Source of the DNA: Shigella phage ESh4 | Sequence record: ON528718 | Length of the DNA stretch: 51,077 bases | Reading direction: 5' to 3' (one strand) | Shown: in pieces, positions 1 through 51,077 of the stretch | How positions within the stretch are numbered: position 1 is the first letter of the stretch | Layout: each line of letters opens with the position of its first letter | The notes under the pieces: generated by a model | What the model was told of the DNA's origin: nothing | Seen by the model: only the letters and a program-made list of their open reading frames with translations | Databases searched by the model: none | Made by a program: the position numbers and the translations under genes

Positions 1-56
1 GGAAGGTATGCAAAACGAATGGGTTAGGGATGTTTTACGGATCGGAGAAATGAGCG

Positions 57-251
57 ATGAAGAATTGTTTACGTCAAATGCTAATAGACAAAATATTGAA
101 GTTCTGCGCCGTAAGTTCAATCTCACATGACGAATTCATGCACGCAATGTTAACGCTCATTCATTCTGACATGCGAGCGTTTAACATATCAGAGCATAAT
201 TTGTGTGATGAAGACGGAGTTTTATTGGTTACTGTAAAGCGTATTGAATAA
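57..251 (+). CDS. hypothetical protein (64 aa)
   Basis: Complete ORF with GGAGAAA RBS-like sequence upstream; followed by hairpin terminator at 255-280. Confidence 0.4.
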   Translation: MKNCLRQMLIDKILKFCAVSSISHDEFMHAMLTLIHSDMRAFNISEHNLCDEDGVLLVTVKRIE

Positions 252-254
252 CAA

Positions 255-280
255 AGGAGGCGTTAAGCCTCCTTTTTGTT
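255..280. terminator. bidirectional intrinsic terminator
   Basis: AGGAGGC-GTTAA-GCCTCCT followed by TTTTGTT; between convergent ORF 57-251 and spanin gene. Confidence 0.6.
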
Positions 281-661
281 GCCTTTGCGGTAGGAAAAGT
301 AAAGCATAGTCAAAAGACCACTGAAAATTGCAGCGCAATAGATTATAGGATCGTACCACTTCCTTTGCTCACCCTGCACGACCTGGATTTTATCAGCCTT
401 GATGGTGTTAGCCTGAATGGTTGACGTAGTAAAATCCTTCTTGCTGGAAGTGTCCACCTTATCAACCGCAGATTCCTTTATTGTAGTTTCCTGTTTTGTA
501 CTGGTGTCCTGCTTTGCGGTAACGCCAACGGCCTGCTTTACGTTCTCCGCTCCTGCCTGTGCTGTGATTTCCGGCTTGCTACCGATTAATCCGGTCAGTG
601 GCTTAACGCTTGAACATCCAGACAAAATAACAGCGATCGCGATTATTGATAACTTTCGCAT
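263..661 (-). CDS. unimolecular spanin (u-spanin-like lipoprotein with C-terminal TMD)
   Basis: N-terminal signal with lipobox LSGC, hydrophobic C-terminal segment; sits distal in holin-endolysin-spanin order as in T1 gp11. Confidence 0.55.
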   Translation of the reverse strand: MRKLSIIAIAVILSGCSSVKPLTGLIGSKPEITAQAGAENVKQAVGVTAKQDTSTKQETTIKESAVDKVDTSSKKDFTTSTIQANTIKADKIQVVQGEQRKWYDPIIYCAAIFSGLLTMLYFSYRKGNKKEA

Positions 662-663
662 AA

Positions 664-1152
664 TTACAGATCCTTAATGCAATATTTAAATTCCACCGCG
701 CGGCGGTTGCGCAGTCCTTTAGACGTTTCTTTCTTTCCAGTTTTTGGATTAGTGTATTTGGTCCATCGCCATAACTGATTGCACGCGTCCATATAACGAC
801 CGTTATTAATCAGCTTAAGCATGGTTGAATTTCTAAATGCACCAGTGCCAGCATTGTATGTGAATGAATACATCGCTGCGCGCATTGTATCAGGAATGTC
901 AACCTTTACACGCTTATCAACTTCATCCTTTGCGATCTTTATATGCTTTGCCAGTAGCGCATTGCACTCTCTCTGTGTGTACGTTTTGCCTGGTATTACG
1001 TCAGGTCCAGTTATTCCGGCGCAAACCGTCCATATCCCAGCAATATCTTTGTACGGCTTATGTTTTACTCCTTCTATTTCCTCCAGTAGCGGAGAAGTAA
1101 GGGCAAGAGCAACGCCAAAAGCCGCAGCGGTCACTCTTTGTTTTATACTCAT
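664..1152 (-). CDS. SAR endolysin, GH24 lysozyme family
   Basis: N-terminal weakly hydrophobic Ala/Gly-rich segment ([17 protein letters not shown]) followed by E-x8-D-x5-T catalytic spacing ([19 protein letters not shown]); start overlaps holin stop. Confidence 0.8.
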
Positions 1153-1367
1153 TATTTACCTCTGATCTCAATAGCTTTCTTAATATCACCGCATTCAAGC
1201 GCGTCACGTAGCGCCTTACTATCACGCCAGCGAAGATAAGCGCCCCACATACCAAATGCAGCCATCAAAACGAAGCTGGCTATTGCGATGGTTGTTTGAC
1301 CAGTTACCGCGCCAGTGATTGACGCGCCGCCAGTTCCGGAAGTTGCAGCGTTTAAAAAATCTTTCAT
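1152..1367 (-). CDS. holin (class III / pinholin-like, 71 aa)
   Basis: Single TMD ([19 protein letters not shown]), charged C-terminus, immediately upstream of the endolysin. Confidence 0.6.
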
Positions 1368-1440
1368 GATTAGATCTCCTGTAAATAAAAGTCAACAATT
1401 AATTGATTGTATCCTAACCATTGAACGCACAAAAAGGAAT

Positions 1441-1470
1441 AAAAAAAGGGCGAAGCAAAATGCCACGCCC
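1441..1470 (-). terminator. putative intrinsic terminator between early gene and lysis cassette
   Basis: GGGCG...CGCCC stem with A-run on plus strand (T-run on minus) right after phosphoesterase stop. Confidence 0.4.
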
Positions 1471-1513
1471 AATTAAATTGATGATTTATATTTATATTTT
1501 AATGATTAAAAGT

Positions 1514-2632
1514 TCAACCAGCCATTTCTGGATAATGCATAAATCGCCCTACTTCTCCGTATTCTTTATCATAAACAATAACCGCCGCACGGCGACGAGA
1601 ACGCCATCCACCGCGCGCAGCATATGCATCTTTTGCCGCCATAGTGCTATGCACTTCAACAATGCCCAAGCTTGTTTCAGTTACTGTTTGATGATGCCAG
1701 TGCCCTACGTGAGCATACATCATTTTTGAATTGCCGAAGTCTTCGCGCCAGTCTGCAGCGCACATCATTAGCAATGTTTCAGGTTTGCGGATAGTATGCC
1801 CGTGATGGTATGCCAGGAACGTTTTGCCATATTGTGTGTGATGAACTACTCGCGGAGATACATCAACATGCACTCGTGGCTCATTCTCATACGCTGCCGC
1901 CATTGCTGCGCGCAACCAGATCATGCCGCTTTGGTCGTGGTTGCCTTCAATTATCTGAATCTCGACGTTTTTGTGTTTTGATAACAGCTTTGTGATTGCT
2001 CGACGCACTGACCGGATGGCAACATAAACAAGTTTTGCGTATCGACTATCTTGATCCAGTACGTGACCGCTTGCAGGTGTCACCGCTTCAAGTCCGTCAC
2101 TATGCAGCATGTCACCACCAATCAGTAAAACAGCCTTTTCACTATCCGGCGCGCACTGGATTGAATAATCAATGAAATTATTCATTACGCGCTCCGCTGT
2201 TGCTGTATCCCAATTCTCGCCGCATTCATGCTTATGCGCCATTGCGCCCAAATGCATGTCAAAGATCGGATACAGTGATAACGTCTCGCTATAATCATTT
2301 TTTGATTCTGGTTGCGGATCAAGTCGCGGAACTTCTTCGCTAAATGCATCCATGGCGGCTTGCATTAATGCTTCTAACTGTTCGCGGTCCTTGCTTGTCT
2401 TAATCCATGTCATAACCACATTGCCATCTTGATCAATTAGCTTTGATTCTCCAGTAACACCAAAACCAGGTGATCCGATGGTTGTAACTTTACCTTGCTT
2501 TGCTAAGCGTGCCGCGCGGCGCTCAATGCTGCGAACGTTCATACCATACTCATTAGCGATCTGCTTATATGTCTTTCCCTGCTTGCGCTCATTGATAAAT
2601 TGTTCATCTGTGATTTTGATTTGCTTCATCAA
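1514..2632 (-). CDS. HTH domain fused to calcineurin-like metallophosphoesterase
   Basis: N-terminal HTH-like segment (YKQIANEYGMNVRSIERRAARL); metallophosphatase motifs GGDMLHSD, GNHD and multiple His clusters (GHWHH). Confidence 0.7.
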   Translation of the reverse strand: MMKQIKITDEQFINERKQGKTYKQIANEYGMNVRSIERRAARLAKQGKVTTIGSPGFGVTGESKLIDQDGNVVMTWIKTSKDREQLEALMQAAMDAFSEEVPRLDPQPESKNDYSETLSLYPIFDMHLGAMAHKHECGENWDTATAERVMNNFIDYSIQCAPDSEKAVLLIGGDMLHSDGLEAVTPASGHVLDQDSRYAKLVYVAIRSVRRAITKLLSKHKNVEIQIIEGNHDQSGMIWLRAAMAAAYENEPRVHVDVSPRVVHHTQYGKTFLAYHHGHTIRKPETLLMMCAADWREDFGNSKMMYAHVGHWHHQTVTETSLGIVEVHSTMAAKDAYAARGGWRSRRRAAVIVYDKEYGEVGRFMHYPEMAG

Positions 2633-2727
2633 AAATTCTCCTTATCTCATTATGACAACATATACAATAGAGATCGCCATCATAACAGGTAAGGGCAAAA
2701 GTAACAAACGCCACATGATAATAATCC

Positions 2728-2970
2728 TCATTTGTAGTATTTGCGCGGCTCGCGAATTTTCGCCATAGCCTCTTTGAAATCAATCTTTGTTGGTATTGCT
2801 GGTACGCGATGCATCTTGCGCGGTCGTTCATTGAGAAATGTCATTTTGTCGCCGCTTATAATGCTTATGTCAGCAATATCAAAATATTTTGCTATCCTGG
2901 CTATGTCTTCAGAGATCCCGCATTCCTTTGCGTGATCCCATACGGCCTGCCGACCTTGTTCAACCTTCAT
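2728..2970 (-). CDS. hypothetical protein (80 aa; track ORF 2728-3018 trimmed to ATG)
   Basis: Track ORF begins at TTG; in-frame ATG (MKVEQG...) at 2970 overlaps stop of upstream small ORF (ATGA-type coupling). Confidence 0.45.
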   Translation of the reverse strand: MKVEQGRQAVWDHAKECGISEDIARIAKYFDIADISIISGDKMTFLNERPRKMHRVPAIPTKIDFKEAMAKIREPRKYYK

Positions 2971-2998
2971 GCTTATAATATGCCTCCGCTGTTTCAAT

Positions 2999-3139
2999 TG
3001 GCGCGTGACCATATGCAACCTTAAGCAAGGTCATTGCTGCAGACCAATCAAACTGATATCCGTTAACTGAACCGCCAGCAACAGATTCGCGTGAAACTTC
3101 TTGAGCAATTTTAAAAGCGCGTGGATCGTAAACAACCAT
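2999..3139 (-). CDS. small hypothetical protein (46 aa, below track size cutoff)
   Basis: ATG at 3139 preceded by GAGGAAAACAA RBS and by promoter-like unit 3172-3218; reads MVVYDPRAFKIAQEVS... Confidence 0.45.
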
Positions 3140-3171
3140 TTTGTTTTCCTCTTGTTCGTTTTGATGAAATA

Positions 3172-3218
3172 ATTATGCCCGACACAAGGCCGGGCGTTTT
3201 AACAAAAAGTGCTATTTT
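3172..3218 (-). promoter_or_regulatory. conserved promoter-like unit (22-bp element + hairpin spacer + CATAAT)
   Basis: Sense: AAATAGCACTTTTTGTTAAAAC-GCCCGGCCTTGTGTCGGG-CATAAT; 22 bp between TTGTTA and CATAAT; stop TAG of upstream ORF lies inside element. Confidence 0.55.
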
Positions 3219-3451
3219 GACGCTAATTCGTAAAACTCTTGCAAGTCTTTACCGATCTGCTCATGCCATTTTTCAAGCGGTAGTTTTCTTGTTTCCTCAA
3301 AACTCATATCTAATGCGCTTGAAAATTCCCACGGATCGCAATCAATCATCTTTTTCACGTTAGGGTTTTTATCAAGTGCATCGCATACCATAGCGCGATA
3401 CAAAAGAAATTCGCCATATTCATTAAGTAAAACTCTTCTTTCTTTCTGCAT
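3212..3451 (-). CDS. hypothetical protein (79 aa)
   Basis: ORF track; stop codon TAG embedded in conserved element AAATAGCAC. Confidence 0.5.
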   Translation of the reverse strand: MQKERRVLLNEYGEFLLYRAMVCDALDKNPNVKKMIDCDPWEFSSALDMSFEETRKLPLEKWHEQIGKDLQEFYELASK

Positions 3452-3455
3452 GGTT

Positions 3456-4157
3456 TTAGCTCCGTTTCCTTGCGCGACGGCCTTTGACAGAAGGGCACAT
3501 ATCGCTTATTTTCACGTAATGCGTTTGCTGTTGCTCTCCGCCTTTCAGTTGGCGCATAACAAAAATAACGCTTCCTTTATTGTTGCCTTGTACGGACTCA
3601 CCAGTCAGGCCAGAAATGAAGGCAAGTCGTCCGGTGCGGGAGCATTCCACACCTCCTTCCTCGTACACCTCGCCAGTGATCCAGATGATTTCCGCAGCGT
3701 GCTTTTGCGCTTCGTAAAACCAGGCTGTCGAGTTGTCCGCTGGCAACAAAATATCAATCTGGTTGTTGTGTTCCATTTGCTCAATCGCCTTCTTAACAAA
3801 TGGCGTAATATTGCTGTACGGTGGATTCAGCCATATATGCTTATTACTACCCCACCAACGCTTTAGGCAGTTGGTTTCCTTGCTATAAAACTTCTCGCAA
3901 ACTGCGTTTTCTGCTGATGCTGCCGCGTCGAGATCGTATTTCCCATATCGTCCAGACATCCACGCAACAACCTCCGGCGGCGATTGCCACAAATCGCGCA
4001 CAATGTCCGGCGTATTGCTGCCGTTATAGCGGTTGCCAGTCACTTTGAAATATTGATTTGGTTTAACAGCCTGATAATGACCACCAGTAGCAAGAGCATT
4101 ACCAATGAATGTTTCGCGTTCTATTTGTTCAAATGTCACTTCAGTTTCTTTGCTCAT
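3456..4157 (-). CDS. dam: DNA N6-adenine methyltransferase (Dam-like)
   Basis: NPPY catalytic motif (WLNPPYSN), DLDAAAS SAM-binding-like motif; typical phage Dam size. Confidence 0.8.
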   Translation of the reverse strand: MSKETEVTFEQIERETFIGNALATGGHYQAVKPNQYFKVTGNRYNGSNTPDIVRDLWQSPPEVVAWMSGRYGKYDLDAAASAENAVCEKFYSKETNCLKRWWGSNKHIWLNPPYSNITPFVKKAIEQMEHNNQIDILLPADNSTAWFYEAQKHAAEIIWITGEVYEEGGVECSRTGRLAFISGLTGESVQGNNKGSVIFVMRQLKGGEQQQTHYVKISDMCPSVKGRRARKRS

Positions 4158-4191
4158 TTCTTAATTACCTGTTGCTTGTTGAACTGGTGTT

Positions 4192-4237
4192 ATTATGGCG
4201 CAATCCTTCGCGCCTGTTTTAACAAAAAGTGCTATTT
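4192..4237 (-). promoter_or_regulatory. conserved promoter-like unit
   Basis: Sense: AAATAGCACTTTTTGTTAAAAC-AGGCGCGAAGGATTGCGC-CATAAT, hairpin GGCGC/GCGCC in spacer; 35 nt upstream of Dam start. Confidence 0.55.
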
Positions 4238-4651
4238 CATCATGTATTCTACCGCGATCATGAATTGCTTATATCCGTATGTTACGGCAGCGAATCCGCC
4301 AAGCTCACGCACACGACGCAAGAAGGCTTTTTGCTCCTTGCTTACTTGTGATGCCTTACCCTTGCCGGACTTATTGACGCGCTTCATCTCTATTGCCGCG
4401 AAAGGGTAACGGCCTTTTAATCCAATCAGGATGATAAAATCACTTACGCCCTTAACAAGCCCAGCTTGCTGATCCATCATTGCGGTGGCGATCCCCTTTT
4501 CCCCCTCATTTTTAGTATGCCATGCCAGCAATTCAGGATGAGCATAAGTTACCCATTGAAACGCGCCTATCTGATGCGATTCTTCTTTTAGTGTATCTGT
4601 CGGATCTCTTTCGTAAAACTCCAGATAATCGCCTTTATCAGTCATTGCCAT
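4232..4651 (-). CDS. VRR-NUC domain nuclease
   Basis: VRR-NUC-like core (SDFIILIGLKGRYPFAAIEMKRV...GKASQVSKEQKAFL); start moved to ATG at 4651 with AAGGA RBS to avoid 47-nt overlap with helicase. Confidence 0.65.
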   Translation of the reverse strand: MAMTDKGDYLEFYERDPTDTLKEESHQIGAFQWVTYAHPELLAWHTKNEGEKGIATAMMDQQAGLVKGVSDFIILIGLKGRYPFAAIEMKRVNKSGKGKASQVSKEQKAFLRRVRELGGFAAVTYGYKQFMIAVEYMMK

Positions 4652-6677
4652 AATTAAATTCCTTCTTGTACAAATTATCTTCACCCTTGCTAGTCTTGCG
4701 GTGAGTTACACGCGATGGTGGCATGATGTGATTCACATATTGCATGATTTTACGTGCATTACGATAGCTCGCCACCATGCCAGCAACACGGCGATCTGGT
4801 ATGTGCTTAAGAGCAACGCTTCGCCATTTTGCGCGGCAAATTTGGCTCTCAGATTCAGGGAAAAATATCTCTCTCGCCCTGAAAGTGTCTATGCCATCGG
4901 AAAGCTCATAATTAAATATTATCCCTTTCTGGTTTTTCGTCATGTCAACCGAGAAAGATTGCACCTGAAACCAGTCGTTTTTTGTGTAGTGCTTTCCGCT
5001 TAACTTCTCGTTAGGGTCAATCAATGACATGTCGCAATGTCTGCATACCCTGGCCGCAATATCATTTTTCGTTCCACAACCGCGCTGAATAATCTTTTTA
5101 GTGCGCGGGTCAATCTGATCATCGCATGTCCTGAATTTAAAGAACCACTCGCATCTGTTGCCGTTTTCGTCTACGTGCATACAGCGACGAGCATAATAGC
5201 TATTAAGAGTTCCGCAAATAGGGCAAGGCTTCGGATCTTTACCATTTCTGAATCGCTTCTGATGCTGCGCCTGTTCAAGTATCGGATCAAAATAAAGCTC
5301 GCCTAACTCATCCATCGTTCCTGAAAAATCCATTACGAGGTGATCATCTTTCTTGAATCCTTGCTCCTTATGCCACTTCTTAAGCAGTCGCATTCCACGC
5401 CCTAAAAGCTGAATCAGCAAAGTTAGCGATCCAATCTTACGCAGAATAACAGACGTATCCCAAAACGGCACGTTAACGCCAGTAGTTAGCGCCTGAACCT
5501 GGAAGATGTATTTTACCTTCCCTTCGTATGCTTCCCTCAACCACTCCTTGCGCTGATTGTCGCCAGTCTTACCAGTAATGATCCTGTAAGTAGTTCCAGG
5601 TGGCAACGCTGCCGCTGCCTCTTTGCAATGCCTTTCTCCTGCACATGTCACAAGTACGCCGTTGCGGTTTTTACAGATCTCGTGAACTTTCGCCATGATG
5701 CGCTTTGTCATGGTCGCTTCTTCATGAATTTTTTGTTCCATCCTGCGAAGCGTTTTAGCGTCAAAGTCTGCAACGCCATCCTCACTGGATGCCTCAAACT
5801 CTGAAAGGTCATACCCTAGATCGCCAACGTCGCCAAAATTTGTTGGCACAACAGAACCGAATTTGATCAGGTAGTTGGTGTCAATATTAGTAACCTGTTC
5901 ACGCCAGAATCCTTTCTGTTTTTTGTCTTCTACCAGGATCGGGACTACGCCGCGAAACTCCGATCCAGTCATGCCAAATATGCGCAGTTCATGGCCATAT
6001 GCTTTCCTGCATCGGCGCATCATTTCCATGATAATGACAGTGTATTGTGTGCGGCCTGTTCCCTCCATTGGCAAGCCATCCTCACCAATCAGGAACTCTT
6101 CGCATTCGTTATCGCTCGTTATGTCATAATCTGGATTTGGTACTTTTTCGCCTTTCTTCGTCGTCATTTGTAAAAATGATTCGTCTTTCTCTATTGCGTC
6201 GGCAAGGTCTTCCCAATCCACCTGGTGACACTCGTCAATCCCGATAACGTGCGGAACATAGTCGCCAAGCGCTTTAAACAGTCCATTAACTACAGTTCCC
6301 TCAGAACCAACAACTATCGGAAAGTATGCGCTTTTTGTCTTCAGTCCTGCGCAATAGATGGAGTTCGGCACGCCAAGATTTGTTATCTCTTCAGAATCCT
6401 GATCCACAATCTCAGCCTGGCGAGCAAGGACCATCATTTTTAATCCCATTTTCCGGCACTGGTGAGCAACCATTGCAAACATCAATGTTTTGCCAGCCGA
6501 TACGGACGCTTTAACAAAGAATGGATGCTCATAATTTTTCATACGTTTTGCGATCTCAGCGTATGCAACGCACTGGTAATGGTAAGGCACAATCTCGCCA
6601 ACAGTGAATCGCTCCTGAATGGATTTAATTACCGCTTCACCAAGTGCTGATATTTGCTTTTCAATGTTTGGAATCAT
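4638..6677 (-). CDS. SF2 DNA helicase with C-terminal zinc-ribbon
   Basis: Walker A (SVSAGKT), DExH box (IGIDECHQV), C-terminal Cys clusters (CPICG...C..C); start set at ATG 6677 (MIPNIEK) with AAAGG RBS, track start 6701. Confidence 0.8.
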   Translation of the reverse strand: MIPNIEKQISALGEAVIKSIQERFTVGEIVPYHYQCVAYAEIAKRMKNYEHPFFVKASVSAGKTLMFAMVAHQCRKMGLKMMVLARQAEIVDQDSEEITNLGVPNSIYCAGLKTKSAYFPIVVGSEGTVVNGLFKALGDYVPHVIGIDECHQVDWEDLADAIEKDESFLQMTTKKGEKVPNPDYDITSDNECEEFLIGEDGLPMEGTGRTQYTVIIMEMMRRCRKAYGHELRIFGMTGSEFRGVVPILVEDKKQKGFWREQVTNIDTNYLIKFGSVVPTNFGDVGDLGYDLSEFEASSEDGVADFDAKTLRRMEQKIHEEATMTKRIMAKVHEICKNRNGVLVTCAGERHCKEAAAALPPGTTYRIITGKTGDNQRKEWLREAYEGKVKYIFQVQALTTGVNVPFWDTSVILRKIGSLTLLIQLLGRGMRLLKKWHKEQGFKKDDHLVMDFSGTMDELGELYFDPILEQAQHQKRFRNGKDPKPCPICGTLNSYYARRCMHVDENGNRCEWFFKFRTCDDQIDPRTKKIIQRGCGTKNDIAARVCRHCDMSLIDPNEKLSGKHYTKNDWFQVQSFSVDMTKNQKGIIFNYELSDGIDTFRAREIFFPESESQICRAKWRSVALKHIPDRRVAGMVASYRNARKIMQYVNHIMPPSRVTHRKTSKGEDNLYKKEFNYGND

Positions 6678-6687
6678 TCTAAAACCT

Positions 6688-6715
6688 TTGAGTAATGCCA
6701 TTTAGCGTGTATAAT
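6688..6715 (+). promoter_or_regulatory. sigma70-like promoter for rightward block
   Basis: TTGAGT-16bp-TATAAT upstream of ORF 6767. Confidence 0.4.
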
Positions 6716-6755
6716 ACACAATCATTAAATCATCGTTTAACAAAAAATGCTATTG
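6711..6755 (-). promoter_or_regulatory. conserved promoter-like unit (helicase)
   Basis: Sense: AATAGCATTTTTTGTTAAAC + 21 bp + TATTAT; divergent with 6688-6715. Confidence 0.5.
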
Positions 6756-6766
6756 GAGAATGAATA

Positions 6767-7240
6767 ATGAAAGAAAAGCGGATCGCGGTATCAACTGGCA
6801 AGATTGACAAACGCACAATCAATGGCAATAACGGAACTCGACGTGGTAAAGATAAGAAAAAGCGAAAGCGCCCTACAGGATACTATGTTTTAAAAGATGA
6901 AGTGCGCGCCGGGCTAAAAGCGCGACTTGATATCCTTATTGAGTATTACGGAAGTGTGTCAGCAATGGCAAAACGTCTTAACGTTAGCCAGCAAACTGTA
7001 AATCAGTGGCGTGTTCGCGGTATGATTTCAGCCGCTGGCGCTCAAAAGGTGCATAACGATTACAAAAAATATGGCTGCCAAGGCTATCGCGCGTCATTCT
7101 GCCGTCCAGATCTGCGATTTGATTCCAATGGTAAACCGCTCACAAAGAGATGTGATAAGCGTGAAATGTTGCGAGTGGTAAGAATGTCAGATTATGAACC
7201 TAGCGGATTCCTGTATAAACCTGAAAGCACTAATTGCTAA
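6767..7240 (+). CDS. HTH DNA-binding protein (Cro/YdaS-like motif)
   Basis: MAKRLNVSQQTVNQWRVRGMIS helix-turn-helix signature; basic N-terminus; GGAGAA RBS. Confidence 0.55.
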   Translation: MKEKRIAVSTGKIDKRTINGNNGTRRGKDKKKRKRPTGYYVLKDEVRAGLKARLDILIEYYGSVSAMAKRLNVSQQTVNQWRVRGMISAAGAQKVHNDYKKYGCQGYRASFCRPDLRFDSNGKPLTKRCDKREMLRVVRMSDYEPSGFLYKPESTNC

Positions 7241-7295
7241 AAACAATGCCTGGCATGATGTTATCATCTGTCAGGCTTTTTTGCTTGAGGTGTAT

Positions 7296-8228
7296 ATGAA
7301 TAACGAAAACTTTATGGTTTATCAAAAGGAAGATGTTCTCCCATATATGCAAGGATTGTGGCGTGAGGCGCTACAAAGTATTTGCGGTCTTCCAAATGAA
7401 GTTTTTAACGGCAAGCATCAATCTTGCCCCCACTGCGGCGGAAAGGATCGCTTCAGATGGACGGATAAACTTGGCGATAAAAAAGGCGATGGCGGTGCGA
7501 TCTGCAACGTGTGCGGTAATGATACCGGAATTGGTTGGATCATGAAGCTAACAGGAGAACCTTACAGCGAAGTGATCAATATTTTGGGCCGTTTTCTTGG
7601 AAAAGTTCCTCAGGACTATAGAATCAAGGCAAATAAGCGAGTATCTCGTGATTCTGGTTATTCGTTTGGGAAACAGGCAAGCCATGAATGCTGCGAGCGC
7701 GTTATGTCAAAAACGCTAAAATTTGATCGCACGCCGTTAAGCACCTATGAAGGGATATATCCTCCTGAAGATGGTCATTATGAATGCGGCGTTAAAGATG
7801 GTCGATACATTCACGCGTTACCATGTTACCTGGTGCATTCCGATGATATTGATGATGAAATGTGCAATGTGCTTTTCATTGATGAAGAAGGTAAACAGTC
7901 TTTTCTCGCAAAGGACTACACGCGCGGGTCTGTTGTGAGAACAGGAAGCACCGATAAGACGATCTATCTTTGCGTTGACTGGATTGATGCGCAACACATT
8001 CACCTTGCAACTGGTCAGGAGGTTTGGGCCTGTTTTGATGCAACTAACATTGAGATTGTGGCTTACAGGTATAAAGGCAACAGAAGAATGCGAGTTGTCT
8101 GTAAGAGCACAGATCGTGACGCGATCATTGCTGCTGAGGAAAGAGGACTTGAAATTATGATGCCGATTAATGATAATTACAGGCAAGGGATAGAGAGGAA
8201 TGTTTACAAACCTGAATCTCTTCTCTAA
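7296..8228 (+). CDS. DNA primase (zinc-ribbon, P4-type primase family)
   Basis: CPHCGGKDRFRWTD...CNVCG zinc-ribbon typical of phage primases; start at ATG 7296 with GAGGTG RBS (track start 7194 overlaps previous gene). Confidence 0.7.
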   Translation: MNNENFMVYQKEDVLPYMQGLWREALQSICGLPNEVFNGKHQSCPHCGGKDRFRWTDKLGDKKGDGGAICNVCGNDTGIGWIMKLTGEPYSEVINILGRFLGKVPQDYRIKANKRVSRDSGYSFGKQASHECCERVMSKTLKFDRTPLSTYEGIYPPEDGHYECGVKDGRYIHALPCYLVHSDDIDDEMCNVLFIDEEGKQSFLAKDYTRGSVVRTGSTDKTIYLCVDWIDAQHIHLATGQEVWACFDATNIEIVAYRYKGNRRMRVVCKSTDRDAIIAAEERGLEIMMPINDNYRQGIERNVYKPESLL

Positions 8229-8243
8229 ATGTCACTGCTACTT

Positions 8244-8268
8244 TGCCCCGCATTGCGGGGTTTTTTTT
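8244..8268 (+). terminator. rho-independent terminator after primase
   Basis: CCCCGC-ATT-GCGGGG hairpin followed by nine T. Confidence 0.75.
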
Positions 8269-8326
8269 TGCCTTAGCAAATGCTATTATCTGCATTGACA
8301 TTAACATGCAACACGGGAGAAACCGC

Positions 8327-10171
8327 ATGGCAATTTACAGAACCGGACAAGCGTCAATGGACGCTCAAGGTTATATCACTGGATACGACACGAAATGGCG
8401 AGAGCAACTAACGCTCATTCGCCCTGGTGCAACAATCTTTTTCATTGATGCACCATTTCAAGCGGCTGTGATCAGTGAAGTTATCAGCGATACACAAATA
8501 CGCGCTATCACAACTGGCGGCGCTGAAATTGGTAGAAGCAACTACATTATTTTGCTGCATGACTCAATCACTGTTGATGGCCTGGCGCAAGATGTTGCGG
8601 AAACTCTTCGCTACTACCAAAGCAAAGAAACTAAGATCGAGGAAGCTATTGAATTTTTCAAAAACTTTGACCTAAAACACTTGGAAGATCTGGCTAATCA
8701 GGTTAAAGGTGATGCAGAGAAAACGGCAGATGATCGTGCTGCTACTGAACAACTGAAAAACGACACTCAACAGATAAAGGATTCTGCTGTTGCTGAAACA
8801 AACCAGATTAAAGTAGACACTGACGCAATCAAGGAGCAAACGCAACAGATTAAAGATTCTGCGATAACGGAAGTTAATTCCGCACGCGATCAAGGTGTTT
8901 TAGCTGTAAACCAGACTAAAGATCAGGCTGTTTCAGAAATGAATCAGATAAAGGGTGATGTTTCGAATCTGAAAAACGAAGCTATTTCAGCAAGGGATTC
9001 CGCACAGCAATACATGAATGGCGCTCAGGCTGCAAATAGCGCCGCTGAAACTGCAAAAAACGGAGCTGTTACTGCGCGAAATGAGGCTGAAGAATTTGCT
9101 AAAGGCCTTAACGCTGAAAATCTGCTTAGAAAAGATGCGAACCTTTCAGATCTGTCTAACGTTGAAATTGCTCGTAAAAACTTAAAAGTACAGTCCGTTT
9201 ATAGTAAAGATCCAGCGACTAATTCAGATCCAGGGGACTATAATTCTTTCAGAAATCCAAATGAGTCGTATGAACTACGAATATCAAATAACGGAAATTG
9301 GTTAGTGGCTAATAATCAAGATGATTCAGTTTCTGCGCTATCTATTGATGCAGGTGGTACTGGAGCGTCGAATGCTTCTGACGCAAGGAAAAATATTGGA
9401 TTAAGCAATACAGATCATGTTTCATTTGAAGGAGTTAACGCAGCAAACGGTTTCTCTTGTACCGTTAGATCTAGCCCGTGGAGTGTTGGATATGATAACG
9501 CGTCGTTTTCAGGTGGATTGATATTCAATAACGATCATGGTTACGTGCCTATAATTTACGGTGGAACACAATCTACATCAGGTTACAGATTAAGGATGGG
9601 GATGGGCGTCCTTCCAAGCGGGAATACAAGCTGGCCTATGGGATTGATTCAAATCCTCGGAGACGACACATACTGGCGCGTGTTTGCGCTAGGTTACGAT
9701 GGGAATCTTCAAACCTGGACTTCAGAATCAGGCGGATGGACTGGTTCTTACGATTTTGCAAAAAATCCAACGTCTGACAGAGATCTGAAAAAAGACATCG
9801 TTTATACGGATGGAAAAGAAAGTTACGATCGCGTAATGCAATGGCTTCCGACAATGTTTAAGTATAAGCGAGATGATGTTCAGCGTTACGGACTGATTGC
9901 TCAAGACATGTTAAAAATCGATCCTCAATATGTGAAACTTGTACAAGGATCACCAGTATTTGAGGATGTGATCGGGGTTGATGACAATGGTGAAGAATAC
10001 ATTGATCGTCAGATTGAAACTGACAGAAATGATGATACATTGGCGCTTGATAGCAACGTTATGCTAACTGATATGGCTTGCGCTATGGTTTACATGGGAG
10101 GAATGATCGAAAAACAGCAAAAGGAGATAGACGAATTAAAGGCGGCTGTTGCTGCACTGCTCAATAAATAA
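8327..10171 (+). CDS. tail fibre protein with C-terminal intramolecular chaperone (peptidase S74-like) domain
   Basis: Repeated ...QQIKDSA... fibrous segments; C-terminal region (DLKKDIVYTDG...YGLIAQDM...LDSNVMLTDMACAMVYM...coiled coil) resembles the autoproteolytic chaperone domain of T5 pb1/endosialidase; ATG 8327 with GGGAGA RBS. Confidence 0.65.
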   Translation: MAIYRTGQASMDAQGYITGYDTKWREQLTLIRPGATIFFIDAPFQAAVISEVISDTQIRAITTGGAEIGRSNYIILLHDSITVDGLAQDVAETLRYYQSKETKIEEAIEFFKNFDLKHLEDLANQVKGDAEKTADDRAATEQLKNDTQQIKDSAVAETNQIKVDTDAIKEQTQQIKDSAITEVNSARDQGVLAVNQTKDQAVSEMNQIKGDVSNLKNEAISARDSAQQYMNGAQAANSAAETAKNGAVTARNEAEEFAKGLNAENLLRKDANLSDLSNVEIARKNLKVQSVYSKDPATNSDPGDYNSFRNPNESYELRISNNGNWLVANNQDDSVSALSIDAGGTGASNASDARKNIGLSNTDHVSFEGVNAANGFSCTVRSSPWSVGYDNASFSGGLIFNNDHGYVPIIYGGTQSTSGYRLRMGMGVLPSGNTSWPMGLIQILGDDTYWRVFALGYDGNLQTWTSESGGWTGSYDFAKNPTSDRDLKKDIVYTDGKESYDRVMQWLPTMFKYKRDDVQRYGLIAQDMLKIDPQYVKLVQGSPVFEDVIGVDDNGEEYIDRQIETDRNDDTLALDSNVMLTDMACAMVYMGGMIEKQQKEIDELKAAVAALLNK

Positions 10172-10186
10172 CAATATTTTTAACTC

Positions 10187-10212
10187 AAGCGCGGCTCATG
10201 CTGCGCTTTTTT
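10187..10212 (+). terminator. rho-independent terminator after tail fibre gene
   Basis: AAGCGC...GCGCTT hairpin followed by TTTTTT. Confidence 0.6.
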
Positions 10213-10349
10213 CGCCTTTATGCCAGTTGCTTACATATCGCTTACAAATGTTTTATATCTATTCCTGACAGTTAGGCGCATACTCTTTGTCGTAACATAA
10301 ATGTTGCAAACTTTTTTTTAATTTTTTTAACGTCAAAGAGGAATTTACT

Positions 10350-11048
10350 ATGTCAGATATGACTTTACTCCCTACTGGTGGTGGTTTTGGTGGCGAAGCT
10401 GGCGCGGCTGGTCTTGGCGGTGCTGTTGGCGGCCTGATTGGGTCATGGTTTGGTAACGGCTTTAATGGTCGTGGTGGTTATGGTGGTGATGGTGCGGCTG
10501 TTGCTGTCGGTGCTAACGCTGTTCTTGATGGTATTAATAACATCCAGACGGGTGTAAACAACCTGGGTCTGCAAACTCTGCAAGGCCAAAACTCCACAAA
10601 CCTTGCCGTTGAGCGCTCCGCCGCATCAACCTTTAACGGCATTACCAGCCAGAATACGCAAAACCTGCTTGCATCGGTGCAAGGCTTCGCCGGACTGAAT
10701 ACCGCGATTGTTAGCGGTACTAACCAGACGGTTGCTGCGATTAATGCTGCTGATGTTAATGCTCTTGAACGTTCCTATCAGGCACAGATTGCAGCGGAGA
10801 GATGTTGCTGCGAGACTAACCTGAACATTGAGCGGCAAGGTAACGCAACGCGAGATCTGATTCGCCAACAGTTTGCTGATTCTCAGGCTGTTTTGATTTG
10901 CGATATGAAAGCTCAGTTGCAGGAGGCTCGTTTTGCTCTTTCTCAGGCAAACCAGACCGCCGCGCTGAATTGCAAAATCAACCAGGTCGAGCAACTGGTA
11001 AACTTCAAGTTGCCTACTCCTCAGACTCCGCCTACTGGCTGTTGCTGA
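10350..11048 (+). CDS. glycine-rich protein with Cys-rich C-terminus
   Basis: N-terminal 80 aa almost pure Gly/Ala (GGGFGGEAGAAGLGG...), central Q/N/T-rich segment, CCC and terminal GCC motifs; AAGAGGA RBS. Confidence 0.5.
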   Translation: MSDMTLLPTGGGFGGEAGAAGLGGAVGGLIGSWFGNGFNGRGGYGGDGAAVAVGANAVLDGINNIQTGVNNLGLQTLQGQNSTNLAVERSAASTFNGITSQNTQNLLASVQGFAGLNTAIVSGTNQTVAAINAADVNALERSYQAQIAAERCCCETNLNIERQGNATRDLIRQQFADSQAVLICDMKAQLQEARFALSQANQTAALNCKINQVEQLVNFKLPTPQTPPTGCC

Positions 11049-11100
11049 TGCTAATAAATCAAGCGCCTTTCGGGGCGCTTTTTTATAAGGGGATATACTC

Positions 11101-11424
11101 ATGAAAATTCGTGTCGCTGGCTATCATTTACCGCGCGTGCATTTGCCGCGAGTAGTAATTGGAGGGAATGGCTATGATGGAGATTATGAACGAGATCATG
11201 AACATGATTCAGTTATGGGAAGTGTTATTGAAAGAACTAAGCACTATCCTAAAACCTGGGACGCGCACATTGACAAGCCAGGCGGCTTAATGTCGATTGT
11301 AGAAATGGAATACAAAGAGCTAATGACCGAAAAGGCAGACGGCTCGCATCATGGCATTGAGAAAGAATTAACCGATCTTGCTGCCGCTTGTATCTGCGCA
11401 TTGCGTAAAATGAAATCAATGTAA
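11101..11424 (+). CDS. hypothetical protein (possible MazG-like acidic motif, weak)
   Basis: ORF with GGGGA RBS; EMEYKE / EKELTD acidic motifs only weakly suggestive. Confidence 0.4.
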   Translation: MKIRVAGYHLPRVHLPRVVIGGNGYDGDYERDHEHDSVMGSVIERTKHYPKTWDAHIDKPGGLMSIVEMEYKELMTEKADGSHHGIEKELTDLAAACICALRKMKSM

Positions 11425-11438
11425 CAAGGTGAACCGAT

Positions 11439-11930
11439 ATGCAAAACATTAATCAAAATGGCGCTGGAGTGACTCAATTCAACGGGATGAGGCCGAAACA
11501 AATCATTGAGATTGGAGGCGTTAAATGGTCGTTACGGCGTGATGCTACTGATTCATCAATGGCGTTTCCTCACCAGAAAGTAAACTGGCTTAACGCTGGA
11601 TGTGAACCTCTTGACGGCAACATTCATTATTGTTGGATAATGGGCGTAATTGCGCCAAATATGGGTACTCTTGAGCGTCCGGCTAATGTGATGTATATCG
11701 GTTTTCATCAACAGAGGATCATGATCGCACCAAATAGCGTTACTGTTGCAGATCTAGACAGGATGCATGTTTATGTAAGCGATAGCTCAAATTTTGTTGG
11801 TGAGTTTGTAGGAAAGTTTTTAGGAATTGAACCTGAAAAGCCAGTAGCAGAAAGGGAATCAATTAGCCCGTGGCCTGTAATGCCAGAACAGCAATCAACT
11901 CCTGAAGGAAAAGAAAATGACGAAAATTGA
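11439..11930 (+). CDS. hypothetical protein (163 aa)
   Basis: ORF with AAGGTGA RBS. Confidence 0.5.
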   Translation: MQNINQNGAGVTQFNGMRPKQIIEIGGVKWSLRRDATDSSMAFPHQKVNWLNAGCEPLDGNIHYCWIMGVIAPNMGTLERPANVMYIGFHQQRIMIAPNSVTVADLDRMHVYVSDSSNFVGEFVGKFLGIEPEKPVAERESISPWPVMPEQQSTPEGKENDEN

Positions 11931-12174
11931 AGGAATTGATCAGGTAGTTAAAGACCTGTCAGAGAGAGCGCATACAATAGCTGATGAGGGTCATTCGCCA
12001 ATATCAATAATGAAATCAGCAATGTCAGATTTTAACGGGCTTGGAAGTATGAGCGGAATGTTGTCAATAATGACCACTGGAAAACTTAACGCTCATCAAA
12101 CTGAACTTGCAAAGCGAATTGCTGTTAAGGTTATTGCCGTGCTTGGGATGGCTGAAAGTGAAAAAGGGGCGTAA
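11917..12174 (+). CDS. hypothetical protein (85 aa)
   Basis: ORF overlapping previous stop; ends in loop of terminator 12161-12186. Confidence 0.5.
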   Translation: MTKIEGIDQVVKDLSERAHTIADEGHSPISIMKSAMSDFNGLGSMSGMLSIMTTGKLNAHQTELAKRIAVKVIAVLGMAESEKGA

Positions 12175-12186
12175 TGCCCCTTTTTT
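12161..12186. terminator. bidirectional intrinsic terminator
   Basis: AAAAA-GGGGC-GTAAT-GCCCC-TTTTTT between convergent genes. Confidence 0.7.
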
Positions 12187-12625
12187 ATGCGTTTAACCCT
12201 TCTCCGTTATCTCTATGCCATTGCTTATGGTGTGCTTGGCATAACCATCTAACTGATAAAGGTTTGCTGTAATCGTCATGGTGTGCAACTGATTTTTCAC
12301 TACCGCAAATTTCACACGGTGATTTTTCCACCTTCCCATCACGTAATGCGTTATTCAATGCATTGTGTGCCTTATACTTTCCTGGAAATTTATTTCTCCA
12401 TTGTTTTAAATATTCTTTGTCTTGCCGGTTTCCTCTTTTTTTATCGTAATCTCTTTTTTCATCTATGTTATCCCATCTGTTTTTTGTGACATCTTTTTTT
12501 GTACATTCTTTGCACTTATTTAAGTGTCCATCAGCCATCCGTTTATGCTTATAAAATTCTTTAAGGGGCTTTACAGCCCCGCATTTAAAGCATTTCTTAA
12601 AGCGCATAGATTCGATGTTTTCCAT
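12185..12625 (-). CDS. HNH homing endonuclease
   Basis: N-terminal Cys pairs (CFKCG...CKEC) and HNH core (CEICG...VAHHDDYSKPL...WLCQAHH). Confidence 0.75.
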   Translation of the reverse strand: MENIESMRFKKCFKCGAVKPLKEFYKHKRMADGHLNKCKECTKKDVTKNRWDNIDEKRDYDKKRGNRQDKEYLKQWRNKFPGKYKAHNALNNALRDGKVEKSPCEICGSEKSVAHHDDYSKPLSVRWLCQAHHKQWHRDNGEGLNA

Positions 12626-13094
12626 ATTGCAATCCTACACTAGCAAAAGGGATGTCGTCGTCAAAGTCCATAGGAGGCTGATTGCTTTGTCTTGGCTGTT
12701 GCGGTTGTTGCGGTTGATTCTGTTGTTGTGGCTGGCCCCATCCTCCTTGAGTTCGCTGCTGATATTGTTGCTGGCTTTCCCCACGCTGACTGAAGATAAG
12801 ATTTGCAAATCCTCCTGGCATTAAGCTTGAATACATCTTTCCGTTATATTCACGCGTCTCAATGCGCAGCGTGTCGCAAGATACAGAAATAACCTTGCCA
12901 ACCTGGAACGCCTCATCATACCAACCATTAAGTCCGTCAGTTTTCGCATTAAAAAAGAAACTGTAGTTTGTATATTGCCAGTTTCCATCTTTATCTTTGT
13001 ATCGCTCTGAAAGTTCAACCACATAAAGTGTGCTTCCGTTAGGCATTTGCTTTACTCGCGGCTCTTTTCTGATCTCACCAGTAATAATATGCAT
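12597..13094 (-). CDS. ssb: single-stranded DNA-binding protein (SSB) with 15-aa C-terminal extension
   Basis: OB-fold-like N-terminus, Gly/Gln/Pro-rich linker, canonical acidic tip DFDDDIPF, but ORF continues ASVGLQYGKHRIYAL into the HNH gene; AGGAGA RBS. Confidence 0.8.
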   Translation of the reverse strand: MHIITGEIRKEPRVKQMPNGSTLYVVELSERYKDKDGNWQYTNYSFFFNAKTDGLNGWYDEAFQVGKVISVSCDTLRIETREYNGKMYSSLMPGGFANLIFSQRGESQQQYQQRTQGGWGQPQQQNQPQQPQQPRQSNQPPMDFDDDIPFASVGLQYGKHRIYAL

Positions 13095-13138
13095 TATTTA
13101 TTCTCCTGTAAGAAAGGGGCGCAAGCGCCCCATGTCAA

Positions 13139-13795
13139 TTATTCAAAATCAGTGATACTTTGTGATTTTACTTGCTCGTCGTTTTTTGTGTCAACGTCTT
13201 GAGCGGCGAGATTTTGCTTTGGTTGCGCTGGATTAAATCCTCGTGCTTTTCCGATCTCAAGCTCTGCTTTGCGTTTTTCGTAATGCTCTTTAATTACCTG
13301 CTTGCTTGCCGGATCGCTTGCCTTCCATGCTGATTTGAGCACTTCTTGTAATTCGTTTACGCTTTCACATTTCTCAATGTCACGCTTCCAGTCATTTGCA
13401 GATTTAACGGCAATCTGTGCGTCATCGTCTGCCTGGCTTAATCCAAATGCGGCTGCGGCTGCATAACGACGAGCATATGTGAATGCAGATCCGACGCCTT
13501 GAGGATCGTTTTTAACTATTGGTAATTCAGCATAGAATTTAACCCACTGACCGGAAACATGCAGGACTGTAGTTTCAACCTTGATTCGGTTAGGTTGTTC
13601 GCTTTCAATCATATCCTGCATCAACATTAGCTCGTTATCGTTGAGTGCTGGAGTGATTGCATCAAGTACGGCATCAAGTGTTGCGTAACGGTTTTTAAGG
13701 TGCGTGTTTTGCTTATCCTTCTTCACCTTTACAAACAAACTGCGCGCCTTATGCAGTGCTGGCAAAACCTTGTCGAATTGCTCTGATAGTTTCAT
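13139..13795 (-). CDS. single-strand annealing recombinase (Erf-like)
   Basis: [18 protein letters not shown] motif and position between exonuclease and SSB. Confidence 0.55.
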
Positions 13796-13840
13796 GATTA
13801 ATTCCCGTAATTAATGGCGGCTTTCGCCGCCTTATTGCTG

Positions 13841-14119
13841 TTAGTGCTTTGTTTCTTCTTTGGTGTGTAATTTAATCAGATTTTCCATCATGCGATCAGA
13901 ACTTTCTTTTACCGCCTTGATTGCTTCATCGTTGTCTTCGCTCATTGTTGCAATAAGTACGACGTTATCGACCGCATCAATTACTTTTCTGATGTACTCC
14001 ATTTCTTCTTCGCCTGCAGTTGGATCAAGTGGCGCCACAAAGTCACGAAGCAACATAGCCATGCCAGTTGCAAAATTGTTGATATGAACTGCCACCTCTG
14101 ACACTTGCTTGTTTTCCAT
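13841..14119 (-). CDS. hypothetical protein (92 aa)
   Basis: ORF with GAGGAA RBS; extended -10 TGTTATAAT about 40 nt upstream. Confidence 0.5.
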   Translation of the reverse strand: MENKQVSEVAVHINNFATGMAMLLRDFVAPLDPTAGEEEMEYIRKVIDAVDNVVLIATMSEDNDEAIKAVKESSDRMMENLIKLHTKEETKH

Positions 14120-14157
14120 GTTTATTTCCTCACGCTTGTTGTTAACTTATGCAGTGA

Positions 14158-14166
14158 ATTATAACA
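14158..14166 (-). promoter_or_regulatory. extended -10 element (TGTTATAAT)
   Basis: TGnTATAAT on minus strand upstream of ORF 13841-14119. Confidence 0.35.
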
Positions 14167-14200
14167 CCGCATTTTTCATTTGTTTAGCTATTTGTGCTGT

Positions 14201-15262
14201 TTAAATAAGATATTGCTTAAACTGGCGGCGCACCCAATCAGGAGTATCAAGGCAAACCTCAGGCTCACCGTTTGAATACGAAGGCCAAACGTCATGTTGC
14301 TGGCACATGGCAAACTGGTTAATCACGCTCATGTACTGAATGCGCCCGATCTTCAACTGCTCGCTATTCATGCGGAAAGCCAACGGCAAATAAGGTTCTT
14401 TCTTCTCTTGCGCTAACAGTCGCACAACTATAGGTCGCTTTTCTTCTGGATACGCTTTTCTGAATAAATCACATTGCAACGCCATTTTCAAATAATAGCC
14501 GTGATTGTAAGCCAGGCGCATAAACTCAGCCGGATTCGCGCTCATTGTTGTTTTGTAGTCAGTAATCACAATCGCCTCTGGATAAATAATATCGCGGCAA
14601 ATCGGTTGACCTTTTTCATCGTAACCATCAATCAGAGTTGCTGTCACGTTCTTTGTTACGTCAACGTGATCGCATCGCACTTTGACTTTTACGCCGTTGA
14701 TTTCACCGAACAACGATAATTCACGTTGTGCTGTCTTGCTATTCATACATGCGTTATGTTCCGGTATTGATTCCAGAACCTGGCGCATTGCCACGCACGA
14801 ATCGTAATCTTTAGCCTCGATTAACTGAACCCCATCGGCCCTAGCCTGGCTTTCTGCGATCATGTCGATTAACCACATGACGTTAAGGTCTTCTCCGCAG
14901 TCAACCATCATTTTTATAAGTTCTGGGTAAGTCTTTCCGGTTGTACCTTTCAGGCCAAATGATTTCAGCTTTGCAGCAAGCGCCGTTTGGCTGGTTATCA
15001 GATCCTTAAAGTCTTCTGGCGCTGGCGCACGGCGATAGGTTTTTTCGAAAAGCTCCTTGCTTTCAAAGTTGGTATGCGACTGCGTACCAAAAACTAGCGC
15101 CTTGCTCTTATCGTCACGAGGCTTGAACTTCCACGCTGCCGGGCATGTGCTGTAAATCTCTGCCAGGCTTGAACCGCTAACATAATCAGCCGTCCACGCT
15201 TCTGGATCGTGATAAAGCTCGTTGCTCATTTCTTCGCTGGTGTACGCCATAAACTTATTCAT
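14201..15262 (-). CDS. PD-(D/E)xK family recombination exonuclease
   Basis: D...ITDYKT core typical of RecB/YqaJ-like nucleases; first gene of leftward recombination operon. Confidence 0.65.
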   Translation of the reverse strand: MNKFMAYTSEEMSNELYHDPEAWTADYVSGSSLAEIYSTCPAAWKFKPRDDKSKALVFGTQSHTNFESKELFEKTYRRAPAPEDFKDLITSQTALAAKLKSFGLKGTTGKTYPELIKMMVDCGEDLNVMWLIDMIAESQARADGVQLIEAKDYDSCVAMRQVLESIPEHNACMNSKTAQRELSLFGEINGVKVKVRCDHVDVTKNVTATLIDGYDEKGQPICRDIIYPEAIVITDYKTTMSANPAEFMRLAYNHGYYLKMALQCDLFRKAYPEEKRPIVVRLLAQEKKEPYLPLAFRMNSEQLKIGRIQYMSVINQFAMCQQHDVWPSYSNGEPEVCLDTPDWVRRQFKQYLI

Positions 15263-15291
15263 GATTTGCCCTCGTTTGTTGGTATGCCTGC

Positions 15292-15319
15292 ATTTTAGCT
15301 ATTTAATGCGTTTAGTCAA
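15292..15319 (-). promoter_or_regulatory. sigma70-like promoter (TTGACT-16-TAAAAT)
   Basis: Good -35/-10 pair 30 nt upstream of exonuclease start. Confidence 0.5.
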
Positions 15320-15429
15320 CAGTTATTTTGTTTTTTCTGTTCTAACAACGTTCCAGACGAATCGAATAACAAAATTTACATGTAAGTGATTGATAAATAT
15401 CTTTGTTGTCTTTTTGTTCCCTTGTTCCT

Positions 15430-15620
15430 CCGTTTGCGCCGGATATAGATATATAGACACACACAAACACTGACACATACACAACCACATAAAAATTACC
15501 AGGCACACAAAATCACACAAAACATAGATAACAAGAAAAAAACAAATATAAATATATATACTACTAACTTATTGATTTATATGTATGTATATATATTTAT
15601 CTGTATGTATAGCGCTCTAT
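15430..15620. repeat. low-complexity CA-rich then TA/TG-rich tract
   Basis: acacacaaacactgacacatacacaaccacata... followed by tatgtatgtatatatatttatctgtatgtata; non-coding divergent junction. Confidence 0.7.
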
Positions 15621-15690
15621 TGATGTTCACTTTTTGAGCTAAATTTAAGCCTCCGCAGATTTGAGAACACTGGAGAACAAAAAGAACAGA

Positions 15691-15733
15691 ATAGCACTTT
15701 TTGCTAAACGCCTACCGTAAGATCATGTATAGT
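15691..15733 (+). promoter_or_regulatory. conserved promoter-like unit (variant TTGCTA)
   Basis: ATAGCACTTTTTGCTAAAC + 21 bp + TATAGT, 32 nt upstream of ORF 15765. Confidence 0.5.
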
Positions 15734-15764
15734 TGCAACTAACAACAACGAAGGAGAAACCAAG

Positions 15765-15995
15765 ATGAAAAAATTAATCGCTGTTTTGATTGCGGCCGTA
15801 ACCCTGACTGGTTGTGCAAATAACCTGAAAAACGGAGACTGTGTTACTTACGCTTACGGATCCTGCATGATGCGCTTTGTTGATGGTAATAAAGTTCCAG
15901 CAGGAGAGATTGATATGCGATTCAAAGGGCTTTCGTCTGACGATAACCAGGGCAATTTCAGTGGTAAGGTATCTGTTAAATCTAGGGAGTGGTGA
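15765..15995 (+). CDS. small lipoprotein (possible Cor/Llp-like superinfection exclusion protein)
   Basis: Signal peptide with lipobox LTGC (MKKLIAVLIAAVTLTGC); 76 aa; located beside tail/host-range genes. Confidence 0.5.
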   Translation: MKKLIAVLIAAVTLTGCANNLKNGDCVTYAYGSCMMRFVDGNKVPAGEIDMRFKGLSSDDNQGNFSGKVSVKSREW

Positions 15996-15998
15996 TTC

Positions 15999-16955
15999 AT
16001 GGGGCATGGTATATATATAAATTTAAATGATGGGCGACCAGCAATGGAAATAACATCAGGATTGCGAGCACCATCATATTGTGGGGCAATACAGGCCGAC
16101 GGTGTTGACTCATCTGGCTCTGTTTTTGATTTCGGCTTACAAATGAGTCCTGGATCTAGCGCTTTTTGCCTTCCATCTCAGGCCGTTTATATTGACGATA
16201 TGGAATACATTCCAGAGGTTTATTATTTAACCAGCTTCCAAAAGGTTAATGATTCAGTAGGCAGAATAACCGTTGGAAACTTTAACGGTAGCGGCGGTCG
16301 CAGGATGAGGTTTTACGGAAATTGCTACGAAATATTACCAGCAAGCACGTATAATCAGGGGATGCTTGTAAGTGATTCAACTGATTTTTCGGCAATACCA
16401 AATAACGCGAGATTGATGAGCGCCGCATTCGTTGGTGGGATTAATGTTAATGGGTATGCTCAACTTCCAGTACCAGGAATCCCATTTGGAATGTGGGATA
16501 ATCCGAATGTGACGCTTGAATCTGATGGTAATGGAATATGGTGTCGTGATGCTAACTATAATGGTACTGATGATGTTGCTGGCAGCACATACGTTCAGTT
16601 GGTGATATTTAATAACACTCCGCCACCACCAGGACCAGGAATAACAATGAGTAATGCCTCCGGTCAGATAGTATTTTCAAGCGTTAGACGTCCATTTGTT
16701 CTTGCTGGGTTTATGGGTATTAGTGATACATGGCAGTGGTGCGGAGGTTTTTTTCCAATAATGAGAACCGGAACAATATGCAGGGTTGTCGGTGGATACA
16801 ACAACATAAGATATAAAGGTGTGTGCATGAGTGGAGGTAATGTCAGGTCATCTCCAGGCACAAGAGTTGGTAACTATTCAACTCAAGGCGGAGCAAACTT
16901 TCCATTCAATATAAATATTTCAATGCCAATACCATTTACTCCAAATATGTATTAA
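15999..16955 (+). CDS. hypothetical protein (318 aa, Gly/Asn/Ser-rich, PPPPGPG motif)
   Basis: ORF immediately after lipoprotein gene; ends at bidirectional terminator. Confidence 0.5.
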   Translation: MGHGIYINLNDGRPAMEITSGLRAPSYCGAIQADGVDSSGSVFDFGLQMSPGSSAFCLPSQAVYIDDMEYIPEVYYLTSFQKVNDSVGRITVGNFNGSGGRRMRFYGNCYEILPASTYNQGMLVSDSTDFSAIPNNARLMSAAFVGGINVNGYAQLPVPGIPFGMWDNPNVTLESDGNGIWCRDANYNGTDDVAGSTYVQLVIFNNTPPPPGPGITMSNASGQIVFSSVRRPFVLAGFMGISDTWQWCGGFFPIMRTGTICRVVGGYNNIRYKGVCMSGGNVRSSPGTRVGNYSTQGGANFPFNINISMPIPFTPNMY

Positions 16956-16978
16956 AAAAGGGGGCAATAGCCCCCTTT
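16954..16978. terminator. bidirectional intrinsic terminator
   Basis: AAAAAA-GGGGGC-AATA-GCCCCC-TTTAAA between convergent 15999-16955 and J. Confidence 0.6.
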
Positions 16979-16981
16979 AAA

Positions 16982-19900
16982 TTACCACACACCAACAACA
17001 ACTCGTCCACCATTGGGAAGGTTTACAGTGATGCCATTGTTATTTATAACAACGGTGTTATTTGTTCCATTAAAAGCAAAACTACCGTTTGAAGCATAAA
17101 GCGATCCTCTAACAGTAACATTGTTCAACTCGGCTGCTCCTGATTTGTTAATCATCCACCCCTGCACTCCAGATACGAAGTTGTTTGATTGAATAACGTT
17201 ACCGATCTTAGCATTTGTGATTGAACCGTCTTTCACCAACAGGCTGTTAATGAATACCTGGTTATTTTCCACCACAAAAGGCAACGTATACGATCCTCCA
17301 GTAGAACTTGTCATGATAGCGAACCTGTTCGCATCAAACAAAATCTGCGAAATAAGGCCGGATGAACCCTGTGAAAGCTGCATCACCATACCAGCGCTGT
17401 ACTTCTGACCGTTATATGTCAATCCCAATTTCATTGCGTACTGTGCGCCAACTCCATTAACGCCAGCCCATGAATCAAGTTTTTCAGTAAGTGCCGATTC
17501 AACATCTCCAAACTTCGCTGTTAATGCTGTATCAGCCGAAACGCGCGCCTCTGTTTCGCTTGCAATCGCCTCCTCAACCCGCGTTAATTGCCCCTGAATA
17601 TCATCATCAATCTGTGATTTCAATTCCTCAATGGCTGTTGCTCGCGTTTCCGATTCTGTTGCAATTGCCTGATCAAGCCTTGTTACTTCGCTAGTTATTT
17701 CCTCGTCAAATTCAGCCTTGAGTTGCGTCATTGCGGTAACGCGCGCCTCAGTTTCATCTGCGATCAACTGTATTGATTGCCTGAATTCGGCTTTGCGTTT
17801 TCCGTTTTCCTTCATCATAATCCTAACGTCTGCATCATTCGCCAATGCGTTTTGAATGATGCTTTGTGCCTGATCCTTGATTTTGTTTGCGCTATCAATG
17901 GCATTCTCTTTCAGATCCTTTCCTGCTTCAGTGTCAAAAATCTTATCAAGAATATCTCCTAAAACAGCCTCCACATCATCTGAAGCCATACCTCTAACAA
18001 AATTAGTCCAGCCGGAGACGTTGCCGATTCTGTCAACGCTGCGGATCCTATACCAGACAACATGACCAGCCGGAAGCGTACCGTGCCAGTATTCATATTG
18101 TGGATACGGGATCAGCGTTAGCAGGCTTGAGTTTTCAGCCGTTCCATCCGGCGACTGGTGAAGCTCAATGTATGCCGTGTCTCCGCTCCCTTCTGGCATA
18201 CCCCACTTAACACGAATGCCAAACACCTCATTGTCGGATGCTGTTAAGTTAACTGGCGCGCCTGGCTCTCCCACCTTACCAGTCAGTGAAGCTGTCACAA
18301 TTCTGGACCACGGAGAAGTAGAACCTGAAGCGGAAACAGATCTGACCCTTACTTGGTAGTTTCCTGAATAAATACCTTCAACCTCAATTTCTTTGTTTGC
18401 AGTCTGTGGTGTATTCAGCCAGTTGCCATCACCTTTTCGCCACTGCATTTCATACAGCGATGCGTAAGGTACTTTATCCCACGACACAACCATTGTTTCA
18501 ACGCTTGCACCCTGGACAATTCGCGAGTATGAGGATATTTGCACGTTTTCCGGTGCTGCCATTTTGTCAGGCTGGACAATTGACGTTGGCCTGTCGTCAA
18601 TGTTTACTCCGTAATCAATCTCGTCGTATTTGTTAGGGTCATATTCAACAGCCGTGATGGAGTATGTAAATTCATCATCACCATCACCTTTGCCGATACT
18701 CGTTACAACGTATTGCTGCAATGCAATATCAGTGCGGTCGATTGCAAAAACCGTGTCAGGTTTAACTTCAAATCCAAACCCAATATTTAGCTCAATGGTT
18801 TTTCCGTCACCGCTTACTTTTGAGATTGTGCGCTTAACTGGCTTTCCGTCCGGCTTGTTGATGATAATGAAATCACCTGGTCTAGCATCAATCTTAAACG
18901 GAACGAACACCTGCAAGCCGGAAACTTCCATCACGCGCCCTGATAGGTTTAACTTCAGGTTGCTGCTGTGAAAGTTGTCAGCAATAGCAATCACATCACC
19001 TATTGATGGGATCATGCCTTCCAGTCCAGTAGCAAAGTTTACCGTAGTGCTGCGCAAGTTGGTTTTTAGTATCCATCGACCTCGCCGATTAGCCTCACTC
19101 CTGCGTGTACATCCGATCGCTGTTATGCTTGTCGGATTGTATCCAAAGCGTAGTGCCGCCTCAGTATCAAACACGCCTTCTACGTCCTGCTGATACATGT
19201 TTTGTTCGTCGTCGAACGTCACATTGCACTGCGTGTACATGCTCTTTTCACTTGCTGTTGTGTACTGGAAATCACCATCAACAACATTGTCATTTGTGAA
19301 GATGTACGACGGATCGCGCGGCTTATCAATGACGATTGACAAGCTCTCCCCATTCCAAAAGCTCATGCCTCTGAATATTGAGCAAATATCACGAATAAGC
19401 TGATAAGCCTCAATCTGACTCTGGATAACAACATCACATAGATAGCGTGGCTCTGTGCCTCCTTTTCCGTCTGGAACTTTCTGATCGCAGTATTGCGCAG
19501 CTTCGTAAAGACTCCACTTATCAACCTGTACACCAAGCTCTCGCTGATCTAATCCGTATCGCTGGTTTGTGATAATGTCATAAAGTACCCACGCCGGATT
19601 GTTAGACCACGCTTTCTTGAACGTACCATTCCATGAGCCGTGATACTCTCGCATTACCGGATCGTAATTGCTCGGAACATTAATCAACTTCCATTTCTTC
19701 TTGATTGAAATGTTAGGGATCTGGTTAGGGAACAACTCGCTGTCAAATTCAACGTATACAAGGCCAGTCAGAGGGTAACGGAATTTTGCATCAATAACCT
19801 CAGCGTAACTTTGTAGCTTAATCAGATCAGTAACGCGAGAAGATGCGCTGTCTGCCGTTACCCTTCTAACCCTAAGCAATACGCGATCATTAAATGCCGG

Positions 19901-20437
19901 AAGGTCAATCCTTCGGCTTCTGTCGTAACCGGAACGCGTTTTACCTTCGATAGTGTCTCGCAATACTTCTTTGTAAGAGTCTCCGTCAACAGCCATATCA
20001 ACAGCATAAGTAACCTTAACGCCGACAAGATCGCCGTTATCCTCTTGCTTAATGCCTGTTGGCATTAGCATTTTGATTCTGATAGCAGATAATGTTTTGT
20101 TGGTTACGGAAATCACATAAGGATTTGACGTGGTAATATCACGCGCCAGCGTCACTTCGCTTGATGTGTCAGTAAATCCCTGGATGTAATCTTGAGTCTG
20201 TGTACCTGGGCGAAACTCTGCGCTCACACCTTGGTAGTTAACAGTTCCGTCGTCTGCAATTACCGGAACATCATCAAGATACAGATCGCGAAGTGTAAAA
20301 TCTGGATCGCACTCGCCATCGGAAACGGCAAGAAGGATTTTGATTTTGTTGATTGAGATCAGGTTATCTTCCATCTCTTTCGGAACATAAGGTTTTGATG
20401 ATCCTCCCTTACTTCCCGTTATCATATTTTCAGCCAT
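16982..20437 (-). CDS. tail tip/host specificity protein J (central tail fibre)
   Basis: 1151 aa; size, position after I/K/L/M and lambda gpJ-like organisation. Confidence 0.85.
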   Translation of the reverse strand: MAENMITGSKGGSSKPYVPKEMEDNLISINKIKILLAVSDGECDPDFTLRDLYLDDVPVIADDGTVNYQGVSAEFRPGTQTQDYIQGFTDTSSEVTLARDITTSNPYVISVTNKTLSAIRIKMLMPTGIKQEDNGDLVGVKVTYAVDMAVDGDSYKEVLRDTIEGKTRSGYDRSRRIDLPAFNDRVLLRVRRVTADSASSRVTDLIKLQSYAEVIDAKFRYPLTGLVYVEFDSELFPNQIPNISIKKKWKLINVPSNYDPVMREYHGSWNGTFKKAWSNNPAWVLYDIITNQRYGLDQRELGVQVDKWSLYEAAQYCDQKVPDGKGGTEPRYLCDVVIQSQIEAYQLIRDICSIFRGMSFWNGESLSIVIDKPRDPSYIFTNDNVVDGDFQYTTASEKSMYTQCNVTFDDEQNMYQQDVEGVFDTEAALRFGYNPTSITAIGCTRRSEANRRGRWILKTNLRSTTVNFATGLEGMIPSIGDVIAIADNFHSSNLKLNLSGRVMEVSGLQVFVPFKIDARPGDFIIINKPDGKPVKRTISKVSGDGKTIELNIGFGFEVKPDTVFAIDRTDIALQQYVVTSIGKGDGDDEFTYSITAVEYDPNKYDEIDYGVNIDDRPTSIVQPDKMAAPENVQISSYSRIVQGASVETMVVSWDKVPYASLYEMQWRKGDGNWLNTPQTANKEIEVEGIYSGNYQVRVRSVSASGSTSPWSRIVTASLTGKVGEPGAPVNLTASDNEVFGIRVKWGMPEGSGDTAYIELHQSPDGTAENSSLLTLIPYPQYEYWHGTLPAGHVVWYRIRSVDRIGNVSGWTNFVRGMASDDVEAVLGDILDKIFDTEAGKDLKENAIDSANKIKDQAQSIIQNALANDADVRIMMKENGKRKAEFRQSIQLIADETEARVTAMTQLKAEFDEEITSEVTRLDQAIATESETRATAIEELKSQIDDDIQGQLTRVEEAIASETEARVSADTALTAKFGDVESALTEKLDSWAGVNGVGAQYAMKLGLTYNGQKYSAGMVMQLSQGSSGLISQILFDANRFAIMTSSTGGSYTLPFVVENNQVFINSLLVKDGSITNAKIGNVIQSNNFVSGVQGWMINKSGAAELNNVTVRGSLYASNGSFAFNGTNNTVVINNNGITVNLPNGGRVVVGVW

Positions 20438-20482
20438 GCTTTTTCACCTTTTGTGCTATTTGATTTGTTGAATTATACGGGC

Positions 20483-20508
20483 AAAAAAAAAGCCGCGCAA
20501 CGCGCGAC
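20483..20508 (-). terminator. intrinsic terminator between I and J
   Basis: GC hairpin (GCCGCGCAACGCGCG) followed on minus strand by nine T. Confidence 0.6.
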
Positions 20509-20517
20509 TCTTTTATA

Positions 20518-21114
20518 TTAAGCCTTATCTTCTGCATAACTCCCAGCAGACCAGATAGCTCCGCCGACGGTCCTTTGACCGTATGGCAATGGTATTGGGT
20601 ATCCTGCCGCCGTTGTGTTAACTGCACCGCCAAAAGCGTAAGACGGCTTATTTTCTGCTGATTGGGATGATAACCGCGACCCGCCTTGCTGTGGTGAAAT
20701 CATCTGCATTACGCCACCCAGCACCATAGCGCCACCCATCATGAAAGCAGACGATGCAAAAGCGCCCATCAAAGCAAGTGAGGAGCCGCCAGTGAAAAAT
20801 GCAGTCGCCATAATAACCGCCCCAAGAACAACCTGAAACAACCCGCCAGACTTTGATCCTGTTGGGATGGGGATAATCCTCACTTCCTTTGCGCATTGCC
20901 ACGCTTTTTCATCGTGCTGCCCTACATTATTACCGTCAACAAATACAGCATAACGCATTCGCGATCCTACTTCGCTTTGCATGTAGTCCTTGAATCCTTC
21001 CACCTGCGAAGATAGCGCACGGATTGCTTCAGGGTATGAGTCAACAGCCAGCTTATGAAATACACCAAATCTTCGCCCTAAAGATCCAGATAATTTAATC
21101 GTTTTCAGTGTCAT
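20518..21114 (-). CDS. tail assembly protein I (lambda gpI-like)
   Basis: C-terminal Gly/Ala-rich hydrophobic region typical of gpI; start at ATG 21114 (track M is GTG at 21120). Confidence 0.6.
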   Translation of the reverse strand: MTLKTIKLSGSLGRRFGVFHKLAVDSYPEAIRALSSQVEGFKDYMQSEVGSRMRYAVFVDGNNVGQHDEKAWQCAKEVRIIPIPTGSKSGGLFQVVLGAVIMATAFFTGGSSLALMGAFASSAFMMGGAMVLGGVMQMISPQQGGSRLSSQSAENKPSYAFGGAVNTTAAGYPIPLPYGQRTVGGAIWSAGSYAEDKA

Positions 21115-21667
21115 AATCACCTCTACTTTTTCTTAACGCGACGATTGCAGGCGCTATGTACTTTAAAAATTCCTCGTGCGTGTAGTTATGCATTCGCGTT
21201 ACGTTGCAAAGCTGGCAGCAAGTGACGCAATTATCTTTAGTGTGTCCTTTTGTGTTATCTATCCTGTCGAAGCCGTTACATAGTGGATCTATGTATCCGC
21301 AGTATACGCAAGGCTTTACTAGTTCCTTAATGCAGTAATCAACATCCAAATCATTCTCAAGATTCTTTTTTTTATCTATTTTTTGGTAGCCTTTTAGTCT
21401 TAATATTTGCGGATTGTTGATTCTGTATCTTCTGCCGTATTCGCTTTTTTTAGCCTTTCCCTCTGGCGTACTGAGCAATCTTTTGTTGTATGCTCTCTGG
21501 CTTGCAAGATACTTGTCCTTGTTGTCCCCCTTCCATTTCTTTTGCCTGTCGTAGTCGCATGTTTTGCATTTATTCCTATGACCATCGGCGCAAGTCTTCG
21601 CCTTCGGAAACTCGCTTAATTTTTTAACCTCTCCGCAGACGTTGCATTTCTTCTCTACTGTCAACAT
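21095..21667 (-). CDS. HNH endonuclease inserted in tail module
   Basis: Cys pairs (CNVCG...CKTC) and HNH-type core (CVYCG...GFDRIDNTKGHTKDNCVTCCQLCN); overlaps both neighbours. Confidence 0.7.
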   Translation of the reverse strand: MLTVEKKCNVCGEVKKLSEFPKAKTCADGHRNKCKTCDYDRQKKWKGDNKDKYLASQRAYNKRLLSTPEGKAKKSEYGRRYRINNPQILRLKGYQKIDKKKNLENDLDVDYCIKELVKPCVYCGYIDPLCNGFDRIDNTKGHTKDNCVTCCQLCNVTRMHNYTHEEFLKYIAPAIVALRKSRGDYDTEND

Positions 21668-22379
21668 GTTTTAGATCCTTATGCCTAACAACTAGCGCGG
21701 TATGCTCTTGATACCAGCCAGAATATAAATCAATTCGAGACAGCTTTCCATAAGTATGGTGTAGCAGTTGGTTATCGCCCAAGTAAATCCCAGCATGATT
21801 GATAACATCGGATTGCAATATCATCATCACCATATCACCAGGTTTTGGCGGATCCCCTGTTTCAACAAAACCCTCTTTCAGATAATTTTCTTGGTAAAGA
21901 TTTTCACCGTGCTCAGGCTTCCACCATTCATATGGCTTCCTGAAATCATTCAGGATAACGCCATGTTGCTTGTGCCATGCCATAATAAGCCCCCAGCAAT
22001 CATAAGCACCAAGCGACCACGGGCGACAAATCAGGGGACGAGATTCAGGCTCTATGATTCTCATGTCACCTTCTGGCCATGACACAATAACCCATGAAAC
22101 ACCCATTTCATCACACATGCATGTGTCATGGGCGCTTGGAATTGTACTTGCCCCGTCTCCTGTGTGGCTATGCACAACAGCAATAAGCTCACCGCTTTCA
22201 CACGCCTCAACGTATTCAATTGCGTCCATCTCAAAATGATTTTCAGGATCATCATGCACGTTTGTTATTCGGTGATATTTTTGTACCCGCGACTTTTGAG
22301 TGATAACCCCGCACGCCTCGCGCGGGTATTCATCTTTTACGTGCTGCATTATTTCAAGTTTTATTTTTGCACTAATCAT
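21624..22379 (-). CDS. tail assembly protein K (JAB/MPN + NlpC/P60-like)
   Basis: JAMM-like HSHTGDGASTIPSAHD and Cys...His motifs (DCWGL...H.GIYLG); ATG 22379 with AAGGAGA RBS. Confidence 0.8.
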   Translation of the reverse strand: MISAKIKLEIMQHVKDEYPREACGVITQKSRVQKYHRITNVHDDPENHFEMDAIEYVEACESGELIAVVHSHTGDGASTIPSAHDTCMCDEMGVSWVIVSWPEGDMRIIEPESRPLICRPWSLGAYDCWGLIMAWHKQHGVILNDFRKPYEWWKPEHGENLYQENYLKEGFVETGDPPKPGDMVMMILQSDVINHAGIYLGDNQLLHHTYGKLSRIDLYSGWYQEHTALVVRHKDLKHVDSREEMQRLRRG

Positions 22380-23140
22380 CACTGATTTCTCCTTAACAGG
22401 CTTGCTACTGGCGCACCGCCAAAATCAAGCTGCTGATCTGCACCAAAACGAAGTTTGCACGCTGTTACAGTTCCGGCGCAAAAGTCTTGAGATGGATCGG
22501 TTACAGGATTGTTGTCTTTGTCAAACATTCGCGATCCATTGTATCCGCAACCCTTTCCGCTTCGATACCATCCACGCTGCGCCCAATAACAAACGCTTTG
22601 AGTTATTCGCGGAGGAATCATTATTCCATCCATATCATAAGGCGATGTCAGATCAAACTTTGCCATCATTCTATTGTAATGGCTTGGGCGCTCAATGTAA
22701 TAAACCAGCTTTCTTGAAGCGCCATCTTTAATGCTGCCATCTTTCCCCATTAATTCCGCTGGCGTGATCCAGATTGTAACCTTAGCTTGCATCATGCCGT
22801 TAAAGTTACGAATCATCGCACTCACCTGGCTATCAAGGTTTGATAGTATCAATTGTGGCTTATCAGCCTTTCCGTTGCTTGTGAAGTTGATTCCAGATAT
22901 TCCGAACGGGCGCGCGCCGTAAACCTCACCACGGAATGTAATCTCTTTTGGCGGAAGAACTCCAGTTTCTCGCGCCTGCAATAATTCTTCCGCAGTGTAT
23001 GAGATGTTCTCATTGTGTATGCGGTAAATGTTTGCGCCAAACTTTGTGCCGTCAATTTCAATTAGCGTGATAATATCGCCAGGGTAAAGGCTTTGCAGAC
23101 AATTTTCAAGATCCGCGCGACCTGTTGTTTCATTAGCCAT
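22379..23140 (-). CDS. minor tail protein L
   Basis: Position between M and K; ATG at 23140 with AAGGAGGTG RBS (track start 23173). Confidence 0.75.
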   Translation of the reverse strand: MANETTGRADLENCLQSLYPGDIITLIEIDGTKFGANIYRIHNENISYTAEELLQARETGVLPPKEITFRGEVYGARPFGISGINFTSNGKADKPQLILSNLDSQVSAMIRNFNGMMQAKVTIWITPAELMGKDGSIKDGASRKLVYYIERPSHYNRMMAKFDLTSPYDMDGIMIPPRITQSVCYWAQRGWYRSGKGCGYNGSRMFDKDNNPVTDPSQDFCAGTVTACKLRFGADQQLDFGGAPVASLLRRNQ

Positions 23141-23171
23141 AATTGCACCTCCTTTCGTGCATTGTATCATC

Positions 23172-23198
23172 AATAAAAAAGCCGCACAAAGGCGGCTT
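23172..23198 (-). terminator. hairpin-Trun attenuator between M and L
   Basis: AAGCCGC...GCGGCTT followed on minus strand by TTTTATT. Confidence 0.45.
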
Positions 23199-23201
23199 GA
23201 A

Positions 23202-23558
23202 TTATTGCATTGATGTAAATTGCTCAGTAAATGTTGCTTTCACTTCCTGAACGGTTGCTGATACAGGAGTTAACCCAACGCTACCGGATTTAACCCTGAA
23301 TAGACCAGGTTGACCGTCAGGCATAAACCATAAAAACGGCTTCAGCCTGTGCCCATTCAGGAAGTCAACAACGTCTCTGTAATCCTTGCCAACATAGACA
23401 ATAGAAAACTCCCTGCGTACCGTGTTAAACCCTCCTGACGCAACCTGCGTGTAACCATTACCAAATGAGATTTCCCTGTCGTTATTTGATGTAGTCATAG
23501 CGCCGCCGCCTCCTTGCGTTTGCGTGCACCATTTGAATTGCTCAAGTTTCACTATCAC
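23202..23558 (-). CDS. minor tail protein M
   Basis: Lambda gpM-like N-terminus (FKW...), GTG start overlapping tape-measure stop. Confidence 0.7.
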   Translation of the reverse strand: MIVKLEQFKWCTQTQGGGGAMTTSNNDREISFGNGYTQVASGGFNTVRREFSIVYVGKDYRDVVDFLNGHRLKPFLWFMPDGQPGLFRVKSGSVGLTPVSATVQEVKATFTEQFTSMQ

Positions 23559-26227
23559 CCCCGCTTAGACATAACAAATTCGTAAACTTCCCCACCCTGC
23601 GTACATGAACGCTTAATCATATCAGTGAAAATCATTTTTACGCCAGTCTCCAACCCTTTCGGATCGCTTCCGTTGTTAATATCAACGCTGATCCCGCCAA
23701 TATTAAGATTTGTTGCTCCAGATGAAACTCCGCCGCCAGTGTATGAAGTGCCGCCAACAACGCCTCCATTTGCATAACCGCGCATCATTTTGTAAAGATT
23801 TCCAACTCCGATCCGCTTCGTTGCCTCCTTCGTCATGACAAACTCGCCTTTATGGACAACACCTGCTGGCTCATACTTCCCACCATCGCCAGTGTATCCA
23901 CCAGTTGCAAATCCAACATTTTTAAGAAGGCTTCCAATCGTCCAAGTGTCACCGCCAGTCGCACCAGATATGGCATTAAAGATAACCATCTTTGTTATCA
24001 TCTGGATAATCATTTGGATGATTGACGTTGCGAAGCTCTTAAAGTTTGCCTTGCCTGTTGCAAGGAATGTAGCCATTTGGTTGGTTAGACCGTTGAGCGC
24101 CTCGCTTGCAATATCTTGCACGTTGCCGTACATATCCATTGCATCTTGTCCGTAAACCTCCCATGCGTTTTTTGCTCCTGCAATCCAGTTATTTCTTAGC
24201 TGATCCTCAGTGGCGTAATACTCCTTCAGCTTTGCTTCCATCTGCTGATAAATTTCATCGTCGATACTACCGCCGCCAGCAACATAATCAGTTCGCAACT
24301 TCTTCAACTCAAGCTCTCGCTGGATTTGCAGATCTGTAGCTCCAGACTGTCGCAAGTTCATAGCGTCAATAGCATCCGATGTTTGCTGAATGAACTTTAG
24401 CCCTTCCTGATATTGCTTGTTCTTTCTTTGTTGCAAAACAATCTGATCGCCTATCTCGGCCTTTTCTTTTGCCATAGCAAGAACTGTTTTTTGCTCGTTT
24501 AGTAACGCCTGTTCCGCTTTTGTTAGCTTACGTTTGCTTTGCGCTTCCTCTAGGATCTGGATCTGCTTTTCAATACTCCACAAAGATTGCCTCTGGCGTG
24601 AAATAACATCATTTACAGTTCGGTGCTCTTTCAGAGTTTCAAGTTGCGCCTTGAGAACATATAGCTCCTTATCAAGCTGCTCTGTTGGTGCTTTTACAAC
24701 TCCACCAACTTTTTCCTTTTGCTGCTGCGCCTTCTTCGCCTCTTCAAGCTCTTTTCGCCTGAACTCCACGTTCTCAGCCGCTCGTTTTTTCAAATCTTCG
24801 TCTGCTGTCCTTGCTACGTTCTTCTGATCCTCTATGGCTTTGTTTAAAGCCTCTTGCGCCGCTCGAACTCTGTTTAAGGAAAGGTTTTCTCTGTCGATGC
24901 GTGCTGCTCGTTCCGCCATATCCCTATTCGCATCTTTTACGATCTTTCCTATATCCTCATAGGTGTTCTTCGCAAATTGCAACATAGGATTTACATAACC
25001 AAGCTCTTTCCCCAACAGCCCGCCGGACGGTGAAGCATAATCACGTTTTGCTTTTAAGACCGCATACCATGAATCGCCAAGCTCAAGAACTTTGTTTTTG
25101 TGATCAGCAATTTCATTGTTAAGACTTACAAAACTTGATGCGTTTTTGTATTCGTTTACTTTTGCCTTTGCTTCGTCATAGGTAAATCCAACATCGACGA
25201 GTTTTTGTATAGCCTCGCTTGCTCCATCCTTAGTGCTTATATAAGCCTTTGCGATATTGTCGGCGCTCTCTCCTGTCTTGTCAGATAGCGCCTGAATTCC
25301 AGTTGCGATCCGCTCTGCAAACTCACCTGAAAGACCTGTTGCCTCCTGAACGGTTTTTGTGATCTCCTTCAGTTGTGCATTTGTTTTGTATGCATTATAT
25401 GCAGCATAACCAAGAGCACCAGTCAGCGCCGTCATTCCTACACTTAAAGGCGTGACAAATGTCATTAGCGCTTTAAACGTATTAGCAACACCGCCGAATG
25501 AGTCCTTGATTTGCCCCCCTTGCTGTATTGCGATCATCCATACTGGCATACCTGAAGCGAGAGAAGTAACAACGTCAGTGATTTGCATTGGCAATTGCGC
25601 CATTGCTTGCTTGTACTGCCCCATAGAAACGCCAAGTTTTGAGGCTTGTTTTTCCTGCTCCTTCATTTTTGCAATAAATGGCGCTGCCTCAGCACTAACT
25701 CCAAGTTGTGCGGCTCTCATTTCTACAAGCTCTGATTTTGTTTTTTCCGCTGCGTCAGCTTGCGCCTGCAATGCCGCAATAAACTTTCTTGCCTCAGCCT
25801 CTGCCCTTGCCTTGTTTTTTGCTTCCTCAAGCGCCGCGCGACCTTCTTCAGTTAGCGCCTTTTTAGTTGCGATCAGTTTGTTTTGCTGCGTCTCAAGAAT
25901 TGATCCTAACTCAAAGAATGTATCATCCGGCACAATTCCTTTTTTCCAAAGCGCATCAAGCTGTGTTGCTGCCTGGCGCAACTTATCCATTTTGCTTGCT
26001 GTCGGATCTATTGCCGACTGAATTGCTTTAAATTCCTGTTTCTGCTTCGCCAATTCCTCAGCCAATTGTTTGGCTCTTTGCCTTGCAACAACCTCTGAAT
26101 CAACAAAGCTCTCAACGCTTCCCTTTGCGTCGTCGTTTGCCTTTTTGAATTGCTGCAAAGATTTTACAGCATTGTTGAGTTGAGATACATCAACCCCAAG
26201 CGTCAATCCTGCGTATTGTTCTGACAT
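23555..26227 (-). CDS. tail tape measure protein
   Basis: 890 aa, long Ala/Lys/Glu/Gln coiled-coil region, C-terminal Gly-rich segment; GGAGGA RBS. Confidence 0.85.
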   Translation of the reverse strand: MSEQYAGLTLGVDVSQLNNAVKSLQQFKKANDDAKGSVESFVDSEVVARQRAKQLAEELAKQKQEFKAIQSAIDPTASKMDKLRQAATQLDALWKKGIVPDDTFFELGSILETQQNKLIATKKALTEEGRAALEEAKNKARAEAEARKFIAALQAQADAAEKTKSELVEMRAAQLGVSAEAAPFIAKMKEQEKQASKLGVSMGQYKQAMAQLPMQITDVVTSLASGMPVWMIAIQQGGQIKDSFGGVANTFKALMTFVTPLSVGMTALTGALGYAAYNAYKTNAQLKEITKTVQEATGLSGEFAERIATGIQALSDKTGESADNIAKAYISTKDGASEAIQKLVDVGFTYDEAKAKVNEYKNASSFVSLNNEIADHKNKVLELGDSWYAVLKAKRDYASPSGGLLGKELGYVNPMLQFAKNTYEDIGKIVKDANRDMAERAARIDRENLSLNRVRAAQEALNKAIEDQKNVARTADEDLKKRAAENVEFRRKELEEAKKAQQQKEKVGGVVKAPTEQLDKELYVLKAQLETLKEHRTVNDVISRQRQSLWSIEKQIQILEEAQSKRKLTKAEQALLNEQKTVLAMAKEKAEIGDQIVLQQRKNKQYQEGLKFIQQTSDAIDAMNLRQSGATDLQIQRELELKKLRTDYVAGGGSIDDEIYQQMEAKLKEYYATEDQLRNNWIAGAKNAWEVYGQDAMDMYGNVQDIASEALNGLTNQMATFLATGKANFKSFATSIIQMIIQMITKMVIFNAISGATGGDTWTIGSLLKNVGFATGGYTGDGGKYEPAGVVHKGEFVMTKEATKRIGVGNLYKMMRGYANGGVVGGTSYTGGGVSSGATNLNIGGISVDINNGSDPKGLETGVKMIFTDMIKRSCTQGGEVYEFVMSKRG

Positions 26228-26244
26228 TATTAATCCTCCAGGTA

Positions 26245-26268
26245 ATAAAAAAGCGCCCGTAGGCGCTT
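26245..26268 (-). terminator. hairpin-Trun attenuator upstream of tape measure gene
   Basis: GCGCC-TACG-GGCGC followed on minus strand by TTTTTTATT, then RBS. Confidence 0.45.
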
Positions 26269-26895
26269 ATTTTGAATGCATCATTTCAAGTGCTTTTTGC
26301 TCCATGATTCGCAAGTCGTTTAGCGCCATCTCGCGATCCTCAACCTTGTAAATCTCAAAAAGCATAGGCAAGACATTATAATCAAATCCGTAAGCGCCAC
26401 CGCCTGAACATCTCCATTGTGTTTGCATTGCGCAAAATATATCCCATGATTGCATCATGCTTTCATCAAATATAACCTCTGGCGGATCTTCTCCTTCATA
26501 GTCTGCCCTTGTAAGGCCAACAGCCTCAAGCTCTGCATCTGTCGGCGGTTTCTGATAAAACAGGTAAACCGCCCTTTTTAGTTTTTTACTCGCTGCCCCG
26601 CAAGCGCTTTCATGTATGCGCTAGTTAATCCGATTGCTGTCGCTGGGTAGTAATCAAGAAGCTGTTTAATATTTTCTTCGTTAAATTCATCATCAAGATT
26701 CCAACCGGAAGCAAGGAAGGTGATCATTTCAACATCGCTCATCGGGGTGTCGGACGTGTAGCGTTCGTGAATCTCACTTGTTTTTCGGTGGCGAACTGTG
26801 AAGATAATTGTTTGATCTTCTCCGTTAGGCATTGCAAATTTCACTGGTAATTTAAAGTCAGGAAGCGGCCCAAGAGTTAATTTCATTTTTGACAT
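26267..26895 (-). CDS. tail assembly chaperone GT fusion via -1 programmed frameshift
   Basis: Slippery heptamer A_AAA_AAC (plus coords 26581-26587) overlapping G stop; -1 frame is open and runs into track ORF 26267-26458. Confidence 0.55.
26578..26895 (-). CDS. tail assembly chaperone G (zero-frame product)
   Basis: 105-aa ORF between major tail and tape measure genes; AAGGAGAAAGAA RBS. Confidence 0.7.
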   Translation of the reverse strand: MSKMKLTLGPLPDFKLPVKFAMPNGEDQTIIFTVRHRKTSEIHERYTSDTPMSDVEMITFLASGWNLDDEFNEENIKQLLDYYPATAIGLTSAYMKALAGQRVKN

Positions 26896-26906
26896 TTCTT
26901 TCTCCT

Positions 26907-26952
26907 TGATAGCACTTTTTGTTAAAAGAATTGATTATGAATCGTGTATCAT
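26907..26952 (+). promoter_or_regulatory. conserved promoter-like unit in inverted (antisense) orientation
   Basis: Plus strand ATAGCACTTTTTGTTAAAAG + 22 bp + TATCAT, pointing rightward into the leftward tail operon. Confidence 0.4.
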
Positions 26953-26965
26953 GATTGTACAGTAA

Positions 26966-26989
26966 CAAAAAAAGGGGCGCAACGCCCCT
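26966..26989 (-). terminator. intrinsic terminator after major tail protein gene
   Basis: GGGGCG-CAAC-GCCCC followed on minus strand by TTTTTTT. Confidence 0.7.
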
Positions 26990-26994
26990 TGTGA

Positions 26995-27657
26995 TTATGC
27001 TACTTGAGAAGGTAGGAAGGTGAATCGACCTTTCAGGGATACAGACAGGGAAACAGTTTCCATTTCGTTAACGGTCGTTTGTGGGATCTCGTTAAACGAA
27101 AGGACACCAGCCCAGCAACGCATTTCTTTTGCTTTTGGTACATACATGCGAAGCGCCGTTACAGCGCCTGACTCATCTGCTGAACGCAATAGCGGATAGA
27201 TCGCGTTATCGTATTCGTGCGCAAAAGTGTAGGTAAGAGAAACGGCGCTCTTATAGGTAGGTAACTGCTGTTCCTGGTCGTCTGCCAAACACTGATAAGT
27301 ATAGTATTGCTGTTCGCCGCCGTCCTGCGACAAATCCTGAACGCAAGGGATCTCAGTCCATGCATCAATCTTGGCAAAAGATGCAGTGCCGCCAGTCGGG
27401 AACACGTTCTGATCGGTAGTATCAACACCCTCAAGAGTCACGCTTGTTTCTTCACCGTCAGCCTTTACACGCATAACACGATCAATCAGCTTGCCCCAGG
27501 AGGACGCAGTGATGATTACATAATCGCCTTTCTTGTACGCAGTGCCACCAGATGCAACAGTGAAAACGGGATCTTTAGCGTTTGACACTGCGGTTGCTTG
27601 GATTTCGCTGCCGCGATTGCTCTCAACGAAAATTTGCGATCCATTTGGTAAATGCAT
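26995..27657 (-). CDS. major tail protein (gpV-like)
   Basis: 220 aa ORF upstream of G/GT with its own terminator; AAGGAG RBS. Confidence 0.7.
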   Translation of the reverse strand: MHLPNGSQIFVESNRGSEIQATAVSNAKDPVFTVASGGTAYKKGDYVIITASSWGKLIDRVMRVKADGEETSVTLEGVDTTDQNVFPTGGTASFAKIDAWTEIPCVQDLSQDGGEQQYYTYQCLADDQEQQLPTYKSAVSLTYTFAHEYDNAIYPLLRSADESGAVTALRMYVPKAKEMRCWAGVLSFNEIPQTTVNEMETVSLSVSLKGRFTFLPSQVA

Positions 27658-27662
27658 AATTT

Positions 27663-28061
27663 TTACTCCTTTGTTTCAATTCTAACATAAAATCTTATTG
27701 GGAGAAGCCATCCGCTTTCACTCTTGAGCGGCTTGTGAACTCTTGCACCCTCATATATATAACCATGCTCCAACATTTTACCATCGTAAAAGAATTGCGC
27801 AATCTCTTTAGCGAGCACACGCGGTCTGTCAGTTCCGTAACCTGGCGGGAACACAATGCCAACCTGAATCATTCCGATATAGGAAACACATTTGCGATCC
27901 AATGACAAGTATTCTGTGTCAACTTCGGTATAGTCAAATTTCAACCACGGCGAACCGTCACCAGGTGGAGTAAACTCTACGTTTTCATAAGCGATCATGA
28001 ATCTGTTCTCGTATTCAGTCGCCAGCGCCTTACGCGCCGATAGCATTAATTCATAGTGCAT
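27663..28061 (-). CDS. tail terminator protein (gpU-like)
   Basis: Position immediately upstream of major tail gene; 132 aa. Confidence 0.5.
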   Translation of the reverse strand: MHYELMLSARKALATEYENRFMIAYENVEFTPPGDGSPWLKFDYTEVDTEYLSLDRKCVSYIGMIQVGIVFPPGYGTDRPRVLAKEIAQFFYDGKMLEHGYIYEGARVHKPLKSESGWLLPIRFYVRIETKE

Positions 28062-28494
28062 TTTTTGCCCTCGACTCTTTTATTGCCTCAGCCATATAAG
28101 ATCTCAACTTAACCGCTACAATCCCAAGCACACCCGCTGGCGCTTGTTTTGAATGACCGTATTCAAGCGCATTAGCGTAAATAAGCATATTTGAAAAATA
28201 AATAGCCCTTACCGCTCCGCCACCTCTCAATATTGCGTATATAGCTCTCTTACCTTCCGCGATCGTTTTGTCGCCGTGCTTATCGTACTGGTTAAGAGCA
28301 TGCAATGGCGGCTTATTTGCTGTTACCTGCCAGTTTCCACGGTAACGACCAGTATCTACCGGAGAACGCTTAACCAAATCTGTGTGTACTTTTTCTGCGA
28401 ATAACTCCATGCAATCTTTTAGTCCACTATCAACGGCGTTTATCCACGCATCAATGTTGCCGTGAAATTCCCTTATCGTGTAGTTTTTAGCCAT
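28051..28494 (-). CDS. head-tail joining protein (HK97 gp10-like)
   Basis: DTGRYRGNW motif region and position in neck module. Confidence 0.5.
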   Translation of the reverse strand: MAKNYTIREFHGNIDAWINAVDSGLKDCMELFAEKVHTDLVKRSPVDTGRYRGNWQVTANKPPLHALNQYDKHGDKTIAEGKRAIYAILRGGGAVRAIYFSNMLIYANALEYGHSKQAPAGVLGIVAVKLRSYMAEAIKESRAKNAL

Positions 28495-28858
28495 GCACAG
28501 AAATCCTTCTCAAAACAGGCCGATAAGCAACAGTGACATTGGTTTGCCTGATTGGCCTTGCTTCAACTACAACATATAATTCACCATCAACATCAATATG
28601 ATACCCGCTCTTAATTTCAACTTTATTGTTAAAAACTCCCAACTTATCTGTTACTCGTATTGTCTCGCCGTCAACCTCTCGGACTTTTGGGGATCGAATT
28701 AAACCCTTAATCATTACACTAATCTCTGGCTTTTCTACTTCTTCGCCTCCGATGATTTCAACGCTTCCACGCTGCGTTATGCACTTAAACTCACCGTTGC
28801 TATCACTAAATAAGTTAATTCCTTCGGTTGCCATTCTTGCGATCTCGTTATAGTTCAT
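28487..28858 (-). CDS. head-tail adaptor / head closure protein
   Basis: Position and size (123 aa) in neck module. Confidence 0.45.
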
Positions 28859-29271
28859 TTGCAGCGCCTCCGAAATCCAGTCACAAGGCCAAATCCACCG
28901 CCTTTCTTACGATTTAGCGTTTCGTACATTTTCCCCCATGGAGTTTGTCTAATCTCTTTTCCGCCAGAGTCGCCTGACACTCGATCAAAAGTCTGGCTAA
29001 ATTCACCAGTCAGGGAAAATGACGCAACTCGCCTAGAGTAACTTTCTACGCTTTCCCCTTCTTGCTTCATGGCTCCATCAAGCGTCATAAGGTGCAACGT
29101 ATAAAGAGCAACCGCTTTAGGATATGACTCTTTAAACCGCTTCTTGCAAACAAATTCCTTTGCAAGCTCAATCCATGCCACCATTAAATCTGGATCAATC
29201 TGCTTCATCGGTGGCGCTAATTTCACGATTTGCTGCGTGATTTCTGCGTCAGTGAAAAATTCATCAACCAT
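28855..29271 (-). CDS. head-tail connector protein
   Basis: Position in neck module, overlapping start/stop with neighbours. Confidence 0.45.
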
Positions 29272-29318
29272 TTTGTTTCCTCCAGATATGACAAAGGGCG
29301 CTTATAGCGCCCTCTTTA

Positions 29319-29591
29319 TTAATAGATGCCGCCGTCTTCAAGTTCGGCTTTGCTCTTGCCCTCTCGCGGGTCTTTTTTACGTTTGCTTGCTGCGCTCTGT
29401 TTGATTTCTTCGTTCAATGCGGAGTTATCTTTGACCTCCAGATCGCCTTTTGCAATTAGATATTCAAACGCGCTTGTTTTCAACTTTGATTCTTCTACGT
29501 CAAACTCTTTGCCTGGATGATAATGCTCACCATCAACAATGATAAGGCATACGCCGGAAACCTTTAGCGTTACAGTTTTTTCTTTAGCCAT
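29319..29591 (-). CDS. hypothetical protein (90 aa)
   Basis: ORF with GGAGG RBS directly after capsid terminator. Confidence 0.5.
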   Translation of the reverse strand: MAKEKTVTLKVSGVCLIIVDGEHYHPGKEFDVEESKLKTSAFEYLIAKGDLEVKDNSALNEEIKQSAASKRKKDPREGKSKAELEDGGIY

Positions 29592-29604
29592 TTCATAACC
29601 TCCA

Positions 29605-29634
29605 ATAAAAAAGGGAATCCAGTTAAGGATTCCC
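29605..29634 (-). terminator. intrinsic terminator after major capsid gene
   Basis: GGGGAATCC-TTAACT-GGATTCCC followed on minus strand by TTTTTTATTGG and RBS. Confidence 0.7.
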
Positions 29635-29647
29635 CAATGTTATACGA

Positions 29648-30622
29648 TTAACCTGATTTTTTCAAGCCAGTAATAAGCACTAGCGTAAACGGACGGTAAA
29701 TCGTCAGGCCAGTACATTTTGAAGTGCACGGAACTTTGAAATGCAGATCTTTTGGCTGCGCCGGAAGCATGTTAAATGCTTCTGGAATCTCGATCGACAT
29801 ATTCATTGGGTCTTTCTCATATACCAGGCAACCTTTAGTTCCAGCGCCATCAATATCCTCAAGCTCTGCGATTGAGTCGATGGTGATTCCGCTGTTTTGT
29901 TTCTGGAAGTATTCCAGATAACTTTCAGTGGTGTTTTCCATTCGAACGGAAAGAACCTTGCGCATAGACGGCGGAATCAGGATGTTGGTTGCTCGGTGCT
30001 GACCATTGGTGATGGTCTGAATGGTTTCAATAGCCTTTTCCAGTTCATCAGATGCTGCCTGCGGGAACTTAGTGTTTTCATCAGCACTTAACCAGCCAGT
30101 TGACACGATCTTTGTCAGGTTAGGGTGTTCAAACACCGAAAGAATCTTATGCGGCTTTGAACCCTTAAACACCAGGCGGTTAACCTCCTGATCATGAGCG
30201 TTTTGCGCTGCGTTTGCCTTGCGAGTGGAAAGGCTCTTACCAGTGCGCTGACCAGCCTTGATTTCGTCAATGGAGATCAAGAACGCGTTACCCAGGCGGA
30301 ATACTTTACCGAATTCGCTAGACATCAGCGCGTCAACGGTCGGCAGGTCGTCGGTGTAATCAGCGATAATTTTTGCGTAACCAACTTTGTCAAACATCTG
30401 ATATTCAAAAGTCTTATCAGTATCAGAAAGCTCATTAGTTACAGGGAATACACGAAGCGCTGAACCTGCCGGATATTCTTTCTCGTAAGCATTAGAGCGA
30501 ATCTTATGCAGTTCTTGAGCGGCCCAAATACCCATATCGGACGCATCACCTTTAACGCCGCGAGTAGCCAGATAGCTAGAAACAATATCCGCATCTAGCT
30601 GATCAAATTTTTCTTTTTCCAT
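29648..30622 (-). CDS. major capsid protein
   Basis: 324 aa, flanked by strong promoter-like sequence upstream and terminator downstream; T1-type capsid gene position. Confidence 0.75.
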   Translation of the reverse strand: MEKEKFDQLDADIVSSYLATRGVKGDASDMGIWAAQELHKIRSNAYEKEYPAGSALRVFPVTNELSDTDKTFEYQMFDKVGYAKIIADYTDDLPTVDALMSSEFGKVFRLGNAFLISIDEIKAGQRTGKSLSTRKANAAQNAHDQEVNRLVFKGSKPHKILSVFEHPNLTKIVSTGWLSADENTKFPQAASDELEKAIETIQTITNGQHRATNILIPPSMRKVLSVRMENTTESYLEYFQKQNSGITIDSIAELEDIDGAGTKGCLVYEKDPMNMSIEIPEAFNMLPAQPKDLHFKVPCTSKCTGLTIYRPFTLVLITGLKKSG

Positions 30623-30665
30623 TTTCTTCCTCCATATATAAAGGTCGTTAGTATGTAACGGACCA

Positions 30666-30693
30666 ATGATAGCATTTTTTGTTAAACGTGCAA
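30666..30693 (-). promoter_or_regulatory. sigma70-like promoter for major capsid gene (TTGCAC-16-TATCAT)
   Basis: Built from an inverted copy of the conserved element (plus 30669-30687). Confidence 0.45.
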
Positions 30694-30705
30694 CATAATT
30701 TTGTG

Positions 30706-31140
30706 TTATGGGTCAATGCTTACCCCGACAATATATGAATCATGATCAACCTTTACATGTTCGCCAGTAAATATCCAACCAATCAGCAAGTCGCCTTCAC
30801 TGTATGCCACATCTCCATCTTGCGTTACAAATACTTTATCTCCATATTCTGGCGCTTCGCTCTCAGAAGTTAAGCACCAAACATTACCACGACTAACCAC
30901 ATTAACTGGATCGCCCTCCTCATATATGCACGAGTCCGGCGGCCTTACTGCCACTCCAATAACCAGATCACCATTAACACTGACTATTTTATATCCGCTT
31001 GATATATATGATAACCTTACAATCTTACCTGGTGAAATAAACTCGTCTCCACATACAAAAGAACCATTAATCACCATTATTGAAGAATCAACCATGCATC
31101 CTGGCGACTCAGCGCCAACAATGACTGAATAATCACTCAT
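30706..31140 (-). CDS. capsid-associated protein, paralog A (decoration-like)
   Basis: Shares motifs with 31186-31698 (GVAV..., E.G...NV...G.VW.L....AP.[FY]G); same module. Confidence 0.5.
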   Translation of the reverse strand: MSDYSVIVGAESPGCMVDSSIMVINGSFVCGDEFISPGKIVRLSYISSGYKIVSVNGDLVIGVAVRPPDSCIYEEGDPVNVVSRGNVWCLTSESEAPEYGDKVFVTQDGDVAYSEGDLLIGWIFTGEHVKVDHDSYIVGVSIDP

Positions 31141-31154
31141 GAGAACTCCAAATA

Positions 31155-31178
31155 TAAAAAAGGCGCTCAGTGAGCGCC
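31155..31178 (-). terminator. intrinsic terminator
   Basis: GGCGCTC-ACT-GAGCGCC followed on minus strand by TTTTTTATATTTGGAG. Confidence 0.65.
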
Positions 31179-31185
31179 ATATTTA

Positions 31186-31698
31186 TTAACCTGCTGAAAC
31201 TGCCGGAACTTTTTGCACCTGAACCTCTACCAGCTTCAAGTCTTGAAACTTGGTGAAATCACCAGTCGCGATCCAGTTTGTTTCGATAGTGCCAGACGTG
31301 GTATCAACCTGACCATCATCAGACAGTTTGATTGTAGTGCCGAACGCTGGCGCGGAAGCGTCTTTAGCCAGCATCCAAACACGCCCTTCAGTCATTACGT
31401 TGATTCCGCCGCCAGATTCATAAATCATTCGACCGTCAGACGAAGTTGTCTGAAAGTGAGATCGAATTGCAACGCCGTAAGCCTTGCCGCTTGCCGCCAT
31501 CGGCTTAATTAGCTTATTGCCCATAGCGTCAACTCCGCCATGCTGGACCGCCACACCAACAAAAACAGACTGATTCTGATTGCCTGCCGCATTCTCAAGA
31601 ACACAAGCGCCATCAATATTATAAGCTGAAGTGTCAGAAACCTGACCAGGTAACGCACGAGACATTACAGCAAAATAACTTGCTCCAATTGTAGCCAT
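31186..31698 (-). CDS. capsid-associated protein, paralog B (decoration-like)
   Basis: Paralogous to 30706-31140; followed by terminator. Confidence 0.5.
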   Translation of the reverse strand: MATIGASYFAVMSRALPGQVSDTSAYNIDGACVLENAAGNQNQSVFVGVAVQHGGVDAMGNKLIKPMAASGKAYGVAIRSHFQTTSSDGRMIYESGGGINVMTEGRVWMLAKDASAPAFGTTIKLSDDGQVDTTSGTIETNWIATGDFTKFQDLKLVEVQVQKVPAVSAG

Positions 31699-31710
31699 GT
31701 TTATTTCTCC

Positions 31711-32823
31711 TTATTTAAGTTTTTTCAAACGCGCAGTCGGATCAAGGGAGTCGGTTTTTTCACTCTTGCCAGATTCGAAAGAGTCGCCCTTAACAGATTT
31801 ACGCTGCGCCGCCATTTTATCAGACTGCTTCGCAAGGTCAAAAGCTGTTTCAATATATGCATCGGCTTTTTCTGAAATATCAGCGCCAGTGACTTCTTTG
31901 ACGTAAGCAACCTTAATCGCTTTAGCGTCCAAGCCGTCACACTTGATGCCAATTTCAGTTGCATCTGCAACCAGCTTGGCGTGTTCTTCTGCGTCAGTCT
32001 TCGCCTTCTTAACAGCTTCTGCAATCTGCGCCGGAATGCCATCGACTTTAGTTTTCAGGGCGTCGCGCTCTGCCTCAAGGCCATCAGCTTTTTCGGTTGC
32101 AGCTTTTGCATCTGCCTTTAACGCCTCAATATGATCAGCAACGGCCTTTGGAACATCAAATTCTACCGCGCCATCAAGTTTAATTTTTACTGTCATTTCC
32201 TCATCTCCTTTGTCATTTAGAACCTCGTCACTATACGGAAAATCTTGTTCACTATCAAGATTTAATTTGGCAATGCCAGCACGACCACGAAAGACAAGTG
32301 CAATGTGATTAACACGGATATTCGTCTGAATGGCGTCAAATTTAACCCAATCAGGAGAATCTGGATTCCAGTCTTCCTTGAGATCTTCCTCAAACAAGTA
32401 ATCACCGGTTTTATTATTACCCCAGCCTGGCTTGTCAATATCAACCGATGTGTAACCAACTGAAATTTCCGCCGTGTCTTTCTTTTTTGCGCTCTCAATT
32501 GCTCGCTTTGAGTAAATGCTTAACGGAACTTCAACGCCAATCCCATTTGGAACACCAGCGCCAGCGCATGAACCAACAACAACCTGATCCGCATTATCTG
32601 GCGTCACTGTGACGTGACCGATAGTGATTGGCTTGCCTGCGAACGTAGCAAGCGAATCAGCCTTAAACACTTCTGACGCTGGTCGGAACTCTCGTCTGAT
32701 TCCATACGGCGTGCGGTACTCCTGCAAGCCAATTCGCGCCACAATTGGGCGATCCACTAAAAATCCATTATCATCAAAATGCGCCTTAACTTGGACGCTA
32801 TCAAATCTTTGTTTTGCCTTCAT
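31711..32823 (-). CDS. head scaffolding protein (possibly with N-terminal protease-like domain)
   Basis: C-terminal half Ala/Lys/Glu/Asp-rich coiled coil; position between minor head and capsid genes. Confidence 0.5.
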   Translation of the reverse strand: MKAKQRFDSVQVKAHFDDNGFLVDRPIVARIGLQEYRTPYGIRREFRPASEVFKADSLATFAGKPITIGHVTVTPDNADQVVVGSCAGAGVPNGIGVEVPLSIYSKRAIESAKKKDTAEISVGYTSVDIDKPGWGNNKTGDYLFEEDLKEDWNPDSPDWVKFDAIQTNIRVNHIALVFRGRAGIAKLNLDSEQDFPYSDEVLNDKGDEEMTVKIKLDGAVEFDVPKAVADHIEALKADAKAATEKADGLEAERDALKTKVDGIPAQIAEAVKKAKTDAEEHAKLVADATEIGIKCDGLDAKAIKVAYVKEVTGADISEKADAYIETAFDLAKQSDKMAAQRKSVKGDSFESGKSEKTDSLDPTARLKKLK

Positions 32824-32826
32824 TAA

Positions 32827-33591
32827 TTACTCTCCTTTATTATTCCAATCTGGAATCGCCCAGCAACGGCAACCCCACGGCTCACCAGGGAAATCATGAA
32901 TTGCATCAAGCGCTATTCTTTTACCTTCCCATAATACATGCTGCAATCGCTCTCTATCATCTAACATCCCATGCCAGAAATAATGAGTCACCTTAGCATC
33001 ATAAAGGCGCTGGCGCATCAGGCGACTATTCCACGCGCCGATAATGTTTTCTGATCTAGTTTTACCCCAGGAGCTATAAACAGCAAATCTCTTTTCTGCA
33101 AGATCATTAACCTGTTTATCATTGCTTCCGCGAAAGTTTGCATTGCGAATGTTTGTTGACCAGTCAGAAACAATGTTTGTGAATAACTTCCTTAGCGATG
33201 ATTCTGTAAGGCCGTGCCATTGACCGTAAAGCGTCTGATACCACTCCTCGTTAGCGTTAGCGCCAACCGCGATCAAAACAATTACCGCCGTATTATTCTT
33301 TCCGCCAGTTGACTTGGCAACATTTATGAACTGCTTCGCATTGAATTTATAAATGGTCAACGCGATTGCAGGAAGAGTTGAAACAATGCCAGCTATAAGG
33401 TCAGTTGCCAGACTGTTAATTTCATCTTCTGCGCTGTTGATCTCATTATCTGTTGCGTCAAACTTCATCGCCTTTGTTCGCTTGCGCATGAGAACCACAA
33501 GATCTCTAATTGCCTCCTGAATTGAGCGGCTAAATTGCCGCTCGCTTGCTTCAGGAAAGCGCCATTGTTTAACGACGCCCTTCACTTTCAT
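32827..33591 (-). CDS. minor head protein (Mu F-like / SPP1 gp7-like)
   Basis: WHGMLDDRERLQH...CRCW motif region; directly downstream of portal. Confidence 0.65.
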   Translation of the reverse strand: MKVKGVVKQWRFPEASERQFSRSIQEAIRDLVVLMRKRTKAMKFDATDNEINSAEDEINSLATDLIAGIVSTLPAIALTIYKFNAKQFINVAKSTGGKNNTAVIVLIAVGANANEEWYQTLYGQWHGLTESSLRKLFTNIVSDWSTNIRNANFRGSNDKQVNDLAEKRFAVYSSWGKTRSENIIGAWNSRLMRQRLYDAKVTHYFWHGMLDDRERLQHVLWEGKRIALDAIHDFPGEPWGCRCWAIPDWNNKGE

Positions 33592-34871
33592 TACTCATTC
33601 CCCTGTGTGCCTGGCTCCGGCTCAGTTGGCTCCGGCAGCTTGATTTTATTAGTGTCCTTTAGTTTAACGCTTGGGGCGATTGCTCGCAACGTGTCTCGCG
33701 CTTCTTCAACATCAAGGAACTGACCATCAATAGCCTTGCTGATTGAGTCGATATTCTTATTCAGAATTTCAGCCTGATCTTTATCGCTAGGCACGCTCAA
33801 AGGTGAAAACTCAATGCTCCACTCCTGCTCACTAATGATGAACGGCAATAGAAATTCAAGGATGGGCTTGTAATCCTCGACGCGTTTTCGCTCAATAAGT
33901 TTATAGAATGTTTCAAGCGCCGTGTTTTGGCTTGCGCTAACGCCGCCAACGTTTTTATTTTTCAGGATGATTTCATGAATACCTGAAAGGGAAACGATGC
34001 GATCCATTTTCTTTTCCAGAAAAGAATCAACGCCGCTAATGTCAGAATTAAGAACATCATATTCCTCATCCTCAGCATCAATACCAATTGCTTTTCCAAC
34101 ACCGCCCTCGTCGTCAACCTGCGCAAGTCTCAGGCGTGCCGCGCTAACACCTTCCTCATCATCGCACAAGTCAGCGAGTCCTTTAGCTTTCCATACTGCC
34201 TGTTGCTTCCGCCGCAATAATTGCGTTGCCAATGTTTCACAATAATTATAATCAACAATAGCCTCAACAAGTCTCTTGTTAAGAACTGACTCACCCCAGC
34301 CATCATTGCTGCGTCGCTTTGCGTTAGGTATCCGCTCACCGTCAATAATGCAAACGCGCGTATAGTGTACTTGGTATTCCGGCAAGTCTCCGCCTGGCGT
34401 TACAGTGTAAAGCACTGGCTCACCATAGCGAACCTTGCGGGGATTAGTTTCGCGCGCTTCAACGCGAATCTGATAACGATCATAAACGCGCACATCTTCC
34501 AGCATGGCACCAGGCTTTACAGGTGATTTGAGCGCTCGCCCATCCTGAACAAGAGCAATGATTGCAGATCCACCAAACAAACGCGACCAACAAAGCGCAT
34601 CAATAATTTTTGCATTGAGTCGCTTCTCATCCCACAAAGAACGGAATGCTGCCTCGTCTGCCACGCCGTCAACAGTAAAGCCAGGGGAAACCATTTCCTC
34701 TGGTACTACGTCAATAATCCTTTTTGCCAGACCATCTTTTTCGTAAAAGTCAGCGAGTGTCTTGTATGGCATTGATTGCATGTAGAATGGTTGCTCTACT
34801 CGCGATTTGCAATTCTCGCCTTTAAAGATCTCATTATAGCCGTCAGCCTTAACGATTCGTGATTTACTCAT
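33591..34871 (-). CDS. portal protein
   Basis: 426 aa, acidic C-terminal region, position directly after TerL. Confidence 0.75.
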   Translation of the reverse strand: MSKSRIVKADGYNEIFKGENCKSRVEQPFYMQSMPYKTLADFYEKDGLAKRIIDVVPEEMVSPGFTVDGVADEAAFRSLWDEKRLNAKIIDALCWSRLFGGSAIIALVQDGRALKSPVKPGAMLEDVRVYDRYQIRVEARETNPRKVRYGEPVLYTVTPGGDLPEYQVHYTRVCIIDGERIPNAKRRSNDGWGESVLNKRLVEAIVDYNYCETLATQLLRRKQQAVWKAKGLADLCDDEEGVSAARLRLAQVDDEGGVGKAIGIDAEDEEYDVLNSDISGVDSFLEKKMDRIVSLSGIHEIILKNKNVGGVSASQNTALETFYKLIERKRVEDYKPILEFLLPFIISEQEWSIEFSPLSVPSDKDQAEILNKNIDSISKAIDGQFLDVEEARDTLRAIAPSVKLKDTNKIKLPEPTEPEPGTQGNE

Positions 34872-34884
34872 TATCTTTCCTCCA

Positions 34885-34909
34885 ATAAAAAAGGCTGGAT
34901 TTACCAGCC
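34885..34909 (-). terminator. hairpin-Trun attenuator between TerL and portal
   Basis: GGCTGG-TAAAT-CCAGCC followed on minus strand by TTTTTTATTGGAGG. Confidence 0.6.
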
Positions 34910-34939
34910 TTTGATTATATATTGGTTTGTCGATTCGTG

Positions 34940-36508
34940 CTATTTGTTCCGCAAACCTGCCAATTTTTTCATTCTTCCTACCGGATCATCTGCCATGTTC
35001 ATTTCAATGTTAACAGCATCAATGATGTTATCAACAATATCATCATGAGGATGGCTATCATCGAATGTAAACGCCGCAACTTCAGCGAGAATCTCAGCCA
35101 GCATAGGATGAGATTCTGGAAGTGCCACGCGTCCGGCGCGCATTACTGGTGCTGCGTCCATTGCGCGAGTAACCTTGTCTTTATCTCGCTGAACTGGATT
35201 GATCTTGATCATGATTTTTTTCGCTGCGCTCTGAATCAAGCCAGTGCCAGATGACTTGTCTTCAACATGAATCCTTCGCAACGTTCCGCATTCTTTATTG
35301 CGCTTCCAGCACTGATTAACGAACGCAACAAAATTCGTCTCAAGGTCCGGTGCTTCCCATTTTCCGCGAACGCCATCAATGAAGTAGACACGATCTTTAT
35401 ACATCCCCCAATAACAGATCACGGAATAGTCGTTAAGCTCACCTGTTTTCTGCGCGGTATCAACCGTGATAAATGTATATTCAAAGCGATCCGGTTTTGG
35501 TAGTGTGCATTTCTCGCTGCTGCCGTAATACTGAAACCACTCTGTTTTAAACACGTTGCCGCCAAGCGCAACAGGCTGTTGCTGATACTGACTAGCGAAC
35601 GTGTACGGATCAGCATTTCGAAGTGCAAGTAATTCCTCCGCGCTTTCCTTAGCAGGCCAGAATGAATAATGAGCAACTCCATCAATCATCACTGGCTTAC
35701 TGGACAAAACATCGCGATCAAACTCAGGCTTTAACCAATCAGGAAGCGTTTCGCGATATTCCTTAGTAACTAGCGCCGGAATACTGACCACCTTAAACTG
35801 GATGCCGCCCATGCCGCCGTTTGTCATGAACCATGTTGAATCATTGACGTGTAGCCGTTGCTGGACCATTACGATTGGCGTTGTGTCCTTCATTCTACGC
35901 GATCGCACCGTGTTCTTTAGGCGCATGTGTCCGGCTTCGCGCTTCACCTTAGAAAGCATATCATCCGGTTTGTCTGGATCATCAAGAACCAGCATACCAG
36001 TAAATCCATCGTCCATGTAGCCGCCACGCAGACCAGTAACCTGACCACCGATAGAGCGCGAGTTAACTTGCAATTTAACCTTGCCACCATCGGTTACAAT
36101 TAAATCCTTTGCGCTCGCCTTCGCCAGTTTTCCAGGCCATAGCTCCTGCCATTCTGGAGAACCAATAATCTCTTTGATGCGGTTGCTATTCTGCTGGACA
36201 AGGCCATCACTAAACGAAAGATTAAGATTTCGCACCTTCTTACTTTTCAATGACGCATAAGGTGACATGTGGATCGAGAATATCTCTGTTTTACCGCTGC
36301 CTGGCGTTATGTTGAAAATTACGTTTTGTGACTCGCCTTTGATGATTTTTTCAACTTCGCTGCATAGGTAGCTGAAATGCCAGTTTCCTAAGAATTTCTG
36401 ACCTTGCAATAATTGAAACCAAATGCGGATCATCTTTTCGAATGAATATTCGCTCATTTCCTTAACGGCGCGTTTCTGCGCCGCTGTTAAGTCTTCCCAA
36501 ATCAGCAT
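34940..36508 (-). CDS. terL: terminase large subunit
   Basis: Walker A-like ITPGSGKT, Walker B-like LVLDDPD, C-terminal nuclease-like acidic residues; 522 aa. Confidence 0.85.
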   Translation of the reverse strand: MLIWEDLTAAQKRAVKEMSEYSFEKMIRIWFQLLQGQKFLGNWHFSYLCSEVEKIIKGESQNVIFNITPGSGKTEIFSIHMSPYASLKSKKVRNLNLSFSDGLVQQNSNRIKEIIGSPEWQELWPGKLAKASAKDLIVTDGGKVKLQVNSRSIGGQVTGLRGGYMDDGFTGMLVLDDPDKPDDMLSKVKREAGHMRLKNTVRSRRMKDTTPIVMVQQRLHVNDSTWFMTNGGMGGIQFKVVSIPALVTKEYRETLPDWLKPEFDRDVLSSKPVMIDGVAHYSFWPAKESAEELLALRNADPYTFASQYQQQPVALGGNVFKTEWFQYYGSSEKCTLPKPDRFEYTFITVDTAQKTGELNDYSVICYWGMYKDRVYFIDGVRGKWEAPDLETNFVAFVNQCWKRNKECGTLRRIHVEDKSSGTGLIQSAAKKIMIKINPVQRDKDKVTRAMDAAPVMRAGRVALPESHPMLAEILAEVAAFTFDDSHPHDDIVDNIIDAVNIEMNMADDPVGRMKKLAGLRNK

Positions 36509-37029
36509 TATATCTTCTCCAGAATGTCAATTACCGCCTCTTTGACTTCCTCCGCCGTTACAGCGTCAACGCTTGCGCTTGTATTATTCTCAATGGTAAC
36601 GGTAGCTGGCTTTTCAATGCCGATCTCTTTACCAATGAATCCGGCGTTAACAATATTGTTTGCAGCAAGCTGGAATTTTTGCTCGTAAACAACGCCGTCG
36701 ATAAAGTCCATAACCTCGCTGAATCCTGGCTCACGTCGCCATTTTTCAAGTACGGAAGCAGAAAGGCCAGCGAATAATCGGAATCCGTTTAAGGTGAACA
36801 CGCGCGGCTTGTAAATCTTGCTTTCGTATACGTCACCCTGAAAGGATGCCGTTTCCGCAGCCTGTATATGATTTTCCTCGGCCCACGTAAAGTAACGAAC
36901 AGCAAGATCAAATACCTGTTCCGGCGTGTACTTGTGCGCCTTTGTCATTTTTGCAATATCGCCATATTGCTTATTATATAGTTTTTTAAAATTGCAAGCC
37001 TTTACTGCTGGCTCAACGTTTTTAGCCAT
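36508..37029 (-). CDS. terminase small subunit (candidate)
   Basis: Gene immediately upstream of TerL; ATG at 37029 with AAGGAGGG RBS (track ORF extends to 37200). Confidence 0.55.
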   Translation of the reverse strand: MAKNVEPAVKACNFKKLYNKQYGDIAKMTKAHKYTPEQVFDLAVRYFTWAEENHIQAAETASFQGDVYESKIYKPRVFTLNGFRLFAGLSASVLEKWRREPGFSEVMDFIDGVVYEQKFQLAANNIVNAGFIGKEIGIEKPATVTIENNTSASVDAVTAEEVKEAVIDILEKI

Positions 37030-37058
37030 AATTCGCCCTCCTTTATAACAAAGCCTCA

Positions 37059-37064
37059 TTATAG
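37059..37064 (-). promoter_or_regulatory. -10-like TATAAT upstream of terminase genes
   Basis: TATAAT on minus strand between terminator 37079-37102 and TerS RBS; no clear -35. Confidence 0.3.
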
Positions 37065-37078
37065 ACAAATTGCAGACA

Positions 37079-37102
37079 ATAAAAAACCCGCCATTTGGCG
37101 GG
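37079..37102 (-). terminator. intrinsic terminator separating early region from packaging genes
   Basis: CCCGCC-AAAT-GGCGGG followed on minus strand by TTTTTTATT. Confidence 0.65.
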
Positions 37103-37109
37103 TAGTTTG

Positions 37110-37349
37110 TCAATACTTGTATTTTACTTTTTCTGGATTTGTTTTCATAGCGCTGTGAATCTTGCCACCGATTGATAAGTAGTGACCGCGAACCTGCCAA
37201 ACTTTCTGCTCTTCATCCCAAAACGCTAAAGCAAATTCTCCTTTTTTTGACTTATAGCGAACGCCAACAGCCAACACGAAAGATACAGCAACAAAACCGA
37301 TTAGAACACCAACAATTAAAGCAACCAAACCAATAATTACAGAACTCAT
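37110..37349 (-). CDS. small membrane protein (79 aa)
   Basis: N-terminal TMD (VIIGLVALIVGVLIGFVAVSFVLAV). Confidence 0.45.
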   Translation of the reverse strand: MSSVIIGLVALIVGVLIGFVAVSFVLAVGVRYKSKKGEFALAFWDEEQKVWQVRGHYLSIGGKIHSAMKTNPEKVKYKY

Positions 37350-37531
37350 GATATTTTCCTTACAAGATCTATTGAAAACTGGTGAGTGTCTTGATTAGCG
37401 CCGGACAACTCTTTTGCTCTTGCTGCTGCCTCAAGCTCTCCGCGCGCTTCAACCTCACATTCAAAACTTTGTTTGCATGACGAGCAATTACGCCCCATTC
37501 GCCTGATCGTCAGCTTTACTTTGTACTTCAT
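37346..37531 (-). CDS. hypothetical protein (61 aa, Cys pair)
   Basis: ORF track; overlapping stop/start with neighbours. Confidence 0.4.
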   Translation of the reverse strand: MKYKVKLTIRRMGRNCSSCKQSFECEVEARGELEAAARAKELSGANQDTHQFSIDLVRKIS

Positions 37532-37721
37532 CTTTTACGATCTCGCGTTTGATGCAATTGATATTGTGAACTGGGTACAAGTATTCACCAATTCGAATGA
37601 ATTTGCCATCATCATCAATTTCATCCTCATTCACGGTAACAGAAAAGCTATTGCAAGCGTAACCATTTAATGGATTCATCACCATACTATTAAACATGAA
37701 AGTTAATTTGTACTTTTCCAT
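37488..37721 (-). CDS. hypothetical protein (77 aa)
   Basis: ATG at 37721 with AGGTGA RBS (track start 37799). Confidence 0.4.
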   Translation of the reverse strand: MEKYKLTFMFNSMVMNPLNGYACNSFSVTVNEDEIDDDGKFIRIGEYLYPVHNINCIKREIVKDEVQSKADDQANGA

Positions 37722-37867
37722 ATATTCACCTATAAAAAAGGCGATACGTCTTACGGTAAAAACCTGCATATCGCCGTTGTTGCGTGGCAACCGCGCCACC
37801 CGTTCGGCACTAACGCCGCTCTTATGTAAACACCGAAGATGTTAACCAATCAGGAAATCGTTGTCAA

Positions 37868-38098
37868 TCATTCGCGGTCAAACGCGTTTCCCCATCGCCC
37901 ACGAAGATAACCACACAACCAGATGAATTGGGTAATTGTCAGCATTGGCGCAACTGGCTGATAATGTTCGGAAATAATGCCCTTCATAACTTCATCAACA
38001 TACTTCCCGCGCTTTTCAACATCCGCCTTCATTGCCTCGCCGCACTTCTTAGCCTGGCGTTTTGCAGCGTTGAATTGTGCCTCGTTCATTCCAAACAT
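37868..38098 (-). CDS. hypothetical protein (76 aa)
   Basis: ORF track; start overlaps stop of small upstream ORF. Confidence 0.45.
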   Translation of the reverse strand: MFGMNEAQFNAAKRQAKKCGEAMKADVEKRGKYVDEVMKGIISEHYQPVAPMLTITQFIWLCGYLRGRWGNAFDRE

Positions 38099-38226
38099 TA
38101 CAGACCTCTACCCTTCCACAAGTTGTACATTTCGAAATAATGCATTGCCGTTTCAGTGTCGCCGCGCTCTAATGCTTCATCTTGCTTCTGTGCGCACCAC
38201 TGCGACGGTTTTATGTAGTTATCCAT
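38098..38226 (-). CDS. small hypothetical protein (42 aa, below track cutoff)
   Basis: ATG at 38226 with AGGTGA RBS; MDNYIKPSQWCAQKQDE...; stop overlaps next start. Confidence 0.3.
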   Translation of the reverse strand: MDNYIKPSQWCAQKQDEALERGDTETAMHYFEMYNLWKGRGL

Positions 38227-38296
38227 TGAATCACCTTACCTAAAAAATGCCTCGTCAAAATGCGTCCTGTTCGCTGTATGAGGCATTCAATTTTAA

Positions 38297-38611
38297 TTAA
38301 AAATCGTCGAGCAACTCACGAAAGTTGTTAAGCGTTGCAACTTTAGCGCAATCCCACTCCGTCGACCCGGCTTCTTCCCACGGAGAACAAGGCCCGTGAT
38401 TTGTCATGTCGTCGATTAGTGATGAAATTTCATCAACAACAATCTCTTTCAAATGCTCTCGGTGCTCTATGTCTTCAACTGGCTCAAAAGCCTGAATTAC
38501 GCCACCCAAAACGCGTTGCTGTTCTTTCGCATCGTCGAGCGTGTCACAAATTGCTCTGCGCTCCTGCTTGTTTTCGTTTGTCCCGATCTGGTAGTAGTGA
38601 ATGAAAATCAT
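38297..38611 (-). CDS. hypothetical protein (104 aa)
   Basis: ORF track. Confidence 0.45.
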   Translation of the reverse strand: MIFIHYYQIGTNENKQERRAICDTLDDAKEQQRVLGGVIQAFEPVEDIEHREHLKEIVVDEISSLIDDMTNHGPCSPWEEAGSTEWDCAKVATLNNFRELLDDF

Positions 38612-38916
38612 TTATATTTCTCCGCTACATGCTTTGCAACTGATTGTGCGTAATTGGCAAATGCCGACTCCACGCTTTCATTCTTTCGCTTCCAGTTGTG
38701 AACTTTTAAAGCCGTGTATCCATTCTCAGCAAGCCATTTTGCAGTTTCTGCCGCGTCAGTCGGACGTGGTGAGAATTTTTGCTCAAGCTGAGTAAAAAGC
38801 TCTCTTGCAACCTCATGATCAATCATCATTTCATCGGTTGATCCGCAAAGCGCACGAGAACCTACAGCATGCAGGAGTTTCTTTGCTTGTTCTTCTGAAA
38901 GGTTAATCGTGATCAT
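38608..38916 (-). CDS. hypothetical protein (102 aa)
   Basis: ATG 38916 with AGAGGA RBS, overlapping stop of upstream ORF. Confidence 0.45.
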   Translation of the reverse strand: MITINLSEEQAKKLLHAVGSRALCGSTDEMMIDHEVARELFTQLEQKFSPRPTDAAETAKWLAENGYTALKVHNWKRKNESVESAFANYAQSVAKHVAEKYK

Positions 38917-39125
38917 TCCTCTACTACCTCGCATTCGTCATGGTTTACGCCGATGTTATCACCGATTCTAATTTCTTCTGTGTTGCGGATTGCTAACACG
39001 CAGTAAGAACCATCGCGAAAGAATCCGTCAACCTCTACAATGTCTCCAACTTTGAACCCGCATTGCTCAAGGGTAATGCTTCCGTCGTTGTGGTCAATGT
39101 CAACATTGGTGATTCGAATTTTCAT
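38913..39125 (-). CDS. hypothetical protein (70 aa)
   Basis: ORF downstream of promoter-like unit 39158-39202. Confidence 0.5.
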   Translation of the reverse strand: MKIRITNVDIDHNDGSITLEQCGFKVGDIVEVDGFFRDGSYCVLAIRNTEEIRIGDNIGVNHDECEVVEE

Positions 39126-39157
39126 TTTGATTTCCTCTGTTTCGCTTCAATGAGGAC

Positions 39158-39202
39158 ACTTTAACAAATGCCCTCGCGGAAGTTTTAACAAAAAGTGCTA
39201 TT
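39158..39202 (-). promoter_or_regulatory. conserved promoter-like unit
   Basis: Sense AATAGCACTTTTTGTTAAAAC + 22 bp + TAAAGT; upstream gene stop TAA abuts element. Confidence 0.45.
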
Positions 39203-39488
39203 AGCTCATGTAATAGATTTCATCGCGCACAAAATCGTCAAAATCAGATTGCGTTAATGGTCGATCCTCTAGTGCGGCCTGCTCAATCATTTCAACAAGG
39301 GCGCAATCCATATCAAGGTAATGCGCATCAAGATCATACCATGAAGCCATTTGACGCGCCCAGGAGCGGCAATTCTTGAGTCCGTAACGTCGGATACAGT
39401 TTGCCGTGTGAAATGAGTCATTCCAACCACACTCAAGCGCTGCCTTTTCGAATGCGTTAATCAACATCTTACGATTGCTTTTAGCCAT
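39201..39488 (-). CDS. hypothetical protein (95 aa)
   Basis: ORF track. Confidence 0.5.
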   Translation of the reverse strand: MAKSNRKMLINAFEKAALECGWNDSFHTANCIRRYGLKNCRSWARQMASWYDLDAHYLDMDCALVEMIEQAALEDRPLTQSDFDDFVRDEIYYMS

Positions 39489-39531
39489 TTGTTTCCTCCT
39501 TTTAGCGCCACAGAAGCGGCGCTGTTAAACA

Positions 39532-39729
39532 TTATTTCTTCCCAGTCAGGATGTAACGCTTGCCATTTTTAAATCCATCGCCGTAGCCGTAATATGCGCC
39601 AGCCAGGAAGATAATCATTCCGCCGATTGACTCAACAATACCGCTATACCCATAAGCCAAGTGGGAACCAGCGATAATGGCAATAAAAGTGATAATTACT
39701 CTTTTCATACGTGATCCCATACTTCGCAC
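39532..39729 (-). CDS. small membrane protein (65 aa)
   Basis: Two hydrophobic segments (VIITFIAIIAGSHLAYGY, IGGMIIFLAGAYYGYG). Confidence 0.4.
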   Translation of the reverse strand: MRSMGSRMKRVIITFIAIIAGSHLAYGYSGIVESIGGMIIFLAGAYYGYGDGFKNGKRYILTGKK

Positions 39730-39968
39730 TTTTTGACAACCAGCAAACGCAGTTTGTAAGGTCGGAACTTGTGCAACTTTTTAGCGTACTCACGCGCTTC
39801 ACTGTAGCTATTGAACTCCATAGCCCAAAAGCCGAAAGCGTCATCCGTCAGATATTCCCAATCGCCACTGATAACGCGGCGGCGTTGCAGGTAATAAATC
39901 TTGCATTCTGTGCAAGCAACGATCCGGTATTCAGGTTTAAAGATTCGTTTTAGTGCGTTAAAAACCAT
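39705..39968 (-). CDS. hypothetical protein (87 aa)
   Basis: ORF track. Confidence 0.4.
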   Translation of the reverse strand: MVFNALKRIFKPEYRIVACTECKIYYLQRRRVISGDWEYLTDDAFGFWAMEFNSYSEAREYAKKLHKFRPYKLRLLVVKKCEVWDHV

Positions 39969-40081
39969 AGTGCGGCCCTCACTGAATAAATAACTAAGAG
40001 AATCAAGAATAACACAATCATGATTTCATGAAAATCAAATGGCGGCTTTGGATTTGTTGCGTTGTTGTTATTTCCCAGCAT
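39950..40081 (-). CDS. small membrane protein (43 aa, trimmed from track ORF)
   Basis: ATG 40081 with AAGGGA RBS; C-terminal TMD (IMIVLFLILLVIYSV). Confidence 0.3.
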   Translation of the reverse strand: MLGNNNNATNPKPPFDFHEIMIVLFLILLVIYSVRAALWFLTH

Positions 40082-40472
40082 TTCGCGCAATCCCTTTGTA
40101 CATGACGTAAAAATCATTACCAGGCTTTTTGAACTTGATCGCATTTCGCACAAGTCGGCGCATACGTCGCGCATCGTATCGCGCTCGCTGAAATGGCATT
40201 TTCATTGTCTTAACATGGCAGCCGCGATGATCGCTGATTCGCTTAAGCTCAATCAAAACTCCTTGAGTCGCCACCACACAATAATGATCAAAGCCAAGTC
40301 GTCGAGTAATGATATAGCCATTCTTGATGCGTGGTCGGTTAAACTCTTTTAACGATCCGATATAGCGATCGGAAGCCGTTACAATCTCACCTTTACGAAT
40401 GCCGCATCGCTCATCATACACCCAGGTTACAACAAATTTTGTGCCTACGCGGATTTTGTGAAGATCTAACAT
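40068..40472 (-). CDS. hypothetical protein (134 aa)
   Basis: ATG 40472 with AAAGGA RBS, 30 nt downstream of TATAAT of unit 40503-40548. Confidence 0.5.
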   Translation of the reverse strand: MLDLHKIRVGTKFVVTWVYDERCGIRKGEIVTASDRYIGSLKEFNRPRIKNGYIITRRLGFDHYCVVATQGVLIELKRISDHRGCHVKTMKMPFQRARYDARRMRRLVRNAIKFKKPGNDFYVMYKGIARNAGK

Positions 40473-40502
40473 GTTCAAGTCCTTTCGTTGATTGGTGTTT
40501 GC

Positions 40503-40548
40503 ATTATAGCGAGGCATTGCGCCCCGCTTTTAGCAATTCGTGCTATTT
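40503..40548 (-). promoter_or_regulatory. conserved promoter-like unit (variant)
   Basis: Sense AAATAGCACGAATTGCTAAAAG + 22 bp + TATAAT; kinase stop TAG inside element. Confidence 0.55.
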
Positions 40549-41133
40549 GATCTTGATGTGTTGCCACTGGACCGTTTTGATGATCTCGTCAACAGTTTTT
40601 TCTGGCTCGCCATCAATCATTGTGAAGTCGTAATGTTTGACGCGGTAATGGTATCCGCTCAGGTCAATATAGTTTCGTGAATCGCCATCAAAAGTGAATC
40701 CCTCGCGATGCAGTCGGCAAATGTGAACCTCATGGCCTGCCTTAACTAGCGGCTTGATTTCCTCAGGGAATCCGCCGTCACTAATTACAACAGCTAAATC
40801 TCTGTACATCTCGTGTACTTGCTCAACCATGCGATTTCCGAAATATTGCTTGCCAAAAGCTGGCTTCATAACTTCTTCGCTAATCCAGATCATGAACTGG
40901 CGAGGAGACTTGCCTTGCAAGATTGCTTGAGGCTTTTCTTTCTGCTCGCGGTCGTTATACAGATCAATGAACTCGTCATATCGGTAAACGCCAAGCATGG
41001 AAAACGCAATATCAAACATAGGCTGTTTAAACGACGCTTTAACCGCTGCGTAACGATGGCCCGTTAGGTATGCCGCAAGAGTATCCTTGCCAACTCCTGG
41101 CGGTCCGTTAAGGATGATAATGTCGCGTTTCAT
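40543..41133 (-). CDS. deoxynucleoside monophosphate kinase-like P-loop kinase
   Basis: Walker A GPPGVGKDT (GKDT as in T4 gp1 dNMP kinase), size about 200 aa; start set at ATG 41133. Confidence 0.55.
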   Translation of the reverse strand: MKRDIIILNGPPGVGKDTLAAYLTGHRYAAVKASFKQPMFDIAFSMLGVYRYDEFIDLYNDREQKEKPQAILQGKSPRQFMIWISEEVMKPAFGKQYFGNRMVEQVHEMYRDLAVVISDGGFPEEIKPLVKAGHEVHICRLHREGFTFDGDSRNYIDLSGYHYRVKHYDFTMIDGEPEKTVDEIIKTVQWQHIKIK

Positions 41134-41134
41134 A

Positions 41135-41272
41135 TTAGTTGTCTCCATATCGGCTTGAATGTTTACCTGGGTGCTGGCGCTTCTTGCGATAGCGTTGATT
41201 CATCTCGCGGTGCTCGTCGTAGCTGTAGCGCTTCTTCTTTGTTACGATTTTTTCGAAGTTTCGCATCTTCAT
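41135..41272 (-). CDS. small basic protein (45 aa, below track cutoff)
   Basis: ATG 41272 with AGGAGA RBS; MKMRNFEKIVTKKKRYSYDEHREMNQRYRKKRQ... Confidence 0.3.
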   Translation of the reverse strand: MKMRNFEKIVTKKKRYSYDEHREMNQRYRKKRQHPGKHSSRYGDN

Positions 41273-41327
41273 GATCTCCTGTTGTTATCTCAATATAGCG
41301 CACTGCATGAATGCGCTATAGCAAGAA

Positions 41328-41513
41328 TCACCACTTAAAGCCGCTTTCATCCCGCACAATCTGGTAAAGCGCCACCCAAAACCACACAAACCAGAACATC
41401 AGAACAAGAGGCTGATCTTTATCAGTGCAATCACACTCTTTAACCAATGTTAGGGAGATGAATAAACCTGAAATATAAAAGAAAACCACTAAAAATACAA
41501 GTAACCAAATCAT
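41328..41513 (-). CDS. small membrane protein (61 aa)
   Basis: Two TMDs (MIWLLVFLVVFFYISGLFISL, LVLMFWFVWFWVALY). Confidence 0.4.
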   Translation of the reverse strand: MIWLLVFLVVFFYISGLFISLTLVKECDCTDKDQPLVLMFWFVWFWVALYQIVRDESGFKW

Positions 41514-41773
41514 TTGTTGACTCCTTCAATTACCAGCGTGTAAAGCAGAACTGGATTTTGCATGTCGCGGCGGCGCGGCTCTAGTGGCGAATCGTTCCAT
41601 GCACATTTCCCGTTTGCCACAATATGACCCACCAAGTCACTAAGTTTTGAGATTCCATCTCGACTGATAACATTGTACCCAATATCCTCGCCGTCAATAG
41701 AATGGATAGCAAAGAAGCTCGGCGCACCATCAATCCTGTCTACTGCTTTGAAAAACTCAACTTTATTAGCCAT
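41510..41773 (-). CDS. hypothetical protein (87 aa)
   Basis: ORF downstream of promoter-like unit 41805-41851. Confidence 0.5.
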   Translation of the reverse strand: MANKVEFFKAVDRIDGAPSFFAIHSIDGEDIGYNVISRDGISKLSDLVGHIVANGKCAWNDSPLEPRRRDMQNPVLLYTLVIEGVNK

Positions 41774-41804
41774 GATTTAATCCTCGTTTGTTGTAGATGG
41801 GCTT

Positions 41805-41851
41805 ACTATACCGAAAGCCCGATAATCTGTTTTTGCAAAAAGTGCTATTTT
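41805..41851 (-). promoter_or_regulatory. conserved promoter-like unit (variant TTGCAA)
   Basis: Sense AAAATAGCACTTTTTGCAAAAAC + 22 bp + TATAGT; upstream gene stop TAG inside element. Confidence 0.5.
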
Positions 41852-42384
41852 AATTCATCCACGCCGTGCGATTGGATGTGATTATGTGGCTTGTCGTATT
41901 CCGTGACCTGATAGGTTGTGATTCCCAGGCTGCGGAAGTGCTTAACCACGTTCGGCGAATCATCAAAAGCGCACACAATGTTTTCCAGTCCGATAGCGCG
42001 CAAGACTTCTTCTTTGATGATTGTGTCTTTGCGATTGTCTTCCTTGCGGCGCATGATTAACGCATCGTACTTGATGCCGTTTTCGTTAAGCCATTTGCAG
42101 GTGTCCTCCATCACTTCATCGCTACGTCCGGTCAGGATAACCACGGCAAATCCTGACATCCACAATCCGTTAACCACTGCAACCGTGCTTTTAATCGGCG
42201 AATCTCCAACAGCCGCTTTATTGAACTCAGACCAGCTTTCTGTAAGGTGTAAATCTTCTGTCGGCAGCAGGTGCAAGCGATGCGTTCCGTCTGATAACGT
42301 TCCGTCCAGGTCAACGATAACAATCGGCTTGCTCGTGGAAAAATGGTATTTGCTGCCCCAAAGTTCAAATTCGTATTTTTTCAT
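41845..42384 (-). CDS. HAD-family phosphatase (polynucleotide kinase 3'-phosphatase-like)
   Basis: HAD motif I VIVDLDGTL, later SGR and RKD...KEE and DD signature resembling T4 Pnkp phosphatase domain; ATG 42384 with GGAG RBS. Confidence 0.6.
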   Translation of the reverse strand: MKKYEFELWGSKYHFSTSKPIVIVDLDGTLSDGTHRLHLLPTEDLHLTESWSEFNKAAVGDSPIKSTVAVVNGLWMSGFAVVILTGRSDEVMEDTCKWLNENGIKYDALIMRRKEDNRKDTIIKEEVLRAIGLENIVCAFDDSPNVVKHFRSLGITTYQVTEYDKPHNHIQSHGVDELK

Positions 42385-42566
42385 TTTACGCTCCATTTGT
42401 CGCCATCATATGTTGGATCATCAAGTTTTATCTCGCGTATTGTTACTTCGTCGTAACAATCCGGAAGCGTCTCAGCGTGCTGTTCTGCCTTATCAAATGC
42501 GCTGAAGGCTCCCTCAAAGTATTCTCCGTCGTAGTAAATATCACCATGCACAACGTAGACAATCAT
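42381..42566 (-). CDS. hypothetical protein (61 aa)
   Basis: ORF track, translationally coupled. Confidence 0.45.
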   Translation of the reverse strand: MIVYVVHGDIYYDGEYFEGAFSAFDKAEQHAETLPDCYDEVTIREIKLDDPTYDGDKWSVK

Positions 42567-42784
42567 TCTTTCACTTCCTCAAATTCAGCAATTACCATAG
42601 CGTACGCCATAACCTTAGTGCCTTCTCCGCCGTTCAGGAACATTCGATGCCCCTTACTATTGCTCACGTAAAAAGATCCGGTTGATGATTTCAACTTTTG
42701 CGCCATATAGATTTCACCAGGCTTGAACATTCCAGCACAACCATAGTTAACGGAAACGCATTTCATCTTCTTGTTAATGTACAT
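42563..42784 (-). CDS. hypothetical protein (73 aa, trimmed)
   Basis: Track start is TTG inside promoter unit; ATG 42784 with GAAGGGGA RBS lies 30 nt downstream of TATAAT. Confidence 0.45.
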   Translation of the reverse strand: MYINKKMKCVSVNYGCAGMFKPGEIYMAQKLKSSTGSFYVSNSKGHRMFLNGGEGTKVMAYAMVIAEFEEVKE

Positions 42785-42814
42785 CGTTTTATCCCCTTCG
42801 TTGAAAGTGAGGCC

Positions 42815-42859
42815 ATTATACCTGGCCCCGCATTTGAGTTTTAACAATTCGTGCTATTT
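42815..42859 (-). promoter_or_regulatory. conserved promoter-like unit (variant)
   Basis: Sense AAATAGCACGAATTGTTAAAAC + 21 bp + TATAAT with GGCC...GGCC dyad around -10. Confidence 0.55.
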
Positions 42860-43748
42860 ACACTTTGACCTTCCACTTAACCATCGTTCCGCGCTTGATG
42901 CTAATCTCACCAGCAACGGTACGGTTTTTAGCGCCGCCATAGTGAAGCAGAAGAATAACAACATCATCATGAATCTCGATCGTCTTTGGCTTTGCCGTCA
43001 CCTCAAACCACATACCATCATCAAGCTGAACGCCTTTTAGTGTGGCGGCAACTGGCATATCTTCAATGGCGCCCTGCGTTACGATTTCTTGATTGGCAAA
43101 GGCGCTCTTATCAATACGCCAGCCTCCAGGTGCTTTCATTTTAACGGCTGCATTGTGGATCTCCTCGCCAATGGTTTTTTGAATTGACGTCTTCCCGCCG
43201 CCGAATGGTGTTTCCCCAAACAAGTGTTTTGTAATGTCTTCCACGTAGTACACCTTATCTTCTTCATTGTGTGGATTGAATTTGTTATGAGCGTTGACAA
43301 AGAAATCAACCTTAAGCTCTGATTTCTGACCGTCGCTATAAACGCCGTTGTCTTGTGACGTATAGCGAATCGTTGAGTTACCAACCGTGCGGAATACGAT
43401 CGGATACTTGATGTTATCCACGCTTAAGCACCACAATTTTTTATAGTCGCAGGTTTTCATATCTACCGTATGAATCTCTGCGCGTTCCGGTGAGCGCACT
43501 GGCAACACCTGGCCTTTATATGGCTTGTAGTGAAAACATGTGTATCCTGGCATTGCGTAACCGTAGTCTCTGAGTGAGTTGTAGTGTTTATTGTGCGCTT
43601 CAATTAAGTGTTCAATCTCCATTTTTGAAACATCAGGCTTTCCGTATTCGTTAAACTTAGTGCATGTATTTTTGTCTGAAAACATGAAGTGACCAACGCC
43701 GCGAGATTCGAAGGTGATTGGGAATTTAATGTTAGCAAGTTTTAACAT
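42858..43748 (-). CDS. hypothetical protein (296 aa)
   Basis: Largest unassigned early ORF; CAGGAGAAATAACC RBS. Confidence 0.55.
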   Translation of the reverse strand: MLKLANIKFPITFESRGVGHFMFSDKNTCTKFNEYGKPDVSKMEIEHLIEAHNKHYNSLRDYGYAMPGYTCFHYKPYKGQVLPVRSPERAEIHTVDMKTCDYKKLWCLSVDNIKYPIVFRTVGNSTIRYTSQDNGVYSDGQKSELKVDFFVNAHNKFNPHNEEDKVYYVEDITKHLFGETPFGGGKTSIQKTIGEEIHNAAVKMKAPGGWRIDKSAFANQEIVTQGAIEDMPVAATLKGVQLDDGMWFEVTAKPKTIEIHDDVVILLLHYGGAKNRTVAGEISIKRGTMVKWKVKV

Positions 43749-43803
43749 GGTTATTTCTCCTGATTGGTTTAACTGGGCGACGCCGTGCCGCCCTATGTGA
43801 TTT

Positions 43804-43849
43804 ATTATGCCTGGTTATCGTTTTTGAGTTTTAACAAAAAATGCTATTT
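43804..43849 (-). promoter_or_regulatory. conserved promoter-like unit
   Basis: Sense AAATAGCATTTTTTGTTAAAAC + 22 bp + CATAAT. Confidence 0.55.
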
Positions 43850-44033
43850 AGAATTTTACCTCTTCCACAAGCTCAACCATTTTATAACCAAGCCGATAAG
43901 AGTCACCGAACAACAAGATCCCCATAAATTCATCGTGGATTATTGACTCTTTGCCAACCGTTCTAAGCTCGCCGTTGTGAATCACAGTATCGCCGATCTT
44001 GATTTCTGATTTATGGACTAATTTCGTTTTCAT
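43848..44033 (-). CDS. hypothetical protein (61 aa)
   Basis: ORF track; stop TAA abuts conserved element. Confidence 0.45.
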   Translation of the reverse strand: MKTKLVHKSEIKIGDTVIHNGELRTVGKESIIHDEFMGILLFGDSYRLGYKMVELVEEVKF

Positions 44034-44048
44034 TTATTCACCTGCTAA

Positions 44049-44234
44049 TTAAAAGAAAGCTACATAGTTTGCAATGCCTTTGGCGTCGTCGTTTGGCATT
44101 GCCTTTACAGCCAGGTCATAACCTGATTCTACCTTCTGCTTTGCTGTTTCTTCGTTGTAACCCCAGATAACTAGGATTTTAACTACGTTTTCTTTGTTCA
44201 GGACTTTAAGGTCTTTGGTGATGCGACGTGCCAT
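44049..44234 (-). CDS. hypothetical protein (61 aa, trimmed)
   Basis: ATG 44234 with GAGGAAAACAAAA RBS downstream of unit 44268-44313 (track M is TTG). Confidence 0.45.
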   Translation of the reverse strand: MARRITKDLKVLNKENVVKILVIWGYNEETAKQKVESGYDLAVKAMPNDDAKGIANYVAFF

Positions 44235-44267
44235 TTTTGTTTTCCTCAATCTCGTTTCGATGAGGCT

Positions 44268-44313
44268 ATTATGCCAGGCTTTGCACCTGGCGTTTTAACA
44301 AAAAGTGCTATTT
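44268..44313 (-). promoter_or_regulatory. conserved promoter-like unit with CCAGG/CCTGG hairpin
   Basis: Sense AAATAGCACTTTTTGTTAAAAC-GCCAGGTGCAAAGCCTGG-CATAAT, near-identical to unit 48478-48524. Confidence 0.55.
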
Positions 44314-44317
44314 CCGC

Positions 44318-44566
44318 TCAGAGTCCAACATTCTCCTCATCGAATGCAGCCACAAGCCTTGCAAATACAGGATCTCCAGGCATTTCAATTTCAATGACCT
44401 TGATTTCCCTCCCGCATAGGCTTGTGTAAATCTCGCTCGCATCAGATAGCATGTCGCTAAACTCCTGCGCGGTGATTTCACATGCGGTCAAGTGGAAATC
44501 AACCGGTTTGTTAAAGCCCACCTCATCAATTTTTTCCATCAGCTCATCAAGAGTAAGTTTGCTCAT
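44318..44566 (-). CDS. hypothetical protein (82 aa, trimmed)
   Basis: ATG 44566 with GAGGAG RBS, overlapping stop of upstream ORF. Confidence 0.45.
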   Translation of the reverse strand: MSKLTLDELMEKIDEVGFNKPVDFHLTACEITAQEFSDMLSDASEIYTSLCGREIKVIEIEMPGDPVFARLVAAFDEENVGL

Positions 44567-44567
44567 T

Positions 44568-45038
44568 TTATTTCTCCTCATCGTTAAGGTATGTTTCTTT
44601 AATGATCGCGTGAAAGTCTGCGATCGCCTTAGCAAGTGTTTCATATTCATCTGGCGAGTAGTTCGCTAGGTTTGGTGAGACTTTAAGCATCGACTCAGCA
44701 ACCTGGCGTTTTGCTTTCGCTACAGCCTTCTCAAGCGCGGCCTTGTTGTATACCCTGCGATTAGGCGCACTAACAATCGCCACATCAAAGTAATTTTCCC
44801 CGAAATATTTGTGATCAGGGCCGTAAGGTTTCTTTGAAACTGAAACCCTCCCTTTCTCCGCCACTTCTGGAACTCGCCCCATAATCTGACGCAGATATGA
44901 TCCGGCATTGCTGGCTGACTTCTTGCCCTCCAGGTGCTGCCTTACCCATCTTTCAGGTATCTGGATCGATTCGTGCAATCCAGATGCGAGCGCAGTAGCA
45001 ACCTTGCGAAGCTCATTTGTAAATACAGATTCACTCAT
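44568..45038 (-). CDS. hypothetical protein (156 aa), first gene of leftward early operon
   Basis: ORF with GAGAGGG RBS downstream of TTGACA-17-AATAAT promoter. Confidence 0.5.
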   Translation of the reverse strand: MSESVFTNELRKVATALASGLHESIQIPERWVRQHLEGKKSASNAGSYLRQIMGRVPEVAEKGRVSVSKKPYGPDHKYFGENYFDVAIVSAPNRRVYNKAALEKAVAKAKRQVAESMLKVSPNLANYSPDEYETLAKAIADFHAIIKETYLNDEEK

Positions 45039-45069
45039 GCTTTATACCCTCTCGTGATTCAGTGGCTGC

Positions 45070-45098
45070 ATTATTATTTACCATTCCTGGCGTGTCAA
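45070..45098 (-). promoter_or_regulatory. sigma70-like early promoter (TTGACA-17-AATAAT)
   Basis: Perfect -35 TTGACA on minus strand, 17-bp spacer, AATAAT; 30 nt upstream of ORF 44568-45038. Confidence 0.5.
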
Positions 45099-45229
45099 AT
45101 GTTTTTTATTGTTATTGGCAGTTTTTCAATGTTGTCTTTTCATAGCACAACAAGATTCTCGTTTTTCTCCTTATAAATCAATGTTATTTTGGCGTGTTAT
45201 CTAAAAATGCGCGGATTCGCCCCTACCCC

Positions 45230-45370
45230 ATATATACATACCTGCCAACACACAACCACATACAATCACCAAAAATACATCAGACATCAATATGACCACA
45301 TAACATACATAACAGATAGTAATTTATAGATACATATAAATAAATAATCCTTATTTTTTAGTATGTTATA
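45230..45370. repeat. low-complexity CA-rich / TA-rich tract
   Basis: ccaacacacaaccacatacaatcacc...cataacatacataacagatag...; shares the 13-mer acacaaccacata with region 15430-15620. Confidence 0.6.
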
Positions 45371-45422
45371 TGGATTTCTCTTGTTATTTTTTGTTATGCG
45401 ATTCCACGCCGGAATAACACGC

Positions 45423-45460
45423 ATAACAGCGATAACAGAAGATAACAGATGTGCGCGCCA
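45423..45460. repeat. ATAACAG direct repeats (3-4 copies)
   Basis: cATAACAGcgATAACAGaagATAACAGatg; iteron-like. Confidence 0.5.
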
Positions 45461-45579
45461 GGATTGCCGAAAAGGACGCAAGAGGACCGCGTTTATCTAT
45501 CCCCTCCACACAAAAAGTTAATCAACTGATTAAAATTGATCAAACTCAAAGTCTCACAATCCAGGTGATCGCGAATGAG

Positions 45580-45619
45580 TTATTCCTGTTATTCCTGATT
45601 AATGGAATAGATGGAATAA
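45580..45619. promoter_or_regulatory. operator-like array of four TTATTCC half-sites
   Basis: TTATTCCTG TTATTCCTG attaat GGAATAGAT GGAATAAT: two direct repeats and two inverted copies with 9-bp period, just upstream of promoter unit 45632-45677. Confidence 0.5.
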
Positions 45620-45631
45620 TCGCCAGTTGAG

Positions 45632-45677
45632 AAATAGCACTTTTTGTTAAAACTGAATCCGCCTGATCGGGTACATT
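45632..45677 (+). promoter_or_regulatory. conserved promoter-like unit (first rightward gene)
   Basis: AAATAGCACTTTTTGTTAAAAC + 22 bp + TACATT, 40 nt upstream of ORF 45717. Confidence 0.5.
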
Positions 45678-45716
45678 ACACACATCGAAACGAGACACCC
45701 ATCAGGAGACGGTAAG

Positions 45717-45989
45717 GTGAACATCAGCAAAACCACTTTCAACTTTGCAAAGCGTCACGGTCTGGATCTGACTGTTGAAGACTTCGGCGATGTTCTGCAA
45801 CTCTGCATTTGGGAAGCGGATAACGATTGCGAGTGGCTTTGCTCTTATCGTATCAATTACGATTGCTTAACCTGGCACGGTAATATCTATCTGCCGCAAG
45901 AAGTGAAAGAGGAATTGCCAGCTACCATCAATAATGAAGTGTTTTTGCGCAAAGTCCTGAAGTTTATTGCTGATGAGATCAAGAAATGA
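45717..45989 (+). CDS. hypothetical protein (90 aa)
   Basis: ORF with AGGAGACGG RBS, GTG start. Confidence 0.5.
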   Translation: MNISKTTFNFAKRHGLDLTVEDFGDVLQLCIWEADNDCEWLCSYRINYDCLTWHGNIYLPQEVKEELPATINNEVFLRKVLKFIADEIKK

Positions 45990-46231
45990 TTAGTGAAGTG
46001 GATTTTGAACTTGCCGAGGCCCAGGTAAGGGCCAAAAAGATGGGTTTGCGTATACTGACGAAAACCGTGGAGTTTCCGTCGATGCCGTTCGCATCATTCC
46101 ATAAAGTGACGGTGTTCAGTAGCAAACGCGAGTTTAACGCGCTAATCCCTGCTGGTGATGATAAGCGCATGGCAAAATTTATTAACGAGTCCTGTGATGT
46201 TCTGATGGCAGTTAAACACGATCAACAATGA
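45986..46231 (+). CDS. hypothetical protein (81 aa)
   Basis: ORF track, ATGA overlap with upstream gene. Confidence 0.5.
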   Translation: MISEVDFELAEAQVRAKKMGLRILTKTVEFPSMPFASFHKVTVFSSKREFNALIPAGDDKRMAKFINESCDVLMAVKHDQQ

Positions 46232-46244
46232 AGGAGAAATAAAG

Positions 46245-46511
46245 ATGGCGCGAATCAATGCACCTATTCCAGTTAAGCGCAAAGCACGACTGCTTAACAA
46301 TGGATGTTACGCCCTGCGGCCTGATTTTAAAAAACGCACCTTTCCGGTTATCGTCAACGTGTCGCACGTAAGCCGTAGCGGGAATCTGGCCTTTGTTAAC
46401 GGTGAAGATCTGGCGGCGCTTGGATTCTATGGCGGTATTTACGGCGAACCGCTCGGATTCTGGCTTGTAAATCCGTCAACTGGAGAACGTGAAATCGAAT
46501 TCCTGGACTAA
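46245..46511 (+). CDS. hypothetical protein (88 aa)
   Basis: ORF with GGAGAAATAAAG RBS; stop TAA abuts conserved element. Confidence 0.5.
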   Translation: MARINAPIPVKRKARLLNNGCYALRPDFKKRTFPVIVNVSHVSRSGNLAFVNGEDLAALGFYGGIYGEPLGFWLVNPSTGEREIEFLD

Positions 46512-46555
46512 ATAGCATTTTTTGTTAAAACCGATGCGCCTATGATTGGTATATT
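46510..46555 (+). promoter_or_regulatory. conserved promoter-like unit
   Basis: AAATAGCATTTTTTGTTAAAAC + 22 bp + TATATT; -10 lies in loop of CGATGCGC...GCGCATCG dyad. Confidence 0.55.
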
Positions 46556-46586
46556 ATGCGCATCGACAACGAACGAGGATTTAAAA

Positions 46587-46751
46587 ATGGAAACACAGGT
46601 TGATGTTAAAGTTATTAAGCGCGACAAATCTCACGAGAAAGGAATCTTTAAGAAAGGCACTATCATCACCATTGATCTTGAGGATATGGAGGCTTACCAC
46701 TCAGGTCTAACTTGGAACGTGCGCAAATGTGAAAACGGCCTGTTCAAGTAA
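46587..46751 (+). CDS. hypothetical protein (54 aa, trimmed)
   Basis: ATG 46587 with GAGGA RBS; track start 46542 would lie inside the promoter unit. Confidence 0.4.
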   Translation: METQVDVKVIKRDKSHEKGIFKKGTIITIDLEDMEAYHSGLTWNVRKCENGLFK

Positions 46752-46783
46752 AATGGCTTTGAAACATACATGGAGATCATCTA

Positions 46784-46984
46784 ATGGCAAAGAAATTAAA
46801 ACTTAAATGCGTAGAAACTTATAACTCAACTTGGAAATTCACGCGAGGGAAAGAATACCCAATAATGGGAAATCTCAAAGAAGATCCTCATTTAATTTCA
46901 GATAATTGTTTAATGGAATGCAACGATGGATATATCGGTGCTGGTGTTCCAGGCCATAAATTTAAGCTGAAAAATAAGAAATGA
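46784..46984 (+). CDS. hypothetical protein (66 aa)
   Basis: ORF track; Lys-rich. Confidence 0.45.
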   Translation: MAKKLKLKCVETYNSTWKFTRGKEYPIMGNLKEDPHLISDNCLMECNDGYIGAGVPGHKFKLKNKK

Positions 46985-47080
46985 GGCTATTTATTTTCAA
47001 AAACGCTTGGATGGTGGCGGTTGCAAATGACCATTATGGTGGAGACGGCAAGCGAGCAAATCGCCATAGCTATTTCAACT

Positions 47081-47124
47081 AATAGCACGAATTGCTAAAC
47101 AATATTTCTCAAACCTGGTATAGT
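47081..47124 (+). promoter_or_regulatory. conserved promoter-like unit (variant)
   Basis: AATAGCACGAATTGCTAAAC + 21 bp + TATAGT. Confidence 0.5.
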
Positions 47125-47154
47125 TACCACGCCAAATATAATGAGGATTGCATA

Positions 47155-47382
47155 ATGAAAGCTAAAGTCACTAACATCATGCACACTGTTGATGCACATC
47201 ACCGCGTCGCCATTAAGATGGATAAATCTTGCGGAATCAACCAGTTAACCATCACGAGTGGTAAAGGTGTGTTTGTTGTTGGCTCACATCCAGGTAGTAA
47301 AATCCGCAAATATACACGCGAAGAATTGATTAAATTGCTTGAAGAAAACAGCATGTTTATTGAAAGCTGGAAAGCTGTATGA
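47155..47382 (+). CDS. hypothetical protein (75 aa, trimmed)
   Basis: ATG 47155 with GAGGA RBS downstream of unit 47081-47124. Confidence 0.45.
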   Translation: MKAKVTNIMHTVDAHHRVAIKMDKSCGINQLTITSGKGVFVVGSHPGSKIRKYTREELIKLLEENSMFIESWKAV

Positions 47383-47389
47383 TTAATCA

Positions 47390-47417
47390 ATGGGAGATTT
47401 CCGCCTCCCATTTTATC
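47390..47417 (+). terminator. possible hairpin terminator/attenuator
   Basis: ATGGGAG-N8-CTCCCAT followed by TTTATC. Confidence 0.35.
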
Positions 47418-47429
47418 AATGGGGAATAA

Positions 47430-47543
47430 ATGATTAAGGCGCTTGATATTTTATTTGGTGTTATGATTGGCCTTGTGGGTTTGCTTGTTTTTACTGCCGG
47501 GCTTGTAATTATTATTGCTGTTATTAAGGAGTTTATTAAATGA
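47430..47543 (+). CDS. small membrane protein (37 aa, below track cutoff)
   Basis: ATG 47430 with GGGGAATAA RBS; single TMD (ILFGVMIGLVGLLVFTAGLVIIIAVI); stop overlaps next start. Confidence 0.35.
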   Translation: MIKALDILFGVMIGLVGLLVFTAGLVIIIAVIKEFIK

Positions 47544-47764
47544 GTCAAGACGGTTTTTTTGAGCGACTGCAAAAAGCGGAAGATGCCGGACTGAATAAAG
47601 AGGCTGCGCTTGAAGTGGCATATAAGATCAGGACGCTTGATGATGCGCTTGGTGAAATGGATATGGATCATGAATGTGGCGCTGCGTTTGCAGATCCAAC
47701 GATGATTGTTAATGATTGTGGATGCAATTTTGATCCTAACTGTGCGCGATGCTTTCCGTTTTGA
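47540..47764 (+). CDS. hypothetical protein (74 aa, Cys-rich C-terminus)
   Basis: ORF with AAGGAG RBS; HECG...CGC...CARC motifs. Confidence 0.45.
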   Translation: MSQDGFFERLQKAEDAGLNKEAALEVAYKIRTLDDALGEMDMDHECGAAFADPTMIVNDCGCNFDPNCARCFPF

Positions 47765-47773
47765 GGTGATGAA

Positions 47774-48484
47774 ATGTATAAAGGTTTAATTTTCTCTTTG
47801 TTTGATGGATCTGGTAAAGCCGTTAAAGATTGGGCCGACGCTGGATATAAGTGCATTTGCTTTAATGCTGACGGTGGCGATCATGGTGATTACCAGTCAG
47901 TGCGCATACAGCATGAGAATATCGAATACGTTAACTTCTGGATTGATGAAAGATTTTACCACCGCGCGCGCTGGGAGGAATGGGGTATTCCTGACTTTAT
48001 TATGGCATTTCCTCCTTGCACACAATTAGCAAATAGCGGATCTCGTCATTGGGCTAAAAAGCGCGTGGAAAATCCTAACTTCCAGGATGAGGCCGCAGAC
48101 ACTTGCAAAATTGCGGCGCATATCGCTGATTATTTCGGTGTTCCGTACATGATAGAGAATCCTGTAGGAAAGTTATCAACGTTATGGCGGAAGCCTGATT
48201 ATACTTTCCATCCGTGCGATTATGCTGGCTATCTGCCGGAAGATGATAAGCATCCCGACTTCCCTGATATTATTCCGGCGCGGGATCGCTACTTTAAGAA
48301 AACATGCCTTTGGACTGGAAACGGATTTGTTATTCCTCCGCGCGCAACAATCCTTCCTAAAGAGGGCGACAAGGATAATCCTGGCTGGGCCAAAACTGGC
48401 GGAAAATCATCTCGCACAAAGATGATTCGCTCCCTCACACCGCGCGGTTTTGCTCGCGCCGTCTTTGAAGTAAACGCAAAATAG
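47774..48484 (+). CDS. DNA cytosine-5 methyltransferase-like protein (compact)
   Basis: Motif I-like LFDGSG, motif IV-like FPPCTQLANSG (Pro-Cys), motif VI-like MIENPVG; 236 aa; stop TAG inside conserved element. Confidence 0.5.
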   Translation: MYKGLIFSLFDGSGKAVKDWADAGYKCICFNADGGDHGDYQSVRIQHENIEYVNFWIDERFYHRARWEEWGIPDFIMAFPPCTQLANSGSRHWAKKRVENPNFQDEAADTCKIAAHIADYFGVPYMIENPVGKLSTLWRKPDYTFHPCDYAGYLPEDDKHPDFPDIIPARDRYFKKTCLWTGNGFVIPPRATILPKEGDKDNPGWAKTGGKSSRTKMIRSLTPRGFARAVFEVNAK

Positions 48485-48524
48485 CACTTTTTGTTAAAAG
48501 CCAGGTGTAAAAGCCTGGCATAAT
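48478..48524 (+). promoter_or_regulatory. conserved promoter-like unit with CCAGG/CCTGG hairpin
   Basis: AAATAGCACTTTTTGTTAAAAG-CCAGGTGTAAAAGCCTGG-CATAAT; 31 nt upstream of ORF 48556. Confidence 0.55.
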
Positions 48525-48555
48525 CACTTCACCGAAACGAAAGGAGGAATAAACG

Positions 48556-48942
48556 ATGAAAGTTATCTGCAATAAAACCAACGTTTTGATGAACGGTCGT
48601 TATAAAGCTGTATACGAAAAAATTGCTGGTAGCGATGATGTGATCGAGTTGGAACAATTCCAGGTAAAGAGCATTACAAAGGGTAGCAAGTGGCAAAACG
48701 CTGTTGAGTCTGACTATCGTCATATCAAGACAAAAACAATTAAATGCACCTTTGTAGATCACAAGATCCCGTGTAAAAAGCATTTCAAAGAAGGAAAGCG
48801 TTACCAGATTGAGCAAGGTCGCGCTCTTGGTGCTGTTGCTGGTTATGTTTTTGATGAAGCTGGCGACCGCTGGACGCTATACCGCGAAGAAGTAGGATTT
48901 TCCGCTGGTGGCTGTCATTTGTTTGAGGCTATGTATAAGTGA
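48556..48942 (+). CDS. hypothetical protein (128 aa)
   Basis: ORF with AAAGGAGGAATAAACG RBS. Confidence 0.5.
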   Translation: MKVICNKTNVLMNGRYKAVYEKIAGSDDVIELEQFQVKSITKGSKWQNAVESDYRHIKTKTIKCTFVDHKIPCKKHFKEGKRYQIEQGRALGAVAGYVFDEAGDRWTLYREEVGFSAGGCHLFEAMYK

Positions 48943-49160
48943 TCAAGACTGAATATCGCTATAAGGTGACTTATTCAGCAACAAAAACCTTCAAGCCTGG
49001 CGATATAGTCAGGCCAATAAAGAAAACGACGGTTGGATGGCTGATTGGTCTTTCTTACCACAAATCACTTTATTTTGATTTTGCTGATTCCGTAACCGCG
49101 CATTGCCATAGCGCAAGGGAACCAGAAAAAATCTTGGTTAGCATAGAGCGGATCAAATAG
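48939..49160 (+). CDS. hypothetical protein (73 aa)
   Basis: ORF track; stop TAG inside conserved element. Confidence 0.45.
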   Translation: MIKTEYRYKVTYSATKTFKPGDIVRPIKKTTVGWLIGLSYHKSLYFDFADSVTAHCHSAREPEKILVSIERIK

Positions 49161-49200
49161 CATTTTTTGTTAAATGCGGGTAGCATTGTTGCGGTATTAT
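49155..49200 (+). promoter_or_regulatory. conserved promoter-like unit
   Basis: AAATAGCATTTTTTGTTAAATG + 22 bp + TATTAT. Confidence 0.55.
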
Positions 49201-49228
49201 TGCCGCATCAAAAAAGGAGTTATCATCA

Positions 49229-50812
49229 ATGAATTTTTCGTTTGAAACCAATAAACTAACACCAAAACAAATTATCGAATTAGCTGATGCACAAGGATTG
49301 TCTCCGGTGCGCGTGTCCATTCAGGCAAACGGATACCGTCAATCGTCCAGCTTTTGGGGTGAGGTTAATGATGTTAATAACGGAAACGATCGCTACCCTG
49401 TAATTTCTCTTGGCAATGATGTTGATATTGTTGGAAAGTTAGCGCGCAACATTGCTCGCTCTGTTCAATTCCCTGAATCATCGGCCTATATGCATTTTAT
49501 CGGCTGCGTGTCTGCTGCAATGCTTGGGCGATTCACGGTTGAGTATCACGGAACGGATCAGCCAACCGCTCTTTATGTTGTCACAAGTCAGCCTCCTTCA
49601 ACTGGTAAATCTGCCGTTAACAGCCTGGCTCTTGCTCCAATGGTTGCAGAAGTGGAAAGAATTAACGATCAGCGAAAGAAGGAAAGAAAAAAGATTCAGG
49701 CAAAGTTGGCAGGTCTTGCAAAAGAGATGAAAAGCGAGCGCTCCGGCGCTGATATGGAATCTCTGTACCAGGAGAAAGAAGATCTGGAAGAAAAACTGGA
49801 AAAGATGTGTGACATCGTTTTCCCTGTGTCCGACACCACGCCGGAAGGACTTGCAAGAATCAACAATCGCCAGGGTAACTTTGCTGTGATTTCAGACGAG
49901 GCAACAAGTATTAACAGCCTTTTAGGTCTGACATATGCCAATAGCGAACGTAAAACCAACAGCGAACTTGTTCTGAAAGCATGGGATCATGGTCATGTTT
50001 CTATAGCTCGTGCAAACGCTGACAACAATATGAGTTTTAAAGCTCTTGGCTGCATGGCGGTAATTGCCCAGGATGAAACAATCAATGCCATCATGGATGC
50101 AGGATCGCGAGGTATTGGTGTAAGTGAGCGTTATTTGCTTGTGCGTGAAGAATCATTTTTAGGTCGTCGAAAGTTTGTTGATGATAACGGTGATTCGACT
50201 TATGAGCCTGTTGATGGAGAACTGAAAAGCCAATATTTTAAGCTGATCCATAACATCATGAGTGAATCAAACATCCAGCTTAAGATCAGTAAATCAGCAA
50301 TGCGAGTTCTTAACATGGCTCGTCAGGAGATGGAGCCGCACCTTGCTGATGGAGGAAAGTATTCGCATACAATGCTGCGCGGTGCGCTTGGCAAAATGGA
50401 TAAGCAGGTGATCAGGATTGCTTCGGTTTTGCACACTATCCGCAATTGGTTTAATCCTGGTGGATACCCTCAGAAGTCGAAAGAGATTGAAGTTGAAACC
50501 GTTCAGGAAGCACTGTTGATGTTTAGCGAGTTGAGCAAAACATACATTAGCGCCGCCAACGCTTCTGGCTATGCTGGTGATGATGCTGAGATGGGTAAAC
50601 TAATCGAGATTATCACTCGACACGGTAAGGCTAACAAGGGGATCTTGAATGTGCGCGCCATATATGAGGCTGCACGAAAAGTTAAGCCGTTTGTTGGTCA
50701 GGCTGGCGTAATGAAGCGTATGGAAACGCAACTGCTGCCGATGCTTGAAGAAAGAAATTATATTTGTGTGATTAATGGCGTTGTTTTTGTAAATCCAACA
50801 TTGCTGGGGTAA
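49229..50812 (+). CDS. P-loop NTPase (DUF3987-like; possible replication/helicase-associated ATPase)
   Basis: Walker A-like VVTSQPPSTGKSAV and Walker B-like NFAVISDEAT; 527 aa; AAAAAAGGAG RBS. Confidence 0.5.
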   Translation: MNFSFETNKLTPKQIIELADAQGLSPVRVSIQANGYRQSSSFWGEVNDVNNGNDRYPVISLGNDVDIVGKLARNIARSVQFPESSAYMHFIGCVSAAMLGRFTVEYHGTDQPTALYVVTSQPPSTGKSAVNSLALAPMVAEVERINDQRKKERKKIQAKLAGLAKEMKSERSGADMESLYQEKEDLEEKLEKMCDIVFPVSDTTPEGLARINNRQGNFAVISDEATSINSLLGLTYANSERKTNSELVLKAWDHGHVSIARANADNNMSFKALGCMAVIAQDETINAIMDAGSRGIGVSERYLLVREESFLGRRKFVDDNGDSTYEPVDGELKSQYFKLIHNIMSESNIQLKISKSAMRVLNMARQEMEPHLADGGKYSHTMLRGALGKMDKQVIRIASVLHTIRNWFNPGGYPQKSKEIEVETVQEALLMFSELSKTYISAANASGYAGDDAEMGKLIEIITRHGKANKGILNVRAIYEAARKVKPFVGQAGVMKRMETQLLPMLEERNYICVINGVVFVNPTLLG

Positions 50813-50814
50813 TT

Positions 50815-51077
50815 ATGTTTCTTCTGGATCTGTATCGCTGGTGTGAGTCATTCGAATGGTTTACACGTCAACATATAGCAAAATTTATCTTTCAGCATAG
50901 AGAATGTGAGCGGCTCGCAAGGGCCGCAGGATTTACGCCGAGAATGTTTGCGACTGCCGTTTCAAAAGAGTTTTGCGCAAGAATGATGACCGCTGGTTAT
51001 CTTGATGGAGTTGGCGGAAAGTTCTGGTGTAAGAAAGGATCCGCAAATAGACCTTTCTCGTTTGAACTTTACAGCCT
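50815..51077 (+). CDS. hypothetical protein, 3'-truncated by window end
   Basis: ATG 50815 just after previous stop; open to end of window (MFLLDLYRWCESFEWF...). Confidence 0.35.
   Translation, partial: MFLLDLYRWCESFEWFTRQHIAKFIFQHRECERLARAAGFTPRMFATAVSKEFCARMMTAGYLDGVGGKFWCKKGSANRPFSFELYS

Follow-up and report, generated by a model that had tools for sequence, protein, structure and literature searches.

The closest described system is the small cytosine methyltransferase (Dcm) of T1-like coliphages, chiefly known for activating the bacterial retron defence Ec86/Eco1. Wang et al. (preprint 10.1101/2023.08.16.553469, later Cell Rep 43:114857, 2024) obtained Ec86 escapers from KarlJaspers strain Hzau42 (K42), and all four disrupt a 711-bp dcm gene: one by a deletion, one by a frameshift at G451, and two through a point mutation at position -9 from the start. 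Expression of Dcm was toxic only together with the retron, and Dcm did not slow the growth of MG1655 when the retron was missing. LC-MS demonstrated that the 5mC content of the msDNA was raised by Dcm and did not rise with a C82A/E128A/K175A/K176A mutant, while mutation of the CCTGG in the msDNA stem, at either C, abolished the defence. Dcm is encoded by 34 of the 35 Ec86-sensitive phages in that study, whose authors used DNMT3A as the template for modelling the enzyme. Later papers treat the Dcm-triggered mechanism of Ec86 as established.

Less agreement exists about the benefit of such enzymes to the phage. Olsen et al. proposed an anti-restriction role for the hanriverviruses, pointing to the resistance of pSf-1 to six or more restriction enzymes. 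In the BASEL collection, most Drexlerviridae were very sensitive to restriction-modification (RM) systems, with no simple relation to their methyltransferase genes. The next subsections compare the dcm gene of the present phage with these systems.

The dcm Gene and Its Known Orthologue

The stretch of DNA analysed here (51,077 nucleotides, hereafter the window) belongs to a T1-like coliphage, Hanrivervirus-like, of the family Drexlerviridae. Its dcm gene is the already-described small Dcm of these phages: because the window protein is orthologous to the characterised enzyme, the finding of a compact C5 methyltransferase gene, made in an earlier sequence-only reading, is correct and not new. 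The window protein is 91% identical to the Dcm of KarlJaspers Bas06 (QXV82308.1), with no gaps and 236 aa in both; Bas06 served as a proxy for the K42 sequence, the two genomes being 95.4% identical. The KarlJaspers gene has the same length of 711 bp, occupies the same slot upstream of a DUF3987 helicase and lies in a Hanrivervirus-type genome, whereas the window allele differs from that of Bas06 by 21 substitutions, mostly in residues 32-72. C82, E128, K175 and K176, the residues changed in the published mutant, are all conserved. The gene may confidently be annotated as a Dcm-like phage C5 methyltransferase and Ec86/Eco1 trigger, even though curated profiles miss it. By orthology, the window phage is predicted to be sensitive to Ec86 and its Dcm to methylate the msDNA stem-loop; strains with retron Eco1, E. 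coli BL21 for example, are thus predicted to restrict the phage.

The open reading frame (ORF) begins with ATG and comprises 236 codons and a stop codon (711 bp), at exactly the positions that had been proposed for it, and the three motifs that had been quoted, LFDGSG, FPPCTQLANSG and ENPVG, are all present (Table 1). The Shine-Dalgarno sequence overlaps the TGA stop codon (47762-47764) of a 74-aa upstream ORF. Position -9, mutated in two of the escapers, would fall inside this Shine-Dalgarno sequence in the window. A scan for promoters and terminators near dcm returned sites no more numerous than in shuffled sequence.

Table 1. Features of the dcm gene and its companions in the window
Feature	Position	Strand	Basis or remark
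dcm, compact DNA C5-cytosine methyltransferase, 236 aa	47774..48484	+	ORF, motifs and PHROG 757
Shine-Dalgarno GAGGTG	47763..47768	+	5 nt 5' of ATG; sequence reading
Motif I, L-F-D-G-S-G, SAM-binding loop after strand 1	47798..47815	+	residues 9-14
Motif IV, F-P-P-C-T-Q-L-A-N-S-G	48008..48040	+	residues 79-89; Cys82 codon 48017-48019
Motif VI, E-N-P-V-G	48155..48169	+	residues 128-132
Motif VIII-like segment, R170-D-R-Y-F-K175-K176-T-C-L-W180	48281..48313	+	ends in strand 7
Variable loop, sole candidate target-recognition element	48338..48397	+	residues 189-208, inside ~30-residue insert
Motif IX-like helix, M217-I-R-S-L-T-P-R-G-F-A-R-A-V230	48422..48463	+	conservation, weak Dcm match
DUF3987 DNA helicase, downstream synteny anchor of dcm	49229..50812	+	PHROG 2373 (1.7e-245), Pfam DUF3987
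Companion orphan Dam, N6-adenine methyltransferase, 233 aa	3456..4157	-	Pfam PF05869

Conserved Motifs

Conservation was assessed in a 35-sequence profile and in a deeper alignment of 54 divergent representatives, which are 33-55% identical to the query. G12, S13 and G14 of motif I are invariant in the former, and the stretch matches the FxGxG of DNMT3B, M.HaeIII and E. coli Dcm. Cys82 of motif IV is invariant in both alignments and is aligned to the PC of the same three enzymes. In motif VI, the divergent representatives all have E128 and P130, and 90% or more of them have N129; the motif aligns with ENV in E. coli Dcm. The complete set of invariant residues across the 54 sequences is C82, E128, P130, P147, Y173, W180 and P188. 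At the end of strand 2, residue 31 is Asn in the close T1-like subfamily and Asp in at least 90% of the divergent family members; in canonical enzymes this position holds the acidic motif II residue, to which the ribose of SAM is bound.

The canonical motif VIII, QxRxR, is absent from the window protein, which instead has a basic block, R170-D-x-Y-x-K175-K176-T, before strand 7. In this segment Y173 and W180 never vary, and conservation reaches at least 90% at D171, K175 and T177; nowhere is the family more conserved than in residues 170-188, which occupy the place of motif VIII, and the structure model has a strand at residues 177-182, the end of the segment. The block may be the counterpart of QxRxR, judging from the published superposition on DNMT3A.

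Between strand 7 and the C-terminal helices lies an insert of only about 30 residues (181-211), mainly loop with one 4-residue helix, so that the minimal target-recognition domain (TRD) put forward by the sequence-only reading is correct. No separate TRD is present between motifs VIII and IX, where the ~30 most variable residues stand. Both conservation (mean top-residue frequency 0.38-0.51) and pLDDT (70) are lowest in the loop at residues 189-208, of which the family has two or more sequence types (DNPGW and GYSxQH).

In the motif IX-like helix, R219, S220, T222, P223, G225, F226 and A229 are all at least 90% conserved. The stretch RSLTPRGFAR resembles RRLTPRECAR of E. coli Dcm: a profile of the C-terminal part pairs KMIRSLTPRGFAR with HRPRRLTPRECAR (Dcm residues 397-409) over 13 residues, its sole match to the C-terminal part of that enzyme and not significant alone (E 0.4). 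No GN-x-V motif X is recognisable in the window protein, the chain of which ends 12 residues later; N234 is invariant only within the close subfamily. The last helix may be motif IX or a fused IX/X.

Family and Fold

In Pfam and NCBIfam the window protein has zero matches at E≤10, and PHROG 757, "DNA methyltransferase", matches it with E=2.3e-83. The family is large, with 2573 homologues in a 90%-clustered protein database and 2137 clusters of 50%-identity representatives at E≤1e-3, almost all of 200-260 aa; a member is found in about 1500 of 50,697 phage records (~3%). The PHROG match, the number of homologues and the invariance of C82 and E128 in the divergent representatives together exceed chance by far. 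Sub-threshold matches to PF00145 occur in only five of the 54 divergent members (best E 0.0039), and one closer relative (P0109) passes this model with 25.4 bits against the 22-bit threshold, over residues 6-91 only.

When the PDB was searched with the single protein and with the 35- and 54-sequence profiles, nothing significant emerged (E 0.14-1.1), and the C-terminal-only profile gave no match there. The non-significant matches obtained with the single protein and the 35-sequence profile were all C5 DNA methyltransferases (DNMT3B, M.HaeIII), over motifs I-IV, whereas the deeper profile did worse, with a C5 methyltransferase in just one of its four weak matches.

The best structural match of the window protein is the C5 methyltransferase fold, with DNMT3A and DNMT3B closest, followed by DNMT1, M.HaeIII, M.MpeI and DNMT2. 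Against DNMT3A/DNMT3B (PDB 6u8p, 4u7t and 6f57) the identity is 15-18% and the Foldseek TM score ~0.45-0.55; the DNMT3 domains are ~285 aa long, form DNMT3L-assisted oligomers and read CpG. M.HhaI and M.HaeIII, the enzymes of PF00145, share with the window protein the fold and the order of motifs I, IV and VI and of the putative VIII and IX, but the window protein fails the Pfam model, has no recognisable GN motif X and devotes ~30 aa to its target-recognition region. The TRD of M.HhaI comprises roughly 80 aa or more. The motifs, the fold, the ~30-residue insert and the literature on the near-identical orthologue all support a compact C5 methyltransferase with a minimal target-recognition region.

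The same fold comparison bears on a substrate other than DNA. That the protein methylates RNA, as a DNMT2-like tRNA m5C enzyme would, or that it is a dead methyltransferase-like protein that binds DNA, is very improbable: the DNA enzymes DNMT3, HhaI and HaeIII outscore DNMT2, and the msDNA 5mC was raised by the wild-type orthologue and not by its active-site mutant. Moreover, across more than 2000 clusters neither the catalytic Cys nor the ENV Glu nor the SAM loop varies, a pattern that speaks for purifying selection on catalysis.

A further relative to consider is CmoX (PDB 8yf3), which has the fold and the PPC motif in common with the window protein; it is distinguished by SPPC in motif IV, by R350 at the position of HhaI N304 and by the usual presence of CmoA and a ligase nearby (PMC12783734). 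A C5-carboxymethyltransferase of this type, using the carboxy-SAM made by E. coli CmoA, or an enzyme catalysing the first step of a hypermodification, is scarcely credible here, as motif IV reads FPPC, CmoA and the ligase are missing, and the product of the orthologue was measured as 5mC. Genes for CmoA, a ligase, ParB or TET-like proteins were found in none of the 21 ORFs of at least 180 aa that were scanned (29 listed, several overlapping). Hypermodification with TET/5mYOX or CmoA partners was rejected, no such gene being present among these scanned ORFs.

The compact fold also occurs as one domain of two much longer uncultured-phage proteins of BFVD, A0A6J5SE15 (1397 aa) and A0A6J5NPY6 (1126 aa), with 27-28% identity and TM ~0.63. 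Both are annotated "Helicase/UvrB N-terminal" and look like methylase-helicase fusions.

Mechanism and Target Specificity

The window Dcm is very probably a stand-alone SAM-dependent C5 methyltransferase reduced to approximately the catalytic Rossmann domain, which would act on CCWGG and thereby mask the phage's own DNA. According to the mechanism of the family, Cys82 of the P-P-C motif would attack C6 of the flipped-out cytosine while Glu128 of E-N-P protonates N3; SAM, held by the F-D-G-S-G loop, would donate the methyl group, and β-elimination would then free the 5mC. Phage DNA would in this way be kept CCWGG-methylated whatever the dcm status of the host, for example in dcm-minus E. coli B.

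The site is assigned by analogy. E. coli Dcm, of the M.EcoRII type (472 aa), is alike in chemistry and presumed site, and its motifs I, IV and VI and the 13-residue motif IX align with those of the phage enzyme. The latter is half the size, and similarity to the TRD, or to any other part of the C-terminal half beyond the 13 residues of motif IX, is undetectable. The hhalign comparison of the family profile with K-12 Dcm covers residues 8-135 only (E 0.029, probability 1.7%), and neither hhalign nor the C-terminal profile found a homologue of the CCWGG-specifying TRD. Because there is no C-terminal homology beyond motif IX, "Dcm-like" is a functional label that does not imply orthology with the host enzyme. 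No vsr repair partner is annotated beside dcm in the closest annotated relative. Wang et al. likewise assumed CCWGG by analogy with the host Dcm, with the msDNA-site mutants as the only support (10.1101/2023.08.16.553469), and no relevant genome-wide methylome of any Drexlerviridae phage turned up in literature searches.

Of the rivals, only a different or relaxed DNA specificity carries real weight. The protein would still be an active DNA C5 methyltransferase, but its target would differ from the inner C of CCWGG methylated by the host Dcm, and could be a shorter or relaxed motif that overlaps CCTGG, the outer C, or preferentially hairpin or single-stranded DNA. We judge this to be unlikely, although several structural features point to it, namely the ~30 residues between motifs VIII and IX, the missing similarity to the TRD of E. 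coli Dcm, the two or more types of variable loop within the family, and the closest folds, DNMT3A/B, which use small loops to recognise a site of 2 bp. The retron experiments add to them: MG1655, the strain in which they were performed, carries the host dcm (the 472-aa K-12 Dcm), yet the empty-vector msDNA was low in 5mC and the retron did not trigger itself (10.1101/2023.08.16.553469). The preprint offers no discussion or explanation of this low msDNA 5mC in dcm+ cells. A different or relaxed specificity would explain why the phage Dcm, and not the host Dcm, triggers the retron.

Two other results of the same experiments stand against this rival. The defence was lost when either C of the msDNA CCTGG was changed, and the growth of MG1655 was not slowed by Dcm when the retron was missing. 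A promiscuous 5mC pattern is expected to provoke McrBC/Mrr.

A broader version of the rival concerns the whole family, which, on a view that we find possible but doubtful, may not be a miniature host Dcm at all; its DNMT3-like core with a ~30-residue loop might work as an oligomer, read a shorter or shifted motif, or gain access to hairpin or protein-bound DNA that is out of reach for the host Dcm. If true, this would explain how Ec86 tells the phage Dcm from the host Dcm in dcm+ cells, and the family would represent a separate, minimal design of enzyme that methylates cytosine sequence-specifically.

Palindrome Avoidance

Methylation of CCWGG, the preferred reading, can be compared with the restriction sites kept or lost by the phage. 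Palindrome avoidance is strong in the window (51,077 bases), with a median observed/expected ratio (O/E) of 0.53 for 6-mers and 0.81 for 4-mers. CAGCTG, CCGCGG, GCCGGC and TACGTA have zero sites; AAGCTT, GATATC, GGCGCC and TCCGGA have two each against 14-18 expected, and the O/E of GGCC is 0.53. GATC is the least avoided 4-bp palindrome (O/E 0.98, 276 sites). CCWGG is not avoided either (O/E 0.95), its 111 sites comparing with 67 expected from composition and 51 ± 7 from a first-order Markov model, whereas sites of the same composition are purged: CCSGG has 5 sites against 52 expected from composition, and GGWCC 14 against 67. The two spared sites, GATC and CCWGG, match the two methylases of the phage, and the sparing of CCWGG while CCSGG and GGWCC are purged argues against a different target.

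The comparison was extended to 19 T1-like genomes or loci, consisting of the window, T1 and 17 helicase-anchored loci among the matches listed; the whole genomes of TLS and Rtp were left out of the statistics as duplicates of L011 and L019. The O/E of GATC is 0.51-1.07 where dam is present (n=12) and 0.14-0.36 where it is absent (n=6; Mann-Whitney p 0.0009, here and below for a small, phylogenetically clumped set and with no phylogenetic correction). Since the two ranges do not overlap, GATC and dam provide a clean positive control. For CCWGG the O/E has a median of 1.09 (0.77-1.37) in the 13 loci with dcm and of 0.88 (0.64-0.93) in the six lacking it (Mann-Whitney p 0.025), a contrast in the predicted direction that is weak, has overlapping ranges and is confounded with lineage and dam. 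Of the two discordant cases, the prediction holds for T1 (dam+, dcm-) and fails for L018 (dcm+, dam-), whose CCWGG O/E is 0.77. This weak tracking of dcm by CCWGG tolerance again speaks against a different target, and the comparative pattern fits weak selection for protection of CCWGG, although it is no proof.

Other sites show losses of their own. The Rtp-like phages, which have neither dam nor dcm, are purged of GATC. GGWCC is reduced to 0-1 sites, against 18-43 expected from composition, in many relatives (L008-L013, L022 and TLS, L005), and CCSGG to 0 of ~32 expected in L013 and L022 and to 0 in TLS, CCWGG still being abundant. CCSGG purging was rejected as a marker of dcm+ phages: L008 and L009 are dcm+ yet keep 35-40 CCSGG sites. 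The losses of GGWCC and CCSGG suggest lineage-specific pressure from restriction enzymes of the Eco47I/SinI type and the CCSGG/CCNGG type.

Proposed Anti-Restriction Benefit and the Price of Dcm

The sequence-only reading had further called two methyltransferases consistent with broad protection from restriction. This part is not supported, because a methylase of a single site masks only its own site, and because most Drexlerviridae proved RM-sensitive in BASEL. Narrow masking of CCWGG, together with GATC by Dam, is the most economical inference. Dcm would mask the sites of EcoRII-type enzymes and the CCWGG subset of those of CCNGG-type enzymes, and Dam would mask GATC. The known price is that retron Ec86/Eco1 uses Dcm activity as its alarm for infection, which illustrates a trade-off in which the enzyme that masks phage DNA becomes the signal for a second-line defence.

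Genome Setting and the Companion Dam

The 2.2 kb around dcm are 91-94% identical in DNA to many T1-like coliphages, including phiE31-2, pSf-1, damhaus and the BASEL phages JakobBernoulli and KarlJaspers, the last classified as Drexlerviridae; Tempevirinae; Hanrivervirus. In these relatives the gene is annotated as "DNA methyltransferase" or "Dcm-like C5 cytosine methyltransferase". It sits ~1.3-1.9 kb upstream of the start of the helicase in 12 of the 17 related loci among the matches listed. In the window it is part of a one-directional run of small ORFs of 66-128 aa on the plus strand (45717-47764 and 48556-49160), which belong to PHROGs of unknown function or to no family. Because the 2.26-kb deletion of the published escaper mut#1 took dcm and three such small genes, the block is dispensable in the laboratory.

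About 20-39 records labelled "Campylobacter phage" (host C. jejuni) also match the window in DNA, at 47000-49200 and 34940-36508, and the terminase of one, Campylobacter phage A15a (MG065638.1), is 91% identical to that of the window. These records are probably mislabelled or contaminant T1-like sequences. Among the tail genes, a minus-strand ORF of 190 aa (21095-21667) is endonuclease VII/HNH-like and overlaps the ends of its neighbours; it is probably a homing-endonuclease insertion like those annotated in Rtp and TLS.

The Dam-like gene reported together with dcm is real, with 203 bits against a cut-off of 28.1 for the Pfam Dam model (E 3.5e-60), but it lies on the minus strand, the plus reading being interrupted by stop codons. 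Its product is 69-72% identical to the Dam of T1 and TLS. The phage thus carries two orphan methyltransferases, as had been suggested, with no cognate nuclease near either gene. A 150-aa protein with a VRR-NUC nuclease domain (4232-4684, minus strand) is encoded between the Dam gene and a SNF2/ResIII-type helicase (4638-6701, minus strand), and this helicase/VRR-NUC/Dam arrangement is common to T1, Rtp and TLS.

Follow-up and report, generated by a model that had tools for sequence, protein, structure and literature searches.

A DUF3987-family, MCM-like AAA+ ATPase of Shigella phage ESh4 and its probable role as the helicase of the phage replication fork

The locus and its conservation among T1-like phages

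The window analyzed here is the whole 51,077-nucleotide stretch of Shigella phage ESh4 (sequence record ON528718). On its plus strand, on which all the features of the protein described below also lie, a single open reading frame (ORF) occupies positions 49229..50812 (ATG at 49229, stop codon at 50810-50812, 527 codons), whose product we describe, from the ORF listing, Pfam, PHROG and the predicted structure, as a putative helicase of the DUF3987 family with an MCM-like AAA+ (superfamily 6, SF6) core. As a first-pass annotation made from the letters alone had noted, no gene of the rightward block (45717-51077) is larger; the next longest ORF there encodes 236 amino acids.

The ATG lies 9 nt downstream of a ribosome-binding site read from the sequence (AAGGAG, 49214..49219), and further upstream on the same strand stands a promoter-like unit (49153..49200) made up of a conserved box, AAATAGCATTTTTTGTTAAA (49156-49174), and a -10-like TATTAT (49195-49200). 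It is one of five copies in the rightward block of a unit of 19-25 nt with the pattern AAATAGCAyTTTTTGTTAAA (at 45633, 46511, 47081, 48480 and 49156), each of which is followed, approximately 20 nt to its 3' side, by a -10-like element of the GGTATAnT type and then by a ribosome-binding site and a start codon. The earlier description of the gene as preceded by its own promoter unit holds insofar as the repeated unit is a genuine sequence element; its function as a promoter is putative, because the unit was neither called nor scored in a generic sigma-70 scan.

Only if the two ends of the window are joined does the stretch from the stop codon of the DUF3987 gene to the spanin gene have the same length as in phage JakobBernoulli; the window is thus a circularly permuted form of a complete 51-kb genome. 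Across this permutation point runs a tightly coupled downstream ORF of 130 amino acids (phrog_2794, by PHROG match), the start of which occupies 50815..51077 on the plus strand and which continues at window positions 1-130. It is kept directly downstream of the orthologous genes of T1 (ST10, 50% identity) and SECphi27 (75% identity, with a 4-nt overlap).

The DNA of the DUF3987 gene is 97.9% identical to that of phage egaa and other Hanrivervirus genomes (Drexlerviridae, Tempevirinae), and the protein is 100% identical to one of Shigella phage pSf-1. Homologues occur in 920 phage records, nearly all of them from T1-like siphoviruses of enterobacteria, and the T1 orthologue, ST9 (522 aa, 57.5% identity), has the same syntenic position; nearly every coliphage of the T1 type has the gene. 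In GenBank the gene goes by "hypothetical protein", "putative helicase" or "DNA helicase". Throughout the Drexlerviridae subfamilies, the gene belongs to the strictly conserved syntenic core and is not one of the variable accessory genes. Phages of this family are also involved in the Druantia/Zorya, Avs7 and RAZR systems, and a link of the gene to these was considered and set aside, the triggers there being baseplate, major capsid, and recombinase/portal proteins.

Elsewhere in the genome, a stand-alone primase with a zinc ribbon of the T7 gp4/P4-alpha type and no helicase domain (7194..8228, plus strand; Pfam Zn_Ribbon_Prim, E 2e-12) is the presumed partner of the DUF3987 protein. It matches PHROG 510 ("DNA primase") over profile positions 5-316 of 667 only, that is, over the primase half, and is not adjacent to the DUF3987 gene, being approximately 7.5 kb off across the permutation point with the lysis cassette in between. 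The other helicase of the phage is an SF2 enzyme (4638-6701) followed by a VRR-NUC nuclease, a pairing of the repair type, and no separate initiator or loader is recognizable among the Pfam and PHROG matches of the genome. An iteron-like ATAACA cluster lies at 45.0-45.7 kb (45040-45720), at the head of the transcription block of the DUF3987 gene. The GC skew switches at 45-46 kb, which by itself is uninformative about an origin, because the direction of transcription switches at the same place.

Domains and motifs of the protein

Conservation was counted over 106 homologues whose identity to the query ranges from 23 to 72%, and secondary structure was taken from the AF2 model. Six residues (K127, E224, R261, G297, R301 and K389) are invariant in all 106. 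The first-pass annotation had called the protein a P-loop NTPase on the strength of a Walker A-like PPSTGKS (residues 122-128, nt 49592-49612) and a Walker B-like VISDEAT (residues 220-226, nt 49886-49906), both of which are present in the sequence; the invariance of K127 and E224 over so wide a range of identity bears this claim out, and the two motifs are not due to chance.

Residues 1-100 (49229..49528) form a predicted all-helical N-terminal domain, which on its own matched no Pfam family and which stands in place of the OB/zinc N-domain of MCM. After the first β-strand comes the Walker A motif or P-loop, Q121-PPSTGKS128 (49589..49612), which hhalign sets in register with the GDPGxAKS of MCM and in which K127 is conserved in 106/106 homologues, Q121 in 102, P122 in 101 and G126 in 96, while all 106 have S or T at position 128. 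After the Walker A helix, the protein carries a family-specific helical hairpin of coiled-coil type (approximately residues 138-195, 49640..49813; AF2 helices 127-168 and 173-192). Owing to this insertion of approximately 55 residues, the Walker A lysine and the Walker B glutamate of DUF3987 proteins stand further apart (median 98 residues) than those of 19 archaeal MCMs (58-61).

Between β2 and α2 lies a T204-P-E206 motif (49838..49846; T204 in 105/106 and E206 in 104/106), which stands at the position of AAA+ pore loop 1 and may have its role. The Walker B strand AVISDE (residues 219-224, 49883..49900; AF2 strand 217-222) ends in the invariant E224, and D223 is an aspartate in only 49 of the 106 homologues (A in 37, S in 15). 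It is followed by a predicted pre-sensor-1 β-hairpin with β4 (residues 253-280, 49985..50068; AF2 strands 253-259 and 268-280), in which R261 (nt 50009-50011, in VSIARA), present in 106/106, is paired by hhalign with the lysine of the ISIAKAG hairpin of MCM. At the end of β4, Q281 (50069..50071; Q in 105/106) is a candidate sensor-1 residue, a role suggested by the AF2 model and by the alignment of VIAQ with the AAAN of MCM.

Just before β5, the motif G297-V-S-E-R301-Y (50117..50134), in register with the SRFD of MCM in hhalign, is a candidate arginine finger. Its general pattern is G297-x-S-E-R301-Y/F, with G297 and R301 in 106/106 homologues and E300 in 99. E224 and R301 are 77 residues apart, which is close to the distance from Walker B to SRFD in MCM (mostly 68-70). 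The α-helical lid (approximately residues 330-446, 50216..50566; AF2 helices 330-344, 355-372, 381-406 and 422-446) is colinear with that of MCM in hhalign and contains R384-GALG-K389 (50378..50395; K389 in 106/106, G385 in 100, R384 in 71), of which R384 and K389 may serve as sensor-2 residues. A C-terminal winged-helix domain (approximately residues 451-527, 50579..50809) completes the protein. Helicase motifs of the SF1/SF2 type are not visible, in agreement with the first reading by eye; the protein is an AAA+ ATPase, with sensor and arginine-finger motifs in their place.

Family assignment and relation to MCM helicases

Pfam places residues 82-431 in DUF3987 (PF13148) with 149.6 bits against a gathering cut-off of 27 (E 1.7e-43, profile positions 3-350 of 364), as had been guessed beforehand, and PHROG 2373 ("DNA helicase") is matched over the full length (E 1.7e-245). 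The HMM search that the first-pass annotation had proposed thus returned this family and no assignment to a non-NTPase one. Taken with the phage comparisons, the matches identify the 527-aa protein as a DUF3987-family AAA+ ATPase conserved in Drexlerviridae.

An exhaustive HMMER scan found 2369 cluster representatives at E <= 0.001. Longer relatives carry N-terminal fusions to a DnaG-type zinc ribbon, PriCT_2 or a DnaB N-terminal domain, and BFVD neighbors include primase-polymerase and Toprim fusions. At two loci of relatives (L124 and L125), a gene for a DnaG-type zinc ribbon overlaps the start of the DUF3987 gene, and at a third (L123), the DUF3987 homologue heads a replication/recombination module with an SF2 helicase, a nuclease, AAA_24 and SSB. 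These gene contexts agree with a replication role. Fusion to a primase, or a place right beside one, is common in the family without being obligatory.

Neither the sequence nor the 106-sequence profile retrieved a relative of the family from the PDB; the matches obtained were coiled-coil artefacts arising in residues 130-210, and those from NCBIfam were likewise of coiled-coil type and below threshold. Such spurious matches arise because of the helical-hairpin insert. As for other classes of ring helicase, there was no Pfam DnaB_C match of the kind expected for a DnaB-like SF4 enzyme, the structural neighbors listed being AAA+ and winged-helix/helical domains with no DnaB among them, and an SF3 core with motifs A, B and C (as in P4 alpha, D5 and E1/LTag) was not found.

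Several features point to the MCM-like clade: the AAA+ fold is closest to that of MCM, the predicted pre-sensor-1 hairpin bears a basic residue and the arginine-finger motif is of the SRF type; the β-hairpin of the helix-2 insert is missing. In a profile comparison by hhalign with 19 clean archaeal MCMs, retrieved from genome contigs by a degenerate Walker B pattern, the E value was 0.024 at full length and 0.0065, with 5.8% probability, when the helical insert was left out (2-6% overall), values that are not significant alone. Even so, the two profiles align colinearly and keep the register at five places: Walker A, the SIA(R/K)A hairpin, S(E)RF/SRFD, the lid and the winged helix. At Walker B the register is lost because the 527-aa protein lacks a helix-2 insert: in the AF2 model, helix 205-215 runs uninterrupted into the Walker B strand 217-222. 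Pfam MCM was not matched by the full protein at E <= 1 or by the core alone at E <= 5.

Given this weak profile-profile comparison, the MCM relationship rests mainly on the predicted structure, according to which the protein is MCM-like in its fold and in the second half of its ATPase site, and is related, as a distant MCM-like member of superfamily 6, to the archaeal/eukaryotic replicative helicase. Distant homology to MCM has been reported for phage Corndog. It is not an MCM sensu stricto, lacking an OB-fold/zinc N-domain, a helix-2 insert and a sequence-profile match to Pfam MCM. Compared with archaeal MCM, Mcm2-7 and MCM8/9, to which its identity is 11-16%, the phage protein is without the first two of these elements, has the additional hairpin of approximately 55 residues after the Walker A helix, and carries Gln at position 281, where MCM has the sensor-1 Asn. 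The MCM clade also holds ATPases that are not helicases, such as Mg chelatase, RavA/MoxR and BrxL. Moreover, MCM translocates 3'-5', opposite to the 5'-3' polarity of AgaPH, a DUF3987 protein considered below, and the mechanism is therefore not simply transferable from MCM.

A probable helicase of the phage replication fork

In the literature, Kazlauskas et al. assigned DUF3987 to SF6, pointed out that it has a C-terminal wHTH and is associated with primases, and predicted that it acts as a phage replicative helicase; they also recorded that replication requires the dns protein of phage N4, in which DUF3987 is fused to AEP (PMC4889955). AgaPH, a PriCT-DUF3987 protein, is an ATP/dATP-dependent 5'-3' helicase on 5'-tailed and forked DNA, elutes as an oligomer, binds its primase-polymerase and is inactivated by K213A in Walker A and by E297Q in Walker B (PMC11724360). 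The catalytic residues required in AgaPH have their invariant counterparts in K127 and E224 of the 106 homologues of the phage protein, and helicase activity and polarity in the DUF3987 family are known from AgaPH alone.

Common to the phage protein and the DUF3987/PHROG 2373 proteins, which include T1 ST9, the helicase part of N4 dns and AgaPH, are the Walker A motif, the Walker B glutamate, the invariant arginines, the helical insert and a winged helix at the C-terminus. AgaPH, from Seonamhaeicola sp. S2-3, differs in its N-terminal PriCT, where the phage protein has a helical N-domain of approximately 100 residues, and in being encoded on an integrative element next to the gene for an AEP primase-polymerase, whereas the primase presumed for the phage protein is of Toprim type and distant. 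Two further proteins, SCCmec Cch (DUF927, PDB 5dgk) and the SaPI5 primase-helicase/Rep (PDB 7ola), are self-loading AAA+ ring helicases of mobile elements, are associated with primases and are plausible models of a combined initiator and helicase function. A division of labor like that of T7 gp4 and P4 alpha, between a zinc-ribbon/Toprim primase and a ring helicase, would also be expected here, as the phage primase shares its zinc-ribbon family with both; those proteins unite the primase with its helicase (SF4 RecA-type in gp4, SF3 in P4 alpha) in one chain, whereas here the helicase is separate and of an unrelated SF6-type AAA+ class.

Family membership, fold, motif conservation and synteny were observed here, as was the association with primases in relatives, and together they suggest that the DUF3987 protein is probably the ring helicase of the phage's own replication fork. 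In ESh4 it would assemble into a ring, most likely a hexamer, that binds ATP at the subunit interfaces, K127 and E224 being contributed by one subunit and the R301 arginine finger by its neighbor. Sequential hydrolysis would move the R261 β-hairpin along single-stranded DNA in the central channel with a given polarity, thereby unwinding the phage duplex, while the winged helix at the C-terminus and the helical domain at the N-terminus may bind DNA, the origin or partner proteins. Its partners in replication would be the separate helicase-less primase, the phage SSB, the recombination proteins and host DNA polymerase III, the last because the phage encodes no polymerase; T1 and TLS are reported to lack an apparent DNA polymerase gene (PMC11447400). 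The helicase might also load itself at the origin, given that no separate initiator or loader is recognizable in the genome.

A more detailed scheme, which we offer tentatively and regard as possible rather than likely, is that T1-type phages use a hybrid replisome, in which the MCM-like helicase loads itself through its winged helix at the ATAACA cluster, moves 5'-3', as DnaB does, although its fold is MCM-like, and couples a T7/P4-type primase to the Pol III holoenzyme, with the helical-hairpin insert and the downstream 130-aa protein as adaptors.

The earlier suggestion of a replication initiator or helicase-loader was right as to replication, and an initiator role may still be combined with that of a helicase that loads itself and carries a winged helix at its C-terminus. 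A stricter form of the initiator reading would have the winged helix recognize the origin, the protein melt the DNA and host DnaB be recruited to it, as with lambda O/P or DnaA/DnaC, the DUF3987 protein not being the fork helicase at all. The winged helix is indeed similar to those of ORC and Cdc6, the genome has no other recognizable initiator, the iteron-like cluster stands at the head of the gene's transcription block, and in the TLS paper it is speculated that initiation is the work of phage proteins and elongation that of host enzymes (PMC11447400). The AAA+ core is not of the initiator clade (DnaC/IstB, DnaA, Cdc6/ORC). We hold this reading to be unlikely. The fork-helicase role would come into doubt if T1 needed host DnaB; our literature search found nothing usable on the mapping of T1 genes 1/2 or on the requirement of T1 for dnaB, dnaG and dnaE.

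We give still less credence to a non-replicative DNA translocase, acting in recombination-dependent concatemer formation, branch migration, repair, or host-DNA degradation and takeover, for the SF2 helicase and VRR-NUC nuclease are already present for such jobs, the stand-alone primase would be left without a helicase partner, and primase fusions and adjacency prevail in the DUF3987 family (PMC4889955). The defence or anti-defence ATPase that had also been proposed, which might serve, for example, in superinfection exclusion or as a counter-defence motor, is highly improbable in view of a PADLOC search that returned only JetC (E 0.005, over coiled-coil residues 140-199, an artefact), of the strict syntenic conservation of the gene in Drexlerviridae subfamilies and of strongly conserved catalytic motifs in a family tied to primases. 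The leading idea of the first-pass annotation was, in essence, right, and its interpretation is partly supported.

The gene is already catalogued and annotated, is core to a well-sampled phage family and had its likely role predicted in 2016. The label "putative DNA helicase" is adequate for it, and a sharper one would be "DUF3987/MCM-like (SF6) replicative helicase, predicted". The T1-like phage literature, for example the TLS paper, usually calls the SF2 enzyme "the helicase" (PMC11447400). Our analysis suggests that the fork helicase of T1-like phages is the DUF3987 protein rather than the SF2 enzyme. To our knowledge, the replication machinery of T1, a classic coliphage, has never been reconstituted. 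Since AgaPH is the sole DUF3987 member that has been assayed, the proteins of the abundant and easily grown Drexlerviridae would make a convenient model of an MCM-like motor working with bacterial polymerases.

Candidate regulatory sequences of the rightward block

A divergent intergenic region of 681 bp (45040-45720) stands at the head of the rightward block; it is AT-rich, with a GC content of 37%, and holds 13 of the 63 ATAACA/TGTTAT hexamers of the whole genome, where 0.84 would be expected (Poisson P about 8e-12). Between 45414 and 45447, four of these hexamers are spaced 9-10 nt apart. The minimum of the cumulative GC skew lies in this region as well, but it coincides there with the switch in transcription direction. 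We regard the region as a candidate origin or operator cluster. The rightward early block also carries five copies of a promoter-like unit, at 45633, 46511, 47081, 48480 and 49156, in which the box AAATAGCAyTTTTTGTTAAA is followed, after about 20 nt, by GGTATAnT. Every copy lies ahead of a single gene or a group of genes in the block, and its upstream box may serve as a site for a regulator or as an UP-like element.

The putative helicase gene and its relatives

In the alignment of 106 homologues of the putative DUF3987-family helicase (49229-50812, + strand), the second beta-hairpin arginine typical of DUF3987 (R-x-x-R) is present in 98/106 at the residue-264 column. The ESh4 protein has alanine there and retains only R261 of the pair; arginine is absent from this column in the close Drexlerviridae relatives as well. 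The genome encodes a second helicase, an SF2-type protein of 686 aa (ResIII/Helicase_C) that is followed by a VRR-NUC nuclease (4232-6701, - strand), and divergent from these two genes are a Cro/YdaS-like regulator and the stand-alone primase (6767-8228, + strand). It is usually the SF2 protein that is meant by "the helicase" in papers on T1-like phages (e.g., the TLS paper, PMC11447400).

About 20 GenBank records of the MG0656xx series, entitled "Campylobacter phage A1xx" (e.g., the matched records H18, H19, and H23), contain the helicase gene with about 97% DNA identity and 99-100% protein identity to that of coliphage Hanriverviruses; they are most likely contaminating T1-like coliphages or mislabelled entries. 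In a few relatives the gene is found in 3-5 matched pieces or as several annotated CDSs. A split helicase gene or a neighbouring HNH gene was recorded for Salmonella phage 36 (H34), Shigella phage 2019SD1 (H61), Citrobacter phage HCF1 (P0118), and phage T1, whose HNH endonuclease gene ST8 lies directly upstream of the helicase orthologue ST9. Either assembly errors or the activity of homing endonucleases around the gene could lie behind the splitting, and one record bears the UNVERIFIED_ASMBLY flag.

Small ORFs near the putative helicase gene

Starting 2 nt past the helicase stop codon, a 130-aa ORF of phrog_2794 runs on the + strand across the window ends (50815-51077, then 1-130) and has no match in Pfam. 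Its counterparts likewise come immediately after the helicase gene in phage T1 (ST10, 50% identity) and in SECphi27 (75% identity, with a 4-nt overlap), and its product may assist the helicase as an accessory protein. On the other side, two genes upstream, is a 128-aa ORF of unknown function (phrog_2684; 48556-48942, + strand). SECphi27 mutants in a "128aa protein of unknown function" were reported to escape Mokosh type I (2022 preprint, 10.1101/2022.08.27.505566). Since the ESh4 ORF shares 75% identity with the SECphi27 ORF at 6629-7015 (sequence L126), and the first 50 kb of that phage contain no other ORF of 128 aa, the ESh4 ORF may be a homologue of the Mokosh trigger.
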